Positions 1-64,000 of a stretch of DNA of 64,000 bases are shown here, piece after piece. Made by a program: the position numbers and the translations under genes. Each line of letters opens with the position of its first letter. Position 1 is the first letter of the stretch. The notes under the pieces were generated by a model, which did no database searches, was not told the DNA's origin, and saw only the letters and a list, made by a program, of their open reading frames with translations. The DNA is from Calditrichia bacterium (GTDB lineage Bacteria > Calditrichota > Calditrichia > RBG-13-44-9 > J075). The stretch spans positions 273,839 to 337,838 of the forward strand of contig JBOEGD010000009.1 of assembly GCA_050633245.1 (NCBI GenBank). The letters run 5' to 3'.

Positions 1-650
1 TTTCCGAAACGCCGTTCGTAATCCTGTTGACTCCGACGAATAACTTCATGCGCTTCATCGCGCCCATACACATGAGTAATTTCGCACTGGCTTTTTTCAG
101 TGCCGGGAACATCTTTGTAGGTTAAGAAATAGTGTCGGAGACGGTCAATCACTTGTTTAGCGCAATCTTCAATATCTCGCCATTGACCATAAACTGCATC
201 ATCTTTCAAGACCGCAATTATCTTGTCATCCGCTTCTTCGCCATCGAGCATTCGCAGCCCGCCAATCGGAATGGCCTGAACCAGCAAATCTCCGTGTGAA
301 ACGTCCTTTTCAGTCAGGACGCAGATATCGAGTGGATCATCATCACCAACAATTCCGTCTCTTCCGGTTTTTTCCATCGAGAGTTCGGCAACCTTCTCGG
401 CGCAATAGGTGCGCGGAAGAAGTCCATATAGCGCGGGGCAAGTGTTACTGTATTTCTGCGGTCTGTCTATCATCAAATGACCGGTAATCTTGTCAATCTC
501 ATATTTTACCGTATCGGTCGGAACGACCTCGATGTAGGCCGTAACCACATCCGGTGCATCTTTTCCCAACCGCACACCATGCCAGGGGTGGCTTTTAAAA
601 AGGATCCCCATCAGCTCCCATACCGGATCACCCAGAATACCTTTATCCAT
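1..650 (-). CDS. ppa: Inorganic pyrophosphatase, family I (3' end runs off the window)
   Basis: Not in the ORF track. Manual translation from ATG 650 gives MDKGILGDPVWELMGILFKSHPWHG...KYEIDK...DRPQKYS...YGLLPRTY...GDDDPLDICVL...GEEADDKIIAV...HYFLTYK, which carries the family I PPase motifs. Confidence 0.93.
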   Translation of the reverse strand, partial: MDKGILGDPVWELMGILFKSHPWHGVRLGKDAPDVVTAYIEVVPTDTVKYEIDKITGHLMIDRPQKYSNTCPALYGLLPRTYCAEKVAELSMEKTGRDGIVGDDDPLDICVLTEKDVSHGDLLVQAIPIGGLRMLDGEEADDKIIAVLKDDAVYGQWRDIEDCAKQVIDRLRHYFLTYKDVPGTEKSQCEITHVYGRDEAHEVIRRSQQDYERRFG

Positions 651-841
651 ATTGAAATCCCTTCGCCAACCCCGTTTTATTGCGGGCTGAAATTTCTATT
701 CTCAACACTACTTCGCTTAAGACTTCCCTAAGTACTGCGTGCTAAAAGGCCTGCCATCCATTTTTTATGCATAGCCTCAGGGCAAAATAAGTTCGTATTT
801 TGATTCCGTGATGGACTGATATTGATTTTAGCGAATTGCAC

Positions 842-1312
842 TTAAGCATGTTGAGCAGAACTTTTGCCAACTGCCGGTTTACGCCCTTCATGAAAAAAAC
901 GCACCAAACGAAGTGTATTTCTCCCGCGAATATGCCCATACGTTACCTCATCCATAACGTCATGCATAATAAATAAACCCATCCCGCCTTCTGGAACCTG
1001 ATCAAGATCTTCAACATCGTAATCCAGATTGGGTACGTCACGCATTTCCATTACACTTCCAGTATCACAAATATCAAACGTAATATGACTGATACCAATG
1101 TGCACCTCAACCTCAACAGTATTTCCGGAGGCACTACCATAGGCATGTTTAATTGCGTTATTACAGGCTTCAACGACACACAATTCAGCCTGGTACGCCT
1201 CAACCTCGGATAATGGCGTTAATGAACACATACGATTGATGGCTGTTCCAACAAGCGGAACGTTCTCAAGATTGCTGTTAATAGACAATACAATATGTCT
1301 TAATGATGCCAT
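842..1312 (-). CDS. Anti-sigma factor / Ser kinase, RsbW-like (HATPase_c_2)
   Basis: Motifs EACNNAIKHAY, ICDTG and EGGMGLFIMHDVMDEV; lies next to a STAS gene. Confidence 0.9.
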   Translation of the reverse strand: MASLRHIVLSINSNLENVPLVGTAINRMCSLTPLSEVEAYQAELCVVEACNNAIKHAYGSASGNTVEVEVHIGISHITFDICDTGSVMEMRDVPNLDYDVEDLDQVPEGGMGLFIMHDVMDEVTYGHIRGRNTLRLVRFFHEGRKPAVGKSSAQHA

Positions 1313-1422
1313 GCCAACTCCCTTCCAACTATTGTAATAAAGCCAGTGGCTGCATAAGAATGAACGCTTCCGGAAGGCAAATCGACCTTTCGGATGGCAA
1401 TGTTAAAATAATTTGGGGGTAA

Positions 1423-1761
1423 TTAGTTAGACAACGCGTCTACAGCACCATCCATGTCAGGAAACATGCGAAATACCTTATCCATACGCGTTAGTTTGAA
1501 AAGGTTTTTTACAGAATCCTGCGTTCCACAAATGGCCATGTCACCTTTGCGACCAAGCATCTTCAAGCTGGAAACGATAGCACCAAGACCACTACTATCG
1601 ATAAAGTTCACCTGATTCAGTGCAATAACAATCGAGTGATTTCCCTTATCAATAAGTTTATTCATCTGATCTTTAAACTGAACGGCAACCTTGGCATCAA
1701 GGCGTTGATCGAGAACTTCTACGACCAGCACATCGCCAATTTTTTTTTCTTCAAGTAACAT
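1423..1761 (-). CDS. Anti-anti-sigma factor, STAS domain (RsbV/SpoIIAA-like)
   Basis: FIDSSGLGAIV phospho-Ser motif. Start moved to MLLEEKK (ATG 1761), which follows an AAGGAG RBS. Confidence 0.9.
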   Translation of the reverse strand: MLLEEKKIGDVLVVEVLDQRLDAKVAVQFKDQMNKLIDKGNHSIVIALNQVNFIDSSGLGAIVSSLKMLGRKGDMAICGTQDSVKNLFKLTRMDKVFRMFPDMDGAVDALSN

Positions 1762-1826
1762 ATTTTTCTCCTTAAGTTCTATACTCTTTATGTTTCTGGC
1801 CGCAACAATACGACGCTTTATATCGA

Positions 1827-3374
1827 TCAATTCAATGCACTTCTTATAACATCACTATCGGCAGCTGGCTGGTGCTCCTTTTGCAATAAATCTAAAATAT
1901 TATCAACCGGAGAATAAACTCCGTCACCGGCTGAAACGAGAATTGTGATCCAACCAGACATTGCCGGGCCGCAAAGTTGAGCTCGCAAATCTGTGGCTTT
2001 CAGCGAATTGGCTGAAGAAAATTTTCCAAGGTCGAAGGGCTCACCTGTTTCATTGAGAATGCCACATACCATGTCCACTGGATTTAAGAAAAGCGCATTG
2101 TCCCATTCCTGTCTTTCAGATGCTACATCGTTGCGTATCTCAGAAACGTGTAGCAACCTTAACTTACGCTGATCACCTTCCTGCACCCAAATTGGACTGT
2201 TTTCTCCTTGCTTAGAGCTGGGAACAACCGAGCAAATGCGAATTGGCCTGTTTAACAGAACATATAGCTGGTGACTAAGCTCCTCTAAATTTTCGGCAAA
2301 GAATTCTTCACGAATATCTATATTTAAGTCTTCCTGAATAAAATTTACAACGTGATCCAAAAAGTCAGCATCAACTACCTGATGCTTCAGGCGATCACAA
2401 TAATAATAGATCAACTCCTGTAGCTCGACCAGCATTCCGCCCATTAATTTGCGTTGATAAAGACTGTCGGCCTTTAGACGATCGTGCAGCGTATTATTAA
2501 GGCAGCGCACAAAGACAATGTCCCCTTCAGTTTTTTCCAGCTCCTTTAGAAAGACAAAACTGCTTGAAAATGTGTCAGTTTCATCAATGCCATACTCACT
2601 CACACTGGCAATAAAATTCACCCCATAACCTTCATAGTATTCTACAGATCGAGATAAACCGACACGCAGCGCCTCGGCCTGTTTTTGAGGAGCAGAAAAA
2701 CGAATCCGACTCTTCATATCGCGGTCCTGAACGTAGGCAGTGCTGCTGACAAGATGCTCTTCGAGCATCGTGCGGCTATCGAACATGTATTGATGACATT
2801 TCATAAGTGCTATAGGTTTGCTCAGATAGTTAAGCCCTTCGGCAGAAAGAAGCATTTTTAGAACACGATCATGTTGCTTTTGTTGAAGCAGCTCCTCCAG
2901 GCATTCTCCATTCTGGAGAAACGCCGTTTGTAAATCGCCATAAAAAGGAAATCCAGAAAGCCTCTTGAAAAAACGCACAACTGCAAAGTCATCATCAGTA
3001 ATCGCTGAATGCTCAAGAATTTCCAGATCGAAAGGAATGCCGCGTTCATAGAGCTGCAACAAAGGTCGCATAAATTCCGGATATTCTTCAATTAAGACTA
3101 ACTGAGAGCTACGTCCAACGGATGCGGCACTATTGTAGGCGGTTATTAGGCGTGGTTCTTCGCTTTTCGTAATTTCAACAATACCATCTCCAATACATGC
3201 AGCATGAAGTGTTCGTTCGCTGTCAGTAGATTTAGTAAAGTTCTGTAAAGAAGACAACTTATGGTTGCTGGCATTATTCCTAGCTGCAGCGTCTTTCCGG
3301 GAAGCTTTTCCAGGTTTCATAGTACAAATCCTTTTGTTAAGCCATACATCCTTGTATGCAGGCATCCTTGCCAT
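1827..3374 (-). CDS. DUF4301-like protein, strongly diverged
   Basis: Remnants of DUF4301 blocks: GLNYLSKP, RTMLEEHL, LNRPIRIC, LNPVDMVC, C-terminal DLLQKEHQ. The start codon is uncertain. Confidence 0.65.
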   Translation of the reverse strand: MARMPAYKDVWLNKRICTMKPGKASRKDAAARNNASNHKLSSLQNFTKSTDSERTLHAACIGDGIVEITKSEEPRLITAYNSAASVGRSSQLVLIEEYPEFMRPLLQLYERGIPFDLEILEHSAITDDDFAVVRFFKRLSGFPFYGDLQTAFLQNGECLEELLQQKQHDRVLKMLLSAEGLNYLSKPIALMKCHQYMFDSRTMLEEHLVSSTAYVQDRDMKSRIRFSAPQKQAEALRVGLSRSVEYYEGYGVNFIASVSEYGIDETDTFSSSFVFLKELEKTEGDIVFVRCLNNTLHDRLKADSLYQRKLMGGMLVELQELIYYYCDRLKHQVVDADFLDHVVNFIQEDLNIDIREEFFAENLEELSHQLYVLLNRPIRICSVVPSSKQGENSPIWVQEGDQRKLRLLHVSEIRNDVASERQEWDNALFLNPVDMVCGILNETGEPFDLGKFSSANSLKATDLRAQLCGPAMSGWITILVSAGDGVYSPVDNILDLLQKEHQPAADSDVIRSALN

Positions 3375-3622
3375 TGCTTATTAACCCGATAGTAATCACA
3401 AGAGCTCACGCACTTCCGATTTCTATATGTAACTAAAGTGACGACAGAATAGCCTCTCAGCTTTAATTACCTGATCGTCAGATGAAATTAATGATAGATT
3501 AAGTAAAGTGGAGGAATCTGCAGCGTCTCATAGAATGTAAAGAATATGACAAGTGCTGGCGGTATATCGGTTTGAATCTAGGGAAGGATACAAAAACTTC
3601 AGCCCCATCTACCCGGACTTTC

Positions 3623-3648
3623 AAAAAAAAGTCACCATCCCTGGTGAC
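3623..3648 (-). terminator. Rho-independent terminator after the RsbU-like gene
   Basis: Minus strand reads GTCACCA-GGGA-TGGTGAC followed by T8. Confidence 0.75.
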
Positions 3649-3656
3649 AGACCATC

Positions 3657-4898
3657 TCAGCAGTGATGATTCTTCACCGTCCCATCCATGAGTTCATTTT
3701 CAGCTGAAGCATCAATCATTTCCAGTGCTAGTATCGAGACATCATCTCCAATCGAGTTGTATCCACACCATTTATTGGTTATTTCAAGCATATGTTCCAT
3801 ACTTTCGGTTAAGGGTGAATCACTTTTTTCCTGAAGCGTTTCAACCATGCGCTGCAGACCAAACTGCTCCGCATCTATATTCTGCGCTTCCGCGATACCA
3901 TCAGAGTAAAGATAGATTCTATCTCCCGGTTCCATTTGAATGGAATGTTCAACAAATTCATTTTCCTCAAGGATTCCAATCGGAATCCCCGGAGCTTCGA
4001 TAAGCCTTCCACCGAAGCGCTTGGAAAGATGAATTATTTGTGGGTGTCCGGCGGAGATAAACCGAAACTCACCGGTTTTTTTATCCAGCAAACCGTAAAT
4101 CAGCGTGAAATATTGACTATTTTCGGGATTTAGCTGAAAACGCTTATTCAACTGATTGGCCACTTCTGTAGGTTGAGTAATTTGATACCAGGGCTTCTCA
4201 TCCAGTCGACGCTTTAATAATGACGCCTCATCAATCACCGGAGACAGTAATCTGCTAAGCGTTACTGCCAGCAAGGCTGCAGATACACCATGCCCACTCA
4301 CATCCAGTAGATAAACACCAAGATAATCCTCGTCGAGATTGAATACATTAAATATGTCGCCGGCAAGCTCATCGCATGGATCAAAGCTCCAGTCTACTCT
4401 AAAGTTGTCTAACGGAGGTGGAGAATCGGGAAGCAGCGAAACCTGAATTCTTGCAGCAGCTTCAAGGTCGTGCTTCATTCGAACATTGTTTTCTGTAAGT
4501 TCGGCATTCTGTGAAGACAGCTGACGTTCCAGATCGATGACTCGTCGCGCAGCCTGTAATCTCACTCGTAATTCTTCCCGATCCAGCGGTTTGGACAGAA
4601 AGTCGTCGGCGCCTGCTTCCATCGCTTCAATAAATTCATATTTAGCCGATTTCGCGGTAAGCATAATAATATACACATAGTCTGAGGAGCCAATTGCACG
4701 GACTTTTTCTACCAGCTGTACACCGTCCATTCGCGGCATCATCCAGTCAGTAATCAGAATGGAATAGCTACCGCTTCGATATAAGTCCAGAGCTTCCTGC
4801 CCATCTTCTGCTGCATCTACATCATAATCCCATTTTTCAAGCGATCTCTGCAAAACCTTGCGAGACACCATATCATCTTCAGCAATGAGAATTTTCAT
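3657..4898 (-). CDS. Response regulator-PP2C phosphatase (REC + SpoIIE, RsbU/RsbP-like)
   Basis: REC motifs ILIAEDD, ITDWMMP, FLSKP; SpoIIE motifs AGDIF, DVSGHG, SAGHP, YSDG, DDVSI. Confidence 0.92.
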   Translation of the reverse strand: MKILIAEDDMVSRKVLQRSLEKWDYDVDAAEDGQEALDLYRSGSYSILITDWMMPRMDGVQLVEKVRAIGSSDYVYIIMLTAKSAKYEFIEAMEAGADDFLSKPLDREELRVRLQAARRVIDLERQLSSQNAELTENNVRMKHDLEAAARIQVSLLPDSPPPLDNFRVDWSFDPCDELAGDIFNVFNLDEDYLGVYLLDVSGHGVSAALLAVTLSRLLSPVIDEASLLKRRLDEKPWYQITQPTEVANQLNKRFQLNPENSQYFTLIYGLLDKKTGEFRFISAGHPQIIHLSKRFGGRLIEAPGIPIGILEENEFVEHSIQMEPGDRIYLYSDGIAEAQNIDAEQFGLQRMVETLQEKSDSPLTESMEHMLEITNKWCGYNSIGDDVSILALEMIDASAENELMDGTVKNHHC

Positions 4899-5084
4899 GC
4901 ACACACCTTGATTAGAAATTGGATAAATTTCTGGTTATCTGGAAATATTTATAGTTGTCACCTTCATAAAGTCGCCTTTTTACAACCAAACTTTAAGATT
5001 CCGGCGAAAAAAGCCATCGTTTCGTGAATGAATTCTGTTTATATTCATCGCAATCATAAGAAACACACAATGAAGGAGGTTAGA

Positions 5085-5708
5085 ATGGCAACAGGATTTA
5101 TTCCCGGTAGAACCGTTGAGGTTCCGGAAATCCCCTTTTTGGAAACGGTAAAGCTTGAAGCTTCCAATAGCGCAATTGTTGTTGTTGATATGCAAAATGA
5201 TTTTGTAAAAGAAGGCGGAACACTGGTCGTTGAGGATGCAGTAAAAACACTACCTGCCTTGCAAGACTTGCTCGCTCGCGGACGTAAAGCCGGCGTGCAA
5301 ATTGCTTACACTCAGGATAGTCATAATGATGGTGATCCGGAATGGGATATTTGGCCACAGCATTGTAAAACAAATACCTGGGGCTGGAATATTGTTGATG
5401 AACTGGCACCAAAGAAGGGCGACCTGGTATGCCGTAAAAGCCGCTACGATGGCTTCTACGGCACTGAACTGGAGCACTTTTTAAGCAGGGTTTGGAAAGT
5501 TGAAAATCTGGTAATTGTTGGAACAGTTTCCAGCATTTGCGTGGCGCATACCGCAGCGAGCGCCGGATTGCGCTGGTTTCGCTTAACAATTCCTGCCGAC
5601 GGCATGTCTGCATTAACAGAATTTGATCAGGCACTTACACTCAGACAAGCCTCATGGCTTTATTTAGGAAGTGTTGTAAAAGCCACCAGCGATATTCACT
5701 TTACTTAG
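5085..5708 (+). CDS. pncA: Isochorismatase-family cysteine hydrolase, probable nicotinamidase
   Basis: VDMQNDF, DSH, WPQHC, K-SRYDGF, SICV (catalytic D-K-C plus metal ligands). AGGAGG RBS before ATG 5085; directly upstream of pncB. Confidence 0.8.
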
Positions 5709-5719
5709 GAGATCTTTTC

Positions 5720-7294
5720 TTGAAGCCACAACATCGCCGGATTGCAGAAGGCATTCTTTTCACAGATCAATATCAGTTGACGATGGCACAACTCTATTTT
5801 CGTATGGGCCTACACAATAAAGATGCACAGTTCGATCATTTTTTTCGCAAATATCCAGACTATGGTTTGCACAAAGCCGGCTTCTGCGTTACTGCAGGGC
5901 TGGAATGGTTATTAAACTGGATCGAAGAGGCCAGCTTTGGAGATGCGGAAATTCATTATCTGCGCGAACAGCGCAATGCCTCCGGTCATCGACTTTACGA
6001 CGATGCTTTTTTAAACTGGTTACAGAAAGAATTCACGTTTGAGTCCCTGCAAATCAGAGCGATTCCCGAGGGAAGAGTCGTTCACCCGAACGTTCCTCTT
6101 ACGGTTGTTCAGGGACCATTGGCTGCAGCTCAGATTCTGGAAACATCGCTTCTGAATCACCTGAACTATCAGACGTTGATTGCCACAAAGGCAGCACGCA
6201 TTTTTGAAAGCGGACGCGGTCAATTGTTATTAGAGTTTGGCCTGAGGCGCGGGCATTACAAAGGTGCAAACGCCGGTACGCGTGCTGCGCTAATCGGCGG
6301 AGCAGACTATACATCAAACGTCGGAGTATCTCACCTAATGGGTCTTGGCCCGCGTGGAACACATGCCCACAGCATGGTGCAAACGTTTCTTGCACTTGGA
6401 AAATCTGAACAGGATGCTTTTCAAGCTTATGCCGATGTATATCCCGATGAATGCCTGCTGCTTGTCGATACAATAGATACCCTCGGAAGCGGCGTACCAA
6501 ACGCCATCCGGGTTTTTGAAAAACTAAAGAAAAACGGACATAAGCCGGTTGGAATAAGACTGGACTCAGGTGACCTGGCCTATCTTAGTATTCAGGCAGC
6601 AAAGATGCTGGACAAAGCAGGATTTGAAGACTGCGCTATCGTACTCTCTAACAACCTGGACGAACTGGTGATTTTGCAGATTATAACACAGATTCTGGAA
6701 GAGGCCCCGCGCTATGATGTCGATGCCGACAAGCTTCTCAGGCGCCTGGTTTATGGCGTGGGTACAAAACTGGTTACCTCAGAAGGCGAATCCAGCCTTG
6801 GAGGCGTATTCAAGCTCGTGGCCTTACACGATAAAGGACAGTGGGTTCCGGCTATGAAAATTTCCGAAAATCCTGAGAAAACACCTAATCCCGGATTAAA
6901 AAACGTCTGGCGCGTATATGATAATCGTAAAAATGCCTCTGCCGATCTTATTTGTCTGGAGGATGAAAAGCCACAGCAGTCCAAACAACTTACACTTCAT
7001 CACCCCTCGGGATATACCAAACAACGCACGCTGGAGAGCAGTGAAATATCAAACCTTGAGCCACTTCTAAAACCGGTATATGATCAAGGTAAACGGCTGG
7101 AAGCACCTATTCCACTCGATCTCATGCGCGAACGCCGTAAGCAGGATGTAGAGCGGCTGGACCCTGGTATTCGACGTCTGATGAATCCACATATTTATCA
7201 TGTTTCGCTATCAAAAAAGCTATGGAATATGAAGCAAGAGCTTATTGAGAAGGTCCGCTCAAGCGGCACTACATCAGAAAACAAGGAGGCGTAA
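5720..7294 (+). CDS. pncB: Nicotinate phosphoribosyltransferase
   Basis: [38 protein letters not shown]. Likely TTG start at 5720 after AGGAGA. Confidence 0.93.
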
Positions 7295-8559
7295 TGCCTT
7301 TAGATATTTCGCGAATTCGCGAGCAGTTTCCAGCGCTTTCACTGACAGATAATGGTCAGCGACGCATTTATCTGGACAACCCGGCTGGAACACAGGTTCC
7401 ACAGCGCGTTGTAGATCGCGTGTCAGACTATTTCATTCGCTGCAATGCCAATCGCAGCGGACAGTTTACAACTGCCAGAGAATCTGATAAAATTGTTTTT
7501 GACGCACATGCAGCAGTGGCCGATCTGCTTAACGCCTATTCTCCGGATGAAATCGTTTTTGGACAAAACATGACCAGCGTAACCTATCACATCGCGCGAT
7601 CACTGGCAAAGTTATTCAAAGCCGGAGATAAGCTGATAGTTACCCGTATGGATCACGACGCCAATATTTCGCCCTGGCTGCAAATGGCAGAAGACGTGGG
7701 CATGGACGTGCTCTGGTGGGAGTTCAATACCGAAACCTATCAATTCGAACTGGATGATTTGCAAAAGCTGCTCGATCGCGGCGGAGTAAAGTTCGCGGCC
7801 GTGAACTATGCCAGCAATGCATTGGGAACGATTAACGATATTAAAACGATATGTAGCATGATAGGTGAAGCCGGGGCACTCAGCTTTATCGATGCCGTGC
7901 AGTTTGTTCCACATGCTCCAACAGATGTTCAGAAAATCGGTTGTGATTTATTGGCCTGCTCAATCTATAAAATTTATGGTGGACATCAGGGTGCTGTTTG
8001 GGCAAAAAAAGATTTTCTGGAATCACTGTTTGCCTATAAAGTTCGTCCGGCCAACGACGGTAGTCCGTGGCGATTTGAAACGGGTACTCAAAGCCATGAG
8101 GGGCAGGCCGGTACGCTTGGCGCCATGGAATATTTAGAAGACATCGGCAAAACGATGGCGCAGGAATATGAATCATATTTTCCACAGTTCAGCGGAAGAC
8201 GTTTGCATTTGCACACGGCTATGTCGGCAATAAAAGATTATGAGGAAGACTTAAGCGCACATCTGATCTCTGGCTTGCTGGCAATTCCAGGCGTTACCGT
8301 CCACGGCATCAGCGATCCGGAAAAGATGCATTTACGTGTGCCAACCGTGGCTTTCACCCATAGGGCTCACTCCCCTGCTGCAATTGCAAAAGCACTGGGC
8401 GAAGCAAATATCTTTGTATGGAATGGTCACTACTACGCCATCGAAGTGATTGCCAGCCTTGGCTTAACAGATAGCGGCGGCATGGTACGCGTCGGTGCAG
8501 GACACTACAACACAACTGCCGAGATAGACGAGCTACTGCAAGTTGTAGCGGATCTCTAG
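7294..8559 (+). CDS. Cysteine desulfurase-like PLP enzyme (aminotransferase class V, VC1184-like subfamily)
   Basis: YLDNPAGTQVP, DHDANISPW, IDAVQFVPH, CSIYK (PLP Lys), FETGT, HYNT. Coupled to pncB by a TAATG overlap. Confidence 0.88.
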   Translation: MPLDISRIREQFPALSLTDNGQRRIYLDNPAGTQVPQRVVDRVSDYFIRCNANRSGQFTTARESDKIVFDAHAAVADLLNAYSPDEIVFGQNMTSVTYHIARSLAKLFKAGDKLIVTRMDHDANISPWLQMAEDVGMDVLWWEFNTETYQFELDDLQKLLDRGGVKFAAVNYASNALGTINDIKTICSMIGEAGALSFIDAVQFVPHAPTDVQKIGCDLLACSIYKIYGGHQGAVWAKKDFLESLFAYKVRPANDGSPWRFETGTQSHEGQAGTLGAMEYLEDIGKTMAQEYESYFPQFSGRRLHLHTAMSAIKDYEEDLSAHLISGLLAIPGVTVHGISDPEKMHLRVPTVAFTHRAHSPAAIAKALGEANIFVWNGHYYAIEVIASLGLTDSGGMVRVGAGHYNTTAEIDELLQVVADL

Positions 8560-8569
8560 GGCAGTACAG

Positions 8570-8638
8570 ATAGACGCATGCAATGCGTCTCAACAGACAG
8601 TCAAGGCCCAGTAAAGACGCAATGACTCGCGTCTCAAC
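8570..8638. repeat. Two REP-like palindromes
   Basis: AGACGCATGCAATGCGTCT-CAAC and AGACGCAATGACTCGCGTCT-CAAC share an AGACGC...GCGTCT stem. Confidence 0.6.
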
Positions 8639-8649
8639 GAGAGCGATAT

Positions 8650-9318
8650 ATGAACAAAGAGACAGCATTACGCAAAGAGATGGTCCACCTTGGACGAAAG
8701 CTCTACAACCGAGAACTCCTGGTGGCCACAGAAGGCAACTTCAGCGCTCGTCTTGATGAGGAGCGTTTGCTCGCTACACCAAGTGGACTCTGCAAAGGCG
8801 AGCTGATCGAAGAGGATCTGGTCATAATCGATCTGCGCGGCAATCACCTGGCCGGCGAGCGACGCGTGTCTTCCGAAATAAAAATGCATCTGGAAGTCTA
8901 TCGCCAGCGACGCGACGTGCAGGCAGTCATCCACGCACATCCACCGATGTGCATCGCCATGATGCTGGCTGGCAAAACGCTGGATCGTCCAATACTCGCT
9001 GAATGCGTGCTGCTTCTTGGAAAAGTACCCATTGCCCCCTACGCCACGCCATCGACGAACGAAATACCTGATTCCATTAAGCCCCTCATCCCGCAAACCG
9101 ACTGCATTTTGCTCGATCATCACGGTAGCCTGACGGCCGGCAGTTCGCTAAAAGAGGCCTGCTACAAACTGGAAATGCTGGAGCAAACAGCGAAATCCTA
9201 CCTCACCGCCTTACAGGTCAGCGGAACAGTTCGCGAACTCTCCGAAGAAAAAGTGGCAGAGCTAATGAAGCTACGCGAAAGCCGCTATGGTATTACCTGG
9301 CCAATTATTCCTTTTTGA
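8650..9318 (+). CDS. Class II aldolase/adducin family protein (FucA-like)
   Basis: EGNFSAR, ATPSG, SSEIKMHL, VIHAHP, LDHHG (Zn-binding His residues). Confidence 0.9.
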   Translation: MNKETALRKEMVHLGRKLYNRELLVATEGNFSARLDEERLLATPSGLCKGELIEEDLVIIDLRGNHLAGERRVSSEIKMHLEVYRQRRDVQAVIHAHPPMCIAMMLAGKTLDRPILAECVLLLGKVPIAPYATPSTNEIPDSIKPLIPQTDCILLDHHGSLTAGSSLKEACYKLEMLEQTAKSYLTALQVSGTVRELSEEKVAELMKLRESRYGITWPIIPF

Positions 9319-9439
9319 GAAAGCTTCAAAGTTCCAGGTTCGGTTTCTGCATTTTCCTTATGTCCAGTCTAATCCCGAAAGTACCAAAAAATAAATGATC
9401 GCTAATTGTTCCAAGAACATATTGATTCTGAGGAGAAAC

Positions 9440-9553
9440 GTGGAGTTTTATAACAGCACCGATGAAGGCTTTTTTGACGCCGGATTCAAGATTATCAACG
9501 AGAACGGTGAGCTGTTTGTACTCATCCGCTCTCATGCAATGGCAGGAATGTAG
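9440..9553 (+). CDS. Candidate 37-aa small protein
   Basis: GAGGAG RBS, then GTG start: MEFYNSTDEGFFDAGFKIINENGELFVLIRSHAMAGM*. Sits in an otherwise empty ~415-bp gap. Confidence 0.3.
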   Translation: MEFYNSTDEGFFDAGFKIINENGELFVLIRSHAMAGM

Positions 9554-9734
9554 AACTACTTTATCATTCGTAATAAGACGCAACTGGCCGAATTGCTTGC
9601 AACCCAAAAAGCGAAAGAATCCTTCCAATTAAAAGTAAGATTTTCAGACCTCGCTTTTGACAAATCTCACAACGGTGCATTCATTCCGGGACTATACTGT
9701 TTTTCATGCATTTTTATGCCATTCCGGAATTCTA

Positions 9735-12700
9735 ATGAACACTTCATTAAGACACATTGTACTGCTCAGCTTATTGCTATGCCCTACCCTGCTACTTTCC
9801 GATTGGCGACCGAAGGAAATGAAGGTAAAGGTTGAGCTTCAAAAACCGGAAGATCTGGCAAAACTCACCGAGCTCGGTATCACCCCTGCTCATACGCAAC
9901 TGCCCATAGTTTATCTACACATTATTCCTGCAGAACTCAAAGCTCTTCGCGAAATCGGATTCACCCCTCAGATCCTCATTGCCAGCCTCAGCAATCATTC
10001 CAGGAATTTATTAAAACAGCCGGCTCTGCAAGGTTATCTGGGTTATAATGACATGCTGCATCGCCTGGAAGAACTACAAAAGCAGTATCAACACATTATT
10101 AGACTTCAAACTATCGGTAAAAGCGTTCTTGGACGAAAATTAATCGCAGTAAAAATCAGCGATAACCCTTCATTATCTGAAGCCGAACCTAAGCTTGCAT
10201 TTGATGGCGGATACCATGGCGATGAAATAATCACAACAGAAGTCCTAATACGGTTTATCGAAGACTTTTGCAGTCGTTACGCCACTGACAAACGCGTTCG
10301 ACAGCTTATCAACTCTCGAGAAATTCACGTTCTGCCGCTGGTAAATCCGGACGGCCGGGAAACACTTACACGCCGCAATGCCAATCATGTCGATCTAAAC
10401 CGGGATTGGGGACACCTTTGGAATAGCGCAGGCAACAGTGAGCATCCCTTTTCTCAACCAGAGACGCGCGCAGTGTTAAACTGGATTAATAAGCAAAATT
10501 TTTCCATTCACCAGAGCCTGCATGCCGGAGCGCAGCTAATTTCATATCCCTGGAGCTGCCGTCCTGGAAGAGTGCCGGATGCAGCGCTATTCGACTATCT
10601 GGCTTCCGGCTATGCAACGAGTTCCGGGTATAGCACCTTACAGCTGGGCAGCGGTTACAATGAGCTTTACCCCGTCTGCGGGACCGCCAAGGACGCCTAC
10701 TATGCACTGAACGGCACGCTTGGTTGGACCATGGAATTAACGCAAAACAAAACTCCCGCTTACAGCGAAGTAGATGCAATTTACCAGCAAAACAAACCAT
10801 CGTTTTTGTATCTCCTGCAGCAGGTCGGACACGGCCTCGCGGCAACCATTCAGGATGCGCAAACTGGTAAGCCGGTTATGGCGCGCATAGAAATTCGAAA
10901 CGACCGACAAAATTTCTGGCCGATATACAGTCCACGCGGCTACTTTCACAAGTTTTTATTACAGGGTAAATATGAATTGCGCGTGAGCGCGAACGGATAT
11001 AAAACAGCCGTTTTCCCGAATATCAGCGTGAAGGATACCGGCGCTGTGAAGCTGAACATCGCCTTATCTGCCACCAGTGGATCATACGCCTTTAAAACAA
11101 TGGCTACGCGAGTTCCACAGACCACCAGTGGACTGCTAAAGCCGCCTTTTCAGGCACTCGGCAGCCCTGACAACAGGGGGTATTCTCTGGGCCGAAATGG
11201 CTGGATTATCCTTGACATGGCTGCGGAGGTTAGGGACTTGCCGGGAGACGATTTGCGAATTTTCGAAGCTGGGAATTCAAACGAGGGATATGAGCTCTCT
11301 GTTTCAATAAATCCCCACGGCCCTTGGAAACACATTGGTGGCGGTCGGGGAACTTCAGACTTTGATCTGGCTCGGCACGACATTGCCCGATTTCGCTACT
11401 TGCGAATTGAGGATGATGGCGATGGATTTTCCGGATTGTCCAATGCCGGATTCGACCTGGATGCCGTCGAGAGCAGCCTTTTACCGGGCAATGAGCCTTA
11501 TCTAATTGCTGAATCCTATACGGTGCTGGATACATTAAATAACTTTAATGGTATACTTGAAATCGGAGAAACCGCCGGTATACGAATCAAGCTGGAGAAT
11601 CTCGGAAAACAGACCAGTGCCGCCGGAAAAATACGAGTTCGCCAAGCCTCTCCGGGAATAACAGTTCTTACAGATAGCAGCTCCTTTCCTTCCCTCTCAC
11701 CCGGTGCATCAGTATGGTGTGATGGCTTTGGTCTAAGAATCGAGCCCACAATAAATCTTGAGCGTGAAACAATCGTCCAGCTTGAAATGCGTACTGCAAA
11801 GGGCAAGGCCTGGCTACATCCGCTGAATCTTCAAATAAACAGTGGCGGTCAACTCGAACTCTCTGTGTCCGAATTGACCTTTGATGCGGTATTTATAGAT
11901 TCGCGACAAACGACCCAACTCCAGCTCAACAATAGCGGCAGCGATTCGCTTAAAATATTTCGTCTGCATACCAAAGGGAAGCAATTTAGCGTCGAGCCCT
12001 CCCAGCTAATAATCCCGCCCTTTCAAAGCACGCTCGTAAATGTGTATTATCAGCCGATAGCCGAGCAGCAAGTTAACGATACGCTGCAAATTCTGAGTAA
12101 CGATCCACGATTCCCCAGGAGATATCTGGCGCTATCCGGAAGTGGCATCCAGGCACCGGAGCTTCGTCTGCAAACAGACTCTCTGCACCTTTCTTTATTG
12201 CCAAACGACTCGGCAAGCATTCTTGTTGGACTGCAAAATATTGGGGCGGGCATGCTAAACTACAGCGTGAGCATGGAATTCGAGGCACTAGACGGATTCA
12301 AGCTGAGCAGCAGCGATTCACCGGAAAGCAGGCGCTTTCAGTGGATAAATTATCAAGAATTTGAGCAGCTGGAGTTTACAAGGCAGCAAAAGGCTCAAAA
12401 GGTTTCGCTACCATTTCAGTTCAAATTTCAAGGAAAGAAATATCGAACTATCACTGTTTCAACCAACGGACAGCTCATATTTTCAGATTCAACAAACATT
12501 GACGGGGAATCTGATCTGAAAATATCGGCACTTGGCAGCCAGCTGAGAACCTCAGGAAATAGCAAAATTTCCTATTGGACATCCAAAGATATGTGCGTTT
12601 TTGAGTGGAAAGAAATGTCCTTCGCGAAAAGCGATGGCGTTGCCACTTTTCGTATAACGTTGTCTGCATCAGGGAAAATAGACTTTGCCTTCCGACAGAT

Positions 12701-13313
12701 CACTCAAATCCCCCAGGGCAGTGCTATAGAAATTGTATCCACCAATAAGGAGAATCAAACTCTTCATGCGTTTAAGGAAAGAGAGATCTCAAACTATTCT
12801 GTTTATTCGAGACCCACTATAGAGATTGCTGTAGATTCAGGCAGCAACACCTTGGCGGCAGGCGAAAGCATACCTTTAAAAATGCACCTGAAGACGCTTG
12901 ATTATCACAAGAAGAACGCCCGCTTCAACCTGGTTATCGATAGCAATGCTCCCAACCAACAGCGGACTCGTATTCCAATTTCGCTACAGGTGTCGGAAGA
13001 GCTTCACATAGATGAATTTTCGGGTTCGGTGCCGGAGCAGGTTGAGTTGCAGCAAAATTTCCCAAATCCCTTCAATCCGCAAACGACGATTAGCTTTCGT
13101 CTACCCGAACCCGTTCACGCCAGACTAGTGGTTTATAATACCCTGGGGCAAATTGTAAACACGTTAATTGACGAGCCGCTGTCGACCGGCGAATTTCGTA
13201 TTCCCTGGCGGGCAATAAACGATGTTGGGCAAGTTCTTCCGAGCGGGATTTATTTTTATGAATTAAAGGCGGGTGATTTTTCTCAGATCAGAAAGATGAT
13301 ACTGCTGCACTAA
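9735..13313 (+). CDS. Secreted M14 zinc carboxypeptidase with Ig-like (ASPM/choice-of-anchor D-type) modules and a T9SS-type C-terminal domain
   Basis: Signal peptide; GGYHGDE, NPDG, RRNANHVDLNRDW, SLHAG, TMEL; SNDP Ig motif; QNFPNPFNP...SGIYFY C-terminal domain. Confidence 0.88.
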   Translation: MNTSLRHIVLLSLLLCPTLLLSDWRPKEMKVKVELQKPEDLAKLTELGITPAHTQLPIVYLHIIPAELKALREIGFTPQILIASLSNHSRNLLKQPALQGYLGYNDMLHRLEELQKQYQHIIRLQTIGKSVLGRKLIAVKISDNPSLSEAEPKLAFDGGYHGDEIITTEVLIRFIEDFCSRYATDKRVRQLINSREIHVLPLVNPDGRETLTRRNANHVDLNRDWGHLWNSAGNSEHPFSQPETRAVLNWINKQNFSIHQSLHAGAQLISYPWSCRPGRVPDAALFDYLASGYATSSGYSTLQLGSGYNELYPVCGTAKDAYYALNGTLGWTMELTQNKTPAYSEVDAIYQQNKPSFLYLLQQVGHGLAATIQDAQTGKPVMARIEIRNDRQNFWPIYSPRGYFHKFLLQGKYELRVSANGYKTAVFPNISVKDTGAVKLNIALSATSGSYAFKTMATRVPQTTSGLLKPPFQALGSPDNRGYSLGRNGWIILDMAAEVRDLPGDDLRIFEAGNSNEGYELSVSINPHGPWKHIGGGRGTSDFDLARHDIARFRYLRIEDDGDGFSGLSNAGFDLDAVESSLLPGNEPYLIAESYTVLDTLNNFNGILEIGETAGIRIKLENLGKQTSAAGKIRVRQASPGITVLTDSSSFPSLSPGASVWCDGFGLRIEPTINLERETIVQLEMRTAKGKAWLHPLNLQINSGGQLELSVSELTFDAVFIDSRQTTQLQLNNSGSDSLKIFRLHTKGKQFSVEPSQLIIPPFQSTLVNVYYQPIAEQQVNDTLQILSNDPRFPRRYLALSGSGIQAPELRLQTDSLHLSLLPNDSASILVGLQNIGAGMLNYSVSMEFEALDGFKLSSSDSPESRRFQWINYQEFEQLEFTRQQKAQKVSLPFQFKFQGKKYRTITVSTNGQLIFSDSTNIDGESDLKISALGSQLRTSGNSKISYWTSKDMCVFEWKEMSFAKSDGVATFRITLSASGKIDFAFRQITQIPQGSAIEIVSTNKENQTLHAFKEREISNYSVYSRPTIEIAVDSGSNTLAAGESIPLKMHLKTLDYHKKNARFNLVIDSNAPNQQRTRIPISLQVSEELHIDEFSGSVPEQVELQQNFPNPFNPQTTISFRLPEPVHARLVVYNTLGQIVNTLIDEPLSTGEFRIPWRAINDVGQVLPSGIYFYELKAGDFSQIRKMILLH

Positions 13314-13365
13314 TAGTTCTCTGCTTCGGCCTACAGCCTTAGCTGCCAGGTGGTAGGTTGTTGGA

Positions 13366-13686
13366 CGTCCCGGAGAGGCTTTTTGGACGCTTCGCTTATC
13401 GGGCACTGCGTTGATTGGGTGTTCCGGAGGGGCTTATTGGAAAAGATTCTCACCTTCAAGTATTGCATTCTATTTGTTCCCATAAACGAGCAAAGAGAGC
13501 GAACCATCAGTTCCGAGAATCGGGATGCCCTAAACGCAGTGAGCGGCCTATCAGCACCGCAGGTGCGTCCTGTCCGTTCCGAAGGAACGCCATATGAGCA
13601 AAGCGCTCTCTTTGTTCCCATTAGCGAACAAAGAGAGCGCCCTATCAGCGAAACGCCCCATCTGTTCCAAAGGAGCGCCCCGTGAG
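13366..13686. repeat. Mosaic of REP-like direct and inverted repeats between convergent genes
   Basis: Perfect 15-bp inverted repeat GCGCTCTCTTTGTTC/GAACAAAGAGAGCGC at 13603-13640. TTTGTTCCCAT...CAAAGAGAGCG occurs at 13473 and 13611. CCTATCAGC and GTTCC-AAGGA-CGCC are each duplicated. Confidence 0.7.
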
Positions 13687-13698
13687 TCATTTCAATTT

Positions 13699-15057
13699 CT
13701 AGCTTTTATCCTTTACTAAATCTACGCGATTCAGCTTGACCTTCTTAAAGCTCTCATCACTGATTACATAGTACCAGTTAGCAAAGCGATCATTCAAATC
13801 ATCTGCCAGCTTGCGGCCGTCATCAACCTGTTTTTGCCAGGTATCGTAAGCCAACTGTAAAGCCTGATTAGCACGATCTGAATCAGTAAACAAGCTATCG
13901 GCTTTTCCAACAAAATCGGTATTAGCCGGCTTTCGCGGTTCTTTAAAACGATCTTCCTGAAAGGATGTTGTTACGAACAAATACCGGTTTTCTGCTGGTC
14001 CGGATGTATTGGCTTCACCACCACCGGCACTTACTTCAAGACCGCTTCCATAGGCAACTTCACCAAATCGCAGCGTATACAAGATACCAGTCTTCGTACC
14101 AACCTGAACTTCACCTTCATTAGAGAACAATCCGGAACCTTCAACCAGATAGTAGCCTTTGCTTTGCAACGACATTAAATCTGACATTTCCATTCCAGTA
14201 TCATTGGACGAACGCTTTAGACTTGCAGAAAGCCCTTTTGGCTTCGGGCGCACACCAACGATGCTCAGCTCATCAATAGCCTTCATCAGCTCGGTAATCT
14301 TGGTGGTATTCGTCTCTTTACTACGCGGCATGCGATTCATCTTCCAGGCAGCGCCCTCACGAGCCAACGTGATCTCATCGCGCTCATTGATACGTCCCTG
14401 ACGTTCGTTTACGCGATAGTCCTTGATGGTGACCATATCGATATCATCAGGTCCCGGAACCTGAAGCAGATCTGCTTCAATCCAGTCGCTGAACTTGGTT
14501 GAGACATCAAAATCCGTGCGAACGGCGTAGATGCGCTTTTGATCGGGAATGCGCAGAAAACGAAATCCTTCGCGTCCCTCAATCTTGTTGCCCAAAATAT
14601 AATCGGCCAGCACTTTATCATTTGCTCCGCGAATAGTAACGCGCTCACCACGCCCGACAAGACTAGTGGCGCTTTCATCCAGCGGGTCGACAACGCCACA
14701 GGCTTCCCAATCGGAGGTATTATCTGAGCGATAGTCGTCCTTAACGATACCAATCGCTCCGGCAGCCGTTTTAGAAAGGCGATCTGCACCATCTGCAGGA
14801 TAGCTATTGTGAGATGGAATCGACCATCTTCCATCCGCAAAGACGACCTTAAACGGAATCGCTTCGCCAGTCTCTTCATCCCAGCGAATAACCTCCAAAG
14901 AAGTAGCCTCATTGGGATCTGTGAATTCCGGATAAAACGCTTCGCCCTGATCGATAAATGCATCAGGCGTAATGCGGCTCGGTGTGGTAATCAACGCAAG
15001 AAGCAGAAGTCCCAGCGCAACACCGGCAAACATATATGTTGTTTTCTTCTCATTCAT
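13699..15057 (-). CDS. DUF4340-domain protein (accessory to Gld-type ABC transporter)
   Basis: N-terminal TM helix, W.I.SH..YPAD, and the typical position after a GldG-like gene. Confidence 0.8.
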   Translation of the reverse strand: MNEKKTTYMFAGVALGLLLLALITTPSRITPDAFIDQGEAFYPEFTDPNEATSLEVIRWDEETGEAIPFKVVFADGRWSIPSHNSYPADGADRLSKTAAGAIGIVKDDYRSDNTSDWEACGVVDPLDESATSLVGRGERVTIRGANDKVLADYILGNKIEGREGFRFLRIPDQKRIYAVRTDFDVSTKFSDWIEADLLQVPGPDDIDMVTIKDYRVNERQGRINERDEITLAREGAAWKMNRMPRSKETNTTKITELMKAIDELSIVGVRPKPKGLSASLKRSSNDTGMEMSDLMSLQSKGYYLVEGSGLFSNEGEVQVGTKTGILYTLRFGEVAYGSGLEVSAGGGEANTSGPAENRYLFVTTSFQEDRFKEPRKPANTDFVGKADSLFTDSDRANQALQLAYDTWQKQVDDGRKLADDLNDRFANWYYVISDESFKKVKLNRVDLVKDKS

Positions 15058-15060
15058 CGC

Positions 15061-17727
15061 TTAGCTCCTTAATCGTCTTGCTGAGGATACGCTATCTTCT
15101 TCACGCTTACGACGACGCATGAAGATCATCATTCCAATAATTATAACCGGAATGGGTGGAATTAGAACCGCCAATGTTTTGATGCGACTTTGGATAGCGC
15201 GTATCTGACTTTCCATGCGCTCCTTACTATCAGCAATCTTGGCATCGCGTTCTGCTTCAATATTTTGCTTAAGAGCATCGAACTTTCGCTGCTCCGCTTC
15301 GCGAATATTTGTAGACATAATACGCTTGGTCTGATTATCGACATCCGTACGCTGCTGAACCTCGGCCACGCGTTCTTCCAAACGCTGCTGTGCATTCTGT
15401 AGTGCGACCTGTGCTTCAGACTCTGCCTTTTGCTCATCGGCAGATCGCTCTTCAACAAAGTTTTGAATATTACCTTCAACGCGTTCCAGGGTGCGATGTT
15501 GCACACGTCGGCTGCGAAGGGCAATAAATGAATCGTCCCCCATAACCATATCCATCGAATTCAGGAAGAAGGAAACGTTATCGAAATTCAATCCACCAAC
15601 TCCCTGCTTGCGAATTTCAAAGAACTGCTCGGAAATAAAGTCGATGTCTGCAATAACAAGCGCCTTAATCGGTTTAACGGCGGCAGCTCCGGAATCGCTG
15701 GAAGCTGCGCGAGTAAGGCTCGCAGCAAAGGTGTAGTCGACTGTGTTCGGACGATGCGGCAGACCGCGAGTATTCAGCTGAGTACCAAAAAAGCTACGCT
15801 GCACCATTCGTCCATATTCCTGAGTGGCGGACTTGAAGCCGGACCGAACCAGCGGCTGGAAGTCAATATCCGAACCTGAGGCTTTGTTGATAAAGCCCGG
15901 GAACATCAGCACCAGTTCCTGAAGCTTTGCACTTGCCGGTTGATCGGTATTAAACGTTTCCGGATTCTGATTACCACGTCCTATAAAGACCACTTCCGGC
16001 GGCAGATTGCTAAAATCCGGATGCGGGTTGTAAGCATCCCATACAATTTGCGTCTTATTCCAGTTAACACCCAGTTTGTTCATAAAGGCCTCAATATTGC
16101 CTTTCGGCTTGGGTGGCGGGCCTTGCTGCTGCTGAAATGGATTCTTGTTTCCATCCGATTTCTCTGATGGTGAAAGAGATAAATCAACAACGGGCAGTGG
16201 ATCGACCAACAGCAATGTTGGAACACCGGTTTCGATGAAATTCATAACGTTGTCCATTTCGTCCTGCGCCATAGAAGATGGCATTGGAACAACCAGTCCG
16301 TCAACTTCCTCGGTAATTGCCGCAGCAGGTGCAATGCGTACCACTTCATACTGCTTCTTTAATTCGGCAACAACCTGCCAGGACGGTTTGGTATTCATCG
16401 TCTGAAAATCAAATCCACCAAAGACATCGGCTTTCGTTACTACTACGCCGACTTTTTTACGTGCCGTCTTTGCAACGGTGCGAATACTGCGAACCAGTTC
16501 ATATTCAGTCGGAAGTCCCGGTTCGAAGAAGGGAATTACTTCCTCTTCAGCACCACATGTAAAGGCAACGCCCATAAACACCTGGTTAATCGAAGCACGT
16601 GCGCTTCCGGGGTCAGGCACTTCGCGTGGCACAATACCAAACTTCTCACGTGCATCCCGCGCTTCCTGAGTATAAGGTTCGGTATCGTGAATGAGTACCT
16701 GAACCTTAGAACCACCCTCAGAATCGATTTCGGTGAGGAAATCTACCAGGTTGGCACGTGTTTGAACCAGCTGCTGCGGCACGTCCTTGCTGATATAGGC
16801 CTGTATCAATACCGGGCGATCATCCGGAATTTCACCAAGCAATTGCGGCGTTTCGCCAGACAACGAGTGTAGCTGCTCCGCGGTGGTATCGAGACGTACA
16901 TCCATGCGACCGATAACGGCATTAAGGCTAATGAGTCCGACAACCAGTGCGGCAGCGCGAATTCCGTGGTGCATACTCATCTTCATACCGTCGGCTTCAT
17001 TCGGCCACAGACGGCGTCCAATAAACACGACGTTGAAGTAAATCATGAGTGCGGTAAGTGACAGAAAATAGAAGAGACCGGAGAAGCTGACAACGCCTCT
17101 GGCGAAATCACCAAAATGTCCCGTTACGCCAAGCGGCGATAAAAAGTCTCGCAGACCGTCACCAAAGATGCCACCAAATGCTCCTATAAATACAAAGAAA
17201 GCACAGAAAAGCGCTCCGAGCACAAACGAAATCGTCGCATTCTTAGAAAACAACGAGGCAAACATGCCAATGGCAATAAAAGCAACGCCAATCAGCCAAT
17301 AGCCAAAGTAGTTACCAAACATCAAACCGATATCCGGGCTTCCCAGCCAGAACAAGACGAACACATGGCTTACAGATAGTGCAAGCGATGCGGTGTAGAT
17401 GCCTACAGCTGCCAGGAATTTACCCAGAACAATTTCCAAATCGGTTCCCGGTAGCGTTAGCAACAGTTCGTCGGTTCCCTGTTTACGCTCATCAGCCCAA
17501 ATCCCCATCGTAAGCGCGGGAATAAAAAACATAAGAATGAGCGGGAACAGCTGGTTTAGCTGATTAAGGTTTGCCAGGTTATTGGCAAAGAAACGCGCTT
17601 GCCAGAATGCGGCGACGGCGCTTAAAAAAATAAACAGCGTTATAAATACATATCCGGTGGGGTTCGTAAAATAGAGACGCAAATCCCTCCGAAAAATTGC
17701 TTTCACAATATTCCAGTTTACATTCAT
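15061..17727 (-). CDS. Fused GldF-like ABC-2 permease / GldG-like auxiliary component
   Basis: RRDLRLYFTNPTGYVF, WADERKQGTDELLLTLP, RLDTTAEQLHSLS, EYELVRSI, VIADIDF, coiled coil, C-terminal TM helix. Confidence 0.88.
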   Translation of the reverse strand: MNVNWNIVKAIFRRDLRLYFTNPTGYVFITLFIFLSAVAAFWQARFFANNLANLNQLNQLFPLILMFFIPALTMGIWADERKQGTDELLLTLPGTDLEIVLGKFLAAVGIYTASLALSVSHVFVLFWLGSPDIGLMFGNYFGYWLIGVAFIAIGMFASLFSKNATISFVLGALFCAFFVFIGAFGGIFGDGLRDFLSPLGVTGHFGDFARGVVSFSGLFYFLSLTALMIYFNVVFIGRRLWPNEADGMKMSMHHGIRAAALVVGLISLNAVIGRMDVRLDTTAEQLHSLSGETPQLLGEIPDDRPVLIQAYISKDVPQQLVQTRANLVDFLTEIDSEGGSKVQVLIHDTEPYTQEARDAREKFGIVPREVPDPGSARASINQVFMGVAFTCGAEEEVIPFFEPGLPTEYELVRSIRTVAKTARKKVGVVVTKADVFGGFDFQTMNTKPSWQVVAELKKQYEVVRIAPAAAITEEVDGLVVPMPSSMAQDEMDNVMNFIETGVPTLLLVDPLPVVDLSLSPSEKSDGNKNPFQQQQGPPPKPKGNIEAFMNKLGVNWNKTQIVWDAYNPHPDFSNLPPEVVFIGRGNQNPETFNTDQPASAKLQELVLMFPGFINKASGSDIDFQPLVRSGFKSATQEYGRMVQRSFFGTQLNTRGLPHRPNTVDYTFAASLTRAASSDSGAAAVKPIKALVIADIDFISEQFFEIRKQGVGGLNFDNVSFFLNSMDMVMGDDSFIALRSRRVQHRTLERVEGNIQNFVEERSADEQKAESEAQVALQNAQQRLEERVAEVQQRTDVDNQTKRIMSTNIREAEQRKFDALKQNIEAERDAKIADSKERMESQIRAIQSRIKTLAVLIPPIPVIIIGMMIFMRRRKREEDSVSSARRLRS

Positions 17728-18482
17728 GCCTTCTCCTCCTTACCAGCGATGTGGCCATTTCCGGTAAGACGATAAAACGGTTTCTCTAATGATCCGCTTT
17801 CACGTAGCTCTGCGGTTGAACCATTAAATACGAGTTTGCCTTCATTTATAAAGACCACATGATCGGCCACAGCATCTACTTCTTGCAGAATGTGTGTGGA
17901 CAACAGAATGGTCTTGGACTTCCCAAGCTCCTTAATATTCGCACGGAAGTCACGAATCTGATTCGGATCGAGACCGGAAGTCGGTTCATCCATAATCAGC
18001 ACGTCGGGGTCGTGCAGCAATGCCTGCGCAAGACCAACGCGCTGACGATATCCGCGAGAGAGTTTACCGATCGGCTTTTCCAGCACCTGCTGTAAGGCAC
18101 ACTGTTCGGTTACAGCTTTCACGCGTTTGTCCAACATATCTTCTGTCATGCCACGCGCTTCACCAAAGAACTGTAGCAGTTCCAGCGGAGTCATGTCTAA
18201 ATAGAGTGGTCCGTTCTCGGGAAGATAACCAAGCCGTTTGGCGGCCTGTAGGCGATCCGTAAGCACATCGTGGCCGGCAATAGTTGCCCTACCCTCACTT
18301 GGAGCAAGAAAACCGGTGAGGATTTTCATGGTAGTGGATTTGCCTGCGCCATTTGGGCCTAGAAACGCGGTTATCTGACCTTCCGGTATCGAGAACGAGA
18401 CATCTTTGATGGCAACGAATGAACCGTAGAATTTACTCAGGCCATTCGCTTCAATCATGGTTTTTGACGATTTGTCAGCCAT
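17724..18482 (-). CDS. ABC transporter ATP-binding protein, GldA-like
   Basis: GPNGAGKST, LSRGYRQR, IMDEPTSGLDPNQI, STHILQEV. Confidence 0.92.
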   Translation of the reverse strand: MADKSSKTMIEANGLSKFYGSFVAIKDVSFSIPEGQITAFLGPNGAGKSTTMKILTGFLAPSEGRATIAGHDVLTDRLQAAKRLGYLPENGPLYLDMTPLELLQFFGEARGMTEDMLDKRVKAVTEQCALQQVLEKPIGKLSRGYRQRVGLAQALLHDPDVLIMDEPTSGLDPNQIRDFRANIKELGKSKTILLSTHILQEVDAVADHVVFINEGKLVFNGSTAELRESGSLEKPFYRLTGNGHIAGKEEKA

Positions 18483-18896
18483 ATGTCACCTCGTTTAAAA
18501 GACCTTGAAGAGTTAATTAAATGTCGCTATGCGACGGTAGCAAAAGAGTGTTTTGCTAGCTTGTATGACAAAGTTTTGAATTTGTTTCACCACGATCCGG
18601 ATTTTTGCGGTGTCCGGTTTCTCCAGCGGTGAAGCGGCAAGAAATTACGGCATTTTATCAATCTATTCAACGGTTTTTGGAAAAAATCGCGCGAAGTGCG
18701 CAGAGTAAAATCATTTCGCTGAAAATCCGGGCTAAAATCCGGCAATCAGCTCTTCAATTAACTCAACAGCAGCGCTAAAAAGAGGTATTCGAATCTGGAG
18801 AAAGAATTCTGAAAAATGATCAGCTTCGGAGGACAAAGTCTCAACAGATTGCCATTCATTCGCTTCATAGAACGTCAAATTGATTCACTTTTTGCT

Positions 18897-20051
18897 CTAC
18901 ACAAAATATAGACGGTTTTCCCGCAGCAGCCAAATGCTAGAACAAACCATCGAAATCGGTGTCGAACAGGCAATCAAATGCCAGATAAAGCAAAGCTGAG
19001 GTGACGATTCCAATCCCGTATTCAGGATAAACTGAAGCGGCAGCGCAAAGGGAAGCAGCGCAAGCAAAAACAGCGGAGAAAGATGCACCTTATGTTTCCA
19101 AAAGACTGGTATGGCCAGCACGACAAGAAGAACCAGGTCGTAAGCCCGGTGATAGGTTAACAGAAAGAACAGGCTGTTTGTCAATAGCAACAGAGTTAAA
19201 TCGTCCAGCTGATTTGAGTAGCGATAAAGCAGCGTCAATCCTACAACAGCTACAGCGCCGAGCAAAATGAGCAATCCTATTCCCTCAACTCCAAAAACAG
19301 CGGCCAACGGAGCAAGATCCATTCTGCCGGACGTGCCCATCAGAAGATAGCTGTTCACACCAGTAGATTCGAATGACGATACACTTATCCAAAGCTGCTT
19401 CCAGTAGCCGATTGGACCAGCAGAGAAAATAAAGGTGCTGGAAAAGTGCAGTAGTAGAGCAATAAATCCTGCGGTAACCGTCTGCCATATTTCACGTCGC
19501 AATAGCAGAAAAAGGAAAAACGGCACCGCAAGCGTTAGCTTCAACGTTGCAGCTCCCAGCGCAATAAGAGGTAGCCAGGTTTTATCCCGATGGTTATCAA
19601 AAAACCAAAGCAGCAGAAAAATAACCGGCAACGACATTTGTCCGGCGGCAAGCGCCAGCCAACTGCCCTTAAACAGAAGGATGGAGAGAATAACACAGAC
19701 TGCAAGGAAGACCGACAGATCTGAAGGAAGTTTCCGTAGTGTAGAATGAATAAGCCAGCCGAGCATTAACAGAGACATTGACAGCCACAAAAGACGTGCA
19801 ATATCCCATGACAATGCACCAAGCCCGGCCAAAACCGGAAAAGCAAGCGGAAGATAGGGAGGAACAAAAGGTGGCTTTAAGGAAGGTTTTTCCTGATTAT
19901 CGGAAAGCAGCAGATGTACAGCTCTAACATGGCTGGATAAATCCCACTGCGAGGAATCTGTCCAGAGTCCTTTAGCGCCGTAGCGATATCCGCCTGCGAA
20001 GGCGGAGATACCAACTAGTAAAATCAGCACATAGCGAGCCGATATCTGCAT
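18897..20051 (-). CDS. Polytopic membrane glycosyltransferase, GT87/DUF2029-like (GT-C)
   Basis: Many TM helices; PPYLP, GQMS, LKLTL and YHRAYDL match the YPP/GQ/K/H..YD pattern of GT87. Confidence 0.65.
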   Translation of the reverse strand: MQISARYVLILLVGISAFAGGYRYGAKGLWTDSSQWDLSSHVRAVHLLLSDNQEKPSLKPPFVPPYLPLAFPVLAGLGALSWDIARLLWLSMSLLMLGWLIHSTLRKLPSDLSVFLAVCVILSILLFKGSWLALAAGQMSLPVIFLLLWFFDNHRDKTWLPLIALGAATLKLTLAVPFFLFLLLRREIWQTVTAGFIALLLHFSSTFIFSAGPIGYWKQLWISVSSFESTGVNSYLLMGTSGRMDLAPLAAVFGVEGIGLLILLGAVAVVGLTLLYRYSNQLDDLTLLLLTNSLFFLLTYHRAYDLVLLVVLAIPVFWKHKVHLSPLFLLALLPFALPLQFILNTGLESSPQLCFIWHLIACSTPISMVCSSIWLLRENRLYFV

Positions 20052-20053
20052 GG

Positions 20054-21430
20054 TTATTCTTCGAGCAGCTTAAAGTCTCCACTTGTGTTTCGACCGGTAT
20101 TAGAGCTACTGTTTGTAGAATTCGGTAGCCCGCCAACCCATGCGCCACTAAAAGTATTACGACTTCCATTGCGACGAACTTCCAGATCGATCAGTTCGAG
20201 TCCTTCAGCAGCAAATTCGCGGCCTTTGTTTTCGAATCCTGTTTGAGCATCATTGATCCAAATCTTGTTGCCTGCGCTGCCCGGCAGCCAAACACCGATA
20301 TATTGATTAGCACCATTTTCAAGCACCAGTTCAAAATCGCTTAGATAGTAGCCGTCTGTGCGATACCCGCGATGTCGGGAAATAAATCCGCCATTATCTT
20401 TCGCTTTCCAAATTTTATCTGCGCCGCCCGACTTCCAGATACCCGCATATTTGGTCACGCCGTTTCGAGTATAGCCTTCCACATCAAACAGCTGCAGCCC
20501 GTCTTTAAGATATCCGGAGCGCTTTTGCAGAAATTCCTGCCAGGTTAAGCCTACCCACAATTTATGATCTGCGGAGGCACGTCGAAAGAGTCCAACGTAT
20601 TCAAAATCACCGGAACCAACGGCTACTTCCACATCCACAATACGATACCCTTGAGCACGTAGCTGCTGACGCGTCGAGCGAAACGTCGGCCAATCTGTTG
20701 AACGAAAAACACGCGTATCCCCTGCCCCACCGCTCCAAACACCACTGTATGTAGAAACGGCGCCGGTGCGATTTGTTTCAAGGTCTACCAAATTAAAGGT
20801 AGCTGCAAGTTCACGATCACGCTGTACAAAGGCATCCCACCCAGCGTCAATCATCAATTGATTCCCGCGACCGGTATTTATTGTTGAAGGGATCGTTGTT
20901 CGAGGTTGCGTCGTTTGCGGAGTAAAACTCTGAGGAACCGGATTGGTTGTCCGCGGTTGCTGAGGAGCCGGAACGGTTTGTGTGATGACACGTGTTTTGC
21001 CGGAAAAGACAAAGACGTAATCAACCGGCCGCTTAGCAGAAACAGTCACCTCTTTTGTAACGCTTACATTAGACTCAGGATGTGTAACCACCATACTCTG
21101 CGAACTGCCGTTCATATCTTCCGGTACTGCGAGAACAAAATCGCCGTCAAAACCACTAAGGGTGGTGTCGCCGCCCAGAGTAACCTGAACATTCGCAATT
21201 CCGTGGTCACGATCATCAACCACCAGACCGCGCACGGGAATCGTAGGGCCGTCTGGCGATGCAATTACCGGATCGGACTTAAATGCCCCATTCCAAAGAC
21301 TATATAACAAATATGCAAATAGGCCCAGAAGAGCAACAAACAGAATAATCTTTCCTGTCGGCAGCTCGCCAGCCGGTATCTGGCTGGATTCATAGGTTTG
21401 ATTGCGTTTTCGCGCTTTGCGCATTGCCAT
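20054..21430 (-). CDS. Membrane-anchored protein: carboxypeptidase-regulatory-like domain, Pro/Thr/Gln linker, BTRD1-like tandem repeats
   Basis: TM helix; VRGLVVDD..GIANVQVTL...DGDFVL; ~50-aa repeats such as GYRIVDVEV...YVGLF, GLQLFDVEGY...YAGIW, GYYLSDFE...YIGVW. Confidence 0.7.
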   Translation of the reverse strand: MAMRKARKRNQTYESSQIPAGELPTGKIILFVALLGLFAYLLYSLWNGAFKSDPVIASPDGPTIPVRGLVVDDRDHGIANVQVTLGGDTTLSGFDGDFVLAVPEDMNGSSQSMVVTHPESNVSVTKEVTVSAKRPVDYVFVFSGKTRVITQTVPAPQQPRTTNPVPQSFTPQTTQPRTTIPSTINTGRGNQLMIDAGWDAFVQRDRELAATFNLVDLETNRTGAVSTYSGVWSGGAGDTRVFRSTDWPTFRSTRQQLRAQGYRIVDVEVAVGSGDFEYVGLFRRASADHKLWVGLTWQEFLQKRSGYLKDGLQLFDVEGYTRNGVTKYAGIWKSGGADKIWKAKDNGGFISRHRGYRTDGYYLSDFELVLENGANQYIGVWLPGSAGNKIWINDAQTGFENKGREFAAEGLELIDLEVRRNGSRNTFSGAWVGGLPNSTNSSSNTGRNTSGDFKLLEE

Positions 21431-21645
21431 CTTTTTCTCCCCTTCTGACGTTGCGTCACAACACGCTGTAGTGACGATGATACATCGAAAGAAAATAAGG
21501 ATTTACAGCTATAATGTCAAGCGGGTTGTAGACTTACGTCGACGCAGAGAAATACCGTCATTTATAAAGTTATATATGCTTATACCGACTGTAGCAGAAA
21601 GAAGAAATATAAAATTCGTATTACATGAAACACGGAGGTTTCAAT

Positions 21646-24066
21646 ATGAGACAATCTCTATCCGTACTTTTTATCTGCCTGCTGTCATTCCAGATTTTCG
21701 CACAGCTCGGTTCACCAGACGTCGAAGGGGTTTATGGTGGCAGAGTAAGCTGGATGACCGCAACCGCACTGGACTCGCAAACAACCCGTGTGTTCATAGC
21801 AACGGAGAGCGCAAATTCCTTATTTTATAGCGACATTGACCACTCGGCAGATTTTCCTGCCTATTCTGCCTTTAGCACCGTTGCCGATGTCGACAGCAAT
21901 GATGGCTTTGGAAGAAATGTAACCGACTTTTCGGTACATGCTGCTTCGGGAACGGTCTTTTTTCGTCATAACAGCGGACTTTACAGCGTAACGGCAGCAG
22001 CTGGTTCCCGGGTGTCAATAGAATCGGGAGGCGTTCAGGCCGTTGCAACCTGGCAGAATTTTTTGATCTATACACGCCAAAACCCGGCTGGCGTCGAGCT
22101 GGTTTTTGGAACCGTTGATCCTGTAAGCGGAGCGTTTACTCCCGCTTCTGCGAGTCCACGCCAAATATTAAGCGGATTCCCGGCACCGGCTCCCGGCTAT
22201 GGCCTGCACATAAACCCTGTCGACGAGACGGTTTATTTGTTTATTCCCGGAACGTCACCCGAAATCTACCAGTCCAGCGATGCAATTGGCAGTCTGTCCT
22301 CTACTACCAGCTTTTCGCAGCTGAGTGTAACGGACCTTGGCAGCAGCTATGACTATCGCGTCAGTGGAATGGCACCCGATGGCCGTCTGTTTGTCGGTAC
22401 CGTGGCCGGAGTTGAACCTGATCACGGTAAGTTTGTTGGCTATACGGACAACAATGGTGCAAGCTGGGATACACTGCATACCGGTATTGGTGGAACCCAT
22501 GGCGCCAATTTTGGTTTTGCCGGCGATAGCAGCAACTACCACGTGTATTTTGGCGTCGCAGCGAATGACAACAAAGGCAGTTCCGGAAGTTGGCTGCCAC
22601 TGGCTTCAGGCAGCTTCGAAACGCACCCCAACGACGGGCCGGTTATTGGCGATCCCAATCACGCTGAGGTGATCTACATGAGCACCGATATGGGGTTAGG
22701 CACCTCCATTAATCAGGGAACGGATATATTCGAAATTAACGACGGCATTGAAGCAGTGCAGATAAACGACTTCGATATGAACGCCGACAAAACTATTGCC
22801 TGGAGTGCTTCAAAATCTGGTATTCGCCGCGTAACAAATTATGCCGGCAGTTCAGAAAACTGGTCTGTACACTTTCCAAATGGTGATGGCTCGCCATACT
22901 ACTCGATAGCAATGGATCATAGTGATAGCAGCGGACAAACCGCTTATGCCGGAAATGTACGTCTCTACAAAACAACCAATGGCGGTACAAGTTGGACGCG
23001 CGTTTTCGATACGCAAGACCCTGCGCACGGCTTTGGTTTTTGGAGTTATATTTCTTCAATCGAAGTTCACCCGGATGCGGACAATGTTATTCTGATCGGC
23101 GTCAATTCTGCACGTATTTCCGGTGTTACCGGCGGTGTGTTTTACAGCGAGGATGCCGGTGCTTCCTGGAATCGAATTGATACCGGAGTCTACAATACAG
23201 AAGTTAGGGATATGCTCGTTACCTACAGCGCGGATAGCACCACAACAATCTACATCGCCTGCGAATACCTGAGTGACGGAACAACATCTTCCTATGGTGT
23301 GAAGAGAATTATTCATCACGACTCTCTTGGAGCACCTTATTTTGAAAACGACATGATTGGCGAAAGTGGTAGCAACATCACCAATTTTGGTGCATTGAGT
23401 CTGGCAGCTAATTCGAATGGTGATGTGTATGCTTCCGGACGTCGCGGTTCGGATGAAGAACCGCGTATCTACATACTGGAAGCCGATTCCAGTTACTGGA
23501 ACCTGTTGCCCAGCGGGTCTTTACCTGCTGCCGGAGAAGCAACGGCGATTACCATTGGCATCGACGAAAACGGCAATGAGGTTCCGTTTACTGCGATTGC
23601 TAATGAAATTCATTATCTGCAGAACAACAGCACTTGGCAAACCGGGTATGTTTATCCGGTGGGAACGGCAATAAACATGCTCTTCTGGGATGATCTTCTC
23701 GTTGGAACCGGCACGGGGCTTTATGGTCATTATCTTCAAAACCCTGTCGGTGTGCATAGCAGTTCAGATAATCAAATCCCCAGTGGCTATTCGTTAGAGC
23801 AGAATTATCCAAATCCATTCAACCCATCGACAACCATTCGCTATGCGCTCCCCTATCGCAGTCGCGTTACGCTGGAAGTGTTCACCATTACCGGTCAGCG
23901 GGTGGCTACGCTTGTTAACACGATTCAACCTGCCGCGACTTATTCCGTGCGTTGGACCGCAGGCAGAATCGCTTCCGGAGTCTACATCTACCGCTTTACA
24001 GCAAGCTCATTAGGTGAACAAATTGTTGGGTTTAGCAGTTCCGGTAGGATGACGTTGGTAAAATAA
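21646..24066 (+). CDS. Secreted beta-propeller (BNR/Asp-box) protein with T9SS-type C-terminal domain
   Basis: GGAGG RBS and signal peptide; Asp-boxes TDNNGASW, TTNGGTSW, SEDAGASW; QNYPNPFNP C-terminal domain. Confidence 0.82.
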   Translation: MRQSLSVLFICLLSFQIFAQLGSPDVEGVYGGRVSWMTATALDSQTTRVFIATESANSLFYSDIDHSADFPAYSAFSTVADVDSNDGFGRNVTDFSVHAASGTVFFRHNSGLYSVTAAAGSRVSIESGGVQAVATWQNFLIYTRQNPAGVELVFGTVDPVSGAFTPASASPRQILSGFPAPAPGYGLHINPVDETVYLFIPGTSPEIYQSSDAIGSLSSTTSFSQLSVTDLGSSYDYRVSGMAPDGRLFVGTVAGVEPDHGKFVGYTDNNGASWDTLHTGIGGTHGANFGFAGDSSNYHVYFGVAANDNKGSSGSWLPLASGSFETHPNDGPVIGDPNHAEVIYMSTDMGLGTSINQGTDIFEINDGIEAVQINDFDMNADKTIAWSASKSGIRRVTNYAGSSENWSVHFPNGDGSPYYSIAMDHSDSSGQTAYAGNVRLYKTTNGGTSWTRVFDTQDPAHGFGFWSYISSIEVHPDADNVILIGVNSARISGVTGGVFYSEDAGASWNRIDTGVYNTEVRDMLVTYSADSTTTIYIACEYLSDGTTSSYGVKRIIHHDSLGAPYFENDMIGESGSNITNFGALSLAANSNGDVYASGRRGSDEEPRIYILEADSSYWNLLPSGSLPAAGEATAITIGIDENGNEVPFTAIANEIHYLQNNSTWQTGYVYPVGTAINMLFWDDLLVGTGTGLYGHYLQNPVGVHSSSDNQIPSGYSLEQNYPNPFNPSTTIRYALPYRSRVTLEVFTITGQRVATLVNTIQPAATYSVRWTAGRIASGVYIYRFTASSLGEQIVGFSSSGRMTLVK

Positions 24067-24085
24067 TTTGTGGGGAAACATATAT

Positions 24086-24125
24086 CAAAACTCCGCGAAG
24101 GTTTAAAAGCCGGAGCGGAGTTTTG
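24086..24125. terminator. Probable bidirectional terminator
   Basis: CAAAACTCCGC...GCGGAGTTTTG inverted repeat between convergent genes. Confidence 0.55.
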
Positions 24126-24145
24126 TTATTTGTAGATTGAGAGTA

Positions 24146-25165
24146 TCACGACTTAATAAAGATCTTCAAACCCTCGGTGCAGTTGCGGCACATCTCGATG
24201 CTGTCGCGGTCGCGCACCACCATTTTGCGGAAACGCTGATAGTTATCACCCTGCCAAATGTCGGCAAAAGTATCTTCCTCGACCGTACCCAGAGTGAAAT
24301 CTGCGTCTTTATCGAAGCAGCAGGGAATCACCTGCTTATCCCAGGTTATCGCCGATCCATACCAAAGTTTGCTACAGTAGCCTGAGTAGGATCCTTTTAA
24401 TTGGTATTGATCATCCACTTTTTCATAGCGGCGATATTTCGGATTCTCAGGAAGCGTGTCCTCTGCGTTATCAAAATCGTAGATTTGTGGAGACTTGAAG
24501 ATCACCCGGTCGACCCCAAGCTCTTTGCCAAGAACTTTAATATCAGACATCTCATGTTCATTATGTCGCATCACAATAAACTGCAGATCAGCACGGGGAA
24601 AGCGTTTTCCCAGCTTTTTCCTGGCATCGGTAAAGTGTTTTACACCGCGCGTTACGCGATGAAAATGTCCTGCCAGGCGGTAAATTTTATAGGTCTCTTC
24701 CGTTGCACCATCAACAGATAAAATCAGCCTTCCCAACTTGCTCTCCGCCAGCTCATGAGCAAACTCGGGGTTTGCCAATCGCGTACCATTGGTGCTGATG
24801 GTTACGAAAATGCCCTTTTCATACGCGTAGTTAATCATTTTAATAATGTCGGGGTTGATAAACGACTCACCTTGAAAAAACAGCAAGAGCAAGACGGTAT
24901 AGTCTGCTATTTCATCAATAATTTTCCGATAGTCATCAATACTCATGTATCCCTGCGGCCGCAAAAGCGTTTGAAGACCAACAGGACACTGCGGACAGCG
25001 TAGATTACAGTGAGATGTGGGCTCAATAATGAACGTATATGGTTTACCCCAAACCGTATAGCGCCCGGTAGTGCGGGAAAGCGTGTATGAGGAGAGAGTT
25101 TTTGCAATATTAACGGCTTTTTTAGGACTTGCGAAGCGACTAAGAAACTTAATGTCCTGAATCAT
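24146..25165 (-). CDS. Radical SAM protein with SPASM/Twitch domain
   Basis: CNLRCPQC, QGE, STNG, SVDG; C-terminal CSKLW...PCCFD...G...CRNC. Start ATG 25165 after GAGGA; the longer ORF-track start lies inside a terminator. Confidence 0.9.
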   Translation of the reverse strand: MIQDIKFLSRFASPKKAVNIAKTLSSYTLSRTTGRYTVWGKPYTFIIEPTSHCNLRCPQCPVGLQTLLRPQGYMSIDDYRKIIDEIADYTVLLLLFFQGESFINPDIIKMINYAYEKGIFVTISTNGTRLANPEFAHELAESKLGRLILSVDGATEETYKIYRLAGHFHRVTRGVKHFTDARKKLGKRFPRADLQFIVMRHNEHEMSDIKVLGKELGVDRVIFKSPQIYDFDNAEDTLPENPKYRRYEKVDDQYQLKGSYSGYCSKLWYGSAITWDKQVIPCCFDKDADFTLGTVEEDTFADIWQGDNYQRFRKMVVRDRDSIEMCRNCTEGLKIFIKS

Positions 25166-25181
25166 GGAATCCTCTGGGGTT

Positions 25182-25211
25182 AAAAAAAAGGGACATGCGA
25201 ACATGTCCCTT
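25182..25211 (-). terminator. Strong intrinsic terminator 16 nt upstream of the radical SAM start
   Basis: AAGGGACATG-TTCG-CATGTCCC followed by T8. Confidence 0.85.
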
Positions 25212-25279
25212 AAAGCGGCGACGAGGCTTTGTCTTGTAAAGCAAGGTGGGAGGTTGCTGGTAGGCTGAACCTCATCGCC
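25182..25279 (-). ncRNA. Candidate riboswitch/attenuator leader or sRNA (~98 nt)
   Basis: 10-bp stem GGCGAUGAGG/CCUCGUCGCC with one U-G pair, starting at the predicted transcription start and followed by the terminator. Confidence 0.55.
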
Positions 25280-25285
25280 TTGTAG

Positions 25286-25314
25286 AATTTATACGACAAA
25301 CCTGTCAATGTCAA
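25286..25314 (-). promoter_or_regulatory. Sigma70-type promoter
   Basis: TTGACA-N17-TAAATT, with the RNA stem starting 7 nt downstream. Confidence 0.65.
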
Positions 25315-25334
25315 GCTAATTCACGACGATAATT

Positions 25335-26684
25335 CTAGCCAATAAACGCCTTGGCAGCTCTTGGAAACGCATAATGCAGTTCCAGAACCTCCCAACGTTC
25401 ATCTCGTAAAATAAGTGTGGCTTGAAGAATATCGCCCTGCTTTAAGCGGACAAAGGCATTAGAAGGTAAGTAGACATTCTCGATTGTATTGCCAAATTGC
25501 ATATCACTTAAGTCCAGCGTGTGCCGGGTACGACTGCGAAAATCTTTAATCTCATAAAATCCACTAAGCTGCTTCACTTCATCACTACCACGCAGCAACA
25601 TGACATCAAAAAGACTATAATCTTCCATATATTGTTTCAATGTGGCAATTACTCGCGGCACTTCGGTTTTCACGCGCTCGTAATACATCGCAAAGCGTTT
25701 TTTGTGGTTTACACCATAGGTATTCGCTACCCAGTTCACATAGCGAGCTGTCGTTTGAAAGAGTCTTGGAATGCGCTCAATTTCTTCATTCGAAAATTTT
25801 TGTACAACCCAGACGGTTAGAAATTCAAGTAGACGTTCTTCACTTAACTCATAGACATTACGAGCGTTGGCATGTTCAATCAGGTAATCACGAAACTCTT
25901 CGATATCCTGTTCAATAAACTCCGCTACATCTTCAGAGTTTATGCTGCGATCATCAATAAATTTACGAATGGATACTGAAATGTCTTCATAGGGGCGATT
26001 CCAGTCCTCTTCAGCTGCCTCAGTAGCAAACTGAGTATCCTCGTTCCATTCGGGCTTTGCCCCCGACTCTTCTTCTCGTCCGAGTAAGTCTTCAAAATGA
26101 TCGATTGCTGAATCTGCGGGACGCTCCAGAAGCGAATGACCTTCTTTGCGAATATATTCAATCAAAATATCTTCAACGAAATCTGCCAGTTCAATGATCT
26201 CAAAATCTTCCTCATCGATTTCCACACCCACTTCTTCAAAATAGAACTGCAGAAGGGTGTCTAAAATAACATGATCCATTAACTCAATGCGAAAGTTCTT
26301 TTCGCGAATAATGCCTTCTGTGAGGAATGATCGCAGACTGCTCAAGCGTTTTTGTACGGGCTCCCCGTCTTTTTTTGAAGAGAGCGAACTGCCATTGAGA
26401 TCGAGGATGTGGTTCAGACTGTGGTCATCGTAGCCATTTTCTTCTACGAAGCACTCAAAGCTATCGCCGATATTAAAGCAAAGAGTTCCAATATTTTCCT
26501 TTTCCAGGAACAGCCCGGAATCACTACGGGTTTCTATAAAGAAGCGTTTTTCAAGCTGGTGGGCGAGATGATTAATCATCAGATAAATAAAATAGTCGAG
26601 GTTGGTCAGTTCATAGACCTCCTTATCCCAGCTTTCCACAAATTCCCTTGCGGAAATGAACGGTTTGTAGTAGTGTTGCGACAA
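25335..26684 (-). CDS. Hypothetical acidic protein with a possible integrase SAM-like helical domain
   Basis: Long ORF with TTG start. DIEEFRDYL...VYELSEERLLEFL...TARYVNWV resembles a core-binding SAM-like fold; no catalytic R-H-R-Y set seen. Confidence 0.6.
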   Translation of the reverse strand: MSQHYYKPFISAREFVESWDKEVYELTNLDYFIYLMINHLAHQLEKRFFIETRSDSGLFLEKENIGTLCFNIGDSFECFVEENGYDDHSLNHILDLNGSSLSSKKDGEPVQKRLSSLRSFLTEGIIREKNFRIELMDHVILDTLLQFYFEEVGVEIDEEDFEIIELADFVEDILIEYIRKEGHSLLERPADSAIDHFEDLLGREEESGAKPEWNEDTQFATEAAEEDWNRPYEDISVSIRKFIDDRSINSEDVAEFIEQDIEEFRDYLIEHANARNVYELSEERLLEFLTVWVVQKFSNEEIERIPRLFQTTARYVNWVANTYGVNHKKRFAMYYERVKTEVPRVIATLKQYMEDYSLFDVMLLRGSDEVKQLSGFYEIKDFRSRTRHTLDLSDMQFGNTIENVYLPSNAFVRLKQGDILQATLILRDERWEVLELHYAFPRAAKAFIG

Positions 26685-26773
26685 CCCCGTAACCTCGATT
26701 ACGTTAATTTTCCTCGATGAATTTAATACCTCATCTAAAACTAATCAACAACAATTTCGGTATATTCTCATCA

Positions 26774-28612
26774 TTATGATGTCTTTTGAAGTTTTGCATG
26801 AGGAAGATCGTTTTGCTCACGGTATTGCAGCTCGTAAAGTTTGAAATACAGACTGCGATTTTTCAACAGTTCCTGATGTGTACCCTGCTCCCGAATTCGG
26901 CCCTTGTGCATCACAACAATCTGATCGACGTGTTGGATCGTCGACAGGCGGTGAGCGATCACAATCGCCGTACGCCCCTGTAGCACGACTTCCAGTGCCT
27001 CTTGTATTAACGCCTCAGATTCGCTGTCAATATTTGCGGTCGCTTCATCCAGGAGTAAAACGTCCGGATCCATCGCAAGAGCTCTGGCCAAACTCAGCAG
27101 TTGCTTTTGGCCAACAGAGAAATTACTCCCGCGCTCGCGAACAACCGATTGATATCCATTGGGTAATTTTTCGATAAAGTCATGTGCATTAACCATCTTC
27201 GCGGCATGAATAACCGTTTCTTCCGAAATGTCTTCCCGGTTCATTCGAATATTGTCCAGGATGGTCCCCGAGAACAGAAAGACATCCTGTAGTACAATCG
27301 TCATACGGCTCCGCAGATTCTGCACATCCCAATCGCGGATCTCATTACCATCTACCAGGATCTGGCCCTGTTGGATATCATATAGCCTTCCGAGTAAACG
27401 CAGCATTGTGGTTTTCCCCGAGCCGGTATGCCCAACTAAGGCATAACGCTTTCCGGCGGGAATATGAAGATTAATATCGCGCAAAACCGGTTCTTCTTCG
27501 TATGCAAAGCAAACGTCCTTAAACTGCATTTCTCCGGCGATGCGTTCCTGTTGATGCCCATTTTCCGGAGAAACGATACGTGGCTTTGTGTCTAACAGTT
27601 TAAAAATACGTTCAGAAGATGCAAGCGCTCCTTGCAGCACATTGTATTTATCAGATAAATCGCTGATCGGGCGAAAAAACATGCGCGCATACTGAATAAA
27701 GGCGATGAGTACACCTAAGGTTACCACCTCACTGGTTATCAGCCAGCCACCGCGAAAAATAATGATCGCCAATGCCGTCGCACTGACAATTTCTACCACC
27801 GGAAAAAACACGGCGTAGTAAAATATAGTGCGGATAAAGGCTTCAGCATGCTCCCAGTTAATCTTGCGAAAGCGTTTTAGATCTTCCTCTTCACGGTTGA
27901 ATAGCTGCACTATGCCCATTCCTGATATACGCTCCTGCAAAAAAGAGTTGATATTCGCCAGATAGAGACGAATTTCTCCATATGCAGAGCGGACTTTTTT
28001 GCGAAAGACAAACGAGGCAATAAACAGTAACGGAATTACGGAGAACGTCCAGAGCGCCAGCTCCAGATTAATCGACACCATCATAATCACGATACCCACA
28101 ATCATAAAGATATCGCCAAATATCATTACCAAACCCTGAGTAAACATCTGATTTAGCGCTTCGACGTCTGAGGTAACACGCGTCATCAGGCGTCCAACCG
28201 GATTGCGATCGTAATATTGCTGATGAAGATGCTGAAGGTGAGTAAAGATCTCATTGCGAAGATCGAAAATAATTTTCTGGCCAATATACTGCGTCAATAA
28301 AATTTGGAAGTAGCGAATCAGAAAAACGCCGGTTAGAACGCCAACATAAATTCCAACTATCTGAAGGAGACCGCCGGAATCTCCTTTAACAATATGATCA
28401 TCGACAGCAATTTTTATCAGGTAGGGACCAACCGTTTCCAGGATGGCGGCAATAATAATAAGCAAAACAGCAATAACAATAATCAGGCTATATGGCTTAC
28501 CATAGCGCAGTAGTCGACCGAGCATATCGGTGTCGACGGCGCGGGTGGTAATTAAATCATCATCAAGTCTTTTTTTTGCCGGCTTTTTATCAACAGTGTT
28601 TTTTGAGGTCAT
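26774..28612 (-). CDS. ABC exporter, fused permease/ATP-binding (MdlB/MsbA-like)
   Basis: GRLMTRVTSDV, GHTGSGKTT, FSVGQKQ, LLDEATANID, IAHRLST. Confidence 0.93.
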   Translation of the reverse strand: MTSKNTVDKKPAKKRLDDDLITTRAVDTDMLGRLLRYGKPYSLIIVIAVLLIIIAAILETVGPYLIKIAVDDHIVKGDSGGLLQIVGIYVGVLTGVFLIRYFQILLTQYIGQKIIFDLRNEIFTHLQHLHQQYYDRNPVGRLMTRVTSDVEALNQMFTQGLVMIFGDIFMIVGIVIMMVSINLELALWTFSVIPLLFIASFVFRKKVRSAYGEIRLYLANINSFLQERISGMGIVQLFNREEEDLKRFRKINWEHAEAFIRTIFYYAVFFPVVEIVSATALAIIIFRGGWLITSEVVTLGVLIAFIQYARMFFRPISDLSDKYNVLQGALASSERIFKLLDTKPRIVSPENGHQQERIAGEMQFKDVCFAYEEEPVLRDINLHIPAGKRYALVGHTGSGKTTMLRLLGRLYDIQQGQILVDGNEIRDWDVQNLRSRMTIVLQDVFLFSGTILDNIRMNREDISEETVIHAAKMVNAHDFIEKLPNGYQSVVRERGSNFSVGQKQLLSLARALAMDPDVLLLDEATANIDSESEALIQEALEVVLQGRTAIVIAHRLSTIQHVDQIVVMHKGRIREQGTHQELLKNRSLYFKLYELQYREQNDLPHAKLQKTS

Positions 28613-28695
28613 GTGTTTTTAGACGCAGAGTATTAGTAAACGTTACGTGAATTTAGAAATTAGATAATATAACAGAATGAATTTGCAATTTGACT

Positions 28696-28765
28696 TTGTC
28701 ATCTCGAGCGGAATAGAGAGTCTAAAAGGCGCTCAATAGGGCTTCGACTTCGCCCAGCTTGACAA
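28696..28765. repeat. Degenerate REP-like stem-loop
   Basis: TTGTCATCTCGAGCGGAATAGAGAG...CTTCGACTTCGCCCAGCTTGACAA, an imperfect inverted repeat of the GTCA..GAGCG..GTCGA type. Confidence 0.55.
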
Positions 28766-28803
28766 AATTTGAGAAGAAAGATATATCAAATATTGCAGGC
28801 TAA

Positions 28804-29481
28804 CTAAACAAGAAAAGACCCACCAATTTTACAGATTCTGCCTTTCAGACTGATCGCCGCCAGTTTTTCAACAAATTCGTTCGGATCGGCCTGGATAATG
28901 TCAAAGGTATCAAAATGCATCGGTAAATACGATTTCGCCTGTAAAAAATCTGCTGCTATAACGGCATCGTCGATGCCCATGGTATAGTTGTCACCTATGG
29001 GTAAAATTGCAAGATCAATTGAGTTCAACTCGCCAATCAATTTCATATCATAAAAGAGGCCGGTATCGCCGGCATGATAGATCGTCTTCTCATCCACCGT
29101 TAAAAGAATTCCGGCCGGATGCTCGGTAAATCCACCGTCATGAGTCGAGAGGCTGTGGTGGGCAATTGTAAACTTAACCCGACCGAATGGAAATTGATAA
29201 GCGCCTCCAATACTCATGGCGTGTGCATCCACGCCTTCCGAGATGCAATATTTTGCCAGTTCATTGGCTGCAATTACCGTCGCATTATTTCGTTTGGCAA
29301 TGGCAATTGTGTCTCCCAGGTGGTCGGTATGTCCATGTGTTAGCAAGATATAATCGACGTTTACCTGCTCCGGCGTCAGTACGGCCATGGGATTTCCGGT
29401 AAGAAATGGATCTATAGCGAGACGGGCCTTACTGGTTTCAATTAAGAAGCCGGAATGTCCAAGAAATGTAAGTTCGGGCAT
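28804..29481 (-). CDS. Metal-dependent hydrolase, metallo-beta-lactamase fold (UPF0173-like)
   Basis: FLGHS, IDPF, THGHTDH, HAGDT, PMHFDTF. Confidence 0.9.
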
Positions 29482-29569
29482 GGCAAGACCTTTCAGAATA
29501 CGGATTCAATGCGTACAGAAAGCGCAATGTAAGCAATTCCGTCTGGATTGAAAAGTCGTTTCCAGACAT

Positions 29570-29605
29570 AAAAAAAGGGAAATCGCAAAGCAATTTCCCT
29601 TTTTT
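29570..29605 (-). terminator. Terminator of rplU-rpmA
   Basis: AAAAAAGGGAAAT...ATTTCCCTTTTTT inverted repeat with A/T tracts. Confidence 0.75.
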
Positions 29606-29626
29606 AAAATCGATAGTTGCAAGAAC

Positions 29627-29881
29627 CTATGCAGGAACAACGCTTACTTTAGTGCGCTTCTTGTCCTTACGCTCAAACTTTACCTTGCCATCGACAAGGG
29701 CAAAGAGAGAATCATCACCGGCGCGTTTTACATTGTCGCCTGGATGCCATTTGGTTCCGCGCTGGCGAATAATAATGCTTCCGGCAGTAACGGCTTCACC
29801 ACCGAAGGCTTTTACGCCTAACATTTTAGGATTACTGTCGCGTCCGTTTCGGGAGCTACCGACACCTTTTTTATGAGCCAT
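29627..29881 (-). CDS. rpmA: 50S ribosomal protein L27
   Basis: [16 protein letters not shown]...IIIRQRGTK. Confidence 0.99.
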
Positions 29882-29894
29882 GAGTTACCTCCGT

Positions 29895-30206
29895 TTAGCC
29901 GGCAATCTTACTAATTTCGACGGTGGTGAAATGCTGACGATGTCCGTTCATCACCCGATAGCCTTTGCGGCGTTTTTTCTTAAAAACGATTACTTTCTTA
30001 TCACGGCCATTGTCGACAACCTTAGCTTCTACTGAGGCTTTCTCGACTGTCGGTCGGCCAGTCTTTACTTCTTTTCCATTATCGAGAAGGAGAACGCGGT
30101 CAAATTTAACCTTGTCTCCGGCTTCTTTTCCAAGAAACGGAACCTTAACCGTCTGATCCTTCTCTACCCGGAACTGCTTCCCGGCAATTTCTACAATCGC
30201 ATACAT
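29895..30206 (-). CDS. rplU: 50S ribosomal protein L21
   Basis: MYAIVEIAGKQFRV...KKKRRKGY...GHRQ; true start is ATG 30206. Confidence 0.99.
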   Translation of the reverse strand: MYAIVEIAGKQFRVEKDQTVKVPFLGKEAGDKVKFDRVLLLDNGKEVKTGRPTVEKASVEAKVVDNGRDKKVIVFKKKRRKGYRVMNGHRQHFTTVEISKIAG

Positions 30207-30256
30207 CGCTTTTTTCTCCAGATATATCAAATGCTTCTTCAATTCAGGCAAGAACA

Positions 30257-30285
30257 AAGATAGGTGGACACGGGGGGTTAGTCAA
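30257..30285 (-). promoter_or_regulatory. Sigma70 promoter of rplU-rpmA
   Basis: TTGACT-N17-TATCTT. Confidence 0.65.
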
Positions 30286-30423
30286 GACGAAAATTTAAAT
30301 TTATCTGCTTTTTAAGACGCCACGGCAGAATTAAAAAATAATTCGTATGCCGGAGTTTGTCAAATCCTCAGCAGAGGCAATAAAACAGCAAAATAGAAAT
30401 AGCTTAAAAATTCAAAGTTAAGA

Positions 30424-30795
30424 TTAATCATCCATCCCTAACTCGGCCGGTGGTCTGAGGATACTTACAAACCGCGAGCTAAAAAATTTCACCCATACTC
30501 TCTTGGAGCGACGGGGATTACTCCAAAAATTTATCGTGGTTACCCATACAATATATGGATTTCCACCACGCTTTTGGGCAAGAAGCAAGTAAATGTCGCA
30601 ACTGTCATCATACGAAGTAGATAAAATAATGCTGTCATCGAGTGCTTCATGATAAATCACGAGTCTTTCTTGGCTCTCATGAGTGATGCGTACAGCTGGT
30701 TGGATATACCGCTTCACAGTCTTCCACTGTGCTGCTGCAGGCGTTTGAAAAAAAGCAGTCATAATGAACATCAGCAATATACTTTTGCCATTCAT
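30424..30795 (-). CDS. Hypothetical exported protein
   Basis: Signal peptide ending AAAQ; 3-bp gap from the upstream gene; GGAG RBS. Confidence 0.6.
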   Translation of the reverse strand: MNGKSILLMFIMTAFFQTPAAAQWKTVKRYIQPAVRITHESQERLVIYHEALDDSIILSTSYDDSCDIYLLLAQKRGGNPYIVWVTTINFWSNPRRSKRVWVKFFSSRFVSILRPPAELGMDD

Positions 30796-30798
30796 ATC

Positions 30799-31566
30799 CT
30801 ACTCCCGGTCAAAATCGAAGTAATAGGTGACATTCAATACGGTGTCATTACCGCCGTTGGCAATTGGAAAATTGCGCCGCAGCATCAGCTCGAAGCCGCG
30901 AAACGTATAGCTCATACTCATATCTACGCCACTGTTTTTGATGAAGGCAAAGGTTTTGTCTGCATCTCCCGCGGGGGAAAGCGGATCGACAATTCCATTG
31001 AGCGCGTAAAATCCGGTAAGATATAGACCAATACTATTCCACCAGGTTCCGATACCACCGATCCCTTGAAAGCGACCAAACTTATTCAAAATAAAACCGA
31101 CATATCCGGAAGGATAAAAACTATTGCTCTGAACGTACCCTAAACCCTCCTGAGAGAAAAAAACCAGGTTGGCCTGAATATCAGTATCCGTCGCGTAAAG
31201 AGGTTGAGCAGGTTCTGTATCACCGTAAACACCCATGCGCCCCTTAATGTCAAGACGCATTTTGGAGGAAAAAACCCAGTCGTAACCAACCAGGAGCATC
31301 AGACCATCTTCTACAACACCGGCAGCCGTCTCTTCGTCCTTCGTACAATACTGATAGTTCAACCCAAACAAAGATCGTCCTTTTCCAAACAACAGCGTTG
31401 TATTGTGCCGATAAAACTGCGGGGTTCGGGTTGCTCCTCCAACCTTTACTTCTGATATGCGCATATAAGAATATTCGGCCACAACGTCATCTATAATTTG
31501 TGCTGAAGACTCGGAGGATAGCAAACAGAGGATTGGAAAAACAAATATCATTGCTCGGAACTGCAT
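30799..31566 (-). CDS. Hypothetical outer-membrane beta-barrel-like protein
   Basis: Signal peptide, alternating Gly/aromatic beta strands, ends [10 protein letters not shown]; overlaps the end of the upstream kinase gene. Confidence 0.6.
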
Positions 31567-34217
31567 GGCGAGACGACTCCTTCCTTGGTTTCTTTACGCC
31601 GAAGAAAGGAGATAAGCGCTTCTTCCAGCTTTACGCGCTTAATCGGCTTAGTAAGATACTCATCCATCCCGGCTTCCAGGCAACGTTCACGATCTCCTTT
31701 CATTGCATTCGCTGTAAGGGCAACGATGGGAATATGTTCTTTTTGAAGTTCTCGGATTTTTCGGGTTGCCGAATATCCATCCATTACCGGCATTTGAATA
31801 TCCATGAGGATCAGATCAATAGCTAATTCCTGCCATAAAGAAACAGCACGTTCTCCATTTTCCGCAAGAATAGCGGTATAACCCAGATTAGTCAGCATGC
31901 GCATCATTATACGTTGATTGACCCTATTGTCTTCGACGAGCAAAATAGTCGAGCCTTCTTCAAGGTTCTCAGAAGCTATCGGTTCTACCGCTTCAGGTTG
32001 CTGTTTTGAAAAATTCGTTTCGCATGTGTCGGCGCCTGCGAGTCGGTTGGTTAAACCCGCTAACGCTCGATTTATTGCCAGAGGATGGATTGGGTGAGCA
32101 ATGAACACTGCAGAAAGATGCTCTAAATCGACATCAAGATCTGAAGAGTCACCAATAATAAGAAGTTTTATCTGCTCTTTATTATTATTGATAAACCGGA
32201 TTAGATCATTGTTAATGCAATCGGCAGATGCAACGAATGTCCACTCTTCATCAATCTCTTGACGCCGCAAAAACTTCAGAGCATCATCAACAACTGCACT
32301 TATCTCTATCTGTCCGCTGGTCTGACCGCGAAGTGCTTCCAGAAGTATTTTCTGCGCAATGCTTTCGGATTCGATCAAAACGATATTCTGGGAGGTTTTC
32401 TCGCTGTGTGAGGCCTCTTGTAGGGCATCTTCTTCGGCTTCCAGAAGGATTTCAAAAAAGAAGATCGTACCTGGGGCATTCTTTTCTTGCTCGTCTTTAA
32501 CAGCAGGAATTTTCCACAATCCATTTTCCACACCCGGGCTTTCCAGCCATATAAGCCCATCCATTTTTAATGCCAGCATAGATGCTATGGTAAGCCCGAG
32601 ACCAGTTCCACCGTATTCTCGTGTTGTAGAAGAGTCTGCCTGCGAGAAAGATTCGAAAACCACTTTCCGTTTTGCCGGATCAATGCCAATTCCTGTGTCG
32701 GAGATTGAGCCGCGCAGCCTTATTTTTTTTCCGTGTAATACAGCATGCTTAATTTGCAGCAGCACCTCGCCATCATGAGTAAACTTAACTGCATTATGAA
32801 CTAAATTACCTACCAATTGCTTTAGGCGGCGCACGTCTCCAAAAAGCTTGTCCGGTGTCGCTCTATCGACCCAGCCTGCAACGGTAAGGCCTTTCTCAGT
32901 AGCTTCAGTGGTGACGCTCTCAACCACTTCTTCAACGAATTTCCGTAACGAAAAGACCTCTGGATTGAGCTCGATTTCGTCTGAATCCATTTTTGAGAAG
33001 TCCAAAATATCTTCAACAATTGTCATTAAGGAATTTCCGCTATTCTTAATAATATCGAGGTACTGCTCTAACTCCGGGTTCAACTTCTTATCAGAAGCCA
33101 AGCTGACCATACCCAATATTCCATTTAGCGGAGTGCGTAACTCATGACTCATGTTGGCCAGGAAATCGCTTTTAGCCTGAATAGCAGCCTCAGCCCGCGT
33201 TCGAGCCAACTCCAGCTGCACGACGGTTTGATTTAAGCGATCGGCCTGCACTTCCAGTGCGACTTTTGTCTTCTCAAGATCTGCAGCATAGACTTTAATG
33301 GCCTGTTCTCGCTTCACGCTGTCTGATATATCGCTAATTCTCAGCAAGTGCAAATTTTGACCGGCGCCCGAGATTCGAGTAACCACCAGTTCTCCAACAT
33401 GATGTTCTCCGACAAATTCATCGAGATCAATTTCTCTTTTCATGACATAGGCAGATTCATCGTCAACCTGATCTAACTGAAGCTGCTCCTGCTCACCAAG
33501 CAGAAAATGCAGTAAATCCTCGGCCTCTTCCCTGGAGCAGGAAGTAGCCAACTGAAAGTATCTTTTTGCAACGGCATTACTCATAACTAATTTGCCGGCA
33601 GATATATCATAGAGTAACAAAGCGTCAACCGATTCTTCAAATATGGAATTCATCAGTCGCTTTTGCTTATCAAGCATAAATTCCATCTTTTCACTATTAA
33701 AGATGCTTACGCCATATGCAATTCCGATTGCGGCAAAAAGAACAGCGACAAAAAAGGGGCTTACATAGAAGTTGCTCATCTGCAAACCGGCAACAATATT
33801 TGCCAGTATACCAAATCCGGAATAAACCAACAGGTGGACAAATCGCTTCATTACCGTAAAAAAACCACTGAAAACGACAAACATACCCAGAACATATTCA
33901 ATTTTGTACAGATTTACAGTTGTGATAAAAACGAACCAGCCCATTATAAGTATAGAGGCAACGTGGATTGTAAAAAGAAGATAGCGTTTTGCCTTTTCTT
34001 CCTTGAAAGAGAATGCAAAAATAAAGAGGCAAACGGCACCAATACTAAAACGTAACCAAAGTGGGTCGTAGGTATCCGGTTTTAGTACATAATGATAAAC
34101 ACCCATCGCCGGAATCAAGAAAGCAGCAACCAGTGTTAAATAGCGATAACGCTTTATCTGCTTGGTGGTTAAATGCATCGAACCATGTAACAACCATGTT
34201 TTTGAATTATTCGACAT
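31548..34217 (-). CDS. Membrane-bound hybrid histidine kinase (TM sensor, degenerate PAS, HisKA, HATPase, pseudo-REC, REC)
   Basis: [40 protein letters not shown]. Confidence 0.92.
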
Positions 34218-36558
34218 TATTTTCTGCTTCCCGTAGATTTGATGTCAGCAACATAAGTGTCGAGTACAGATCCTGACGCTTAAGCGGCTTACTGAGATAG
34301 CCATCCATACCTGCTTCAAGACAGCGTTCACGATCCCCTTTCATGGCATGGGCCGTAAGTGCAATAATTGGTGTCGGTGCCAGCGCCTGGGTGTTCTCTT
34401 TGCGTCGTATTTCCTGAGTGGCTTCCAGTCCATCCAGCTTCGGCATTTGAATATCCATTAAAATAACGTCAAAGTTGGCGGCTCTCCACGCCTCTAAAGC
34501 CTCAAGGCCGTTGACAGCCAGAGTAACTTTATGGCCGCACTTTTCAAGCAGCTTAATTGCCAGACGCTGGTTAATTCGATTGTCTTCAGCAAGCAAAATT
34601 GAGAGCTCAGGACCTTCGTAGTGAATACCTCTGATGGCAGCCTCAGCATCAACGGTATCCTCATTCGTTGAATCAGTGAAGTTTTGTAAAATTGTGCCAA
34701 GCAACTCAAGTGGTCTCACCGGTTTTACCAGATAGCCGCGGATGCCAATTTCCCGACAGCGCTGAACATCTCCACGTCTGTCCCCTGATGTAAGCAGGAG
34801 CATCGGTGTTTCACCTACTATCGGCATCAGCTTTTCAGCTACATCAAAACCATCCATCTCGGGCATTTGCCCATCGAGCAATATCAGGTCAAATGCCGGC
34901 TCGCCATTTTCTGCCACTTCATTACAGTATCTTATTGCAGCAGTACCGCCGGCAACGCTTTGAGGAATCATATTCCATCTACGGCTAACCAGCTCTTCAA
35001 GAATGCGGCGATTGGTATGATTGTCATCGACAATCAGGACTCGTTTTCCATTCAATACATCAAGGCTCTGAGTAGCTGGTGCAACTACGGGGTTTTCTGC
35101 ATAGCCAAAGGTTGCAACAAAATGAAACGTACTCCCAATACCGCGTTGGCAATCTTCTATCTGGTCACCTGGTTGCTCAAGTTGATTATTGTCCAAACCC
35201 TTTACGTCGGCGGGGCTGGTAACCCAGATTTTTCCTTCCATCAGTTCCACAAGGCGCGATGAGATTGATAAACCCAATCCGGTCCCACCAAACTTTCGTG
35301 TCGTTGAACCATCGGCCTGTTTGAACGCCTCGAAAATTGCAGATTGTTTTTCCGCCGGAATACCGATTCCGGTATCACTAATCGCAAAGTGCAGCTCTAC
35401 CTGACTTTTATTCATTTCCTCAGGCCAGATTTTTACAAAAATCTCGCCTGACTGCGTAAACTTTATGGCATTTCCAATAAGATTAACCAGAATCTGACGA
35501 AGCCTTCCGGGATCTCCGAGCAAATATATCGGGACGTTTTCATCACTCCAATAGGCCAACTCCAACCCCTTTTGATGAGCTCGGACAGCCATAGTTTTCA
35601 ACACATCACCGATATGCGTGTCTAACCGAAAATCAATCGGGTCGAGCTCCAGCTTGCCAGCTTCAATTTTAGAGAAGTCCAGGATGTCATTAATAATTGT
35701 CAGAAGCGATTCACCGGAGAACTTCACCATTCGTAGAAACTCACGCTGCTCAGTATTCAACTCCGTATCGAGCGCCAGCTCTGTCATCCCGATAATTCCA
35801 TTCATCGGTGTTCGAATCTCGTGACTCATATTCGCCAGGAACTCACTTTTGGCTGAGTTTGCCGCTTCGGCACCATCCTTGGCCATTTTCAGCTCCACGG
35901 TGCGTACGCGAACCTCTTCTTCAATAATTTCCTTATTCGACTCTAACTTCGCCTGACGTGAAGCGATCTCGTACATTTCTGTTTCGCTGTAAAGACAGGA
36001 TCTCATCAGGAAAACCACTTCAAAAACCACCCATGCAGCATGCTCAATCCAACGCCACGGACTGGCGATGAATACGCCGAAAACCGACTCTGGAAACCAT
36101 GTGCCACGCACAAAATGGTCCAGAGCAATAACAAGAGTTGCCGTGAGTAAAACTCGCCAATCGCGATACATTGCGATAAAGGCCAACGATCCGAAAACGT
36201 GAAAATGCGCCTCAATCCGTCCGCCGCATATATGTATTAGCAGAGCTGAGACAACCATTTGTGATGCCGCAAAGACGTGTCTTGTAATTGCCTCACCAGG
36301 ACGATAACGAGCAAGTAAAATCGGATAGAATGAGCATAAGCCACCAAGAAAGATTGCCATCCAAACGTGCAAATGAATAGCGAACTGATCCCCAGACCAG
36401 TCGTAAGGCGTTAGAGTCCACGCCAGGAACACCAGCCCAAACCACTGCAGTATCATCAGGCGAGAGAGCAAACGATCGTTGGTGCAATATACCTCATGTC
36501 GATGCCGATCGAGCAGGCGTTGAGTTGCCTTTTCAACTTGTATTGTTATATTAGACAT
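34207..36558 (-). CDS. Hybrid histidine kinase with a His-rich TM sensor and two REC domains
   Basis: Sensor motifs [32 protein letters not shown]; SHEIRTP; REC motifs LLDGQMP and LMDIQMP. Confidence 0.92.
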
Positions 36559-36560
36559 CT

Positions 36561-37175
36561 TTACATCCCGTCTTCTGTCGCAGTTGTTATTGCACAGCCA
36601 AATACCGGGGTGCTGCGAAACTCAGTTTTTTGATTTGCGAGAAGTTTAAAAACCGTCGCGCTTCCGGCATTTGCGCCAATATGGCCTCTGGATGCGGTAA
36701 TCCCGCCCGAGAATAAAAGCTCACCATCCACGCTATACAAGACTGTTTCGCCGGAAGTCCTTAGGCCAAATGTCTTACTGATCTCCCCATTACTATCTCG
36801 AATTAACTGAACGTTCGCCAGCTCTTCGGCCATTTGCAAAGACAGTCCACCAGACCAATTTTCTTCTGCATCAACAGGGGCATAAACCAAAACAATGGAT
36901 TGAACAGGCTCGGAGGACCTAAGCAGTAGTTTCTCCAATTCAATTAAGCTCGCCCGCGAACATGGGCAATGCGGATGAAGCGTCATAACCAAAGCTGGGC
37001 TGTCGTTGCGAAGCAAAGCACTTTCTACAGGCCATTGCGATACACGCTCCGTAACTGAGGCAGGCTTATTCTGGTATCTAATGAGAATAAATAACCCGAC
37101 GAGCACGCAGATACCCCAGGCGCAAGTAATCCATATCCCTGAAAAAAGTGATTTCTTTCGAAGCGTAGACTCCAT
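36561..37175 (-). CDS. RedB-like membrane-anchored thioredoxin-fold protein
   Basis: TM helix, [34 protein letters not shown]. Start ATG 37175 is coupled to the upstream stop. Confidence 0.72.
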
Positions 37176-37176
37176 G

Positions 37177-39480
37177 TCAGGCTCCAACTCTATTGTCGAT
37201 CTGCTCTTCAATTGCGCTAAACAGTGATTCCGGATTGATCGGTTTGGAGAGATAGCCATCCATTCCGGCCACTATACAGCGTTCGCGATCTCCCTTCATG
37301 GCATGGGCAGTGAGCGCGATAATCGGTTGATGTTTTCCCGTTCCCTGTTCGAGTTTGCGAATGGCTGAAGTGGCTTCAAAACCATCCATTTCCGGCATTT
37401 GCACATCCATCAGGATGATATCGAACTCTGCTTTTGCGAGATGTTGCAGCACCTCGTTGCCATTGTTGGCAACTGTTACCTGATGTCCCATTTTTGCAAG
37501 CAGTTTTAAAGCCAGCTTTTGATTAATTGCGTTATCTTCAGCAAGCAGAACGTTCAGGTTTGAACGGGCAACGCGAACTGACATGTCCCCTGACTGCTTT
37601 TCTTCACTATTTTTCACTTTCTCATCGAAGAAAGTAACAATTCCATCCAGCAGTACGGATGGTGTAATAGGCTTCCTGATAGCCTGTGTCCGGTTTTCCA
37701 GACGGATTGTCTGCAAAAAGTGGGGCTTGCCTTTTTCCGTAACAAATAATATCGGAATGCTTTCATACCGATTTATCAACACCATCTTTTGAAGCAAAGC
37801 GGGTGCATCTTTTTCAGCTGCAAAGGCATTGCAAATGAACATTCCATACGGCTGATTTACATCGCGGCTATAAACGGCTTCCGAATAAGCTTGTTCATAA
37901 GAAGAGACTGCCTGAGGATTTGCTCCCCAGCTGGCAATGACTTCGCATAAATATTTACGCTGTAGTTCATCGGGCTCGACGATTAGAATACTCAAGTCAT
38001 CGAGCAGGCTCTGCTGTTTATCATTAATCGCGGGCATGGTGTCCGCAATTTTTGCTTTAATCGTGAAATGGAATGTGCTTCCCGGGCCTCTCGCGTTAGT
38101 GGTGCCAGACTCCACCTGCGACAATGTTTTACAAAACTCCTTATTCATTGGGCTTTCTACCCAAATATCCCCGTTCATCATTTTTACCAGGCGGGTTGTA
38201 ATGGCTAAGCCAAGCCCGGTACCGCCAAATTTGCGGGTAGTGGAGGTATCTGCTTGTGAAAAAGCGTCAAAGATTCCTCCCTGTTTGTCCTTGGGGATTC
38301 CAATTCCTGTATCGGATACTGCAAAGTGCAACGTGCAGTAGCCATCATCCAATCCTTCAGCTGATAAATACAGGTGAACGCTTCCGGAGGGAGTAAACTT
38401 TAAGGCATTTCCAATCAGGTTTATCAAAATCTGGCGTATTCGCCCCGGATCTGCCTGAAGCAAGGTTGGAAGCTCGGCATCCATAAAGTAGTCCAACTGC
38501 AACCCGCGGCTGTGCGCTCGTACTTGCTGTACTTTTGCGGTATCAGTCATCAATGCGCGTGGATCGAAATCAATCATTTCAAGATCCATTTTTCCGGCCT
38601 CGATTTTGGAAAAATCAAGGATGTCATTAATGATAGTAAGAAGTGATTCGGCAGAGGAATGAACCATCGAGTTGTATTCAATCTGTTCTTCATCGAGAGA
38701 TGTTTCAGACAATAAATCGGACATGCCGATAATACCGTTCATCGGCGTACGGATTTCATGACTCATATTTGCGAGAAAATCGCTCTTTGCACGCGTCGCG
38801 GCTTCAGCTTTTCCCTTAGCTTCTTCCAGCTCATGTACCGTTTTAGTCAGCGCTCTGGCCTTACTTTCCAGCTCTTCTTTAGCGAGCACCAAATCATCGG
38901 CAAAACGCTGTAGCTCTAGTTGTGCCTTATAGCGTTCTGATATATCTCTCATAACCGCAACATAAAGTATTTCTCCGCTATCAAACTCCATTGAGCTAAG
39001 AGCAAAGTCGGCGGGAAATGTTTCACCATTCTTTCGCCTGCCTTCCGCGGCAAAAATACTTCCGAGGTTTTCAGGCTTCATCAGATCCTTCATCTCAAAA
39101 GCAGCTTGATTCTCCATTTTTGGGAAGTGAACAATCTTTTCCATCGACATATACACAGCGCTGTTGACGTCATAGCCAAATATTTTCACGGCCGACTTGT
39201 TAAACGACTGAATGATACCGGCACTATTAACTGTAAAAATGGCATCTACCACATTGTTCATAATAGCAGAAACGCGTACTTCGCTTTGTTTCAGCACCCG
39301 CTTATTCAAGTTCATAACTTCCGCAGACATCAGTTCAACAGAGCGATCTTTAAGGCGTCGCTCTTTATCAAACTCATTATAGGTTTCAGAAATCACCTGC
39401 AAGAGTGCTTCATAGTCGGGCTTATCGGATTTAGATGCGCGAAGAGCCCGACGAAGTTGTCTTTTCAACAACCTATGCAT
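37177..39480 (-). CDS. Cytoplasmic PAS hybrid histidine kinase, probable FIST/NosP partner
   Basis: [12 protein letters not shown]-terminus typical of FIST-adjacent proteins; PAS; SHEIRTP; HATPase; pseudo-REC; REC LMDVQMP. Confidence 0.9.
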
Positions 39481-39493
39481 AAGTAACTCCGGC

Positions 39494-40636
39494 TCAACTC
39501 TCAGAGAGAATTGTAATTGTCATTGTTTGATTATGAAGCTCACATTTACCTGTCGAAACATGAGGGGAAATTTCACCATAGGAATAGAAGCCAATCTGCG
39601 CAACATCGTCCCCCAGGAGCTCCTGAACCGCTTCAACTTCATCGGCAGTTCGCTGCCCCAAAATCATTTTGCGACCGACACAGCTAATCAACACGGCAAG
39701 GCGATTGCCTTCGTCACCATCCTGATCGGCAATTTTTGCCGCACTACCGGCACCATCGATCAAGCGCTCAAAATTTGCGCGCATCAGCTGAGCAATTTGT
39801 CCCTGAGGAATATCTCCTGCGAAGGTCATTGATTGTGCTTCCTCATCGATGGCGAGCAGCGTACGAACAATGCCCGATTCCGGATCTTCCGGAGAGCGCA
39901 CCATCAGAGGGAATAGAAGGCCGCTTCCAGGTAAATTCTCCGCTTCTTCGCCAAGATATTTTTTGTAAAGCTCAAGGGCCGGCTTTCCATCCAGTTCGTA
40001 TAACACATTGCCTTCCGATTTCGTTACAACGCGCTCGGGACCGAAACTGTCCCAGCCGCCAACGGAACCATGACCAATACGAATGGTCTCGCCGTAAAAG
40101 CCCACTGCGGCAATACGACCAACCTCAGGAGCAGCATTGCACACAACCCGCGTTGTGCCAAAGCTCGAACCATCACCGGCCAGTCCACCAGTTACCGGAA
40201 TATCATCTCCGACGATCTGCGTCATACCGTTTACAAGATCACTACCATTTACCTGTAGGCCTTCGGAAACAATGAGCACGCCTTTTAAATCGTCATTCAA
40301 CAACTCACGCCCAAGCTTTTGGCCGGCGTGAAAAGAATTATCTACTTCGCTGATAAGCACCGACGCTACTTTAATGGGTGTGTTATCAAGAGAAATTGCA
40401 CTTACTACAACGCTATTATCCCATACTTCATCCATAACAATTTCACCGGCACTACTGCAACCAATAATATCGGCGTTCGGATATCGATCGCGTATTGCGT
40501 TGTAATGAACGTCAGTTTCCATCAACTCAGGGGCAGCAAAGAAAAGGACCAGCTGTGGATTTTCCACCTCCATACTATCGAGGTTTTGCCATTCCTGCTT
40601 TTCATTCCACATCATTTGTTTCACACGCATATTCAT
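39494..40636 (-). CDS. FIST N + FIST C domain sensor (NosP-like)
   Basis: [52 protein letters not shown]. Confidence 0.92.
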
Positions 40637-40842
40637 ACTCCTGTTTGGAATAGTTGCTATCAGCGCCTCAAAGTTGCCTTTATAATGCGTCTGATAAATT
40701 TATTTTAGGGAAAAACGAGGAAGGCTATGCGGCAAGAAGCCGCGGTTAGAATACAAAAGTACAAACCTGAAGTTGAATACTAATACCTGCGCCTTCCTGC
40801 GCACCCCACAATATTCCGACACTTTCCACACAAAAAAAGCTA

Positions 40843-41199
40843 CTAGACCACACATTCTTTTGACAATTCTTCAAGTGCCTGGCTCACTTCATCCATGGCC
40901 TCCTTCAGAGTATGGAAGTCTGCCACGCCCGAAGTAAAATCTTGCTTACTGCCGGAAATTTCCAGTTTAAGCGCGGCATCAACTGCCTTTTGAGCGCAGA
41001 AATTACTTACTGAGCCTTTCAAAGTATGAGCCGCGGCCTTTAAGCCATCCGCATTTTCGGATTGAATTGACTCATTAATTTCGCTCATTAACTGAGGATA
41101 ATCTTCCAAGAAAAGCTCGATCAACTCCTGCAGTAATTCCATATCATCGTCCACACGGCTATACAGCTCTTGACGATCCAGAACTGAGTCGATATTCAT
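40843..41199 (-). CDS. Hpt phosphotransfer protein
   Basis: ELIELFLED...AAHTLKGS; AGGAGA RBS before ATG 41199. Confidence 0.9.
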   Translation of the reverse strand: MNIDSVLDRQELYSRVDDDMELLQELIELFLEDYPQLMSEINESIQSENADGLKAAAHTLKGSVSNFCAQKAVDAALKLEISGSKQDFTSGVADFHTLKEAMDEVSQALEELSKECVV

Positions 41200-41337
41200 A
41201 AATGTCTCCTTTTGCAGCATTATTTTATGCGATTCCTGCCTTATGACAATTGCAATACAGTAAGTATCGACGCCTAGCGAAAAATTTAAAGCGCAAAACG
41301 CAAAAACTTCCAGCGAATGTGCAATTTTCCAGATTAC

Positions 41338-42588
41338 TCATGTTTTGGTTGCCCGATAACGTAAAAGCGGTAAAAAGATCAGGAAAAATACCAGCACAAA
41401 AAATATCGCTGCAATAGTAAATGATACCCGATATCCCTGGTTGTCGATTAACGCACCCAATACCGGACCGAGAAGTGCAAAGTTCAAGCGCACGCCAAGA
41501 CTGGCAACCGAATTGGCAGTCGCGCGGATGTCTCCGGTCACCCTCTTGTTTAAATCATCTCGCAATAAAACACCGGTAAGTCCGCGGCTTACCTTAAACA
41601 ACAGTCCGGCAACAATTCCAAAAAGACCGGCTCCCCAAGCCATTCCCAGATAACCCGCGATTGGAAGCAGTGCGATGGAGAAGAGCAGTATTTTCCTCCC
41701 CAACAGATGATCCAGTCGATTTGCGAGACGAGCAGTAAGAGCCACAACGCCATTAAACAGCGCCCATAAATACCCAAAATAGTAGATTGGAATATCAATT
41801 GACCCCCAATACCCCTGAAAAGCCCAAACCGCCAGCAGAGTTGATGATCCGTAGAAAATCAAGTTCAGAAGAATAAAGGTAAGCAGCTTTGAATGGCCGA
41901 ACAGAGAACGCCAAATGTATCCAATATTGCCTGAATGCGAGGTGCTGCTCATCTTTGAACGCGGCGGTTCGGTAAGCGTGAGAGCGATAAACAATGGAAT
42001 CCAACCGGTAACAGCGTTTACCTGAATAGGCAGAGCAAGAGAAATATAAGCGAATCCCCCACCGAGCAGCGCGGCAACCATTTCTCCCGTTTGAGCATAA
42101 AAGATTTTGCGGCCAAGAAACTGACTCTCTTCTCCATCTCGACTTTCAATTCCTTCCAAGCTGTCATATATCATTGCAATATCACTTCCGGAGAACAGGC
42201 TTCCTGCAAAGGCAATAATGATTTCGAACACGACAAACCAGATATAGGAATCGCCAAGCGCCAGGGTTGTCATTCCAATACCATTAAACAACCCGGCCAG
42301 CATTAATGTGTTTTTGCGCCCAAACAAATCGGCAAGATAACCGGATGGCACTTCCAGAAGCACCACGCTAAATGCAAAGATTGCCTGAAGTTCAAAAACA
42401 GCCTGCATTCCCAGCTCATGCGATTTTAAAAAAGGCACGATTACCGGCATGATAATCAGGAACATCCAGGCACCGTTTAACATCAAGACTTTTGTAATAT
42501 TTGCTTTGAGGCGTTTTTCCTGAAGTGTCACCGTAATAGACCTTTTCTCTATTAAACCTGCGGGCTTTTTCTGCCGATAACGAAGCAT
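41338..42588 (-). CDS. MFS transporter
   Basis: LEVPSGYLADLFGRK, SGSD.A.IYDSL, RATANS, about 12 TM helices. The start codon is uncertain. Confidence 0.9.
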   Translation of the reverse strand: MLRYRQKKPAGLIEKRSITVTLQEKRLKANITKVLMLNGAWMFLIIMPVIVPFLKSHELGMQAVFELQAIFAFSVVLLEVPSGYLADLFGRKNTLMLAGLFNGIGMTTLALGDSYIWFVVFEIIIAFAGSLFSGSDIAMIYDSLEGIESRDGEESQFLGRKIFYAQTGEMVAALLGGGFAYISLALPIQVNAVTGWIPLFIALTLTEPPRSKMSSTSHSGNIGYIWRSLFGHSKLLTFILLNLIFYGSSTLLAVWAFQGYWGSIDIPIYYFGYLWALFNGVVALTARLANRLDHLLGRKILLFSIALLPIAGYLGMAWGAGLFGIVAGLLFKVSRGLTGVLLRDDLNKRVTGDIRATANSVASLGVRLNFALLGPVLGALIDNQGYRVSFTIAAIFFVLVFFLIFLPLLRYRATKT

Positions 42589-43029
42589 CGCTTTAAATTT
42601 GTCAAATATAAACTTGCAGCGATTATCACAACCGCTAAACCGTTTCCGAACTAGGTTTTACAAGATTACGGACGATCAGTGACATACCGCCAGTGCAGCG
42701 ACGTTTACGTAGATTTTCACATTCTAAAACGGAAGCTGCCGCCCACCGCAACACCGGTTTACACCATCCGTGAAATTATCCAGTATGAAGCAACTGTATA
42801 CGTTTTCGAGCATATTTATTGGATATTTATGCTACATTTGCTTTATTTAGCTGGCACTCTGACGTCTATAATCTACGAAATATGCTTTGCATCAATTATT
42901 CACTCGTTAAACATCTCTATCCTAAAGAGGGTAAAAAAACTGCTTTACCTTAAGATTGGCAATGACACAATACGGCTCTTGGCGAGTCGATAAATAGTAA
43001 GCAATATAACTGACAGTCGGTATTATAAA

Positions 43030-46000
43030 ATGACGCGTTCGAGGAAAGACACTCCAAAACCAGAGTTAACCAGAAATCCGCTTTTTCAGCGCTGGATCTC
43101 TGATTTCCCTGACCTCACTGCCCATATTCACGAAAAAGAATGGGCGGGGTTCTTCCAGTACATCATTCTGGCACTGGCCGGGAAACGTACGGAGCGTCTC
43201 TATCGGTTTCTAGACTTCTATCTCCCCCGTTTAATTCGAAACGACATTCCAAGCAAGCGTGTTCTGGAGAGCTTAACCAGCTTGCGTGCACTTTTCCTGG
43301 CAGAAATCCCTCAGTCGCTCTCTGTTGAAAAGCGAGATCGCGTTGCCGGTCAGATACTGGATCACTTCGATTCGGTCTTGCTATTTACCCAGGAAAAATT
43401 TCTTCGCTGTGCCGAGCCGGAAATGAATTATCTCAATCATCATCACGAGGGACAGCTTGCAAAATTGAAGACCATGGCCTTCCATGTACGCGGACGTCGC
43501 TTCTCTGGACAGGGCTACCAAAACCCGGCTTTCCATCAGTGGACGGATACCGATCCCAGCGAACATATTGCACGTGCGGTTTGGGAAGTTATTATTCATC
43601 CGGATGATTATCTTGTACTGCAATCCCGATTGCGAGAGATGATCGAATCGCAGCAGGCAATATACGAATTAAACTACCGTTTGAAGAACCACAAAGGAGA
43701 CTGGGAGCACGTTGTTGAACTCGGCCGTATTCTTTATGATGAATCGCGCAGAGTGGAAGCATTTATCGGCGTAATTACGGTGGCTAGTGCCTCATCGCAG
43801 CATCTGATTCAGGACTTTGAGTTAGCCAATATCTTTCGTTTCCTGCTGGACGATCAGAAAGACCTGGCCATGCTGCTGGATATGGAAGGTCGCATCCTGT
43901 TTGCAACTCCCAGATTAAACCCTTATTTAAAGACAGAGAACAACATTGACCTTGCCTTAACCGATCACATTTTCTTCGACTTGCTGGACAGAGATAATAA
44001 GATCGTAGCGCGCCGCTCTTGGGAACAGTTTCTCGAGCATCCGCAGGATGGCCGGAAAATGCTGTTAAAGTTACGTGATCGCAATAAACAAACACGAATT
44101 ATTGAGTTCAGCTACCAGTCGGTATACAGCTCATTTAAGAAAAAGCTAATTTGCCTTTCCGGTAAAGCAATAGCCAAGCGCAGTAGCAGTGAGGTGTATC
44201 TGGAGCAAAGCTCAACCTTGCTAAATCTGTTCATGGACAATGAGTCTCCCGAAAAGCAGCAGTATCAAAAAATGCTGGATATTGCTCTTAAGTTAATTCC
44301 GGGTGCTCAATTCGCGACCCTGCTTCAAAAAAATCATCTTGGCTATATATTCACTGCCGGTGTTGGATTCGAAACGGCTCCGCTTCAAGATCTGGTGCTG
44401 CTCGACAAAACGACCGTTCGCAAATTAAAGTCGCTGGATGAAATTTCGGGTATTGATGATACCGTAAAGCGAATTACGATGCGCGAGGTTCGCGAAGAAC
44501 TGTACAGCGCCCTGCCAGAGGCCCGGCGTGAGCTGATTCTGAATCAGGGACGAATTGCTTCTGCCAATGAGTTGCTTGCAGGTAAAATTTTTGTGCGCGG
44601 AGAATCTCATAGTCTAATCGTGCTTGGAACTGTCGGAGAAGAAAATCACTTCACCGAAAACGACCTTTTTCTTTTGCAACTTCTAACAAAGCAAGCGTCG
44701 CTCCTGTTGGGTCATTCCATTCTGGGCAAAGATCTCATAGAAGCAACGCGCAACTATAGCCAGTTGTTGCAGCACGCTCCTGTCGCCTGCTTTGTTATCC
44801 AGGACAATCGCATTCAGTCATTTAACCCGTTTTTCAAAGACATGCTCGGATACGGTCGCGACGAAATGTTAGTCCGAGACTTGTGGAGACATTTGCACCC
44901 GGATGACTTACAGCGTTTCCAAATGGATATTGCAGCTGTTACCGATCGCTATAGCGTGATGGACATGGAAATTCGCTTGATAGACAAGCAAAAACAGGAA
45001 CTGTTTTGCAATGGAACGTTATTGAATGTGCAGCTGAACGGCCAGCCGGCTGTTTTGTGTATCGCTTTCGACCAAAGTAAGGTAAAGGTGCTGGAAGAGC
45101 AACTCTCAGCACAAAATCGCGGAGAAGCAGATTCTGCAATGCTGGCCGGAATTGCCCATGATTTCAACAATATTTTAGGAACGGTCATTCCTGCATCTCA
45201 GCTTATCATGAAGCGCCCTCGTTCCTCAAAAACTCACAATCGGGCCAAAATCATCTTTATGATGGCGCAACGCGCCTACCAAATGAATCAGGGGTTGTTG
45301 AAACTTCCTGAGCGTGAAAGCAAAGAAGGGCTGGAAAAAGTAGATATCACCATGCTTATGCGCGATAATCATAAGACTTTTCGCAGAATTCTTGGTGAGT
45401 CTGTGAAGCTGGAATACGATTTAACCGACAAGCCAATGCCTATCGAAGGCGATTATAAACAACTTGTTCAGGCATTGATAAATCTATTGATTAATGCACG
45501 CGAGGCCATGCCGGAGGGTGGTATCGTAACGGTAGGCTGCTCCACTCAACAGATAAAAGAGCAGGATGGCACGTCGGGAGAATTTCATACTGTAGAACAT
45601 GTCGTCATTTCGATTCAGGATACCGGACGAGGTGTTCCGGCAGATATTCGGACCAAAATATACGATCCCTTCTTTACAACAAAACCGAAAGGTCGCGGTG
45701 CCGGTCTTGGCTTAAGTATTGTGCAGCGTATTGTGAAACATCATCACGGTTCAATACTCCTTAATGGAAATGGCACAGGCACGACTTTTAAGATTTCCTT
45801 ACCCCTACTTCAAGAGAAGAAACCAGATATTCTGACAAAAAATGGCAGCAATGGAACCGCTACCAATTCAAATGGCAAAGCGGCGACAAACGGTACGGTG
45901 CCCAAAAACGGTACGCCAGCTGGAAAAATTCTGGTAGTTGATGATGAGCAGTATTTGCGTGAGGTGTTTGTCAGCATGCTAAAACTGAACGGCTATGGCT

Positions 46001-46320
46001 GCTTTGAAGCCTCCTCCGGAGCACAAGCCATTGCCCTTTATACGCAGCGTCAAGATGAAATTGATCTCATAATTCTCGACTATGCTATGCCGGGCATGTC
46101 TGGGGCAGAAGTGTATAAAAAGCTGAAAGAGATTAATCCAAAAGCCAGAATAATGCTTTGTACCGGCTATGCGGATCAAAAAGAAATATCAGGTTTTATA
46201 AACAATGGTGAGATGGAGTATCTTCCAAAGCCATTCACTATTGAAATATTGAGTAAGAAAGTTAAACGCGCACTAAAACCGCGACGTACGCTTCAGCAAA
46301 ACAAAGACCGCGAGCAATAG
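43030..46320 (+). CDS. Cytoplasmic hybrid histidine kinase (helical N-domain, PAS, GAF-like, PAS, HisKA, HATPase, REC)
   Basis: IHPDD and LHPDD PAS motifs, AGIAHDFNNIL, NAREAM, DTGRG, FFTTK, GAGLGL, ILDYAMP. Confidence 0.9.
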   Translation: MTRSRKDTPKPELTRNPLFQRWISDFPDLTAHIHEKEWAGFFQYIILALAGKRTERLYRFLDFYLPRLIRNDIPSKRVLESLTSLRALFLAEIPQSLSVEKRDRVAGQILDHFDSVLLFTQEKFLRCAEPEMNYLNHHHEGQLAKLKTMAFHVRGRRFSGQGYQNPAFHQWTDTDPSEHIARAVWEVIIHPDDYLVLQSRLREMIESQQAIYELNYRLKNHKGDWEHVVELGRILYDESRRVEAFIGVITVASASSQHLIQDFELANIFRFLLDDQKDLAMLLDMEGRILFATPRLNPYLKTENNIDLALTDHIFFDLLDRDNKIVARRSWEQFLEHPQDGRKMLLKLRDRNKQTRIIEFSYQSVYSSFKKKLICLSGKAIAKRSSSEVYLEQSSTLLNLFMDNESPEKQQYQKMLDIALKLIPGAQFATLLQKNHLGYIFTAGVGFETAPLQDLVLLDKTTVRKLKSLDEISGIDDTVKRITMREVREELYSALPEARRELILNQGRIASANELLAGKIFVRGESHSLIVLGTVGEENHFTENDLFLLQLLTKQASLLLGHSILGKDLIEATRNYSQLLQHAPVACFVIQDNRIQSFNPFFKDMLGYGRDEMLVRDLWRHLHPDDLQRFQMDIAAVTDRYSVMDMEIRLIDKQKQELFCNGTLLNVQLNGQPAVLCIAFDQSKVKVLEEQLSAQNRGEADSAMLAGIAHDFNNILGTVIPASQLIMKRPRSSKTHNRAKIIFMMAQRAYQMNQGLLKLPERESKEGLEKVDITMLMRDNHKTFRRILGESVKLEYDLTDKPMPIEGDYKQLVQALINLLINAREAMPEGGIVTVGCSTQQIKEQDGTSGEFHTVEHVVISIQDTGRGVPADIRTKIYDPFFTTKPKGRGAGLGLSIVQRIVKHHHGSILLNGNGTGTTFKISLPLLQEKKPDILTKNGSNGTATNSNGKAATNGTVPKNGTPAGKILVVDDEQYLREVFVSMLKLNGYGCFEASSGAQAIALYTQRQDEIDLIILDYAMPGMSGAEVYKKLKEINPKARIMLCTGYADQKEISGFINNGEMEYLPKPFTIEILSKKVKRALKPRRTLQQNKDREQ

Positions 46321-46379
46321 AGCTTACCAGCGAAACATCTTTTTTGACAAAATAATATAAGTTTTCAGTGGACTTTTGC

Positions 46380-46408
46380 TTGCATAAACGACTGTATTCG
46401 CTTATTAT
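46380..46408 (+). promoter_or_regulatory. Candidate sigma70 promoter
   Basis: TTGCAT-N17-TATTAT, about 410 nt upstream of the AP2-like gene. Confidence 0.45.
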
Positions 46409-46740
46409 TTTACTCAGCACTTTCCACTGTAGCTGATTAGTAAAACCTAATAACAGCAATACATCTCAAACTCGGCAGCATCAATCGAGTCTCAGTAGAT
46501 CTGTTTCGTTTTGCTGTTACAAAGAGTCTGAACGTCCGTTATGCGTTCTACGTTCAGTACAAACTCCATCCAACCGGCAGGCTACCCTGACGCGCCCCAG
46601 GCGCCTGGCCCGGACGACCGGTATATGTACCGGATGATGCTCACCCATCAGTCAATATTATATGGCGCGACGTCTTTAGATAAGACCGTTGTAAATCTAT
46701 GTATTCTCTGGAAATACCAACAGAGTCTGCGGCTCTGTAC
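46408..46740 (+). ncRNA. Candidate structured RNA or long leader
   Basis: A consecutive series of inverted repeats (detailed in findings). Confidence 0.4.
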
Positions 46741-46819
46741 ACTTTTCCGACACGTATACTTCTACCGCAGATATTAATTCGGTTATCATTTACACTTAGC
46801 ATTATGGAGAAACCTTCAA

Positions 46820-47800
46820 ATGAACTTTAGCCAGTCAAAGTCTTCTTCCGAGGACCATGGAGTTGAGCTGGCAGAGGTTATGAAATGGGCGAAAGACAAG
46901 ACGAAAGATAACACACTTGGGTTGCGTTTTATCGTACGTCGTAAGGATGGAAACTTTTGGTATGTGCAAATTCGTGTCATGGTAGACGGCAAGCGTCGTT
47001 TTATGCAGGGAAAATCGTTTTATGACAAAGATTTCTCTTCATATCAAAAATCATTTGATGCCGCTGTAAGCTATCGCGACATCGAAGCACCACGTTTTTT
47101 TGCCGAAGTTGGCTATGACCCAACGCTTAGAACGCGCCCCAAAAAGCCACCGAGGCAACCGAAATTCACAAAGCGCAAGGAAGCTAAAAGCGGACTTCTT
47201 TCTAATATTCACTACATTCACCTTTACAAAAGAGGCGGTAAATATACACGCTGTGTACTTGAAGTTACCGTTAACATTCGCGGGAATAAATATCACTCAA
47301 CGGCTTACTCTTATGCTTTTTCAAAGTATGGCGGAAAAGAACAGTCAATAAAGATAGCCAAACAAGACCGCAATAAACTTGCAAAGCTTGTACAGCAAAA
47401 AGCCATGGAGTTGAACAACGAAGCAACGAAGAGCCCGTCAGAGATCCGCGATATCATCAAGGCTATAAAAATCAATCGCACGCCACCCTTTACCGAACGC
47501 GATCCGGATAAATTTGTAAAGCGTTCAACGAGCGATAATTATTGGATCGTTGCGGTAAGAAAAAAGATCTGGGGAATTTATCATCGCGCCGGAAACCGCC
47601 GTTTCTACGACGAGGACTATGGCGGAGCCCATAAAAGCAAAATTGCTGCGCGAAAGTTCGCCGACCTGATGGAAACAGGCATCATAAATGAATTCAAAAG
47701 ACTACGCAGCAGCAAAATAAGCAGTCAGGATAAAATACGCGAGCGCTTCAAAGAAGTAGTATCCCGCGTTATCAGCGATTTTGAACAGGAGTCTCGCTGA
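46820..47800 (+). CDS. Basic protein with three AP2-like DNA-binding repeats
   Basis: Three beta-beta-beta-alpha-like units ending KSFYDKDF...SFDAAVSYRD, YAFSKYGGKEQSIKIAKQDR, RRFYDEDYGGAHKSKIAARKF; GGAGA RBS. Confidence 0.62.
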   Translation: MNFSQSKSSSEDHGVELAEVMKWAKDKTKDNTLGLRFIVRRKDGNFWYVQIRVMVDGKRRFMQGKSFYDKDFSSYQKSFDAAVSYRDIEAPRFFAEVGYDPTLRTRPKKPPRQPKFTKRKEAKSGLLSNIHYIHLYKRGGKYTRCVLEVTVNIRGNKYHSTAYSYAFSKYGGKEQSIKIAKQDRNKLAKLVQQKAMELNNEATKSPSEIRDIIKAIKINRTPPFTERDPDKFVKRSTSDNYWIVAVRKKIWGIYHRAGNRRFYDEDYGGAHKSKIAARKFADLMETGIINEFKRLRSSKISSQDKIRERFKEVVSRVISDFEQESR

Positions 47801-47802
47801 TT

Positions 47803-49380
47803 TTACAGCGGGATATTCCCATGCTTTTTCGGAGGATTTTTATCCACCTTGGTTTGCAAGAGCTCGAGCGCACGACAAATTCGCTTGCGAGTATTCTGAG
47901 GCTCAATTACCTCGTCTATATAACCATGCTCTGCAGCAAGGTAGGGATTGGCAAACTTATCGCGATATTCTGTTTCTTTTTCCGCAAGTGCTTTCTCAGG
48001 ATCATCCGCACTGGCAATTTCACGTTTGAAGATAATCTCTGCAGCTCCCTTGGGACCCATAACGGCAATCTCCGCAGATGGCCAGGCGTAATTGACGTCT
48101 GCCCGAATATGTTTTGAACTCATCACATCGTAGGCTCCACCATAGGCCTTGCGCAGAATTAACGTTATCTTCGGCACTGTCGCTTCACAGAAAGCATAGA
48201 GCAGTTTCGCACCATGCTTAATAATGCCATTCCATTCCTGCACCGTTCCCGGTAAGAAGCCCGGTACGTCAACAAGCGTAACAAGCGGTATATTAAATGC
48301 ATCGCAGAAGCGCACGAAACGCGCAGCTTTTAGTGACGCATCAATATCGAGAACACCAGCGAGCACCGCCGGCTGATTTGCAACGATGCCAATTGGAAAT
48401 CCATTCATGCGGGCAAACCCAACGACAATATTACCGGCATAGGCCTCATGAATTTCAAAAAAGTCTGCATCATCAACAACCTTTGCAATTACCTCTTTTA
48501 CATCGTATGGCTTTCCAGGGTTATCCGGGACTATGGTAAGCAGGTCGGCATCCTCACGAGCAGGATCGTCATTAGACGACATCCGCGGTGGCATATCTGC
48601 ATTATTCAGCGGCAGGAAGCCCACCAATTTGCGAAGTCGCTGTAGGCAATCGACATCGTTTCTGGCAACCAGATGAGCGACACCACTTTTTGCAGCATGA
48701 GTTCTTGCGCCACCAAGATCATCGAAAGACACTTCTTCATGTGTAACCGTTTTCACCACATTCGGTCCTGTAACAAACATATGGCTTGTGTCTTGCACCA
48801 TGAAGATAAAGTCGGTTATTGCGGGAGAATAGACTGCACCGCCGGCGCAGGGGCCCATAACGGCGGAAATTTGGGGTACCACGCCACTTGCGAGGGTATT
48901 GCGAAGGAAGATGTCTGCATACGCTCCAAGGCTTACCACCCCCTCTTGAATGCGCGCACCGCCACTATCGTTTAATCCGATAACCGGAATGCCGATTTTC
49001 ATTGCCATGTCCATCAGCTTGCAAATTTTGCGGGAATGTGCTTCGGACAGGCTGCCGCCAAAAACCGTAAAGTCCTGACTAAAAACACAAACCATGCGAC
49101 CATCGATGCGACCGGTACCAACAACAACGCTGTCTCCAAGGAATCGCTGTTTATCAAGTCCGAAATCCGTAGTATGATGTCGAACCAACATGTCAATTTC
49201 TTCAAAGCTGTCTTCATCCAAAAGAACTTCAATACGTTCGCGTGCTGTAAGCTTACCGCGATCATGCATTTTTTTTATACGAGATTCTCCCCCGCCCTGC
49301 TTTGCTTCTTCACGTAATGCCTTTAACTGATCAATCTTTTCCTGCATGCCCGGGTGAGCGCCATCCTTTTTGTTAGCCAC
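47803..49380 (-). CDS. pccB: Acyl-CoA carboxylase carboxyltransferase (beta) subunit (PccB/MmdA type)
   Basis: [64 protein letters not shown]. Confidence 0.93.
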
Positions 49381-49507
49381 AGTTTTGCCTCTCGTATGTT
49401 ACCAATGTCCGGTAGTCTATATAAAGCTTGCGAATATATTGAAAAGAACTTGTAGAATATTAGCACAACCACAGGCATTTAAGCAAGCACTCTGTAACGA
49501 TTTTCAC

Positions 49508-49542
49508 AAAAAAAGCCCTGTTCAAAAACGAACAGGGCTTTT
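49508..49542 (-). terminator. Intrinsic terminator after the Omp85-like gene
   Basis: AAAAGCCCTGTTC-N6-GAACAGGGCTTTT. Confidence 0.8.
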
Positions 49543-49571
49543 CAAAAATCAATTAGCACTTTAATAACGGC

Positions 49572-52500
49572 TTATAAATCTCCGCCTAGCGAGAAGTACC
49601 ATATCGGTTTACTGGAACGGTTCAGATTGTAGTTCCAGGCGACGTCAATTCGCAACAGGAAGTAGAGAAAATACACTCTGGCTCCGACGCCATATCCGCT
49701 ACTGACATTTTTAAACACACGATTTCCAAACTCATTAATCTCGGTTCCTCGCCAGCTCGAATTAGCAGTATACCAGCTGTCTCCCCGATTCCACGTTGTT
49801 CCAATATCGTAGAACATCGTTCCACGGATATTAAAGAAGCGTACCGGAGGAAAACCAAGTCCAAGAAACTGGATCAGCGGAAAGCGAAATTCCATATTGG
49901 CCAGTGAATAGCGAGTTCCAATTTGTTCATAAAAATAAGCACCGCGCAATGGTGTTACAAATCGGGAGAAAAAGACATCGCCAATATCATTTGTTCGCAA
50001 ACCACCACGAGACTTGAAGTTAATCCAATTATCGATGCCGCCGAGAAAGAACAACTGCGGATCTTCACCAGCACTCGCACCGCCGGAAAAGCGCATTGCA
50101 AAGCCATAATCCCGGTTTAGCATCATGTATTTTCGATAATCGAGCGATAGCGTGGTAAACTCACGACTGTTGCTCTCGTATTTCGGACTGGCCGTAAGGC
50201 TTAGCGCATAGCGCGTTCCATCCGCCGGTCCGGTATAGCCCCAAAGTACGTTATCATGAACCAAAGACGCGGTTGGTAAAATGGTGCTCACGCGCTGATC
50301 TTCGCGTTCACTCGTGATCTCCTCGCGCGAGACATTATACCAATTCACATCAAATTCCATGCGCTTAAAGCGACTAAATGGATAAGCGGCCAGAAAATTT
50401 GCACCGTAATTCCGATAGCGAACCAGCTCGCCACCGCTGTTAAACAACCAGGCAAGATGATACCCCCCAACGCCATAGCTAATGCGACGCTTTAAATAGA
50501 GGTACAACAAGCTCAGATCGCTGTTCTTTAGATCGGAGACGAGATTTATGTTCAGAAATGCCTTATGATCGCCAAGTAAATCGCTGAAGGCAAACGTCGT
50601 ATATCCGGAGAAGCCAAAGAAAGTATTATAGCCTGCGTTTCCGGTAACGATGTCGGGGCTAAATTTTAGCTTATACTTGCGGATCTTATAATTGCCTTCG
50701 GTATCCTGATAGGTATTCTCAGCAAGTTCTACCTGCTCGGTCTTCTCTTCCTGCTTTTTTGCACGATAGCGATTGAATACATAGTTGCTATAATCAGCAA
50801 CCTGAGCATCGCCAAGGTTTTCGGCAGACAAACTGTCATCTGATTCAGGCTTCCAAAGCCTGGCGTAAACCGGTAGTTTTTCACTACGCATCTCATTAAC
50901 AAATTGGGTATTACTCAGCTCCTGGGCCTTCAACTCAAGTGGATTATTCATCAGAAAGATGTCGTAGCCGCCATTACTAAACGACACGTAAACCATCTTG
51001 TTTGCGCTTCTGTCCCAATCAATCTGCAGAATGCCCGAGATAATATTGGTTACCGCACTGGCAGAATCTGCTGCAAGATCATGCAGAAAGAGATTGGAGA
51101 TACCATTGCTTTCCGAGATGTATGCAATGGACTCATCGCCGGGAGCATACTTTGGATTATTCTCTTCCCATGGCGTATCGGTGATACGCGTAATCTGCCC
51201 GGTCTCAAGCTCTATCGTATACACATCACGCGTATAATCGAACTTTGCCATATTAAAGTCTTCAGGAAGATCCGCATCGCTTACATAGTCTTTGCGATCG
51301 GAAACAAACGTCAGGTAGCGCCCATCAGAAGACCACGATGGATTATCATCGGTAAATACGTCATTGGTATGACGCATAACCTCAGCTGATTTTAAGTTCA
51401 GAGTGAACACATCACTGCGCTCATCCTTATTTCCTATAAAAGCAATGCTGCTTCCATCGGGAGACCAGCTGGTGGTAAATGCACCATCAAGGTCCAGTTT
51501 AAACGTCTCGATATCCCCACTTTTTATATCCACGATATAGATTGCGTCTTTCGGTCCGGCCTTGGCAGAGAAAACGATCTTTTTTCCATCCGGACTAAAG
51601 CTGATACCGGGGCGTAAGAAATGAAGCTCTTCAAAACTCTCAGAGCGATTGCCCTTCACCAGAGTCTTCAGAATTTTCCCGTCAATCGCAGACATCAGAT
51701 AAATATTCTGGTAGCCATTGCGATCGGAGATAAAAGCAATTTTATCACCATTGGGTGAAATTGCCGGGCTTACGTTAAGAAAGTTCGGAATCTTTCGATG
51801 AAAGGTCAGCTGTTTGCTGATTTCGGACGGTTCTTTACGATCGGAAATTTCAGGCCAGTATTGTTTGCGCAGGTAGCGATGCCAACGCTCGGTAAATTCT
51901 TCATATCCAACGCCTAGTGCAGATTTCAATACGCGTTCAAACTGAACCTTCCCGCGCATTTTTTGCAGCAGCTCGCCTATTTTACTTCGCCCGTAGGTAT
52001 GGGCGATATAGCGAAAGACAGATGCACCTCCCTGGTAAGGAAGCGCATAGTTCAAGCCGACCAGCGATGGCATATAACCATTTAACGTTGCATCGCGCAC
52101 AACCATATCCAACCGTGGATTCCAGCCTTCAGACTGAAATTCCGCCAGACCTTCAGCAAACCACAGCTGCACCGGCGTTACTTCACCAACAATCAGCGAC
52201 TGCACAGATCCACCATAAATCATGTCGTTCATTACCGCGTGCACAAGTTCATGATGAATTACGTGTCTGAACTGTTCATAGGAACCTTCGAAAGGTACAA
52301 CAATTCGATTTTTATAAAGCTCCGTTACGCCGCCCACGCCCTCTTCAAGATAAGAGATAACAACATTGGTCTGCTGCCAATCGTTGTGAGAGTTATAAAC
52401 AATAAATACGATGCGTTCCTTAATCTCATAACGCCAGTCGCGGTTAATCTGCTGATATGCTTCTTCAGCAATTTCAGCGGTAAATTCCGCAATTTCCTGA

Positions 52501-52655
52501 CCACCGTCATAAAAATACACATCAAAATGCTTTGACTGGATGTAATACCATTCAAAGTTTTTATACTGAACTTTATTTTTGCCAAATCCCATAGCGCTTT
52601 GTGTTCCAATGATCATCAAAAGCGCCAGAAGTGGCAGCAGTAAGGCTTTTCGCAT
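49572..52655 (-). CDS. Peptidase MA-like + PD40/TolB propeller + BamA/TamA (Omp85) barrel protein
   Basis: FGKNKVQY, HELVH...WFAEGLAE, SPNG/SPDG repeats, LRG, E.RFP, C-terminal YFSLGGDL. Start at MRKALLL. Confidence 0.88.
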   Translation of the reverse strand: MRKALLLPLLALLMIIGTQSAMGFGKNKVQYKNFEWYYIQSKHFDVYFYDGGQEIAEFTAEIAEEAYQQINRDWRYEIKERIVFIVYNSHNDWQQTNVVISYLEEGVGGVTELYKNRIVVPFEGSYEQFRHVIHHELVHAVMNDMIYGGSVQSLIVGEVTPVQLWFAEGLAEFQSEGWNPRLDMVVRDATLNGYMPSLVGLNYALPYQGGASVFRYIAHTYGRSKIGELLQKMRGKVQFERVLKSALGVGYEEFTERWHRYLRKQYWPEISDRKEPSEISKQLTFHRKIPNFLNVSPAISPNGDKIAFISDRNGYQNIYLMSAIDGKILKTLVKGNRSESFEELHFLRPGISFSPDGKKIVFSAKAGPKDAIYIVDIKSGDIETFKLDLDGAFTTSWSPDGSSIAFIGNKDERSDVFTLNLKSAEVMRHTNDVFTDDNPSWSSDGRYLTFVSDRKDYVSDADLPEDFNMAKFDYTRDVYTIELETGQITRITDTPWEENNPKYAPGDESIAYISESNGISNLFLHDLAADSASAVTNIISGILQIDWDRSANKMVYVSFSNGGYDIFLMNNPLELKAQELSNTQFVNEMRSEKLPVYARLWKPESDDSLSAENLGDAQVADYSNYVFNRYRAKKQEEKTEQVELAENTYQDTEGNYKIRKYKLKFSPDIVTGNAGYNTFFGFSGYTTFAFSDLLGDHKAFLNINLVSDLKNSDLSLLYLYLKRRISYGVGGYHLAWLFNSGGELVRYRNYGANFLAAYPFSRFKRMEFDVNWYNVSREEITSEREDQRVSTILPTASLVHDNVLWGYTGPADGTRYALSLTASPKYESNSREFTTLSLDYRKYMMLNRDYGFAMRFSGGASAGEDPQLFFLGGIDNWINFKSRGGLRTNDIGDVFFSRFVTPLRGAYFYEQIGTRYSLANMEFRFPLIQFLGLGFPPVRFFNIRGTMFYDIGTTWNRGDSWYTANSSWRGTEINEFGNRVFKNVSSGYGVGARVYFLYFLLRIDVAWNYNLNRSSKPIWYFSLGGDL

Positions 52656-53047
52656 AAATGGGACTCCTTCTCGAGCTCTGCAAAGATGTGTATTGCTGTA
52701 AATACAGCAATATCGAAAGGTCTTTAGAATGTAGTAACGGCGCGTTAACGCCAAAATTCGCTGATTTTATTACCCTCGGGAAACGTTGCAGTTCCCCGGA
52801 ATCTTAATTTCGATAGTTTTGTCAGATGGATAATTACTTATCATCGGAACATTCTTAACAATCCACACTAATTATATTGCTGTGTAGACAATGAACAAGC
52901 GCGTTTTATTGCGAAGGTTATATCCACGAAGTCCCGCAATTTCTCTTGCGATGAGTCAATCATGTTTATATAATGCTTCTCATTTCCGGAAGCAAACTAT
53001 TTCACGGGATTTTTCGCCTTATACCTCAATTGCAAGACAATAATATT

Positions 53048-53440
53048 ATGAGAAACTTCTATACATTATTACTGACATTTCTATTTTCCATGCCACTGTT
53101 TGTATCTGCTCAGGTGCCCAAAACAGACTTTCAGGATGTTCGCTGGGATACACTGCTGGTCAATATATCAGTTATTGAATCGCTGGTAGCAGCCGATTCC
53201 CTGAAAAGCGGCCTTATGAAAGACCTGTTCCAGCGCAGTGGTATTACAGCCGAAGATTATCGCAAATTCCATGCCTTCATAACTGCCGAATCACCAGAGA
53301 AGCAGAAAGAGTTCTTTGGCCGGGTTCGCGATATTCTGCAAATCTACATCAAAGAAAAACATTTCGAGAATTTTCCGGCGCCTCTCAGCCTGCCAGACTC
53401 ACTGTCTAAGCCCGACTCTCCGCTTCCTGTTGAAAAATAA
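53048..53440 (+). CDS. Exported hypothetical protein, DUF4296-like
   Basis: Signal peptide; LFQRSGITAEDYRK...PEK..FF.RV pattern. Confidence 0.55.
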   Translation: MRNFYTLLLTFLFSMPLFVSAQVPKTDFQDVRWDTLLVNISVIESLVAADSLKSGLMKDLFQRSGITAEDYRKFHAFITAESPEKQKEFFGRVRDILQIYIKEKHFENFPAPLSLPDSLSKPDSPLPVEK

Positions 53441-53654
53441 CATTTCCTAACACGCAAACAATACCCAATCCGGGTCATTTTGCGATTTCCCTCTGTTCGA
53501 CACATATTCGTTGTAAAATCCACCCTCTAAAAATTATTGATAACCGACACTATTCCTCTGGCAGAATCCCATAATTTTACTACCGTGTTCTTATAAGTTG
53601 AATTATTCTGCCAGTAGATAATACAGGCATCTAATCAAGAAAGCAGAGAGTCGT

Positions 53655-56630
53655 ATGCTCCAGTGGTTCCGCAAACAAGCCATGGATTCTAGCGCCAATC
53701 CCACTAATGGTGATTTACACGTCGCGTTAACCCGTAAGCTCATTGATTTCCTATCCGGTCAGATATCTCAACCTAAAAAAGCACCTGCTGTTTTGGCCCT
53801 CATAGACCGGTTCAAGAAATTTCCCCCAACATATCAGGAAAAAGAGCTTCCAGGCCTTTACCTCAAAATTGAGAACTATCTCGTTAAGGAAGATGGTGCG
53901 CAGAAGTTTTCGCGCGTTCAACTTCGCAAAACGATTCGATATCGCTATGAACCGCTCATGGAGATGCAGAACTTTAGTCTCATCTTCGAGCCGGATACCA
54001 CCCAAGAATTCCTGCTTAGCCAGTTTTTCTTTAAAAACCTGGTATTACGTGCCAATAACCTTACTGGCACGCTTGAAGAAGCAAAGATAAGACAGCTAAC
54101 AGAGTGGATTTATCGCATTCCGAATGTTGGTGATCTTGAGTCTCCTCTGGATATGATAAAATCTACGCCAAAGGATCTCGCCGATTGGTTGCCAATCCTT
54201 AATGACTTTTCCTATCGCTTCTACGCTTTCCTGTCTGAAAATCTTGGTGAGCAGCAGGCTGTTGCCCTATACGACAAAGGGTATAAAGATCTCGCCGAAG
54301 TTTATATTTTGTTGGATACATTTTCTGCAGTGGTCAATTTGATGCCGGAAGATATGATTGACGAAGCCAAAACCAGCATGCTCAGCAAACCGCAAATGCA
54401 GCGCGTCTTTCTGGGAAAAATGCGCAACTTCCGTCAAATGAGTCAGCAGATTGAAGAAAACAGCAGGGAGCATATTCAGGTAGAACCACCACCGATGCAA
54501 CTGGACGACAGCAAGCAGATTGTGGACACCAAAGATCTGATTGAGCGTGAAAACGCCCTGCGTGAAGCACACGAAGAGCTGACGATCGCTCAGAGCACGG
54601 CAATGGAATCGGTTAAGCTGTTCCACGGCGTTCTCAATACGATAAAAGAAGGTATTATTACGTCGGATGAGTCCGGCGTAATTATTTCTGCGAATGTTGC
54701 AATCAAAACGATCTTCGGCTATGATGAAGAAGAACTCGTCGGTAAAGACATCAAGATTCTGATGCCCGAAAAATATCGTGAGCAGCATCAGAAAGGCATG
54801 GAACGCTATATGAAGACGCGCGAATCCCGTGCGTTGAACCAACGCTTGATGATGGAAGGTTTGCGCAAAGACAAGTCTGTCTTCCCTCTTGAGATTTATC
54901 TTACCGAGACGAAAGTTTCCGATCAGATATTTTTTACTGCTGCCATGCGCGACAGAACAGCTGAGGTTCGTCAAGAACAAACGCAGAAAAAGACATCTGA
55001 AGATTTACGAGGTGCCGAACTTCGTTATCGCAACCTGTTGGAAAACATGAATGACATTGTTTTCAACCTTTCCCTCGACGGAAACTTCGTTTCGCTAAAT
55101 CCTGCTTTTGCACGAATCACCGGTTTCGAAGGAGCGGATTGGCACGGTAAGCCGTTCACCCAAATGATGCATCAGGATGATGCCATGGAGGCTCTAAAGG
55201 CATTTCAAAAGGTATTGCAGGGTGAGTCTACACGCGGAATGGAGCTGCGCATCGGAACGAAAGCCGGAGGCTATATTCTGGGTGAATTCAGTATCGCACC
55301 GCAGTCACAAAACGGTAAGCTGATTGGTGTAACAGGTGTTGCGCGCGACATTACCAACCAAGAAGAATCTACTGAGCTTCTGAAAGCCTCTGAAGAACGC
55401 TTTCGCAAAATGGTCGAATTTAATCCCGATACCATTGGTATTCACTCCAACGGCAAAATTGTGTTTATTAACAAAGCCGGAATGCAGCTTATGGGAGCAA
55501 ATTCAAGCAACGAGATTTTAAATCAGCCAATTACTAAATTTCTGAACTCAGGATATCTCGAACGCGCCGAGGAAACGGTTGCAAAAGTGCTTCGGACAGG
55601 CGATATCGCACCGATAAACTCCGAGACGCTAAAACGTCTGGATGGTGTTGAAGTAGGCATTGCAGCCAGCGCGATTCCGGTCATTTTCCAAAACAAGCAG
55701 TCTATTCAATTCGTTTTCCGCGAGCAGAAACAGATTGAAGTTCCGGTGCCCGTTCCTTCCGACCCGGCTGGTGGCGGCGAAGCCGATGATCGAGCCGAGT
55801 TTGGCAATCTTTTTCACATCTCGCCGGACGCCATTTTTATTCAGGAGCTGGATGGAACAATTCTTGACGTGAATCCTGCTGCGGCAACAATGCAAGGGCT
55901 CGACCGTGGTTCACTAATCGGCAAGAAAATTGTGCAGATCATGCCGGATGACAAACAGGCTGACGCTTCAGACAATATCAAGAAGCTGCTCCGCGGAAGT
56001 ATCGAGAGTTTTGACAGCGCCATTGTGAGAATCGACCGGCAGGAAGTACCGGTTACCATTCGCGCGAGACAAATCTTCTACATGGACAATCCGGCGGTGC
56101 TGGTAATGATGCGCGATGACAGTCCGTCTCAAATGCAGGTTGCCAAACGTCTTGAACTTGAGCAGAAAGTAGTTCAGGCAGAAAAGCAAAGTGCTGATCA
56201 GGAAAAACAGATTATTCTGCTCGAAGAGCACCAAAAAAGCAAAAAAGAAGAGGTCGAAAAGTTGCATTCCGAGCTCTCTTCTGCTAAAGATCAACTCACC
56301 GAACTACAGTCCAAGCTGTCGGACTCCGAAACAACGCTTCTGACGTCTGTTAAGTCTCAGAAAAAACTAGAGGCTGAATATAAGCGCCTCAAGGAAGAGA
56401 ATAAAAATTCTTCAACAGAACGACAGGCCATGCTGTCGCGTTTACAGCAGGCCGAGCGCGATGTTAAAAAAGCTCAGGGTGAAATGCCACTTCTCGAAGA
56501 CAAGTTGAAATTGGCAGAGCATCAGATCAAAAAGCTTGAGGCCGACCTCGTATCGAAAGAAGAAGAGAACCAAACGGTACGCACAAAACTCCGCAAGCTT
56601 GGTGAACTGATTATGAACGAGAATTCGTAG
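53655..56630 (+). CDS. Multi-PAS sensor protein (4 PAS) with a C-terminal coiled coil and no recognisable output domain
   Basis: PAS motifs FGYDEEELVGKDIKILMPE, LNPAF..ITG, FINKAG, VNPAA; ends in about 160 aa of heptad-rich sequence. Confidence 0.82.
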   Translation: MLQWFRKQAMDSSANPTNGDLHVALTRKLIDFLSGQISQPKKAPAVLALIDRFKKFPPTYQEKELPGLYLKIENYLVKEDGAQKFSRVQLRKTIRYRYEPLMEMQNFSLIFEPDTTQEFLLSQFFFKNLVLRANNLTGTLEEAKIRQLTEWIYRIPNVGDLESPLDMIKSTPKDLADWLPILNDFSYRFYAFLSENLGEQQAVALYDKGYKDLAEVYILLDTFSAVVNLMPEDMIDEAKTSMLSKPQMQRVFLGKMRNFRQMSQQIEENSREHIQVEPPPMQLDDSKQIVDTKDLIERENALREAHEELTIAQSTAMESVKLFHGVLNTIKEGIITSDESGVIISANVAIKTIFGYDEEELVGKDIKILMPEKYREQHQKGMERYMKTRESRALNQRLMMEGLRKDKSVFPLEIYLTETKVSDQIFFTAAMRDRTAEVRQEQTQKKTSEDLRGAELRYRNLLENMNDIVFNLSLDGNFVSLNPAFARITGFEGADWHGKPFTQMMHQDDAMEALKAFQKVLQGESTRGMELRIGTKAGGYILGEFSIAPQSQNGKLIGVTGVARDITNQEESTELLKASEERFRKMVEFNPDTIGIHSNGKIVFINKAGMQLMGANSSNEILNQPITKFLNSGYLERAEETVAKVLRTGDIAPINSETLKRLDGVEVGIAASAIPVIFQNKQSIQFVFREQKQIEVPVPVPSDPAGGGEADDRAEFGNLFHISPDAIFIQELDGTILDVNPAAATMQGLDRGSLIGKKIVQIMPDDKQADASDNIKKLLRGSIESFDSAIVRIDRQEVPVTIRARQIFYMDNPAVLVMMRDDSPSQMQVAKRLELEQKVVQAEKQSADQEKQIILLEEHQKSKKEEVEKLHSELSSAKDQLTELQSKLSDSETTLLTSVKSQKKLEAEYKRLKEENKNSSTERQAMLSRLQQAERDVKKAQGEMPLLEDKLKLAEHQIKKLEADLVSKEEENQTVRTKLRKLGELIMNENS

Positions 56631-56755
56631 TCCCCCGCTTTTCCCATTGGTTTGCAAAGCAAACCTTCGTAATTTCTTCTCACAAAAGCCGGAACACGTG
56701 TCCGGTTTATATTATTCTGCGTAGAACGAATCCACCTTTAGCGCGTTAGCCTATT

Positions 56756-57682
56756 ATGACTTCCTTGAGAACCATCATCTGGACGCTGATTCTATCTACC
56801 GTGACATTTGCCGGTGATAAACAGTTCAAGCTTATCTATGATAGCGATTTTGAAGCGCGCATTGCCTCTCAAATTGAAATTCAGGATGGAGGAGCAATGG
56901 ACATCGATGTTCGCGGCACGCTATATATTGTGGATAGCGGACGACATCAGCTACTACAGCTTGGCCCCGATGCCAAAGAAGTCATCGCAGTTGGGGGGTT
57001 TGGACAATCGCAGGAGGAGTTCGATAATCCACGCGACGTCGCAACAACCACCCTGGATGTATTTATTGCCGACTACAATAACAATCGAATCTCTCGTTTT
57101 GACAAAAATCTGAATGCGCTATCGGAATTGCGTTCCAATCAAGCTCCGCCATTCGACTTCGAACGCGTGTTGAGTCTTGCCGTTTCTTCTCAACTCGATC
57201 TGTTTATTTTGGAAGACGGCAGCAAAAAAATTGTCAAGTTTGACCGTTTCTCTTCGCCTTCAGTCACTTTCGGGGGCATTTACGAAACCTATGGTCAGCT
57301 CTTAGACCCGAGACAATTAGAGCTCGACAATAAATCCCGCCTCTTCGTTACCGACCCTGCGCAATCTGCAGTAATCGTTTTCGACTATCTCGGAAATTAT
57401 CTTAAGACCATAGAACACCCCTTATTCAAGCAACCGACAGCATTGCACTGGGGTATGGAAAAAAGGCTTTTCGTCGTCGATAGTGAGTCGGCTAACATCT
57501 TTTTATTTGATGAACGCCTTAGTTTTATGCAGACGTTTACAGTTTCGGCAACCGACCAGTCGCTGGTCGATGTTGCCAGCTGGCGTGATCCGTCAACTGA
57601 TACTCTACATCTATTTGTGTTGATGAGCGAAAGTTGCCGCCGCTATGAACTTGTATCAGGCGGCGCAAAAAAGACCCCCTGA
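56756..57682 (+). CDS. Exported NHL-repeat beta-propeller protein
   Basis: GGFG...FDNPRDVA, FIADYNNNRI, LLDPRQL, FKQPTAL. Confidence 0.85.
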   Translation: MTSLRTIIWTLILSTVTFAGDKQFKLIYDSDFEARIASQIEIQDGGAMDIDVRGTLYIVDSGRHQLLQLGPDAKEVIAVGGFGQSQEEFDNPRDVATTTLDVFIADYNNNRISRFDKNLNALSELRSNQAPPFDFERVLSLAVSSQLDLFILEDGSKKIVKFDRFSSPSVTFGGIYETYGQLLDPRQLELDNKSRLFVTDPAQSAVIVFDYLGNYLKTIEHPLFKQPTALHWGMEKRLFVVDSESANIFLFDERLSFMQTFTVSATDQSLVDVASWRDPSTDTLHLFVLMSESCRRYELVSGGAKKTP

Positions 57683-57715
57683 TTTTCTTATTTTACACCG
57701 ATTAGGAGACCCCAT

Positions 57716-59059
57716 ATGTATGCATATCTATTCCCTAAGGCAATTGCTTTTCTCGTTAGCATTATCCTCACCACATCCATGCTTTCTGCACAAGCTCCCA
57801 GTTTAACTTTAATGGATGAATTAAATGTGCCCGGTACGTTTAAAACGGACGTTTGGGGATACGTCGATCCCGGTAATGGAAAAGAATACGCTATTGTGGG
57901 TGACCAGTCTGGTGCGGGCATTACCATTGTCGACGCCTCCGATCCGAGCAATCTGGTTCAAGTTGCCAATGTCTCCACCGTTCCGGGTTTCGATCTTAAG
58001 GTACATCAAAACTATGTGTATACCGTAAACGGGGGCAATAACGGCCAGGGTGGCATCGTCGACATAAGTGATCCTACCAATCCACAGGTCGTTGGTGGAT
58101 TTCCCTCAGCGCACAATATCTGGATTGAGGACGGCCATCTCTATGCCGAGTTCGACGGGCTTAAAATCTACTCGCTCAGCGATCCTTTGAACCCGGCGCT
58201 CCTTTATTCGAGCGGCGGAAACGATGGTCACGACGCGATAGTTCGCGGCGATCGTCTCTACGATTTTCACGGATATAGTAATACCCGAATCTTTGACGTC
58301 TCCACGCCGGGAACGCCGCAGCTTCTCGGAACAATTGACGATCCGACAATCGCATATAATCACAGTGGTGACGTAACAGCCGATGGCCGCTATCTATTCA
58401 TTTGCGACGAGTTGGCAAATGCTCCTTCGGCGGATATTACCGTTTGGGATATTCAGGATCTCTCCAACCCGATTCGCGTCGAGGAGTTTGCTGATAATGA
58501 TGCCATCGTGCACAATATTTATGTGAAGGGAGATTATGCCTTCGTTTCTTACTACACTGCCGGACTACGCGTTTTTGACATTTCTGATCCTACAAATATT
58601 AGCATAGTTGATGAGTACGATACCAATAGTGCAACGGGCGAGATATTCGCCGGAGCGTTTGGAACCTATATCGAGGCTCCCAGCGGCATGATTTACGTCA
58701 GTGATTGGGACAATGGCCTTTTCGTATTCAAATTCGAGGCTCCCTTAACAGGAATTGATCCGTTAGATGAGAAACCGCTGATGGATTTCGAACTCCTCTC
58801 GAACTATCCTAATCCATTCAATCCGTCCACTACTGTTCGCTATCGCCTGAATCGTGCCGCGGAGGTAGACCTTACAATTTATAATGCACTCGGTCAGCCG
58901 ATAAACAATTTGGTGAATACGGAACAGATTAGTGGTGATTACAGTATCAATTGGAATGGGACGGACGCAAAGGGTAATCCGGTAACGGCCGGCATCTACC
59001 TTGCGCGCTTAACGACCAACCAAATGGTACAAACAATAAAACTCGCACTTATTGAATAA
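57716..59059 (+). CDS. Choice-of-anchor B / LVIVD-repeat protein with T9SS-type C-terminal domain
   Basis: DVWGYVDP..KEYA, SAHNI, GHD, YNHSG, CDE, VHN, SYY.AGLR, GAFG; NYPNPFNP C-terminal domain. Confidence 0.85.
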   Translation: MYAYLFPKAIAFLVSIILTTSMLSAQAPSLTLMDELNVPGTFKTDVWGYVDPGNGKEYAIVGDQSGAGITIVDASDPSNLVQVANVSTVPGFDLKVHQNYVYTVNGGNNGQGGIVDISDPTNPQVVGGFPSAHNIWIEDGHLYAEFDGLKIYSLSDPLNPALLYSSGGNDGHDAIVRGDRLYDFHGYSNTRIFDVSTPGTPQLLGTIDDPTIAYNHSGDVTADGRYLFICDELANAPSADITVWDIQDLSNPIRVEEFADNDAIVHNIYVKGDYAFVSYYTAGLRVFDISDPTNISIVDEYDTNSATGEIFAGAFGTYIEAPSGMIYVSDWDNGLFVFKFEAPLTGIDPLDEKPLMDFELLSNYPNPFNPSTTVRYRLNRAAEVDLTIYNALGQPINNLVNTEQISGDYSINWNGTDAKGNPVTAGIYLARLTTNQMVQTIKLALIE

Positions 59060-59078
59060 ATAAGGGACTTGAGGGGAC

Positions 59079-60137
59079 ATGGTTTTTATGATTCGACAGT
59101 TGTTGTTGCTATTTTTGCTAATCCTGCTGAGTTCATGTTCTGAAGATTCAATGGAGCCTGAAGAAGATCCTAATCCACTCCAGCTCCTTTCACAAATAAC
59201 CGTTCCGGGGCGTCAATTCTCAGATGTTTGGGGCTATGTCGATCCCGGAACTGGTAAGGAATATGCACTGTTGGGTCATTTTGGCCCAAACCCCAGCGGA
59301 ATAAGTATCTTCGATGTCAGCGATCCTGAAACACCGGTGCAGGTTGCCCAGATGAACGACGTGCCGGGCTTCGATCTAAAAGCCTGGCAAAATTATATGT
59401 ATAGCGTTACCGGTGGATCCAGCGGCAACGGAACAATCACCGACATCAGTGATCCTTCTGCCCCGATCGTTGTCGGAACTTTTCCAAGTTCTCACAACTT
59501 AACTATAAGTGAAAATGGATTAATGGTCACTGAGTCACCGGGTATTCGGATATATGATCTAACTGCGGATCCAACTGCCCCCCGGTTGCTTTGGCAAGGA
59601 GGAAGACCTGATCAAGGTCATGATGCAAACATTGTCGGCAATCGATTATTCGACTTTCATGGACGTAGTAATACCCAAATCTATAATATATCTTCTCCGG
59701 CAGAACCCATTCTGGAAGGAGTTATTGCAGATCCAACCATTGAATACCATCATTCCGGATACCCCACTGAAGACGGTAATTATTTATTTTTATGTGATGA
59801 ACTTGCTCCGGCCGCACTACCGGACATCACTGTTTGGGACATATCTGATCTCTCCAACCCAACAAGGGTAGCTGAGTACCGCGACGCCAACGCAATTGTG
59901 CACAATATTTATATCATTGGTGATCTTGCCTATGTCTCCTATTATGCTGCCGGACTGCGCATCTTCGATGTCAGTGACCCAACCGATTTTAAGCTTATCG
60001 CAGAGTATGACACCTCAGATCAGTTTGCCTCGCAGGGATTTAACGGCGCATTCGGCATTTATCCCTATAGCCCTTCCGGCGTACTTTACGTAAGTGATAT
60101 TGAAAACGGACTGTTCCTGTTTCGCTATAATCCCTGA
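59079..60137 (+). CDS. Choice-of-anchor B / LVIVD-repeat lipoprotein, paralogue of the upstream gene
   Basis: Lipobox LSSC; same motifs as the upstream gene; no C-terminal sorting domain. Confidence 0.85.
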   Translation: MVFMIRQLLLLFLLILLSSCSEDSMEPEEDPNPLQLLSQITVPGRQFSDVWGYVDPGTGKEYALLGHFGPNPSGISIFDVSDPETPVQVAQMNDVPGFDLKAWQNYMYSVTGGSSGNGTITDISDPSAPIVVGTFPSSHNLTISENGLMVTESPGIRIYDLTADPTAPRLLWQGGRPDQGHDANIVGNRLFDFHGRSNTQIYNISSPAEPILEGVIADPTIEYHHSGYPTEDGNYLFLCDELAPAALPDITVWDISDLSNPTRVAEYRDANAIVHNIYIIGDLAYVSYYAAGLRIFDVSDPTDFKLIAEYDTSDQFASQGFNGAFGIYPYSPSGVLYVSDIENGLFLFRYNP

Positions 60138-60147
60138 TAGTCTTTTT

Positions 60148-60181
60148 GCCGCGTTCGCCCTGAAACGCGGCTTTCTTTTTT
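60148..60181 (+). terminator. Intrinsic terminator
   Basis: GCCGCGTT-N8-AACGCGGC followed by TTTCTTTTTT. Confidence 0.75.
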
Positions 60182-60297
60182 CCCGAAACTAATCCCTTTA
60201 GTATTTGTAGAATCTAGAGTTATTTCCTAATTTTTCACGATACACGGAGACTGATTGATTTAGCGATACCCTGTTGAACTGACACAAAGCAATACGC

Positions 60298-63200
60298 GTG
60301 AATGGTGCGACCCTTAAATTCTGCCTGTTTCTTACGGTGCTACTCGCATTCGGAGGAACGCCACGTCTCTTTGCTCAGGACAACCCCATTCCCCGCGCAT
60401 TCTTAACCATTGCCCCAGACACACTGAACATAGCAAACCCGTCCGCCGGGGATACTCTTCAGCTGCCACACCGCTTTGTGATTCCGCAAACAGAAAACTT
60501 AAAGCTACGCGCGTTTCGCCTTTCGAAAAACCTTCACTACCGCATTGATTATCGTAGTGGGGAAATTATTCTGCTCGCCAGAATGCCCAAAGCAGATACA
60601 CTTACTATAGTCTACAAACATTATCCTTTTTCCCTGCCGAGCGATGTCTTTAATCGCGAGCTACAGCCGTTGCCCCCCGATAGTTTATCAGATAGCACGG
60701 TGGTAGCAAGTGAAGCGCGATCACGTATTTTAGATGAACTGGATTCTTATCAAAACAATCTTAGCAAATCTGGTAGCATTGTTCGTGGAATAGAAATCGG
60801 CAGCAATCAGGATCTTACACTGAACTCCGGATTGAACCTGCAGCTATCCGGCAACATCACACCTGACGTCGAGCTTATTGCCGCACTTACCGACGAGAGC
60901 ACTCCGATTCAGCCTGAAGGTAATACCCAGACATTGCGCGAAGTAGATAAGGTTTTCGTTAAAATAAAGAGTCCGTTTGTCGGTGGAACGCTCGGCGATT
61001 TTAATCTACAGTATAAACAGTCAGTTTTTGGCAACGTACAGCGAAAGCTACAGGGCGTAACAATTGACAATCAGATCAAGAACTACAACCAGCAGTTTAC
61101 ATTCGGAACCTCTCGCGGCCTGTTCAACTCCAATCGCTTTCTGGCCCAGGAAGGAAATCAGGGGCCATATCAACTCACTGGACGTAATGGAGAGCGGGAT
61201 ATAATTGTGCTTGCCGGAACAGAAAAAGTATTTGTCGATGGCGTGGCTCAGCAGCGCGGTGAAAACAACGACTATATTATTGACTACGGACTGGGGCAAA
61301 TCACGTTCACAAACAAACGACTTGTCACATCTGAAAACCGTGTTGAAGTAGATTTTGAATATACAATTATTACACAGCGCTATGGGCGTAATTTCACTGG
61401 TATCTCATCAAAGGCACAATACCTCAACGGGAAACTCGGCTACGACATCCGCATGTTCCGAGAGTGGGATGATACCAATAATTTGTTGGAAGATGATACC
61501 GAATTAACAAACGAGGAACGCGACGCACTTTCCAATGCCGGGGACAATCCGTTTCGAGCCAGCGTTTCCGGTGTCGATTCCGTAGGGGAAAACCGCGGCA
61601 GCTATAGCAAGTCTATCGATCCGATCACCAATACAACCATTTTCATTTTCGCAGGGCGCGGAAACGGAGATTTTAGCATAGTTTTCACCAACGTTGGCGA
61701 TGGCAACGGATCTTACCGACGTGGCCCCGCACTGGGCGAGTTTATTTATGTTGGCCCCGAACAGGCAGACTACTCCCCCATTCGTCTGGTTCCATTAGCA
61801 GGAGATCGCCGTCTTGCAACACTTGCGGTTCAGGCAAACCCAAATCCGGGCGTCGCACTTGTCGGGGAATTCGCAGTTAGTCAGTCCGACCAGAACGTAT
61901 TTAGCTCAATTGCAGATAGTGATAACGATGGTGGCGCTCTACAACTGACATCGACGCTCCGCGATACAGCATTTGTTATTGGCGGGGCAGATCTTGGCAA
62001 GGTTCAGCTAACCACCCGCTGGACGCGTCAGGATTCTAGTTTTAATCCGCTCGATCGCCCACTGCAGCCGGAATATGCCTATAAGTGGAACTTGAACAGC
62101 GCAAGTTTGAGCAATGAAGAAAGTAGCCTGGAAACCACATTAGCCTATGAGCCGGTTTCGTTTCTTCGTTTACAAGGTTCAATTGGTCTGCTGGATAAAG
62201 CCGCCGCAATTTCCTCTGATCGTCGGGTTGGACAAGTAGAGCTGTTGGAAACGATCAGGCCCGGAGTGAACCTGCTTTATCGCTATGAGACCGTCGGCAG
62301 CGAAACGGCTCTAAATACAACGGATTGGCTAAGACAGAAGTTCAGCGCAAAAAAATCCTACAAGCGCTTCGGCGCACGTCTTGAATTCAACACCGAAGAT
62401 CGCCAGGTTGATGATACCAATACGCTCAGCGGTTTTTCGTTCGATGAGGCCCTAATCGGATTAACTGCAACGAGCATTGCCGGTGTCGATTTGGGGGTAA
62501 GTGCTCAACAACGCAAAGACAAACTTTACAATCCGCTTACGCGCAACGAACAGCTTGATCAGGCTACGACGACGACCTACGAGTTTAATGGTACTCTCGG
62601 CAAAGAGAGCCCGCTTCAAGGTCGTTTTGCATTTGCATTTCGCGATAAAAATTTTACGTCTTTCTTCGAGAACCTGTCTTCAGACAGCCTGGAATTCTAT
62701 CAGGCCGATGCTCAGTTTCAAGATACATCATGGCAAGACAGACAGAGCCATCTTGCCAATATTGAGTTGCAGTATCGCAACAAAGAAAGCAGTCTGACAA
62801 GTCGGCTTGACTATCAGGTTGCCAGTGAGTTGCAGTCTACACGAGAACAAGTTTATGTATTCATTGGCAATAACCTGGGAAATTTTCGATTTGACTCTAC
62901 GCTTACAGAATATGTTCCCGATCCACTGGGAGATTATCTTTTAGTACTGCGACAAACGGGTGAATTCGAGAGCATCATTCGATTGGAGGCTGGTTGGCAG
63001 CTACAATATCGTCCCAAGCCAATCACCACCATTTCAAGCAAACTGCGCAAGACGTTGAATAAGCTATCCGGAAACAGCTACATTAAGGTGGAAGAGCAAA
63101 GCCGCGAAAACGACATTTGGGATATTTATTTGTTGAACTTAAGCAAGTTTCACTCGCCGGCCTCTTCTCTGCGCGGCGTCTATCTTCTGAATCAGGATCT

Positions 63201-63840
63201 GTACTACAACGAGCGGAATCCGGATTGGGGAATTTTACTACGCTCCCGCTATCGCGATAACTTATCGAATCAATTTCTACAAACGAGCAACAATGAGACG
63301 CGTATTATCTGGGAACGACTTGTGCAAATGCGTAAGCGTTTTTTCAAGCGAAAACTAAATATCACGGGCGAATACAAAAACAACTTCAACAAGCGATTTG
63401 TAAGTTCGACCCCTACACGGAATCGCAATATCTTGTCGCAGTCAATTGTCGGACGTTTTAACTTTCGTCCTGTGGTAAGTTGGCAGTTTCAGTTAGACGT
63501 GGAACGCGGTCTGGAACGGGATCGTAATTCGAATAGTTTACTTGAAGTAAACGTTTGGGATATTCGACCACAAATTTCCTGGTCACTACGCGGCAAGGCT
63601 CGTGCAACAGCGAACACCACGCTTATTCAGGTTCAGGAAGTGGCAAATCCATTTGCCCTACCAATCCCCTTTGAGTTGGGTAAAGGTAAGAAAATCGGTA
63701 ACTCGTGGCTGTGGAATCTGCGCTTTGAATACTTTATTAGTGCAAACGTGACGATTAATGCCAATTATACCGGTCGGGACGATGCAGGGGCCTTGCGCAC
63801 CATTCATCTTGGTAAAGCAGAGGTAAGAGCGTTTTTTTAA
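60298..63840 (+). CDS. Large outer-membrane protein of FCB-type lineages (distantly SprA-like N-region, beta-barrel C-region)
   Basis: Signal peptide; KSGSIVRG, PIQPEGNTQ, GNQGPY, E.V.VDG...DYIIDY..GQITF; ends EVRAFF. Confidence 0.75.
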   Translation: MNGATLKFCLFLTVLLAFGGTPRLFAQDNPIPRAFLTIAPDTLNIANPSAGDTLQLPHRFVIPQTENLKLRAFRLSKNLHYRIDYRSGEIILLARMPKADTLTIVYKHYPFSLPSDVFNRELQPLPPDSLSDSTVVASEARSRILDELDSYQNNLSKSGSIVRGIEIGSNQDLTLNSGLNLQLSGNITPDVELIAALTDESTPIQPEGNTQTLREVDKVFVKIKSPFVGGTLGDFNLQYKQSVFGNVQRKLQGVTIDNQIKNYNQQFTFGTSRGLFNSNRFLAQEGNQGPYQLTGRNGERDIIVLAGTEKVFVDGVAQQRGENNDYIIDYGLGQITFTNKRLVTSENRVEVDFEYTIITQRYGRNFTGISSKAQYLNGKLGYDIRMFREWDDTNNLLEDDTELTNEERDALSNAGDNPFRASVSGVDSVGENRGSYSKSIDPITNTTIFIFAGRGNGDFSIVFTNVGDGNGSYRRGPALGEFIYVGPEQADYSPIRLVPLAGDRRLATLAVQANPNPGVALVGEFAVSQSDQNVFSSIADSDNDGGALQLTSTLRDTAFVIGGADLGKVQLTTRWTRQDSSFNPLDRPLQPEYAYKWNLNSASLSNEESSLETTLAYEPVSFLRLQGSIGLLDKAAAISSDRRVGQVELLETIRPGVNLLYRYETVGSETALNTTDWLRQKFSAKKSYKRFGARLEFNTEDRQVDDTNTLSGFSFDEALIGLTATSIAGVDLGVSAQQRKDKLYNPLTRNEQLDQATTTTYEFNGTLGKESPLQGRFAFAFRDKNFTSFFENLSSDSLEFYQADAQFQDTSWQDRQSHLANIELQYRNKESSLTSRLDYQVASELQSTREQVYVFIGNNLGNFRFDSTLTEYVPDPLGDYLLVLRQTGEFESIIRLEAGWQLQYRPKPITTISSKLRKTLNKLSGNSYIKVEEQSRENDIWDIYLLNLSKFHSPASSLRGVYLLNQDLYYNERNPDWGILLRSRYRDNLSNQFLQTSNNETRIIWERLVQMRKRFFKRKLNITGEYKNNFNKRFVSSTPTRNRNILSQSIVGRFNFRPVVSWQFQLDVERGLERDRNSNSLLEVNVWDIRPQISWSLRGKARATANTTLIQVQEVANPFALPIPFELGKGKKIGNSWLWNLRFEYFISANVTINANYTGRDDAGALRTIHLGKAEVRAFF

Positions 63841-63870
63841 TAACGAATCGGCAGTCGGCAGCTTAAACTT

Positions 63871-64000
63871 AGAACAGCGAAAAACAGTGAGAAACAGTGA
63901 GAGATGGTGAGAAACGGGCAGAAACGGGTAGAAGCAATCAGAATTGCCCCTTTGCCTCATTGCCTTTTTCACTTTTCACTTTTCACTTTTCACGTTTCAC
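63871..64000. repeat. Short tandem repeats: seven degenerate 10-mers and five TTTTCAC heptamers
   Basis: GAAACAGTGA-like units at 63871-63940; (TTTTCAC)x4 plus GTTTCAC at 63966-64000. Confidence 0.85.

Follow-up and report, generated by a model that had tools for sequence, protein, structure and literature searches.

The locus described here is located in a stretch of 64,000 nucleotides from a Calditrichia bacterium, hereafter called the window, and contains an ORF (46820..47800, + strand) for a basic protein of 326 amino acids with three AP2-like repeats and, after them, a C-terminal helix. The upstream neighbour is a gene for a hybrid histidine kinase (43030..46320, + strand) with Pfam matches to PAS, HATPase_c and receiver domains, and downstream is the convergent carboxyltransferase gene pccB (47803..49380, - strand), the stop codon of which is 2 nt apart from that of the AP2-like ORF. 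The placement between a kinase gene and pccB, suggested by an earlier inspection of the letters alone (the sequence-only reading), is borne out by these flanks. Together with its upstream leader, the AP2 gene constitutes an extra 1.48-kb piece with the kinase gene on one side and pccB on the other. No tRNA or tmRNA gene was found in the region 46000-48000.

The sequence-only reading had asked whether the locus is an insertion, and the gene order in related genomes indicates that it is. In the closest relative (L040) the order is as in the window, with a protein that is 75% identical and a unit that is likewise located between the kinase gene and pccB. In three other genera (G062, G067 and G064) pccB and a similar hybrid kinase gene are convergent direct neighbours, 17-60 nt apart and without the AP2 unit, such that the unit is polymorphic for presence and absence at a fixed site. 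The AP2 gene is found elsewhere in the genome in two of these (G062 and G067). Across the genera the unit occupies different genomic places, and decayed second copies of the gene were observed in two genomes (G061 and G054), while both the gene and the leader are present in one copy in their own genome. From this we infer that the AP2 gene arrived between the hybrid kinase gene and pccB in the lineage of the window. The ancestral gene order is a reconstruction, since the direct adjacency of the kinase gene and pccB was seen in 3 of 13 further genomes of the family whose flank could be read and since the region downstream of pccB is variable among the relatives.

AP2 domains have become familiar mainly through the transcription factors of plants and apicomplexans and, among prokaryotes, through homing endonucleases and integrases; their fold is an antiparallel beta-sheet packed on a C-terminal alpha-helix. 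The protein encoded at the locus is rich in lysine and arginine, as noticed previously (40 K and 31 R, 21.8% of the residues; pI 10.05), and contains a single cysteine. Its repeats, all encoded on the + strand, cover residues 33-100 (repeat 1, 46916..47119), 127-200 (repeat 2, 47198..47419) and 230-298 (repeat 3, 47507..47713). Comparisons of sub-alignments with hhalign yielded probabilities of 98% for repeats 1 and 3 (E = 1.3e-13) and 90% for repeats 1 and 2 (E = 1.4e-6), but only 2% for repeats 2 and 3. The three repeats resembling AP2 domains that were recognised by eye are thus homologous to each other, with a connection to AP2 that goes by profile and predicted fold and not by a direct Pfam match.

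A search with the Pfam AP2 model (PF00847) gave no row for the protein even at E <= 10, and the gathering score was not reached. The connection is instead through small proteins with two AP2 domains from the same phylum (2xAP2 proteins, 147-175 aa, in sister families), which score on Pfam AP2 directly: of two that were scanned, one passed the cut-off of 33.3 with 37.7 bits and the other scored 30.9. Repeat 1 matched the first AP2 domain of 19 such proteins with a probability of 97% (E = 1.2e-10, hhalign), and the stretch FSD/FYD..YGG...A..A..[FY]RD is common to both. Repeats 2 and 3 gave 9.5% and 21% against the 2xAP2 family directly, so that their link to AP2 runs through repeat 1 only. The 2xAP2 proteins, which have two domains as compared to three here, were present in 23 of the 36 genomes of two families (f5 and f6) and in none from the window's own family at the threshold used. 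Among 12 distant profile matches, 2 passed the Pfam AP2 cut-off and 7 listed AP2 at E <= 0.1. Because PF00847 itself gave no row, we file the protein as a divergent member of the AP2-integrase superfamily and not as a PF00847 hit.

The predicted structures have the sheet and C-terminal helix that are typical of the AP2 fold. AlphaFold models consisted of sheet-plus-helix modules with a pLDDT of 81 for the whole protein, in which repeats 1 and 3 each formed a short-stranded sheet and a long helix. Repeat 2 folded alone (pLDDT 86) showed strands at 2-14, 17-29 and 32-42 and a helix at 49-79. The best structural matches to repeats 1 and 2 were chains of the Toxoplasma gondii mitoribosome, an assembly with mtAP2 proteins (PDB 9g6k, 9i05 and 9hqv; a name, AP2IX-6, was given for chain 9hqv_Yn only and not for the two top chains), and the tandem AP2 domains of Plasmodium falciparum SIP2 (PDB 6sy0). 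Both VIA searches were topped by AP2-containing entries with Z values of 7.3, 7.0, 6.4 and 6.0, where values below 8 can mean merely a common arrangement. The mitoribosome chains accounted for the top values of 7.3, covering residues 34-98, and 7.0, and SIP2 for the value of 6.4 at 22% identity; the rmsd of the top three was 2.5-3.4 over 59-70 residues. These matches are to eukaryotic proteins with 9-22% identity, and Foldseek placed 6sy0_A at E = 0.12 with no row at E <= 0.001. The arm-type domain of the HPI integrase was also among the fold matches (3jtz_A, Z = 4.8). Searches against PHROGs, NCBIfam and PADLOC returned no match for the protein, and a PDB sequence search with the family profile retrieved only designed helical proteins that matched the C-terminal helix.

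The nearest clusters in the ESM Atlas contain bacterial proteins of 288-350 aa that are automatically annotated as 'AP2/ERF family transcription factor' (score 0.91; 188 and 185 features in common). Like the protein studied here, they are bacterial and devoid of nuclease and integrase domains; they are mostly from Pseudomonadota, carry Pfam AP2 on 45% and 21% of the members, and gave no HMMER sequence match beyond an E of about 1e-5 over one repeat. No functional characterisation of these clusters was found in the literature searched. The premise of the sequence-only reading that bacterial AP2 domains usually accompany HNH endonucleases or integrases was therefore too narrow, since stand-alone bacterial AP2 proteins exist, and its description of the protein as a stand-alone triple-AP2-like form agrees with our finding of no nuclease or integrase domain. 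Homologues amounted to 14 proteins in a collection of 5.8 billion and to 16 representatives among 1.84 billion, and full-length copies were present in 8 of 86 Calditrichota genomes, all from a single family. The triple-AP2 protein is restricted to this family.

Homing endonucleases of the HNH-AP2 type and integrases with AP2 or arm-type domains belong to the same domain superfamily but have a catalytic domain that is lacking here, where the gene is single-copy. The location of the AP2 gene varies between genomes, which is a point of likeness with these systems. The idea that the locus is the remnant of a mobile element is unlikely: scans of the protein and of 14 neighbouring proteins from five genomes detected no HNH, integrase or transposase domain, the genome lacks a second copy, and IMG/VR and phage records contained no relatives. 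An inverted-repeat scan of the leader revealed no terminal repeats.

Upstream of the gene, the promoter candidate TTGCAT-N17-TATTAT of the sequence-only reading is present as described (46380..46408, + strand; TTGCAT at 46380-46385 and TATTAT at 46403-46408) and is conserved in L040 as TTGCAT-N17-TATAAT, with 21-22 of 30 columns identical compared to a background of about 10 of 30. The site was not reported by a scan for consensus promoters since its -35 hexamer agrees with the consensus at only 3 of 6 positions. Its conservation in L040 implies a leader of about 400 nt, more precisely a putative start around position 46415 with some 405 nt of 5' leader. The one RNA data set compared with the stretch, a poly-A RNA run of a host organism, had 0 reads on it and does not bear on its transcription. 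There is no terminator-like site on the + strand between the kinase stop codon and the ORF, so read-through transcription from the kinase gene is possible. Inspection by eye of the segment between the GC-rich block described below and the ATG revealed nothing convincing in the way of a sigma-54 or Bacteroidota-type promoter.

The leader contains all seven stems listed in the sequence-only reading, each of them also as a hairpin in the MFE structure, and the inverted-repeat scan returned three of the stem pairs. On the + strand, the 421-nt leader folded with -111 kcal/mol as compared to -91.8 +/- 5.4 kcal/mol in 100 dinucleotide shuffles (z = -3.56), only 1 of which folded as well, and on the minus strand the z value was -1.98. 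The fold excess over shuffled sequences is real but unexceptional among long non-coding DNA of this genome: in a control of 35 random 400-nt pieces taken from its long ORF-free gaps, 6 had z values <= -3.1 and 10 had values <= -2. The leader of L040 gave a z value of only -1.80.

Nor was the hairpin-rich structure retained among relatives. Stems 1-3 (46408-46445, 46451-46519 and 46528-46557, + strand) are present in the window but not conserved; identity to L040 is about 30%, at 8-11 or 6-14 of 30 columns, and the 149-nt segment that holds them had z values of -1.95 on the + strand and -1.74 on the minus strand. The RNAalifold consensus for the two leaders reached only -31 kcal/mol over 534 columns, and a search of Rfam 15 with the region 46200-47000 at E <= 10 gave no real match, only a spurious miRNA row at 13.6 bits. 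The leaders of the other family members are unrelated in sequence and about 55 to 440 nt long, including three of only about 55-90 nt (L009, L004 and L041). We found no leader sequence or structure common to the whole family, and no promoter-like site or palindrome common to the leaders of the other members. The claim of a hairpin-dense RNA coupled to the protein was not supported by these comparisons. A conserved, covarying structure was not seen across the family, and the predicted hairpins are kept only in a GC-rich block, between the window and L040. Most of the leader, with most of the noted hairpins included, is a fast-evolving spacer. The upstream comparison nevertheless revealed four islands that are conserved between the window and L040, namely the promoter-like site, the GC-rich block, a CTCTGT hexamer and the ribosome-binding site.

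The GC-rich block (46574..46649) has a G+C content of 66% as compared to 42.5% for the leader, and is 88% identical to L040 over 84 nt (blastn), where coding DNA is 74% identical. In its core (46586-46637), which is nearly invariant, 50 of 53 columns are identical with one 1-nt indel. The core includes a perfect 12-nt palindrome, CCAGGCGCCTGG (46597..46608), and a 6-4-6 dyad, CCGGTA-N4-TACCGG (46618..46633), both identical in L040. The palindrome is found once in the 6.35-Mb genome, with about 0.2 copies expected, at a distance from the gene start of -223 in the window and -213 in L040; the dyad also occurs once. The block as a whole is unique in its own genome, a BLAST search with 101 nt of it retrieved only its own copy among 86 Calditrichota genomes, and the exact gapped pattern of both dyads had no match in genome_contigs. 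When 16 loci were searched with a covariance model of the block, the two source sequences were the only ones recovered, and in 16 family genomes only its own copy was; the next best match (23 bits) was antisense inside an ORF on C20 with only the ACCGGTA-N-TACCGGAT part in common. There is no sign of a regulon, because the motifs of the block are not enriched elsewhere in the genome.

Folded as RNA, the block had z values of -1.74 on the + strand and -0.21 on the minus strand in the window, and -1.43 in L040. The same hairpins, P1/P2 and P3, were predicted in both genomes, and the only change in a predicted stem turns a C-G pair in the window into a U-G pair in L040. This change, which only RNA tolerates, and the better fold of the + strand lean toward RNA, although covariation is unreadable in two sequences that are nearly invariant. 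Coding explanations for the block were also considered and rejected. A 78-aa ORF on the + strand (46541-46777) is broken by a 1-nt indel in L040. On the minus strand, ORFs of 43 aa in the window and 47 aa in L040 cross the block with a stretch of 16 residues in common, but this is the invariant stretch only, and beyond the block the two ORFs have different starts, ends and frames due to two 1-nt indels. The conservation of the block is at the nucleotide level, with would-be third codon positions included.

The remaining islands are close to the gene. A Shine-Dalgarno sequence, GGAG (46806..46809, + strand), precedes the ATG by 10 nt, and L040 has conserved GGAGAAA and also the 11 nt with which the ORF begins. 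In the MFE structure, the hexamer CTCTGT (46733-46738) is the 3' arm of the hairpin ACAGAGTC/GGCTCTGT (46720..46738, + strand), but it is alternatively predicted to pair with ATGGAG (46804-46809) at the ribosome-binding site, the corresponding partner in L040 being ACGGAG. RNAalifold paired columns 437-442 with 508-513 in both genomes, one of these pairs being G-U in the window but G-C in L040. L040, with a 3-nt deletion, lacks the hairpin itself. In a 32.5-kb contig of the same genus (run X2) that is 94.5% identical across the locus, T46726C turns a U-G pair of this hairpin into C-G, and A46680T falls in a loop. An upstream ORF of 43 aa (46699-46830) overlapping with the start codon has not been retained in L040, where the aligned place has no + strand ORF of at least 20 aa.

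Because most of the leader hairpins are not conserved, the unit has more the look of an ordinary regulator gene, specific to its lineage, than of a machine made of RNA and protein, and we take the triple-AP2 protein for a DNA-binding regulator or a chromatin-like factor and not for an RNP component. Our tentative preference, held with a little less than even confidence, is for a DNA-binding regulator that is confined to this lineage and has its expression controlled via the GC-rich block. According to this model, the AP2 gene would have brought along a sigma-70-like promoter of its own and about 400 nt of leader, and selection would act on four short parts: the promoter, the GC-rich dyad block, the CTCTGT hexamer and the ribosome-binding site. 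The dyad block, 53-65 nt in size and about 170-235 nt downstream of the putative start, is most likely the cis-regulatory site of the AP2 gene. It may serve as a DNA operator inside the transcribed leader, where a bound protein would block the elongating RNA polymerase. This protein could plausibly be the GC-preferring AP2 protein itself, which would give negative autoregulation. A dimeric DNA binder requires just such a perfect 12-nt palindrome without a spacer, whereas an RNA hairpin could do with less, which argues for the operator. The RNA folding of the block is also ordinary. There is a model for such a roadblock in the prokaryotic AP2 repressor CasPR of phages, which, according to the preprint describing it, binds with its AP2 domain to a 30-bp site inside transcribed DNA and blocks RNA polymerase; the preprint also describes AP2 proteins as often binding short G/C-rich motifs (10.64898/2026.02.23.707548). 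The triple-AP2 protein is not itself a CasPR, and the resemblance is a mechanistic precedent only. CasPRs need a Cys-rich CapR domain and are encoded by prophages of Bacillota, with cas genes as their targets, whereas our protein has the single Cys, no phage relatives and no phage context at the locus.

Alternatively, the leader may act as RNA, a reading that we consider distinctly less probable than the operator but still worth weighing. It would then be a long 5' UTR with a conserved GC-rich element of three hairpins and translational control by a CUCUGU anti-Shine-Dalgarno sequence that either pairs within the hairpin at 46720-46738 or masks the ribosome-binding site, and the GC-rich element could be the target of a ligand or protein. 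The strand difference in fold excess of the whole leader is in line with this, as are the conserved promoter-like site about 405 nt upstream, the P1/P2 and P3 hairpins with U-G for C-G, the pairing of the hexamer with ATGGAG or ACGGAG, and the T46726C and A46680T changes that improve a stem pair and fall in a loop, respectively. Against it are the modest z values for the block and for the whole L040 leader, the comparable folding of 6 of 35 random gaps, the poor consensus energy, the lack of an Rfam family, the loss of the 46720-46738 hairpin in L040 and the leaders of about 55-90 nt in three family members. It is also improbable, and more so than the RNA leader, that the leader has no function tied to the AP2 gene, in which case the hairpins would be chance products of an AT-rich spacer and the GC-rich block an independent element, for example a site bound by another regulator or a gene for a small RNA or peptide on either strand. 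A fold excess within the range of other long gaps, the lack of conservation in most of the leader and the minus-strand ORFs with their common 16 residues would fit, but the block keeps its distance to the gene start, lies downstream of the conserved promoter and upstream of the ribosome-binding site that both belong to this gene, and is conserved at 50 of 53 nucleotides as compared to 74% in neighbouring coding DNA, with ORFs that diverge outside it.

The sequence-only reading had suggested an RNA-plus-protein module. In the strong form of this idea, the protein would bind its own leader RNA as an RNP or for autoregulation at the RNA level, or the unit would be the remnant of a mobile element carrying both. 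The protein, the insertion and the conserved upstream promoter-like site have stood, but the hairpin-dense RNA as a family feature has not, and we now regard the module as quite unlikely. AP2 domains can bind RNA: the T. gondii mitoribosome has four AP2 proteins as integral binders of its rRNA (PMC11652630, PMC11742926), and chains of this mitoribosome were the top fold matches. The insertion at this site, the different places of the unit among genera and the decayed extra copies could point to mobility. However, the family has no leader sequence or structure in common and three leaders are about 55-90 nt long, the gene and its leader are unique in the genome, and the searches for HNH, integrase and transposase domains, for viral relatives and for terminal repeats in the leader were all negative. 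A more specific variant, that the protein binds the GC-rich element as RNA and sets its own translation with a CUCUGU/GGAG switch, seems to us very unlikely; if true, it would make the protein a bacterial AP2-fold autoregulator that binds RNA, a counterpart of the AP2 rRNA binders of apicomplexan mitoribosomes.

Returning to the DNA-binding regulator, what is new is a stand-alone three-domain form of AP2 that is unrecognised by Pfam, NCBIfam and PHROGs and belongs to one family of an under-studied phylum. Its value is modest, in the form of better annotation and one clean test case, and it does not suggest a new kind of system. The apicomplexan proteins illustrate that AP2 domains in tandem can read a pair of DNA half-sites or bind RNA, and the GC-rich dyad block is a ready candidate binding site for asking what a bacterial multi-AP2 protein recognises, be it DNA or RNA.

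The 326-aa ORF (46820-47800, +) lies on contig C9 of a 6.35 Mb genome (G000) whose relatives are named Calditrichota. It is separated by 499 non-coding bases from the stop of a hybrid kinase gene (PAS/HATPase/receiver; 43030-46320) and is followed by pccB, a carboxyltransferase gene in convergent orientation (47803-49380, -). A gap of 2 nt separates the two stop codons (47798-47805), with no terminator-like site between or just past them, so the two transcripts should overlap antisense. The sequence-only reading had suggested that this locus may be an RNA-plus-protein module, and its description of the DNA was accurate: all seven stems were recovered in place by sequence, inverted repeats and MFE fold, as was the promoter candidate TTGCAT-N17-TATTAT (46380-46408), and the product is K/R-rich (40 K, 31 R, pI 10.05). 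A 43-codon upstream ORF (46699-46830, +) terminates 8 nt within the main ORF in a different frame and is not retained in L040, the metagenome contig with the closest readable relative.

The protein had no significant match in Pfam, PHROGs, NCBIfam or PADLOC. Its family comprises 14 proteins in a collection of 5.8 billion; among 1.84 billion proteins, 16 representatives were obtained at E <= 0.001, only 5 of which reach E <= 1e-10. Full-length genes are present in 8 of 86 Calditrichota genomes, every one in the family of the window, where they occur in 8 of 16 genomes and 5 of 11 genera. In profile comparisons, repeat 1 was homologous to repeat 3 (98%, E 1.3e-13) and to repeat 2 (90%, E 1.4e-6), while the direct comparison of repeats 2 and 3 gave no significance. 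Weak single-repeat matches to the family profile came from two sister families, f5 and f6 (23 of their 36 genomes), and 22 such loci (L010-L031) yielded 19 two-repeat proteins of 147-175 aa, encoded for example at L014:1453-1935 (+) and L010:1285-1728 (-). Their N-terminal halves are highly similar, and the L010 gene adjoins an acetate-kinase-like gene. The two of these proteins that were scanned scored 37.7 and 30.9 bits against Pfam AP2 (cut-off 33.3). Their first domain matched repeat 1 (97%, E 1.2e-10); repeats 2 and 3 aligned weakly (9.5% and 21%). AP2 was detected at E <= 0.1 in 7 of 12 distant representatives scanned, above the cut-off in 2, and the nearest ESM Atlas clusters are bacterial and auto-named AP2/ERF family transcription factor. 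We conclude that the ORF encodes a divergent stand-alone triple-AP2 protein; the earlier assignment holds and now allows firmer wording. The accompanying remark that bacterial AP2 domains usually occur with HNH endonucleases or integrases does not make the stand-alone form unusual.

The AlphaFold model of the whole protein (pLDDT 81, pTM 0.43) consists of three sheet-plus-long-helix modules with disordered basic linkers between them and a C-terminal helix last; repeat 2 modelled alone (pLDDT 86) gave three strands and a helix. Foldseek returned no match to the predicted fold at E <= 0.001. In an exhaustive VIA search, Toxoplasma gondii mitoribosome chains came first for repeat 1 (9g6k_UG, Z 7.3, rmsd 2.9, 63 residues), and the leading matches of repeat 2 alone were 9i05_Xz (Z 7.3), 9g6k_UG (Z 7.0), 6sy0_A of the SIP2 AP2 tandem (22% identical, Z 6.4) and 9hqv_Yn, which is deposited as AP2IX-6 (Z 6.0). 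These mitoribosomes are described as holding four rRNA-binding AP2-domain proteins (PMC11652630, PMC11742926). Since every Z was below 8, the fold matches alone would prove little; they agree with the sequence chain linking the repeats to AP2.

We also compared the surroundings of the gene across the family. Orthologs of pccB were present in all 15 other genomes, 78-81% identical in 14 and 65% in G068. In three genera (G062, G067 and G064), pccB is also convergent with a similar gene for a hybrid kinase (36-38% identity over ~500 residues), the two stops lying 17-60 nt apart, and in G062 and G067 the AP2 gene is at another place. Ten other genomes with a readable flank had different genes after pccB; loci L054 and L068 had no usable flank. 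The neighbors of the AP2 gene vary between genera, with no mobility gene among those scanned. G061 carries a frameshifted second copy in three reading frames (L073, G061:C12:200900-204300, ~1044-1906, -), ~70 kb from the intact one, and in G054 fragments of the N-terminal part of the gene lie on a different contig (L074, G054:C176, ~1172-1512). At 550-770 nt 5' of the G061 gene there is a 61-nt tandem repeat (L002:2982-3198; 3.6 copies, 96% matching), a 34-nt piece of which recurs upstream of the decayed copy (L073:3122-3155). The simplest account is that the AP2 gene is an accessory gene that moved within the family and that, in the lineage of the window and L040, it came with promoter and leader to lie between two formerly adjacent genes.

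To quantify leader folding, we compared 421 nt with shuffled sequences (-111 kcal/mol versus -91.8 +/- 5.4; z -3.56; minus strand z -1.98). Stems excised at their own borders, a biased choice, gave z of -3.6, -3.1 and -2.2, the 149-nt block containing them -1.95 (+) and -1.74 (-), and the 3' third of the leader -0.84. As a harder control, we used gaps without any stop-to-stop frame >= 90 codons from the first 12 contigs, each >= 50 kb (n = 1,285, median 90 nt, 3.7% >= 480 nt). The mean z of 35 random 400-nt pieces of long gaps was -1.51, with z <= -3.1 in 6 and <= -2 in 10. The leader is unusually long; in folding excess it ranks within the top sixth of comparable DNA and does not exceed that range. 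One of the 35 samples folded far more strongly than all others: it came from a long ORF-free gap outside the window (G000:C9:243577-244066, z -9.4), which is probably a structured RNA gene.

Leaders of the remaining family members had no sequence in common with the window, nor with each other outside genus g6. Spacers measured ~60 nt in L004, 88 nt in L041, 276-440 nt in the two loci with a divergent upstream gene (L008 and L003), and 55 nt in L009, 3' of a gene for a 23S-rRNA-intervening-sequence protein. The latter gene (L009:1322-1681, -; Pfam 64.6 bits) lies between the RNase E/G and triple-AP2 genes of G054. In the L004 congeners L005 and L006 the spacer is extended by 150-260 nt of variable DNA, possibly a small repeat element that inserted there; either strand of this DNA folds well (L006: z -2.0, -2.6). 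Fold z of the leaders in these family members lay between -0.4 and -2.6, and the sense strand was not favored. The proposed coupling of the protein to a conserved, hairpin-rich RNA does not pass the test set for it beforehand, since the homologs lack conserved upstream structure.

In L040, gene order (kinase, leader, gene, pccB) is the same, the protein is 75% and the coding DNA 74% identical, and the leaders (499 nt in the window, 467 nt in L040) are alike in islands only. These are the promoter-like site (46372-46416; TATAAT in L040 for TATTAT), the core of a GC-rich block (46586-46637; 50 of 53 columns identical), a segment containing CTGCG-CTCTGT (46707-46746), and GGAGAAA plus the start codon. 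Stems 1-3 were identical in 6-14 of 30 columns. The L040 leader folds with z of -1.80 (+) and -1.74 (-), and the RNAalifold consensus of both leaders is weak (-31 kcal/mol); it retains the block hairpins and, in both sequences, pairing of CTCTGT (46733-46738) with the ribosome-binding site. A run X2 contig, 94.5% identical, covers the locus without gaps; among the 40 of 175 differences listed, T46726C strengthens a stem pair, and two changes, G46538T and C46548G, lie within the stem 3 loop region. Minus-strand ORFs of 43 aa (46517-46648) and 47 aa (L040:1205-1348) run across the block and have an Arg-rich stretch of 16 residues in common; because they diverge in start, end and frame beyond the block, we judged them a side effect of nucleotide conservation. 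The GC-rich block is single-copy in its own genome and is absent from the 85 other Calditrichota genomes and, as an exact pattern, from genome_contigs; a covariance model recovered no other copy.

Domain homology, conservation pattern and gene order being established, we infer that transcription would begin near 46415 and that the GC-rich block, ~170-235 nt further 3', would be the control site. Control at the DNA level is favored by the perfect, spacer-less palindrome CCAGGCGCCTGG, which as RNA could form at most four pairs with a four-base loop, and by the unremarkable RNA folding of the block. It is also favored by the reported preference of AP2 proteins for short G/C-rich sites and by the precedent of the prokaryotic AP2 class CasPR (phage CapR + AP2 repressors), reported to repress by blocking RNA polymerase inside transcribed DNA (both 10.64898/2026.02.23.707548, preprint). 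Control at the RNA level is favored by the sole change in a predicted stem of the block, C-G to U-G, by the block's better folding on the sense than on the antisense strand (z -1.74 versus -0.21), and by the conserved CTCTGT able to mask the ribosome-binding site. On the two sequences compared, either level of control may apply. What survives of the proposed module is a putative control element of 53 nt, nearly invariant and specific to the lineage, 5' of a likewise lineage-specific gene for a presumed multi-AP2 regulator.
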